DNA of 21,659 bases from a bacterium (GCA_043822925.1 JBDRBF010000047.1:1-21659); one strand, 5' to 3'; numbered from the stretch's first letter, positions 1-21,659 are shown. The notes: generated by a model not told the origin, from the letters alone. A program made the numbers and translations.

Positions 1-1
1 T

Positions 2-883
2 TTTAAAAAAAATATTATTGGTTTATACGGCCAGCAAGGGCAAGAATGGATCGATAATTTGCCTAAATTAGTCGAACATATCGCAGCACAATGGGATTTA
101 GCCCAACTTGAGCCCATGGATAACTTGTCGTTTAATTATGTTCTTATGGGCATACAAAAAAATGTACCCATAATTTTAAAACTTTGTTTTGATAAACACG
201 AATCGCAGCAAGAAGCCGGTGCTCTGGCTAATTTTGCTGGACACAGCTGTATAAAACTACTAGATCATGACACCAAAAACAATGCGTTACTACTGGAAAG
301 AGCAGTCCCGGGCCAAACGTTAAAAACGCTTTTTCCAGAACAAGATAAACAAGCAACTAAAATTGCGTGCGAAATCATACGCGATTTACACAGCATACAA
401 AAGCAACCAGAACCAAATAAGTTTCAGAAACTTTCAGATTGGCTCAAAATTTTCGATAAAGAGTTTGATATCCCAGAAAAGTATCTAAACAAAGCTAAGA
501 ATTTAAGCACACAATTACTCGCGACAACAACAAAAACAGTTTTTCTGCACGGCGACCTACATCATGACAATATTTTATCTTATGGCCCAAATACATGGGT
601 AGCAATCGACCCCAAAGGGATTATTGGAGATCCTGTTTATGATGTCGGGCCATTTATACGCAACCCCTGGCCACAAATTCTTGAACATCATGACGTAAAA
701 AAAATAATACACGAACGCGTAAACTTTTTTGCCGATTATTTTGGTTTTGATAAGCAACGTATTATTGACTGGGTATACGTTCAAGCTATCCTATCTGCAT
801 GCTGGGCAATAGAAGATAATGGGAACTTTAAGACATGGCTTGAACTTGCTGATATAATTGAGCAAACTAAACAACAAAAATAA
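2..883 (+). CDS. Aminoglycoside/hydroxyurea resistance kinase-like protein (APH(6) family), 5'-truncated by the window edge
   Basis: Frame is open from base 2 (FKKNIIGLYGQQGQEWIDNLP...). Kinase motifs IILKL, LLLERAVPG, FLHGDLHHDNIL and WVAIDPKG are typical of the APH(6)/StrB-like family. Confidence 0.85.
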   Translation, partial: FKKNIIGLYGQQGQEWIDNLPKLVEHIAAQWDLAQLEPMDNLSFNYVLMGIQKNVPIILKLCFDKHESQQEAGALANFAGHSCIKLLDHDTKNNALLLERAVPGQTLKTLFPEQDKQATKIACEIIRDLHSIQKQPEPNKFQKLSDWLKIFDKEFDIPEKYLNKAKNLSTQLLATTTKTVFLHGDLHHDNILSYGPNTWVAIDPKGIIGDPVYDVGPFIRNPWPQILEHHDVKKIIHERVNFFADYFGFDKQRIIDWVYVQAILSACWAIEDNGNFKTWLELADIIEQTKQQK

Positions 884-913
884 GCACAGCCAAATTAAAC
901 GGGACACAAATTT

Positions 914-1414
914 ATGACGCATGTTTATACAGAGATTGATAGTTCTTTGGGCAGAATAGTTTTACTTTCAGAAGAAAATGTCTTAACCGGACTCTATTTT
1001 GCAGAACAAAGCAAAACACACATACCCAGAGCACATGTACCAGATGCAGTGTTCGTAGAAAACACAGAAGTTGAAATTTTCACACAGGCAAACAAACAGT
1101 TAGCCGAATATTTTGCAGGAACCAGAACAACTTTTAAGCTTCGCTATACGTTTACTTACGGCACCCATTTTCAGCAAAAAGTATGGCAAAGCATCGCAAA
1201 AATGCCTCATGGAATAACGGTAAGCTACCGTGATATTGCAACACAAATTGGGAACAGTAGAGCTTCTCGAGCAGTTGCTGCAACAACAGGCCAAAACCCC
1301 CTACTCTTAATAGTCCCATGCCACAGAATTATTGGCAGCGATAGCTCTCTTACTGGATACGCTGGTGGCCTAAAACGTAAGCAAGCTCTCTTAACTTTAG
1401 AAAAAAATTTATAG
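914..1414 (+). CDS. ogt: Methylated-DNA--protein-cysteine methyltransferase
   Basis: GTHFQQKVW, TVSYRDIA, RAVAAT and the active-site IVPCHRII...LTGYAGGLKRKQALL motif. Confidence 0.93.
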   Translation: MTHVYTEIDSSLGRIVLLSEENVLTGLYFAEQSKTHIPRAHVPDAVFVENTEVEIFTQANKQLAEYFAGTRTTFKLRYTFTYGTHFQQKVWQSIAKMPHGITVSYRDIATQIGNSRASRAVAATTGQNPLLLIVPCHRIIGSDSSLTGYAGGLKRKQALLTLEKNL

Positions 1415-1469
1415 CTTTATGAAAAAACAAAACTTTTAGAGAAAACTCTTTTAAAACGAAATGGTAATC

Positions 1470-1922
1470 ATGAAAGAGCATAGAATTTCAGCTGCAGCAA
1501 TTGTACTGCACAATGATAAAATATTACTCGTCAGATACCACAATCCAAAAGGCCAAAGTTTTCTGGTCGGGCCAGGCGGCGGAGTACAAGGTGAAGAAAG
1601 TATGCCTCAAGCAATAATCAGAGAAGTCGAAGAAGAAACAGGGATTGAAGTACGACCTACTAAAATGCTCTTCGTTGAAGAAATACTCTCTAAACGTCAT
1701 CGAATGGTAAAAACTTGGTTCTTGTGCGAATTTATTGACGGCGAACTACTAGAAACAGAAGACGCAAAAGACGAAGGCATTATTGAAGTTTGCTGGTACA
1801 AGAAAGAACAACTTACAAATGAAATCGTTTACCCCGAGATTTTAAAAGAAATAGATTGGACGAAATTTAAAGAAAAAAACTGGGAGCTTGAATATCTGGG
1901 AATCCACAAAGCTGATTTCTGA
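1470..1922 (+). CDS. NUDIX hydrolase
   Basis: Nudix box GGGVQGEESMPQAIIREVEEETG; start at 1461 or 1470. Confidence 0.9.
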   Translation: MKEHRISAAAIVLHNDKILLVRYHNPKGQSFLVGPGGGVQGEESMPQAIIREVEEETGIEVRPTKMLFVEEILSKRHRMVKTWFLCEFIDGELLETEDAKDEGIIEVCWYKKEQLTNEIVYPEILKEIDWTKFKEKNWELEYLGIHKADF

Positions 1923-1930
1923 GTTAAACA

Positions 1931-2113
1931 GTGAAACTAAAACATTTTTTTTTACAATCGCTTGTTTTTTTGCTCTCTTTTTTACAATTTGCCCCCCCCA
2001 TAAACGCAATAGAACAAGAACAGAAAACTAACTCCAAAAACGCCCTAATCCAAAAAGAAAACCCATATAAAAAATTAATTATTGGAGCACCAAACCAATT
2101 CAACCATTATTAG
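1931..2113 (+). pseudogene. Short exported ORF, probably a truncated secreted-protein gene
   Basis: GTG start 8 nt after the NUDIX stop; signal-peptide-like MKLKHFFLQSLVFLLSFLQFAPPINA; stops after 60 aa. Confidence 0.4.
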
Positions 2114-2202
2114 CTTATATCATATGTTTTGCTATTATTTTATTTAATCCAAATCTCACACATTTCCAGTGTGATGAATATGCAAAGCTTGAGTAAAACA
2201 AG

Positions 2203-2575
2203 CTAACACACGTTTACTAAAATATTAGCTCGTACAATAACTGGATGATTATTTTGCCACTGGTACCCACCCGGATAAATAACATATTTATAATAACCTA
2301 ATTTTGAAGCAACCAAAGAAAAACTAGAATCAGAACGAATAAGACAATCAAACTTAAGCATCGAAAAAAAACCTTCTAAAACATGCATGGTGTGGTCATG
2401 CGTCTCTCGACGATAATCAAAGGCAATCGCGGGATTATTCAGCTGATCTTGATATTTCTTTGCGATTCGTTCTGGATTCTTATCATCAGTAAAAATATAT
2501 ACATACAGTTGTTTTTCAGGATATAACGCACTTATTTGTTTTATACCTGATATATAAAAGCTATCGTCGATACAT
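2203..2575 (-). pseudogene. C-terminal fragment of a GT11/fucosyltransferase-like protein
   Basis: DSFY...LYVYIFTDD...FFSMLKFDCLIRSDSSFS resembles the C-terminal half of GT11-like proteins. The N-terminal half is missing and there is no credible start; the upstream part of the track ORF is antisense to the next gene. Confidence 0.55.
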
Positions 2576-3345
2576 TTAATTAGTATTTTACTGTTATTTT
2601 TGCACAACATATTACCCATAAAAATTGCTTGGCACAAAACCAAGAAAATTTTAGCACCGCAAAAACAAGCCAAAATTTCGCTCAAGCATTAACGCAAGAA
2701 TTGGCTCAAGAAATAGCTCAAGAATTAGCGACAGACGCAGCCCAACTCGGGCTCTTAAAACTTGCGCTCTCAACATTCACAACAATAATTCACGAATCTG
2801 GGCACGCTGTAACGGCGTCACTCTTATTTGATTTAGAAAGCACACCTCAAATACATATTGGCACATTTAACCCAGAACAAGACGCCACGAACGAACTTTT
2901 TTCGATAAGAAACATGCATTTTTATAAATCATTCAGTGTAGCAGAAATAGCCACGCTCTATACCCTTCTTTCAGCCATTACAGCGTACTGTGCCTATTGT
3001 GATCATAAAAGCTTGGGCGAAATTACGCTCAAAAGCTTGCTCAATGGGGCAAGCCCATTTGCATATATTCTTGAAACAAAAAATATTTCTCAGGCACAAA
3101 AACGCTTTTTACTTAATATAAGCTTTGTCGCCTGTTTCTCCCTTATTTTCAATCTTTTTTACGTATGCACGCCATACAAGCCACATGGTGACGGCGCAAT
3201 CATATGGCGAGAACATATGGGCGTTACGGGTACCGGGCTTACCGTCGCCCGCATTCTCTCAACTATTGAGGTATATGGTTGCTGGGGATGGCTGATTAGA
3301 AAATATTATAAAGCACGCAGAACGCTTTATCTTCAGAACAGATGA
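2576..3345 (+). pseudogene. M50/site-2-protease-like membrane zinc metalloprotease, 5' end damaged
   Basis: HESGH (HExxH) and NLFYVCTPYKPHGDG (NxxP...DG-like) motifs plus hydrophobic segments. A signal-like LISILLLFLHNILP lies in a different frame at about 2576-2620, and no ATG/RBS is present. Confidence 0.55.
2680..2727 (+). repeat. Degenerate 12-bp tandem repeat x4 (AQEL-like) in coding sequence
   Basis: gctcaagcatta / acgcaagaattg / gctcaagaaata / gctcaagaatta. Confidence 0.8.
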
Positions 3346-3384
3346 TAAATAACTATTAATTTTCACAAAATCTTTGTTAATTTT

Positions 3385-3412
3385 GGGCTCTGCACCAAGC
3401 AGAGCCCTTTTT
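3385..3412 (+). terminator. Intrinsic terminator
   Basis: gggctctgc-accaa-gcagagccc followed by ttttt. Confidence 0.8.
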
Positions 3413-3431
3413 ATTTTGATTTACTATTTTC

Positions 3432-4799
3432 TTACTTGGCTTTCTTTAAACCCTGAGCAAGAACATACCGACCATGAGGGTCTTTGGCAGAAGTACCAAT
3501 CTTTTTTATCAATCCAGAATCAACGAGTTTTTTTAATTTTACACGCGCATTACGTGGAGCTATACCAAAAAACTCTGCTGCTTGTTTAGTACTTATTTTT
3601 TCTTTTTTCTTTAAATACCCAATAAACTCTTTTTGCGATGCATCAATTGAAATAGAACGAATTTCACGTGCATATAACGTTACTTTAAACTCAGTAATCA
3701 AATCTTCAAATTTTGGCGATTCTAGCCCTTTTTGTTCACAAGAGTCTATAATTCTTTGCAATCCAGATCCCCACTGTTCAGACAGCTTTAATTCACGAAA
3801 GACACGCGCAATAACCCGGTTACGCACACGGGATGATCCTGCAAGCGCACGTTCGAGCGTCATCCCTAATGGAACACCACCAGGGCTAGTAATTTCTATA
3901 CGATCATCAAAAACAGCAATCATGATAGATGCCCCCTTTGCTGCATAATCTGCATGCAAAAGAGCATTAACAAGAGCCTCACGTATAGCAACTGGCGGAT
4001 ATTGCTTAATATCAGTTCTTTTGGTACGACCGATTTTTGCACTTGTCAGCGTATTTTTTTCAATAAAATGAATCGCTTGGTCAAGGGCAAGTACTGGATA
4101 TGAATCAAGTTCAATATGATCAAGAACATGTGCTTTATTAGTTCCTATAAAACGAACACAGCGAATTATAGCATCAGGAAATACTCTCAATCTATTAGAA
4201 CCAAAAAGAATAATCCCACCAAAAGAAGGGCTCGTCTTGCTCGCATGCGTTACCAGCAACCCTAAATCTTCTGCTTTACGCTCGGTTATCTTTTTATCAA
4301 CCTGCTCAAAAAGTTTTTTAATAACGTCCCAATCCAGCGCATTTGTTTTAGCCTGCCCGTAGGAAATCTCATCAAAAGATATTTTCTTGGTATACAAACG
4401 CAGTGTCTCAAGCATTTCAGCATCAGCAACTCTACTGGTAGATCCACAACGCACAAAAACACCTCGTTCCGTCCCGGCCGACTTTACATAATACGGACCC
4501 GCAACATGCGGAACATGAATAAGAATAAGCTCTTTTTTGCGATACGTTTGAATTTCTATATTTGGGACAAGAAACGGCACTATCGAATCTGAAATTACAT
4601 TTGCAAGGCGCTCTTCTTCATCAAGAGCATTGGGTACTCCGACAATCTTTTTTGTTCTGTCTTGAACCCCTATCACCAAAATCCCGCCAGCAGTGTTTGC
4701 AAATGCAACAACCGTTTTTACAATACTGGGCAAAGATTGCGTACTCTCTTTAAAATCAAGTGTTTTGTCTTCATTTCTTGTAAGAAGTTCTTCTATCAT
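3432..4799 (-). CDS. AlbA_2 (Schlafen-like) + HATPase_c_4 + C-terminal wHTH protein
   Basis: EDKTLDFKES, VAFANTAGGILVIGV, YPPVAIREALVNALLHADY, RIEITSPGG, RNRVIARVF, EQWGSGL and a terminal HTH. AAGGAG SD precedes ATG 4799 (the track start at 4862 is probably over-extended). Confidence 0.88.
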   Translation of the reverse strand: MIEELLTRNEDKTLDFKESTQSLPSIVKTVVAFANTAGGILVIGVQDRTKKIVGVPNALDEEERLANVISDSIVPFLVPNIEIQTYRKKELILIHVPHVAGPYYVKSAGTERGVFVRCGSTSRVADAEMLETLRLYTKKISFDEISYGQAKTNALDWDVIKKLFEQVDKKITERKAEDLGLLVTHASKTSPSFGGIILFGSNRLRVFPDAIIRCVRFIGTNKAHVLDHIELDSYPVLALDQAIHFIEKNTLTSAKIGRTKRTDIKQYPPVAIREALVNALLHADYAAKGASIMIAVFDDRIEITSPGGVPLGMTLERALAGSSRVRNRVIARVFRELKLSEQWGSGLQRIIDSCEQKGLESPKFEDLITEFKVTLYAREIRSISIDASQKEFIGYLKKKEKISTKQAAEFFGIAPRNARVKLKKLVDSGLIKKIGTSAKDPHGRYVLAQGLKKAK

Positions 4800-4820
4800 T
4801 GGGTCTCCTTTTTTGGTTAT

Positions 4821-4868
4821 ACTAGGACGATAACACGGATGCACTAGGATGTCAAAGAGCATCCTAGT
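4821..4868. promoter_or_regulatory. Candidate operator (inverted repeat plus extra half-site)
   Basis: actaggatg(4843-4851)-N8-catcctagt(4860-4868), plus actaggacg at 4821-4829, directly upstream of the wHTH-containing gene. Confidence 0.55.
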
Positions 4869-4905
4869 TAAAAATCAGGAGAAAACCACAATACAAATGT
4901 AACTC

Positions 4906-6084
4906 TTATTCAGGCGCCTTACCCGTTTCTTCTTCACTACTCCAAATCTGGATAAACCTTTTTTTGTTTTCTTCGCTCACATTATATTTCTTACAAACAA
5001 TATCAACCCATTCGGCCAGAACATACATTAAAATTTCTTCTTTATCAGATTCCAATAGTGACGAATACATACCCATTACATCAGTATTGATAGCACCTAA
5101 AATCCCAATATATTTATACGTCTCAACAATTTTCTTTAAAGAATTACGATCCCCATAATAGCCGGTCAGCACCTCTTGTAATTTTAACGGATCAGAATCG
5201 TTAAATAATTTTTCCAACACTGGCGCTTGTTTAAAAGTTGTTGAGACTTTCTGAGCACAAAACAAAGCCAATGAACAAAGCTCTTCGTATTTTAAGATAT
5301 TATCTTGCAGCATAAAAATCCACGCATCATCAGTATCAATAATCACAAAATTGCCCATTTTATCAATTTCCATATTACCATCAGCCGTATCTAAAAAATC
5401 AACCTCTAACATAATTTTAATAAAATCAAAAACCTGAGCTTTACCTGCGTCATAGGCCAAACCACGTTTATCCAGATCAATCTTCTCTGATACAACAATA
5501 TAATTTTCGTCGCTTAATACAGTCGAAGCACCAGGCAAATGATACAGATATTTTTGAGGCGCTTTAATTTTACGCATGCCCTTTGCTTGAATAAATTCAT
5601 TAATTTTTGCCGCTTTCAAAACTCTGCTAACATTTTCTTTTGCTCTGCATGATAAAAACCATGATCTTGGATCTGTCTCATCTTTCCATGAGCTAAAATC
5701 TAATCGATATTGAGTTGCGATTTTAAGAACAAACTTGTTATCAAGCTCTGGAAATTCTAGAACCAACACCCGACACCCATCTCCCACTTTTTTAAATAAT
5801 GATGCATTTTCGTCAAATGCTTTGTAGATCGAATGAACATCGCCAATAATATTATGTTTATTAAAAAAAGAATCTAACGTTTTCTGTAATGGTAAAGGCA
5901 CCTGAAAACGTTTAATAATCTCTTGCTCATATGTATTGTTTTTATCTTTGCAACTCTTTTCTTTTTCAGATATTTCAGACTCGTTGGATTTCATGGCCCA
6001 GAGACAACAAATATTGGATACCGTACTCGTTAAAATAAGAAATAAGAAAATAAAACGATAAGAGAAAAAGTTACGATTCATCAT
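4906..6084 (-). CDS. Exported hypothetical protein with atypical kinase-like motifs
   Basis: Signal/anchor FIFLFLILTSTV; FVLKIA, YIVVSEKID, DTADGN (DxxxxN) and VIIDTD motifs; GAGGG before ATG 6084. Confidence 0.6.
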   Translation of the reverse strand: MMNRNFFSYRFIFLFLILTSTVSNICCLWAMKSNESEISEKEKSCKDKNNTYEQEIIKRFQVPLPLQKTLDSFFNKHNIIGDVHSIYKAFDENASLFKKVGDGCRVLVLEFPELDNKFVLKIATQYRLDFSSWKDETDPRSWFLSCRAKENVSRVLKAAKINEFIQAKGMRKIKAPQKYLYHLPGASTVLSDENYIVVSEKIDLDKRGLAYDAGKAQVFDFIKIMLEVDFLDTADGNMEIDKMGNFVIIDTDDAWIFMLQDNILKYEELCSLALFCAQKVSTTFKQAPVLEKLFNDSDPLKLQEVLTGYYGDRNSLKKIVETYKYIGILGAINTDVMGMYSSLLESDKEEILMYVLAEWVDIVCKKYNVSEENKKRFIQIWSSEEETGKAPE

Positions 6085-6235
6085 ACCCTCACATTTTGTA
6101 CAAATATCTCTACAGATCAACCATTTAATTTTACCCCAAAAAAACGCCTAAAACAAAAGCCTAGCAAGTTTTTGCCCTAAAAGTCATAAAAAGTATGTAT
6201 ATCATGACAATTTGTCACAATTTACGGTCTAAGCT

Positions 6236-6264
6236 TTGTCCTCCCCCCCAAATCCTGATATGCT
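6236..6264 (+). promoter_or_regulatory. sigma70-type promoter for the MFS gene
   Basis: TTGTCC-17 bp-TATGCT with extended -10 TG at 6256-6257; palindrome tgacaa-t-ttgtca at 6205-6217 upstream. Confidence 0.55.
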
Positions 6265-6288
6265 TACACCATGATTTTTAAAAAATGA

Positions 6289-6348
6289 TGGATCCCAGAT
6301 CCCCACTACGCCCAGGTGGCTACGAAGGGCAGGCTAGTCTAGGATGAC
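6289..6348 (+). repeat. 27-bp palindromic repeat copy with a 33-bp insertion
   Basis: tggatcccagat [ccccactacgcccaggtggctacgaagggcagg] ctagtctaggatgac. Confidence 0.85.
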
Positions 6349-6368
6349 GAAAAAAGGGGAATAGTTCT

Positions 6369-7757
6369 ATGATCACCAACAAATACAAAATTCTTTTCAT
6401 GTTCGCATTATCAGGTTTTTTAGTCCCATTTATTGGTGGTGCAATAAATCTGGCACTCCCCATTATCGGCCAAGAATTTGGCATGAACATTGTCTCTCTC
6501 GGCTGGGTTGCAACCGTATTTTTTCTTTCGACAGCCGTATTTTTAGTCCCCCTAGGCCGGCTTGCTGATATTTTAGGCAGAAGAAAAATATTTATCACAG
6601 GAATAACAATCTTCACACTCACATCGATATTATGCAGCTGCGCTCTATCTGGGGCTATGCTTATTTTTGCTCGCGGCGTGCAAGGCCTTGGAGGCGCCAT
6701 GATATTCGGGACCTCTATGGCAATTCTTGTATCAATGTTTCCACCAAAAGAACGAGGAAGAGCTATCGGCATGCAAGTATCAGGAGTTTATATCGGCAGT
6801 TCTCTTGGCCCAGTTCTTGGTGGACTAATAACACAATACTTAGGCTGGCGATACATTTTTGTCCTAGTCACCATACTCGGAACAATTATTATCGGCATGA
6901 GCATCAAATATCTAAAAGATGAATGGGCTCATGCAAACGGCGAAAGCTTTGATCTAAAAGGCTCAATCGCATACGCACTTGGTGTCATTTCAATACTATA
7001 TGGATCAACAATGCTCCCTGCGCTCTCTGGTTTTTTTGTTATGGGAACCGGCATACTGTTATTTATAATTTTTTGCATTATGCAAGAACATACCCATCAC
7101 CCTGTATTTGATATTAAATTACTCTCTAAAAACAGACAATTTGCCATGGCAAATTTAGCAGCATTGCTTAACTTTAGCGCTGCATTTGCTGTACCATTTA
7201 TCATGAGCCTTTATTTGCAATATATACGCGGCCTGCAACCAAACCAGGCCGGATTAATTATGCTCGTTTCAGCAGTCACCATGGCCATAGGGGCCCCAAT
7301 CGCAGGAAGACTCTCAGATCACAAAGACCCACGCATAATAGCATCGATTGGCATGGCTCTGTGCGCAGCTGCTCTTTTTACTCTCAATATTATTCTAAAC
7401 ATGACAACGCCATTTACGCTTATTGTTTTACTTATGTTTATGTTTGGCTCAGGCATGAGTTTATTCGGCACACCAAACACGCATGCTGCCATGGAAGCTG
7501 TCACGCCACGCCATCTGGGCATAGCATCGTCACTTATTAGCACGATGAGAGTATTTGGACAAACACTTAGTATGGGCATATCGATGCTCGTTCTTACACT
7601 TGTTGTCGGCAAAGTAAAAATCTCATACGCAACACTTGTCCCACTCATGAAAAGTGCAAAAATAATATTCTTTGTTTTTGGGCTTTTGTGTATTGCAGGA
7701 ATATTTGCATCACTTGCTCGCGGCAAACGCAATTTAAAACCAGAAGAAAAAATATGA
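6369..7757 (+). CDS. MFS transporter, DHA2 (EmrB/QacA-like) drug:H+ antiporter
   Basis: GRLADILGRRK motif A, ARGVQGLGGA, LGPVLGGLIT..LGWRYIF, about 14 hydrophobic segments; AGGGG SD. Confidence 0.92.
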   Translation: MITNKYKILFMFALSGFLVPFIGGAINLALPIIGQEFGMNIVSLGWVATVFFLSTAVFLVPLGRLADILGRRKIFITGITIFTLTSILCSCALSGAMLIFARGVQGLGGAMIFGTSMAILVSMFPPKERGRAIGMQVSGVYIGSSLGPVLGGLITQYLGWRYIFVLVTILGTIIIGMSIKYLKDEWAHANGESFDLKGSIAYALGVISILYGSTMLPALSGFFVMGTGILLFIIFCIMQEHTHHPVFDIKLLSKNRQFAMANLAALLNFSAAFAVPFIMSLYLQYIRGLQPNQAGLIMLVSAVTMAIGAPIAGRLSDHKDPRIIASIGMALCAAALFTLNIILNMTTPFTLIVLLMFMFGSGMSLFGTPNTHAAMEAVTPRHLGIASSLISTMRVFGQTLSMGISMLVLTLVVGKVKISYATLVPLMKSAKIIFFVFGLLCIAGIFASLARGKRNLKPEEKI

Positions 7758-7793
7758 AGCCGAAAATTATACAAACGCACGTCTTAAAGCTCC

Positions 7794-8531
7794 TTAAACA
7801 AGCGCAATAACACGCGCAAGCGCAGAATCAGTCTCAAGCTTAAGCGGCAACGCTACGACCGTGAAATCTTTTATCCCAACTAATTTCTCAATATTTGTCA
7901 GATTTTCGATAATCAATATATTATTTTCCAGCATTAATTTATGTACCTGAAATGGGTAATTATCAGGTGAAAACATATCAATGCCAAGCATCTTAATTTT
8001 ACGTTTAACAAGCGCCTGGGCCAAATCTGGCAAGATTTCTGGGTAATCAGTAAAATACTCTTGTGTCCCAAATTTTTTACTATAACCGGTCAAAATAAGC
8101 ACGATTAAGTTTTCTTGCTCAGAAACTTGATCCAGTAACGATGCATCGAGCATCTTGCCCCGCGCATCAATCAAGCACCCTTTGCCCACAAATTTTTCGA
8201 CTGGCATCTCAGACATAAGCACTTTTGAATCGCTCAAGTGCCCTGGCCCATCAATATGCGTGCCAACATGCATACCAGACGTTAAACGTGAATCGTTATA
8301 ATAATTAGCATCTAACGTGCGTATTTTCTCGATTTTTACCGAATCATCATAACTATGCACGGGCATATCTTTTGAGAAAACATGCGTTAAATCGATAACA
8401 TTTCTGTACGGCATACCTGCTCCAATTTTTTCTTTTTTATTGTCCAAAAGAGAACAACCTGAAAGCAAAAGCACAGCACAAACAAGCAACCTCTGTACGC
8501 AGTTAATTCTTGCACATTTCTCTCGCTTCAC
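7794..8531 (-). CDS. Cyclase-family (kynurenine formamidase-like) metal hydrolase with a lipoprotein-like signal
   Basis: VIDLTH, HVGTHIDGPGH, GIDMFSPD, IIENLTN, ALPLKL...RVIA; lipobox LLLSGC; candidate starts GTG 8531 and ATG 8414. Confidence 0.85.
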   Translation of the reverse strand: MKREKCARINCVQRLLVCAVLLLSGCSLLDNKKEKIGAGMPYRNVIDLTHVFSKDMPVHSYDDSVKIEKIRTLDANYYNDSRLTSGMHVGTHIDGPGHLSDSKVLMSEMPVEKFVGKGCLIDARGKMLDASLLDQVSEQENLIVLILTGYSKKFGTQEYFTDYPEILPDLAQALVKRKIKMLGIDMFSPDNYPFQVHKLMLENNILIIENLTNIEKLVGIKDFTVVALPLKLETDSALARVIALV

Positions 8532-8549
8532 ACGTACACTTTCTAATTG

Positions 8550-8744
8550 TCCCACAAGCTGTGGGATTTTTTCATATATCTCAAAATCAGCTCTCACAGC
8601 AGCTTTAGCATCAGACACATTGCTTCTTACTCTTTCTTTTTTGGCTGTTTTTTCTTCTTAACCATCGTAAATTTTCTCCCCACATCACGAACACTTATCA
8701 CCCAATTTTTGTAAAAATCCCACAAGCTGTGGGATTTTTACAAA
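8550..8744. repeat. Two copies of the palindrome tcccacaagctgtggga
   Basis: 8550-8571 and 8708-8744; the second is a perfect 17-bp inverted repeat with a 3-nt spacer. Confidence 0.85.
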
Positions 8745-8861
8745 GCGAGTAAAAGCACGATTCACTAAGCATTTACACACAATTACAATCTTGGTACAAA
8801 CACAGCCTTAACAATCTCAGATTTTTCAAGTAAGCACTGTAATCCCAGCCAAAAAACTTTA

Positions 8862-9422
8862 TTATTTTGCATCAAGCGCTCCTTCTCTTTCTAGCTCCTG
8901 CCGCATTTTACCAACCCATTCAGCCAATTTTTCTTTTGATATCGGCGAACTCAAAACCGATAGCAAATATTTCAGCTGCAAATAACACGCAGCATGAGTA
9001 TTTCCCGTTACCAGATTTGGGATATAGTGCACATGCACGTGCGGCACCGATTGCCCGGCTTCAATCCCATTTTTTTGTAAAATTTGATACGCCGATGGGC
9101 CGTTTATTTTTTGAATCGCCCAATTAATTTTTTTTATTAATCGCCCAATTGCCACAAACTCTTGATCTGTAGCGTCTTCTATTTTTTCAATATGTCGCTT
9201 GACTACGACCATGCAATGTCCCGGCACAACAGGCTTGTGCGTACAGAGGCCCCGAACCAAATCGTCTTCATAAAACGTATGCGTTTGTATAACTTTTGGA
9301 TCACAAAAAGCACACGGCTTACTATAATCTGGCACACCAGGAATATGCCACCAGATAGCACCAACACTCAACACAAATACACAGGTCAGGGCGAGAAGAA
9401 TTCTTTTCGTAACTTTTTGCAT
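8862..9422 (-). CDS. HIT-family nucleotide hydrolase with an N-terminal membrane anchor
   Basis: CAFC, PVVPGHCMVV, NGIEAGQSVPHVHVHYIP; hydrophobic ILLALTCVFVLSVGAIWW. Confidence 0.9.
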   Translation of the reverse strand: MQKVTKRILLALTCVFVLSVGAIWWHIPGVPDYSKPCAFCDPKVIQTHTFYEDDLVRGLCTHKPVVPGHCMVVVKRHIEKIEDATDQEFVAIGRLIKKINWAIQKINGPSAYQILQKNGIEAGQSVPHVHVHYIPNLVTGNTHAACYLQLKYLLSVLSSPISKEKLAEWVGKMRQELEREGALDAK

Positions 9423-9424
9423 GT

Positions 9425-10579
9425 CTATACTTTCTGAGTTAAATAACCAGGGCCAGTAACATATTCAAGATAGTTTTCAGGCGTTATCAGATTAAAAGAT
9501 GCGCTTGGGTAGTTCTCTTTCCACACCGATGGAACACTTGCTTTTTTTCCCGGAGACCATTTGACCTCAAACGCATGTAATTCGTTCTCAATATTTTCAA
9601 TAAAGTCGATTTCTTGCCCTTCATATGTTCGCCAAAAATAGCGCGAGCCATAAAAACCGGTATATGCACCATGCTTAAGCCGTTCAATAAACACAAAGTT
9701 TTCCCAAAGCTGCCCCACGTCGCCACGTGTTTCAAGCCCATTAAAATGGGCGATAACGGCATTACGAACACCCAAATCTAAAAAATAATATTTGTGTTTA
9801 CCCGTGATTTCGTTTCTCAAGTTTTTACTAAAACCACCCAGCTTACAAATAACAAAAGACTTCTCAAGCAAATCTATATATTTCACGACTGTTTTTGCAT
9901 CAATGCGTAATTGTATAGCAAGTTCGTTATGTGATACTAATTGCCCAACCTGAAATGCCAGCAGCTTAACAAGATTAAGTAAAATCTCTGACTTTTTTAT
10001 CTTTTCGAGCGACAGAATATCTTTTAATAAATACGAATCGACCAGATCTGTTAAAATACCAATTTTTTCTTGATTCGTTTTTGCAGATAGCACCGCTGGA
10101 TAGCCTCCAAAAATTAAATACTCTTCAAGTTTTTCGCGCAACTCATGCTGGTTATACATTTTTAACAGTTCCATTTGGGCAACCGGATATAACGTACGCG
10201 TCGATTTTCGACCCGTTAATGGCTCACCAACCTGCTGCGATAAATCAAAAGACGAAGATCCTGTGGCGATAATAGATAAATTTGGCACCTGATCTACCAA
10301 AATTTTGAGCGCCATGCCAATATTTGGTATTTGTTGGGCTTCATCTATGGCAATTAAATCATAGCCCTGGGCGTAGCCCAAGATTTTATCAAAATCCTGC
10401 GACCCCAAAAGATTCTGTATTCTTATATTATCTCCTGAATCTAACCTGTATTTAAGCTTTGTCTGACTTAAAAAGTTTTGTAATAAAGTCGTTTTACCAA
10501 CCTGCCGAGGGCCAAACATAATTAAAGCCTGATTTGGCTTCAGGTATTTTTCAAGATCTTTATAATAACGCTCTATCAT
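9425..10579 (-). CDS. AAA_14 ATPase with DUF4143 (PD-(D/E)xK-like C-terminus)
   Basis: Walker A GPRQVGKT, Walker B IAIDEAQ, ATGSS, LTGR, GGYP, KYYFLDLGVRN, EIDFI...AFEVK; start ATG 10579 or TTG 10585. Confidence 0.92.
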   Translation of the reverse strand: MIERYYKDLEKYLKPNQALIMFGPRQVGKTTLLQNFLSQTKLKYRLDSGDNIRIQNLLGSQDFDKILGYAQGYDLIAIDEAQQIPNIGMALKILVDQVPNLSIIATGSSSFDLSQQVGEPLTGRKSTRTLYPVAQMELLKMYNQHELREKLEEYLIFGGYPAVLSAKTNQEKIGILTDLVDSYLLKDILSLEKIKKSEILLNLVKLLAFQVGQLVSHNELAIQLRIDAKTVVKYIDLLEKSFVICKLGGFSKNLRNEITGKHKYYFLDLGVRNAVIAHFNGLETRGDVGQLWENFVFIERLKHGAYTGFYGSRYFWRTYEGQEIDFIENIENELHAFEVKWSPGKKASVPSVWKENYPSASFNLITPENYLEYVTGPGYLTQKV

Positions 10580-10617
10580 GGTCAAAAATCCCCTTTTTTA
10601 TACTTTCTACACGCGTA

Positions 10618-10712
10618 ATCCTGATTTTATCACTAATTTCAGGATACACACTCCAGATGTTAGGTCAAATATCAGGATTAACGATCCTGATTTTCGGTAA
10701 AAATTTCAAACT
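10618..10712. promoter_or_regulatory. Tandem ATCCTGA-N14-TCAGGAT operator-like array with a 33-bp period
   Basis: Left halves at 10618 (atcctga), 10651 (ctccaga) and 10684 (atcctga); right halves tcaggat at 10639 and 10672; third right half degenerate. Confidence 0.65.
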
Positions 10713-10747
10713 TACGGTCACATAAAACGCCTAAAATATCACAAAAT

Positions 10748-10797
10748 TTGACAACCGGTACTGTTTTGCCATAAAGTATGTTTATCTTTTCTATAAT
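10748..10797 (+). promoter_or_regulatory. Promoter region of the asnA leader
   Basis: TTGACA (10748-10753), 18 bp, TAAAGT (10772-10777); perfect TATAAT at 10792-10797. Confidence 0.5.
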
Positions 10798-10822
10798 AAA
10801 TTTTGTACCGAAAGTATTAAAC

Positions 10823-10963
10823 ATGGCACTCGTAATAAAAATCACACACGCAATACTCGCAACAGACACAAGCCTGTTTAGTAAATCTTTTTCAGCAAAT
10901 AATTCCCAGCAAAATAATCAAAATAATAATAACCAAAATATTATAGCTGGGTGCCGCGCGTAA
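10823..10963 (+). CDS. Asn-rich attenuator leader peptide (46 aa)
   Basis: MALVIKITHAILATDTSLFSKSFSANNSQQNNQNNNNQNIIAGCRA*; 9 Asn and 4 Gln in 14 consecutive codons, upstream of asnA. Confidence 0.8.
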   Translation: MALVIKITHAILATDTSLFSKSFSANNSQQNNQNNNNQNIIAGCRA

Positions 10964-11022
10964 TTACATAACAAAATAAACCAAAAAGTGTAACCCCAGC
11001 CATAAAAAAGCTGGGGTTTTTT
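10905..11022 (+). promoter_or_regulatory. Transcription attenuator with segments 1-4
   Basis: CCCAGC 10905-10910, GCTGGG 10946-10951, CCCAGC 10995-11000, GCTGGG 11010-11015. Confidence 0.8.
10992..11022 (+). terminator. Attenuator terminator hairpin (3:4)
   Basis: aaccccagc-cataaaaaa-gctggggtt followed by tttt. Confidence 0.88.
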
Positions 11023-11050
11023 ATTATGTACTCAAAAAGAAAGGGATCGT

Positions 11051-11215
11051 ATGAATAACGATGGCAATAATCCAGACCAACAAAGAACTTACGCAGGAAA
11101 TCAAAATAGTTATAAAAAGAATAGAACCTGGATCCCAGAGCAAATCTGGGATGACAAATTAGAAAGAGAAGAACATGTTAGAAATTATAAAAAAAGCACC
11201 AGCACACATACTTGA
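11051..11215 (+). CDS. Putative second Asn-rich uORF overlapping the asnA start
   Basis: AAGGGA SD; MNNDGNNPDQQRTYAGNQNSYKKN... 54 aa; TGA at 11213-11215 inside asnA in a different frame. Confidence 0.4.
   Translation: MNNDGNNPDQQRTYAGNQNSYKKNRTWIPEQIWDDKLEREEHVRNYKKSTSTHT
11129..11155 (+). repeat. 27-bp palindromic repeat copy
   Basis: tggatcccagagcaaatctgggatgac, 2 mismatches to the 16583-16609 copy. Confidence 0.88.
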
Positions 11216-12227
11216 TCACACGTTAGATAGCACAGAAACAGAACGCGCCATTTCTTTTATCAAAAGATATTTTCAAGACACGCTCGCTCAAGAATTAAAT
11301 CTTTTACGCGTCACCGCACCATTATTTGTTAAAACCGACACCGGCATCAACGACGACCTAAACGGCACCGAACGCCCCGTCTCGTTCACAATAAAAGACG
11401 ACAAAAACGCACAAGCCGTAATCGTACACTCGCTGGCCAAATGGAAACGCATAGCTCTGGCCAAATATCACATGAAGCCAGGGGAGGGTTTATACACTGA
11501 CATGAATGCAATACGAGCCGACGAAGAGCTTGACGAGATCCACTCGTTATATGTTGACCAATGGGATTGGGAACGCGTTATAACACCAGAAGATCGCACA
11601 CTCGTTTTTCTTAAAACAATCGTACGTAAAATATATAAAGTAATTTACGAAACAGAGTTTGCTATCTCAAAAAAATATCCCGCACTTACTACAGACAGAC
11701 AATTACCTGAAGATATTTACTTCCTGCACACCGAAGAACTTGAAGAACTGTACCCAACACTCACACCAAAAGAACGCGAGCATGAAATCTGTAAAAAACA
11801 TGGCGCTGTCTTTTTAATTGGTATTGGCGGGGAACTAAAAAGTGGACACGTACATGATGGGCGCGCGTCAGATTATGACGACTGGTCAACCCCAACAAGT
11901 GCAAAACATACAGGCCTGAACGGCGACATTTTGGTCTGGAACCCAGTACTGGGCACGTCTTTTGAACTTTCTTCTATGGGAATTCGCGTTGACAAAACAG
12001 CACTTGAACGCCAACTTGCGCTACACAGGCATGAGAGCCGTAAAAAATTACTGTATCACAGCTTAGTACTGGATAATAAAATCCCACTGTCTATTGGTGG
12101 CGGCATTGGGCAATCCCGCCTATGCATGTACTTGCTGCGCAAGAAACATATTGGCCAAGTACAAGCCAGCGTCTGGCCTGAAACTATGATCGATAAATAC
12201 AAAAAACTCGGTATTTGTTTACTATAA
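11175..12227 (+). CDS. asnA: Aspartate--ammonia ligase (asparagine synthetase A)
   Basis: LLRVTAPLFV, NDDLNGTERPV, VHSLAKWKR, GLYTDMNAIRADE, YVDQWDWE, HDGRASDYDDW, FELSSMGIRV, SIGGGIGQSR. Confidence 0.98.
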   Translation: MLEIIKKAPAHILDHTLDSTETERAISFIKRYFQDTLAQELNLLRVTAPLFVKTDTGINDDLNGTERPVSFTIKDDKNAQAVIVHSLAKWKRIALAKYHMKPGEGLYTDMNAIRADEELDEIHSLYVDQWDWERVITPEDRTLVFLKTIVRKIYKVIYETEFAISKKYPALTTDRQLPEDIYFLHTEELEELYPTLTPKEREHEICKKHGAVFLIGIGGELKSGHVHDGRASDYDDWSTPTSAKHTGLNGDILVWNPVLGTSFELSSMGIRVDKTALERQLALHRHESRKKLLYHSLVLDNKIPLSIGGGIGQSRLCMYLLRKKHIGQVQASVWPETMIDKYKKLGICLL

Positions 12228-12275
12228 ATTACGCCTGAGAACGTAATCCTCATGCGACAGCACGAAGCTCTCACG

Positions 12276-12299
12276 AGACCGGGGCTTGAACCCCGGTCT
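12276..12299. repeat. 9-bp GC-rich hairpin
   Basis: agaccgggg-cttgaa-ccccggtct. Confidence 0.75.
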
Positions 12300-12356
12300 A
12301 AAAATAAAGAAGCGCCCGGCTCGAATTTATCTCGAGCCGGGCGCTTCTTTATTTTT
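12300..12356. terminator. Bidirectional terminator, perfect 25-bp inverted repeat
   Basis: aaaaataaagaagcgcccggctcga-atttatc-tcgagccgggcgcttctttattttt between convergent genes. Confidence 0.9.
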
Positions 12357-12381
12357 GCAAATCTAAAATTAGTTTTTTAAG

Positions 12382-12876
12382 TTACATATACATGCCAAAT
12401 GGTGGCTCTCTTTCTTGTATCTTCTTGGCAACGGCATCTTCTTTAGCCTCTGCCTGCTCTTCTTCTGATGGGCCAGAAGCAAGAGGCATCAAAAGCTCCA
12501 TAGAAATCACATTAAAAAGTTTTTGAGCCTCCTCTTTTGTCGCGTAACTATTAGTAGCAATAAAACAATATTTTAAAGCTTCAGCCAAATTGGGCTTGCA
12601 TTCTTCGCCTTTATAATCGACACCCTCATATAAAGATGCTGCGATAAAAAGAGCTACTTCATAATAAACTGCTTTATCTTTAACTTTTTTTGCAGCTTCC
12701 AGTAATTGGTCAAATGGTATTTGTGAACGCTGCTTGGCTTTTACGGATTTTGTAGTTTTTTTTGGGATTGCTTTTGTAGTTGCTTTACTTGTTACTTTTG
12801 ACTTCTTCTGGTTATCTGCATGGAGAAATTGTGAAACCAAGACCAAGACTGCACAGACAACAAACTTTTTGTTCAT
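12382..12876 (-). CDS. Exported hypothetical protein with a Sel1-like repeat
   Basis: Signal peptide MNKKFVVCAVLVLVSQFLHA; K/T-rich linker; ASLYEGV...PNLAEALKY resembles a Sel1 repeat; AAGGGGG SD. Confidence 0.7.
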   Translation of the reverse strand: MNKKFVVCAVLVLVSQFLHADNQKKSKVTSKATTKAIPKKTTKSVKAKQRSQIPFDQLLEAAKKVKDKAVYYEVALFIAASLYEGVDYKGEECKPNLAEALKYCFIATNSYATKEEAQKLFNVISMELLMPLASGPSEEEQAEAKEDAVAKKIQEREPPFGMYM

Positions 12877-12977
12877 TTGCCGGCCCCCCTTTCTATGATC
12901 ACAAATTCTTTTACTCCCTAAGAATAGTATAGTAAAAGCTAGACCAAAAATTCCAGCAACATGATTAATAAATATCG

Positions 12978-13023
12978 TGATGAGATAAGAGCTGGGGTTA
13001 GAACCCCAGCTCTTATCTCATCA
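12978..13023. terminator. Perfect 22-bp inverted repeat overlapping a stop codon
   Basis: tgatgagataagagctggggtt-ag-aaccccagctcttatctcatca. Confidence 0.7.
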
Positions 13024-14116
13024 TGGCGAGAAAAGTTTCCAGTGCAATTAAAACAATAATAACAAGAGTCAAAATGCCCTCATGAATAGTATCAAGACGA
13101 TCTTGATGCACGGTATATAAGTCTTTAATAATATCAAGTTTTCTATTAATCGAATCTCGACGTTCTTTAAGAAAGAATTTTTTCAGCAACATAGAATATA
13201 ATTTTGAATAATAAACGTCGCCAGCCAAGTTAATACTATTTTCAAGCCGTTCTGAGATGACGGAAATATCAACACGCAATTTAGCCAAACGATAAACAGG
13301 CAAATTAAGCCGTTCGCTTACAAGTGGAACATACGCTTGCCATGGTATTTTGTATGATTCTTGCGCATAAAAATAAGTTAATTTTTGATCAAGCAACCAG
13401 TCAAAATATTGTAATTCAACTTTCTCAACAAGAGCTAACTCAAAAAATTCGATAGCTTCAAAGTACTCGTCATCATAGATAAACGCACCTTCACTATCGA
13501 TAATTATCAAATCTTGGCCATAATAACCAGTAATCGAAGATAAAATATCATCGATTTGATAATCTGAAAGTTTTTGTGTTTCAAGACGTAAAAGCGATGC
13601 AATTTTTATGCCATATTGAGCTTTAAATTCTTTTGGCGTTATTTTACTTTCAAACGGATTCATCTGAACCGCAAAATATGAACTCTTAATGTTACAAAAA
13701 TTTGGTTTTACCGTTGCACTTAATATAGCTTCAAAAACCTTTTGTGCTTCTTTTTCACTCTTGTTATCAAAGTGTCTTTTAATATCAATAACGCGCAGCT
13801 TTAATACTTCAAGTAAATCTTCAGCTAAAACTTCTTCAAATGGCACTCTATAACAAAAAGACAAAACACCGAAGTGATACATTTTGCTAAACACACTCGA
13901 TGTATCTTCAACCGGCACCGCATGTGATTGTTCTGGCCGAACCCGAAAGAAAAATGGTACATGATAATTTTTAAAAAAATGAGATAAACTTCCGTCTGAA
14001 GCAGCAACAAGCCCTTTTTCTTGGACCATGCCTAAATCAATGCTATCTCCAACATCAAACGAATAAAATAACAAGATACTTCCTGAGACCTTCCCTCCGC
14101 CTTTTTCTTCAGCCAT
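13013..14116 (-). CDS. Conserved hypothetical protein, RMD1/DUF155-like with a C-terminal TM helix
   Basis: FYSFDVG, ELQYFDWLLD, ERLENSINLAGDVYYSKLY, ILTLVIIVLIALE; GAGGAG SD. Confidence 0.7.
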   Translation of the reverse strand: MAEEKGGGKVSGSILLFYSFDVGDSIDLGMVQEKGLVAASDGSLSHFFKNYHVPFFFRVRPEQSHAVPVEDTSSVFSKMYHFGVLSFCYRVPFEEVLAEDLLEVLKLRVIDIKRHFDNKSEKEAQKVFEAILSATVKPNFCNIKSSYFAVQMNPFESKITPKEFKAQYGIKIASLLRLETQKLSDYQIDDILSSITGYYGQDLIIIDSEGAFIYDDEYFEAIEFFELALVEKVELQYFDWLLDQKLTYFYAQESYKIPWQAYVPLVSERLNLPVYRLAKLRVDISVISERLENSINLAGDVYYSKLYSMLLKKFFLKERRDSINRKLDIIKDLYTVHQDRLDTIHEGILTLVIIVLIALETFLAMMR

Positions 14117-14137
14117 GGCACTCCTCTCTCTTCTTAA

Positions 14138-14707
14138 TTAGATCTTAGGTTCTTCTTTTTCACTTAATAAATCACGCAGAGCTCTATCAGACAAACCAAA
14201 AAGATTATTAACATCATATGCTCGGCATCCAGCAGCACAGCCAGCTTGAATATCAATATCTTTATCACCAATCATAATTGAACGAGACAAATCTATATTA
14301 AAATCTTGAGCTGCTGTTAAAAGCATGCCAGACTTTGGTTTACGACATAAGCACTCTTTAATATACACAAGCCCCTGTGCTGCTTGATTTATCTGTACCT
14401 GATTTGTCTGTACTGGATAGTGGGGACAGTAATACCAGGCATGCACTATTATGCCGCGCTCCTGCATAAGTTCATGTAAATGCGCATGTGTTTTTTTTAC
14501 AAAAGCCTCATCAAAATACCCCCGGGCCACACCTGACTGATTTGTTACGACAATAATTATATATCCAAGCTCCTGCACTATTTTGCACACAGAAAGCGCT
14601 GATTCAATAAATTCGATTTGGCCCAGACAAGATAAATACGAAACGTCTTTTATTAATGTTCCATCGCGATCAAAAAAAACTGCTTTAATTTTCTTTACGT
14701 TTTTCAT
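14138..14707 (-). CDS. gmhB: HAD-IIIA phosphatase, D,D-heptose 1,7-bisphosphate phosphatase-like
   Basis: AVFFDRDGTL, VTNQSGVARG, YYCPH...CLCRKPKSGML, MIGDK..D. Confidence 0.85.
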   Translation of the reverse strand: MKNVKKIKAVFFDRDGTLIKDVSYLSCLGQIEFIESALSVCKIVQELGYIIIVVTNQSGVARGYFDEAFVKKTHAHLHELMQERGIIVHAWYYCPHYPVQTNQVQINQAAQGLVYIKECLCRKPKSGMLLTAAQDFNIDLSRSIMIGDKDIDIQAGCAAGCRAYDVNNLFGLSDRALRDLLSEKEEPKI

Positions 14708-14715
14708 AGATTACT

Positions 14716-16563
14716 TTAATACTTCGCTTTTTGGATACCCGCGTGCGCAACCATTGGAGAAAACTGCTCTTGAGAATCAGGCATATTAAGCTGAGCAATA
14801 CTTTCTTGTAAAGGCTTCATCGTTTTACCTTCTTTCAGCGCTGCGTATCCAATTAAAAACTTCTTTGCCAAAAGAACCGAATTCAAAGATGCTCCTGCAT
14901 GCTCAAGAAGCACAACCATAGCCAGTGGGGGCTCTTTCTTGTATCTAAAAAATCCGGTCATCCATGCATGGTCATAAAATTTTCTATCCGTTTTTTTAAT
15001 ATTCAAATCACAGGTTTGAGCCGTTCCTGTTTTGGCACAGATATAAAAGTCTTTAAGTTTAAAATCTTTAAGACACTTACAAGAACCCTTTTCTACCGCT
15101 TGATGCATTGCTTGACGCAAAAACAATCGTGTTCTTTCTGAAATTTCAAGTCTTTCTCTTTCAACCGGTTCTTCTTGTAAAATACGAGGCTTTACTAAAG
15201 ATCCTGTTCCAATAGCGCCAATCATACGTACAATTTGCAACGGTGTTACCAAGTTAAAACTCTGGCCAATAGCGGCTGAAAGCGTTTCCCCCGGCCACCA
15301 CGGCTCGCCTTTATTTTCTTTCTTCCAGCCAGACGATGGAACTAAGCCTGGCTTTTCAGGTAATAAAAAGTTTGTTTTACAACCAAGCCCAAAACGACGT
15401 GCATAACCCGCCAACACATCGATATTTAAATGCTTAGCTATTTCAAAACTATGCACATTACATGAATACGCAATAGAATCTTCGGTCGCCAAAAGACCAT
15501 GGCCCCAATGACGTTGACACAAATAACGGCGCCCCCTAAATGTCACATGACCACGACATTCAAACACAGAATTTGTATCAATAATCCCCTCTTCTAGACC
15601 CGCAGTTATTGTAACTAATTTAAAAATTGAAGCTGGTGGATAAACAGCATTAGTTGCCCTATTTAATAACGGATTATTATTTAAGCACTTTTCACTCCAT
15701 TCTTCACTCGTAATTCTTGTTAAAAAAAGATTAGGATCAATATTAGGAGAAGAAACAATCACTTTAATTGCGCCATCAGCAGGATCCATAACAATCAAAC
15801 TACCAACCTGCCATTTATCAAAAAACGTTTCGGCCATTAATTGTAAATTAACATCAAGTGTAAGGGTTAAATCTTTGCCTGACTGTGCTTCATGAAATTC
15901 TCGTTGCTCTAGTTTTTTGCCCATCGCATTAAAAATTCCCAAACTATATCCCGGTTGGCCAGATAACTCTTTCTGGAAAGCTTTTTCCAATCCATCCTGC
16001 CCCGTACGGTCAACTCGGCTCAAATATCCCAGCGCATGACTGGCCAAAGATTTATATGGATACACCCGTTCAAACCGATTTTCTACGACTATATATGGAG
16101 AATGCCCACATTTCTCACTAATCTGACACACTTGCTCAAACGTAACTTCACGTTTTAATAAGCACCGACGGCAAAAACGCTGAGCTACTTTAATCCCCTC
16201 TAGTTTTTCTGGCGAAAAAAAATCAACATCTAAAATCACCCCTAACTTGCTCAATATTTCTTCGTGTATCAAACCTATTTGCTGCAAAATAGACCCGCTA
16301 CCGCCTCCGCCATCAATTCCCTGCCAAGAAACATCAAATATAGGTTTATTTGCAGCCAACAACACACCATTACAATCAAAAAGATTGCCACGGAGCGGCA
16401 CCACCGGCTGACTTCTTAAAAAATTCTTTTCCCCCAAATCGCCCAAAGTCTTGTTTTGGACTACCTGAAGATAAAAGAGACGAATGAGAATAATAAATAT
16501 ATGGGCAAAAAAAACACCCATCATTATTTTCAGTCGAGCATCTCTTATATTACGTTTCTCCAT
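14716..16563 (-). CDS. mrdA: Penicillin-binding protein 2 (class B transpeptidase)
   Basis: N-terminal TM then RLFYLQV, PLRGNLFD, SxxK (ASIFK), SxN (SCN), KTG (KTGTAQ). Likely start ATG 16563 after GGGAAGGTG; the track ATG at 16587 lies inside a repeat. Confidence 0.92.
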   Translation of the reverse strand: MEKRNIRDARLKIMMGVFFAHIFIILIRLFYLQVVQNKTLGDLGEKNFLRSQPVVPLRGNLFDCNGVLLAANKPIFDVSWQGIDGGGGSGSILQQIGLIHEEILSKLGVILDVDFFSPEKLEGIKVAQRFCRRCLLKREVTFEQVCQISEKCGHSPYIVVENRFERVYPYKSLASHALGYLSRVDRTGQDGLEKAFQKELSGQPGYSLGIFNAMGKKLEQREFHEAQSGKDLTLTLDVNLQLMAETFFDKWQVGSLIVMDPADGAIKVIVSSPNIDPNLFLTRITSEEWSEKCLNNNPLLNRATNAVYPPASIFKLVTITAGLEEGIIDTNSVFECRGHVTFRGRRYLCQRHWGHGLLATEDSIAYSCNVHSFEIAKHLNIDVLAGYARRFGLGCKTNFLLPEKPGLVPSSGWKKENKGEPWWPGETLSAAIGQSFNLVTPLQIVRMIGAIGTGSLVKPRILQEEPVERERLEISERTRLFLRQAMHQAVEKGSCKCLKDFKLKDFYICAKTGTAQTCDLNIKKTDRKFYDHAWMTGFFRYKKEPPLAMVVLLEHAGASLNSVLLAKKFLIGYAALKEGKTMKPLQESIAQLNMPDSQEQFSPMVAHAGIQKAKY

Positions 16564-16582
16564 CACCTTCCCAAATTTTTTT

Positions 16583-16609
16583 GTCATCCCAGACTTGATC
16601 TGGGATCCA
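16583..16609 (-). repeat. 27-bp palindromic repeat, uninterrupted reference copy
   Basis: gtcatcccagacttgatctgggatcca; 8-bp stem atcccaga/tctgggat. Confidence 0.9.
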
Positions 16610-16924
16610 GAGCTTTAAAAAATATCCATGGGGGCCAATTTATCCGATTTTTTAGTTGTTTTATTATATCGCCAAACAAAAAATACCTCTAGAGCCAAGC
16701 TCAAGAGAAAGTTTTTATATCTTTTTTTTGCCTGTTTTTGACACTTTTTGCTCGTTTTATTTCATTCTGAACAACAAATAAAATTAAATACAGCGTTTAT
16801 TGTCAAAGTATAAGTTATTTAAAAAATAACCCAACCCTCCATCCCCCATTTTTGCCCCAAAACCTATCAAACGCCCGTCTGGCAGAGCGTTTGTTTTCCA
16901 ATCCAAAAAAGCTATACTGGTTCT

Positions 16925-17155
16925 TGTACAGCAGAAATTTTCAAGCACCGATACTGATACTAATGGGGTTAGTTCAAAAGCAACAATTCAAAAAACGTAA
17001 TTTAAAATAAGCGCAACGTAATACACACGACTTAACATAAATGTAACGCAACTATTTAATATACCGTAAACACAAACAAGACGTGCTCGAGTACTTGATG
17101 GAGGTTCTCTGACATACGCACTCAAGCCCGTACTTTGTCCAAATTCCTGCTCTCG
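16925..17155. ncRNA. Candidate structured ncRNA (rod-like; 6S-like is one possibility)
   Basis: Ends 16930-16940 and 17141-17151 are complementary (11 bp including one G-U on the minus strand); no convincing ORF; -10-like boxes flank both ends. Confidence 0.3.
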
Positions 17156-17174
17156 TCCTATCGTATTAAATTTT

Positions 17175-21659: not shown

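Follow-up and report, generated by a model that had tools for sequence, protein, structure and literature searches.

The asparagine synthetase gene asnA of an uncultured Dependentiae (TM6) bacterium is very probably controlled by ribosome-mediated transcription attenuation at a leader peptide, with charged tRNA-Asn as the signal sensed. The element was found in a 21,659-nucleotide stretch of DNA (GCA_043822925.1 JBDRBF010000047.1:1-21659), which as a whole is here called the window. In the proposed switch, a transcript would start near 10784 and a ribosome would enter a 46-codon leader. When Asn-tRNA is ample, the ribosome would pass through the Asn/Gln run to the stop codon at 10961 and mask segment 2 (10940-10951); with segment 2 masked, segments 3 and 4 would pair, and RNA polymerase would terminate at the T-tract at 11017-11022. 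When Asn-tRNA is short, the ribosome would stall on the Asn codons among codons 26-37 (10898-10933), covering segment 1 and leaving segment 2 free to pair with newly made segment 3, such that no terminator would form and transcription would read through into asnA. The genome encodes an AsnRS (630 bits, above cut-off), and thus free Asn made by AsnA would charge tRNA-Asn, which makes the sensing logic coherent. Translation of the leader, stalling within it, and a response to Asn are what the features described below predict.

A sequence-only reading of the window had proposed a switch of this kind, and when the sequence was re-read by coordinates, every position it gave held base for base. In the 46-codon leader, codons 26-39 comprise 9 Asn codons and 4 Gln codons as described, the remaining one being Ser, and the four hexamers were each located where they had been placed, at 10905, 10946, 10995, and 11010. 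The 3:4 pair is likewise the 9-bp terminator with a T-tract that had been claimed: the arms 10992-11000 and 11010-11018 enclose a 9-nt loop and are followed by six T (Table 1). A Shine-Dalgarno-like purine-rich stretch lies 9-13 nt 5' of the leader ATG. The transcript start predicted from the promoter-like sequence falls 3' of an in-frame ATG at 10778, and 10823 therefore would be the first ATG of the message. A terminated transcript would be about 235 nt long, and the terminator is separated from asnA by about 150 nt. The next gene upstream (9425-10585) encodes an AAA_14/DUF4143 ATPase, and as it lies divergently on the opposite strand and points away, the terminator hairpin is not its own. 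A simple terminator scan listed the hairpin on the minus strand only, because the scan was limited to loops of 8 nt and the plus-strand loop is 9 nt.

Table 1. Features of the asnA leader region and of related modules elsewhere (window coordinates unless a contig is named)
Feature	Position	Strand	Remarks
Promoter-like -35/-10 pair	10748..10777	+	10/12 consensus positions, 18-nt spacer; top match in the region; consensus match only
Leader ORF, 46 codons	10823..10963	+	ATG 10823, stop 10961-10963
Putative regulatory codon run	10898..10939	+	Codons 26-39: 9 Asn (8 AAT, 1 AAC), 4 Gln, 1 Ser
Segment 1, partner of segment 2	10905..10910	+	1:2 pair in MFE fold
Segment 2, antiterminator 5' arm	10940..10951	+	Within ORF codons 40-43; hexamer complement at 10946-10951
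Segment 3	10992..11005	+	Terminator 5' arm 10992-11000; antiterminator 3' arm 10995-11005; hexamer 10995-11000
Segment 4 and T-tract, terminator 3' arm	11010..11022	+	Hexamer complement 11010-11015; arm 11010-11018
uORF2	11039..11215	+	Strong Shine-Dalgarno 11039-11045; ATG 11051; ORF 11051-11215; Asn/Asp opening; overlaps asnA start
REP-like palindromic repeat	11127..11157	+	Inside uORF2; 9-nt tail has 90 genome copies vs ~11 expected
asnA, aspartate-ammonia ligase, putative regulated gene	11175..12227	+	Pfam AsnA PF03590, E 2.1e-106
Permease-linked module L107	G000 contig 43, 3571-3665	-
Permease-linked module L148	G012 contig 6
Permease-linked module L149	G022 contig 23

The arrangement of the leader is not due to chance. 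The window is contig 47 of its genome (G000), which comprises 1.52 Mb in 86 contigs at 37% G+C, and across this genome the hexamer and its complement jointly occur at 0.27 per kb. When both strands were scanned for the ordered quadruplet of hexamers within 120 nt, two occurrences were counted. The pattern is its own reverse complement, and we infer that both counts are one locus read once per strand and that the quadruplet is unique in the genome. Clusters of at least 8 Asn in 14 residues are found in only 8 regions genome-wide, this leader included, among approximately 3.03 million six-frame windows. We note that two further short ORFs with 8 Asn in 14 residues lie on the minus strand of the same genome, on contig 40 near 1260 and on contig 34 near 38886. 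Finally, the MFE fold of 10890-11030 combines the 1:2 and 3:4 pairs at -27.9 kcal/mol (z -2.9), and 3 of 200 shuffles were equally good.

The leader is conserved together with asnA. The gene is present in 13 of the 35 genomes of the window's family and in 23 of the 261 genomes of the phylum, the 261-genome order set being the entire phylum set. There were 25 asnA matches, and 20 of them had usable upstream DNA; left out were L011 and L022, which sit at contig ends, the gene fragments L024 and L025, and the divergent L023. In all 20 analysable Dependentiae loci, asnA is preceded by a leader ORF, a segment 2 within that ORF, and a terminator, and the element stays while the genes farther upstream vary. 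The homologous leader ORFs are open over 27-76 codons. A scan of 20 loci gave a terminator in every one but L023 (19 of 20), and in one more genome (G012) the terminator was seen directly. L023 (G157) does contain an Asn-rich ORF, but its alternative fold is not significant (z -1.1), and for that reason it was excluded from the counts of canonical loci. The leader of L069 (candidate division TM6 bacterium GW2011_GWF2_38_10), a member of the window's family, is identical to that of L007. One public record, L026, is named an uncultured Pseudomonadota bacterium; it is identical with contig 56 of genome G045, which groups in the window's Dependentiae family, and the submitter's label is probably wrong.

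The Asn run itself is kept in nearly all of these leaders. In 18 of the 20 homologues, spread over six families, the 22-25 or so codons that lead up to segment 2 include 6-11 Asn (19 loci were tabulated, and the 20th, in G012, was counted by eye). The two leaders without the run, L014 and L019, differ from each other. L014 has 3 Asn only, with Ser codons in place of Asn, and a weak antiterminator for which 25 of 200 shuffles were as good. L019 has 4 Asn in a Cys-rich leader while its stems are intact. Both are leaders in decay or change. Retention of the run bears on a different reading, in which the leader is a pyrBI-like sensor of coupling in general: whenever the leading ribosome slowed relative to RNA polymerase, termination would change, without Asn having any special part in it. 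Two features would suit such a sensor: segment 2 is within the ORF, such that any position of the ribosome could decide the fold, and the 1:2 pair is weak. A general sensor, however, needs no run of Asn codons, and 18 of the 20 leaders keep 6-11 of them across six families before a gene for Asn synthetase. We consider general coupling very improbable.

The element can be separated from asnA by another gene. In G012, a covariance model found it 830 nt farther upstream, before the peptide deformylase gene that precedes asnA. There the deformylase gene (L122; contig 16, 1640-2152) stands between the Asn attenuator on one side and a second short ORF (uORF2) with asnA on the other, and thus the attenuator would control deformylase too. 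The covariance model, R1, was built from 19 leaders and used to search 151 genomes; its ten best matches, at 64.9 bits or more, all lie at asnA loci. At E values of 0.01 or below, R1 matched in 99 of the 151 genomes. Matches below about 60 bits were considered as further attenuators and dismissed, as those inspected in G000 are mostly gene-end terminators (C55, C20, and C28).

Linkage to asnA also speaks to whether the element might be a small gene or small RNA in its own right, which has its own terminator and lies next to asnA by accident. In favor of that reading, the terminated transcript of about 235 nt would encode an Asn/Gln-rich peptide. The link to asnA, however, holds at every one of the 20 loci while upstream neighbors differ, and the confinement of the best R1 matches to asnA loci tells the same story. 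Moreover, the peptide is not conserved outside the run, and a covarying 2:3 helix, described below, has no role in a plain terminator. An accidental neighbor is the least credible of the explanations we considered.

Both of the competing helices covary. They were assessed in an alignment of 19 loci (A2) extending from 12 nt before segment 2 through the T-tract; an earlier MAFFT alignment of whole leaders (A1) was dropped because it misplaced segment 2. In A2, the terminator is 98.8% paired, four of its pairs are changed on both sides (19 cells), and its score was reached by none of 500 shuffles, while controls in which the helix was slid gave 26-65% pairing. RNAalifold predicts the same terminator helix unprompted. 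The antiterminator (A2 columns 12-21 with 83-92) is 86.6% paired, with seven pairs changed on both sides (14 cells), and again none of 500 shuffles reached its score; its slid controls gave 30-53% pairing. Segments 2, 3, and 4 are altered jointly in L010, L013, L016, and L020/L021. In L010, segment 2 is read in a different frame, and conservation at that locus is thus of the RNA, not of the peptide. The sequence-only reading had proposed collecting asnA leaders from relatives to look for Asn runs and covarying stems, and that comparison was positive, with the run in 18 of the 20 leaders and covariation in both terminator and antiterminator.

The energetics of the two upstream pairings differ. 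For the 2:3 duplex, the 98 nt lying upstream were dinucleotide-shuffled 200 times per locus and the energies compared: no shuffle did as well in 15 loci, 1 of 200 did in two loci, 2 of 200 in one locus, and 25 of 200 in L014. The antiterminator thus beats nearly all dinucleotide shuffles in 18 of 19 loci, although related genomes are not independent and the shuffle counts therefore overstate significance. The 1:2 duplex was equalled by no more than 20 of 200 shuffles in 10 of 19 loci, and in none by as few as 5 of 200. This hairpin is weakly supported across homologues, most of which have a C-rich patch immediately 5' of the Asn run or within it. The attenuator first proposed for the window is therefore supported as regards its leader, terminator, and antiterminator, all of which are conserved, and its behavior in the footprint folds below; its 1:2 pair is significant in no single locus.

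Conservation of the run at the nucleotide level raises another explanation, that the ORF is incidental and that a trans-acting RNA-binding protein or a small molecule, comparable to TRAP or PyrR, sets the choice between terminator and antiterminator by recognizing a triplet repeat. The run is a near-regular triplet repeat with strong nucleotide conservation in several loci, and translation of the leader is a prediction. Nevertheless, the run lies in an open, ATG-started frame that includes segment 2 at all 20 loci, despite a G+C content of 37% at which stop codons are frequent, and the leader stop keeps a fixed distance to segment 3. Moreover, synonymous changes among the Asn and Gln codons are seen from locus to locus, and the repeated codon is that of the product of the downstream enzyme. 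Finally, no Rfam riboswitch or protein-binding leader matched. Recognition of the repeat by a trans-acting factor is, in our view, very unlikely.

The spacing of the elements suits a leader read by a ribosome. Across the tabulated loci, segment 3 lies 25-36 nt beyond the leader stop codon, and the stop codon lies 5-27 nt beyond segment 2. For the 17 tabulated loci with a retained run, the last Asn codon is 3-17 nt from segment 2, compared with 23 nt in L014 and 27 nt in L019. The sequence-only reading had called for folding the leader with and without a ribosome footprint, and the outcome agreed with it. When the transcript was folded to 11004, that is, before segment 4, with a 28-nt ribosome footprint masked, the 2:3 helix was the MFE structure, with 7 pairs, for every placement of the A site from Asn 26 to Asn 37. 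With the A site at Asn 39 the helix had 3 pairs, and none formed once the ribosome had reached the stop codon. If stalling took place on the final Asn codon (10937), the ribosome would itself hide segment 2. Ribosome-free RNA to 11004 also prefers the 2:3 pair, and a default off state in the absence of translation is therefore not established by these folds. At full length, the terminator and antiterminator structures come to -26.3 and -25.1 kcal/mol, respectively, so that the order of co-transcriptional folding should decide between them.

RNA from the environment offers a weak hint of readthrough. Groundwater metatranscriptome contigs identical to the window cover 10949-11136 (depth 2) and 11360-11589, at depths of 2-3, and the first of these spans the terminator, as readthrough RNA would; these are contigs and not reads, and DNA carry-over is possible. 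Stretches of 10400-12400 that lack RNA contigs are uninformative.

The element resembles the classical leader-peptide attenuators, in which codons for the end product are placed in a short leader and the position of the ribosome sets the choice between terminator and antiterminator. The enterobacterial his leader (hisL; Rfam His_leader RF00514) and trpL, pheL, thrL, leuL, and ilvL all have a run of product codons in a short leader, as seen here, and in leaders of the his/trp class, too, the terminator 5' arm can pair upstream instead, with ribosome position choosing the fold. The leader described here departs from that class in that Asn would be sensed with Gln mixed in, asnA is the single target, and the phylum is Dependentiae. 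It also differs in having a weak 1:2 hairpin and a conserved second mini-ORF past the terminator. In sequence and by model it does not resemble those leaders: between 10000 and 12000, the best match to an Rfam leader family was Trp_leader at 17.5 bits, against a gathering threshold of 41 (E 2.7), and no other leader family matched up to an E value of 10.

Control of asnA is familiar from elsewhere in other forms. In E. coli the gene is governed by the activator AsnC, and in Firmicutes by Asn T-box leaders. AsnC and T-boxes would share with the present element the purpose of making more AsnA when Asn is short, and T-boxes likewise read the charging of tRNA-Asn through a choice of terminator and antiterminator, but the sensor here would be a translating ribosome. 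A T-box covariance model gave no match between 10000 and 12000 up to an E value of 10. The divergent neighbor of asnA in the window is the AAA_14/DUF4143 ATPase gene and not a regulator of the AsnC/Lrp family.

A leader of the same logic is found outside the phylum. The closest relatives of the Dependentiae AsnA proteins beyond the phylum are those of Bacteroidota, at 56-63% identity. In a member of the Marinifilaceae (Bacteroidota; L103), asnA is preceded by a 28-codon ORF in which 8 of 12 residues are Asn, together with a segment 2 and a terminator. L103 shares logic and target with the Dependentiae leaders, whereas its stems and peptide are unrelated to theirs in sequence. It is the only one of the 78 loci screened outside Dependentiae with at least 7 Asn in 12 residues; one more has 5.

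The sequence-only reading knew of no characterized Asn leader-peptide attenuator, and neither an Asn leader peptide nor an asnA attenuator is described in the part of the literature that was searched, a part that leaves most subscription journals outside its scope. Vitreschak et al. 2004 and Lopatovskaya et al. 2010 reportedly surveyed attenuators by comparative genomics, and their surveys could bear on novelty. Leader-peptide attenuation is a textbook case of gene control coupled to translation, but to our knowledge the described examples are limited to a few amino acids, namely, Trp, His, Phe, Leu, Thr, and Ile/Val. An attenuator specific for Asn on asnA would add a new specificity to that known class and would be a third solution to the regulation of asnA, beside AsnC and T-boxes. 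It would also place the mechanism in Dependentiae, host-dependent bacteria with small genomes in which almost no regulation has been studied. As a compact, covarying switch of about 200 nt, it should be easy to test and might be reused as an Asn sensor.

A simple model of Asn sensing does not account for three features: the 150-nt spacer, uORF2, and the Gln codons. Of the 19 tabulated leaders, 18 have Gln codons scattered through the run, 1-7 in each, and these vary in number and position and include runs of 3-4. One explanation is that the attenuator responds to Gln-tRNA as well as to Asn-tRNA, as a measure of amide-nitrogen supply, such that stalling at either codon would switch on asnA. AsnA would then be the sole amide-forming enzyme of the cell, and Asn would also feed the GatCAB amidotransferase that makes Gln-tRNA. 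The genome would fit such a scheme, as it has no GlnRS above cut-off, encodes GatB (587 bits), and, at 92% completeness, yielded no glutamine synthetase. The varied number and position of the Gln codons argue for continuing selection over mere inheritance, and the one Bacteroidota leader seen, L103, has few Gln codons. Among the 261 genomes of the phylum, 50 have glutamine synthetase and 23 have asnA, and no genome holds both; by genus, glutamine synthetase occurs in none of the 12 asnA genera and in 33 of the 133 others. The mutual exclusion of asnA and glutamine synthetase, like the mixed Asn/Gln run, points to a putative link between the switch and amide nitrogen.

Several points speak against this reading. 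The zero overlap at the level of genera is roughly a 1-in-20 outcome, a rough estimate, and gene absences come from incomplete genomes and are not proof. Moreover, the leaders share one ancestor, related genomes are not independent, and the Gln codons may merely break up an A/T-rich repeat. Amidotransferases of the GatCAB type can release ammonia from Gln or from Asn, according to the review PMC2330236, which would permit Asn to serve as the donor. The same review indicates, however, that bacterial GatCAB prefers Gln and that the H. pylori enzyme uses Gln with 130-fold higher efficiency than Asn. On balance, sensing of both tRNAs is possible but rather doubtful, and we retain Asn alone as the preferred signal.

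A second short ORF follows the terminator. Openings of the uORF2 type are found in 11 loci from four families (the window, L002, L006, L008, L009, L011, L013, and L015-L018). The start of uORF2, which has a strong ribosome-binding site, lies 22-30 nt 3' of the T-tract, which is where asnA itself starts in loci without uORF2. In 10 of the 11 loci, codons 2-8 include two or more Asn and one or more Asp, with synonymous variation, while the end point is variable: uORF2 is 8-54 codons long and overlaps or abuts the start of asnA in some loci. In G012, where the attenuator precedes the deformylase gene, uORF2 stays with asnA. No terminator of its own accompanies uORF2, and the window's genome encodes Rho. 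The tnaC leader of the E. coli tna operon, in which a stalled ribosome blocks Rho, may be a model, as each is a short ORF that stands 5' of a structural gene and is followed by an untranslated spacer; the likeness is a lead only.

A hairpin inside uORF2, just before the ribosome-binding site of asnA (11127-11157), was considered as a second regulatory stem and rejected, as it is a REP-like repeat found throughout the genome. Its tail is mostly preceded by the same hairpin, and further copies, on the minus strand of the window, have their tails near 16581 and 17173.

We speculate on a wider reading, which we think unlikely as a whole, in which the leader is a two-codon amide-nitrogen sensor, uORF2 is a second checkpoint that acts through Rho or through translational coupling to asnA, and leader-peptide attenuation is a general means of controlling amino-acid supply in these bacteria. 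In a cell that has neither glutamine synthetase nor GlnRS, AsnA would be the only enzyme to turn ammonia into amide and would serve both AsnRS and GatCAB. If either charged tRNA ran low, the ribosome would halt within the mixed Asn/Gln run and the attenuator would open, and the readthrough RNA would then meet uORF2, the first codons of which, Asn and Asp, correspond to the product and the substrate of AsnA. If this is true, attenuation may be a general control of amino-acid supply in bacteria that are poor in regulators and dependent on hosts.

Modules related to the asnA element occur at other genes. A segment 2 and terminator module with a different leader precedes an AA_permease_2 gene (E 6e-39) in three genomes, with matches to R1 at 55-58 bits (Table 1). 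The permease leader is Thr/Ser-rich in G000 and has a four-Asn run in G012, and these modules point to a family of leader-peptide attenuators on genes of amino-acid supply. Finally, contig 58 of G000 (9710-9805 and the next 200 nt; L108) contains two short ORFs upstream of a DIT1_PvcA-family gene, the first of them Phe/Leu-rich, and each is followed by a terminator-like hairpin.
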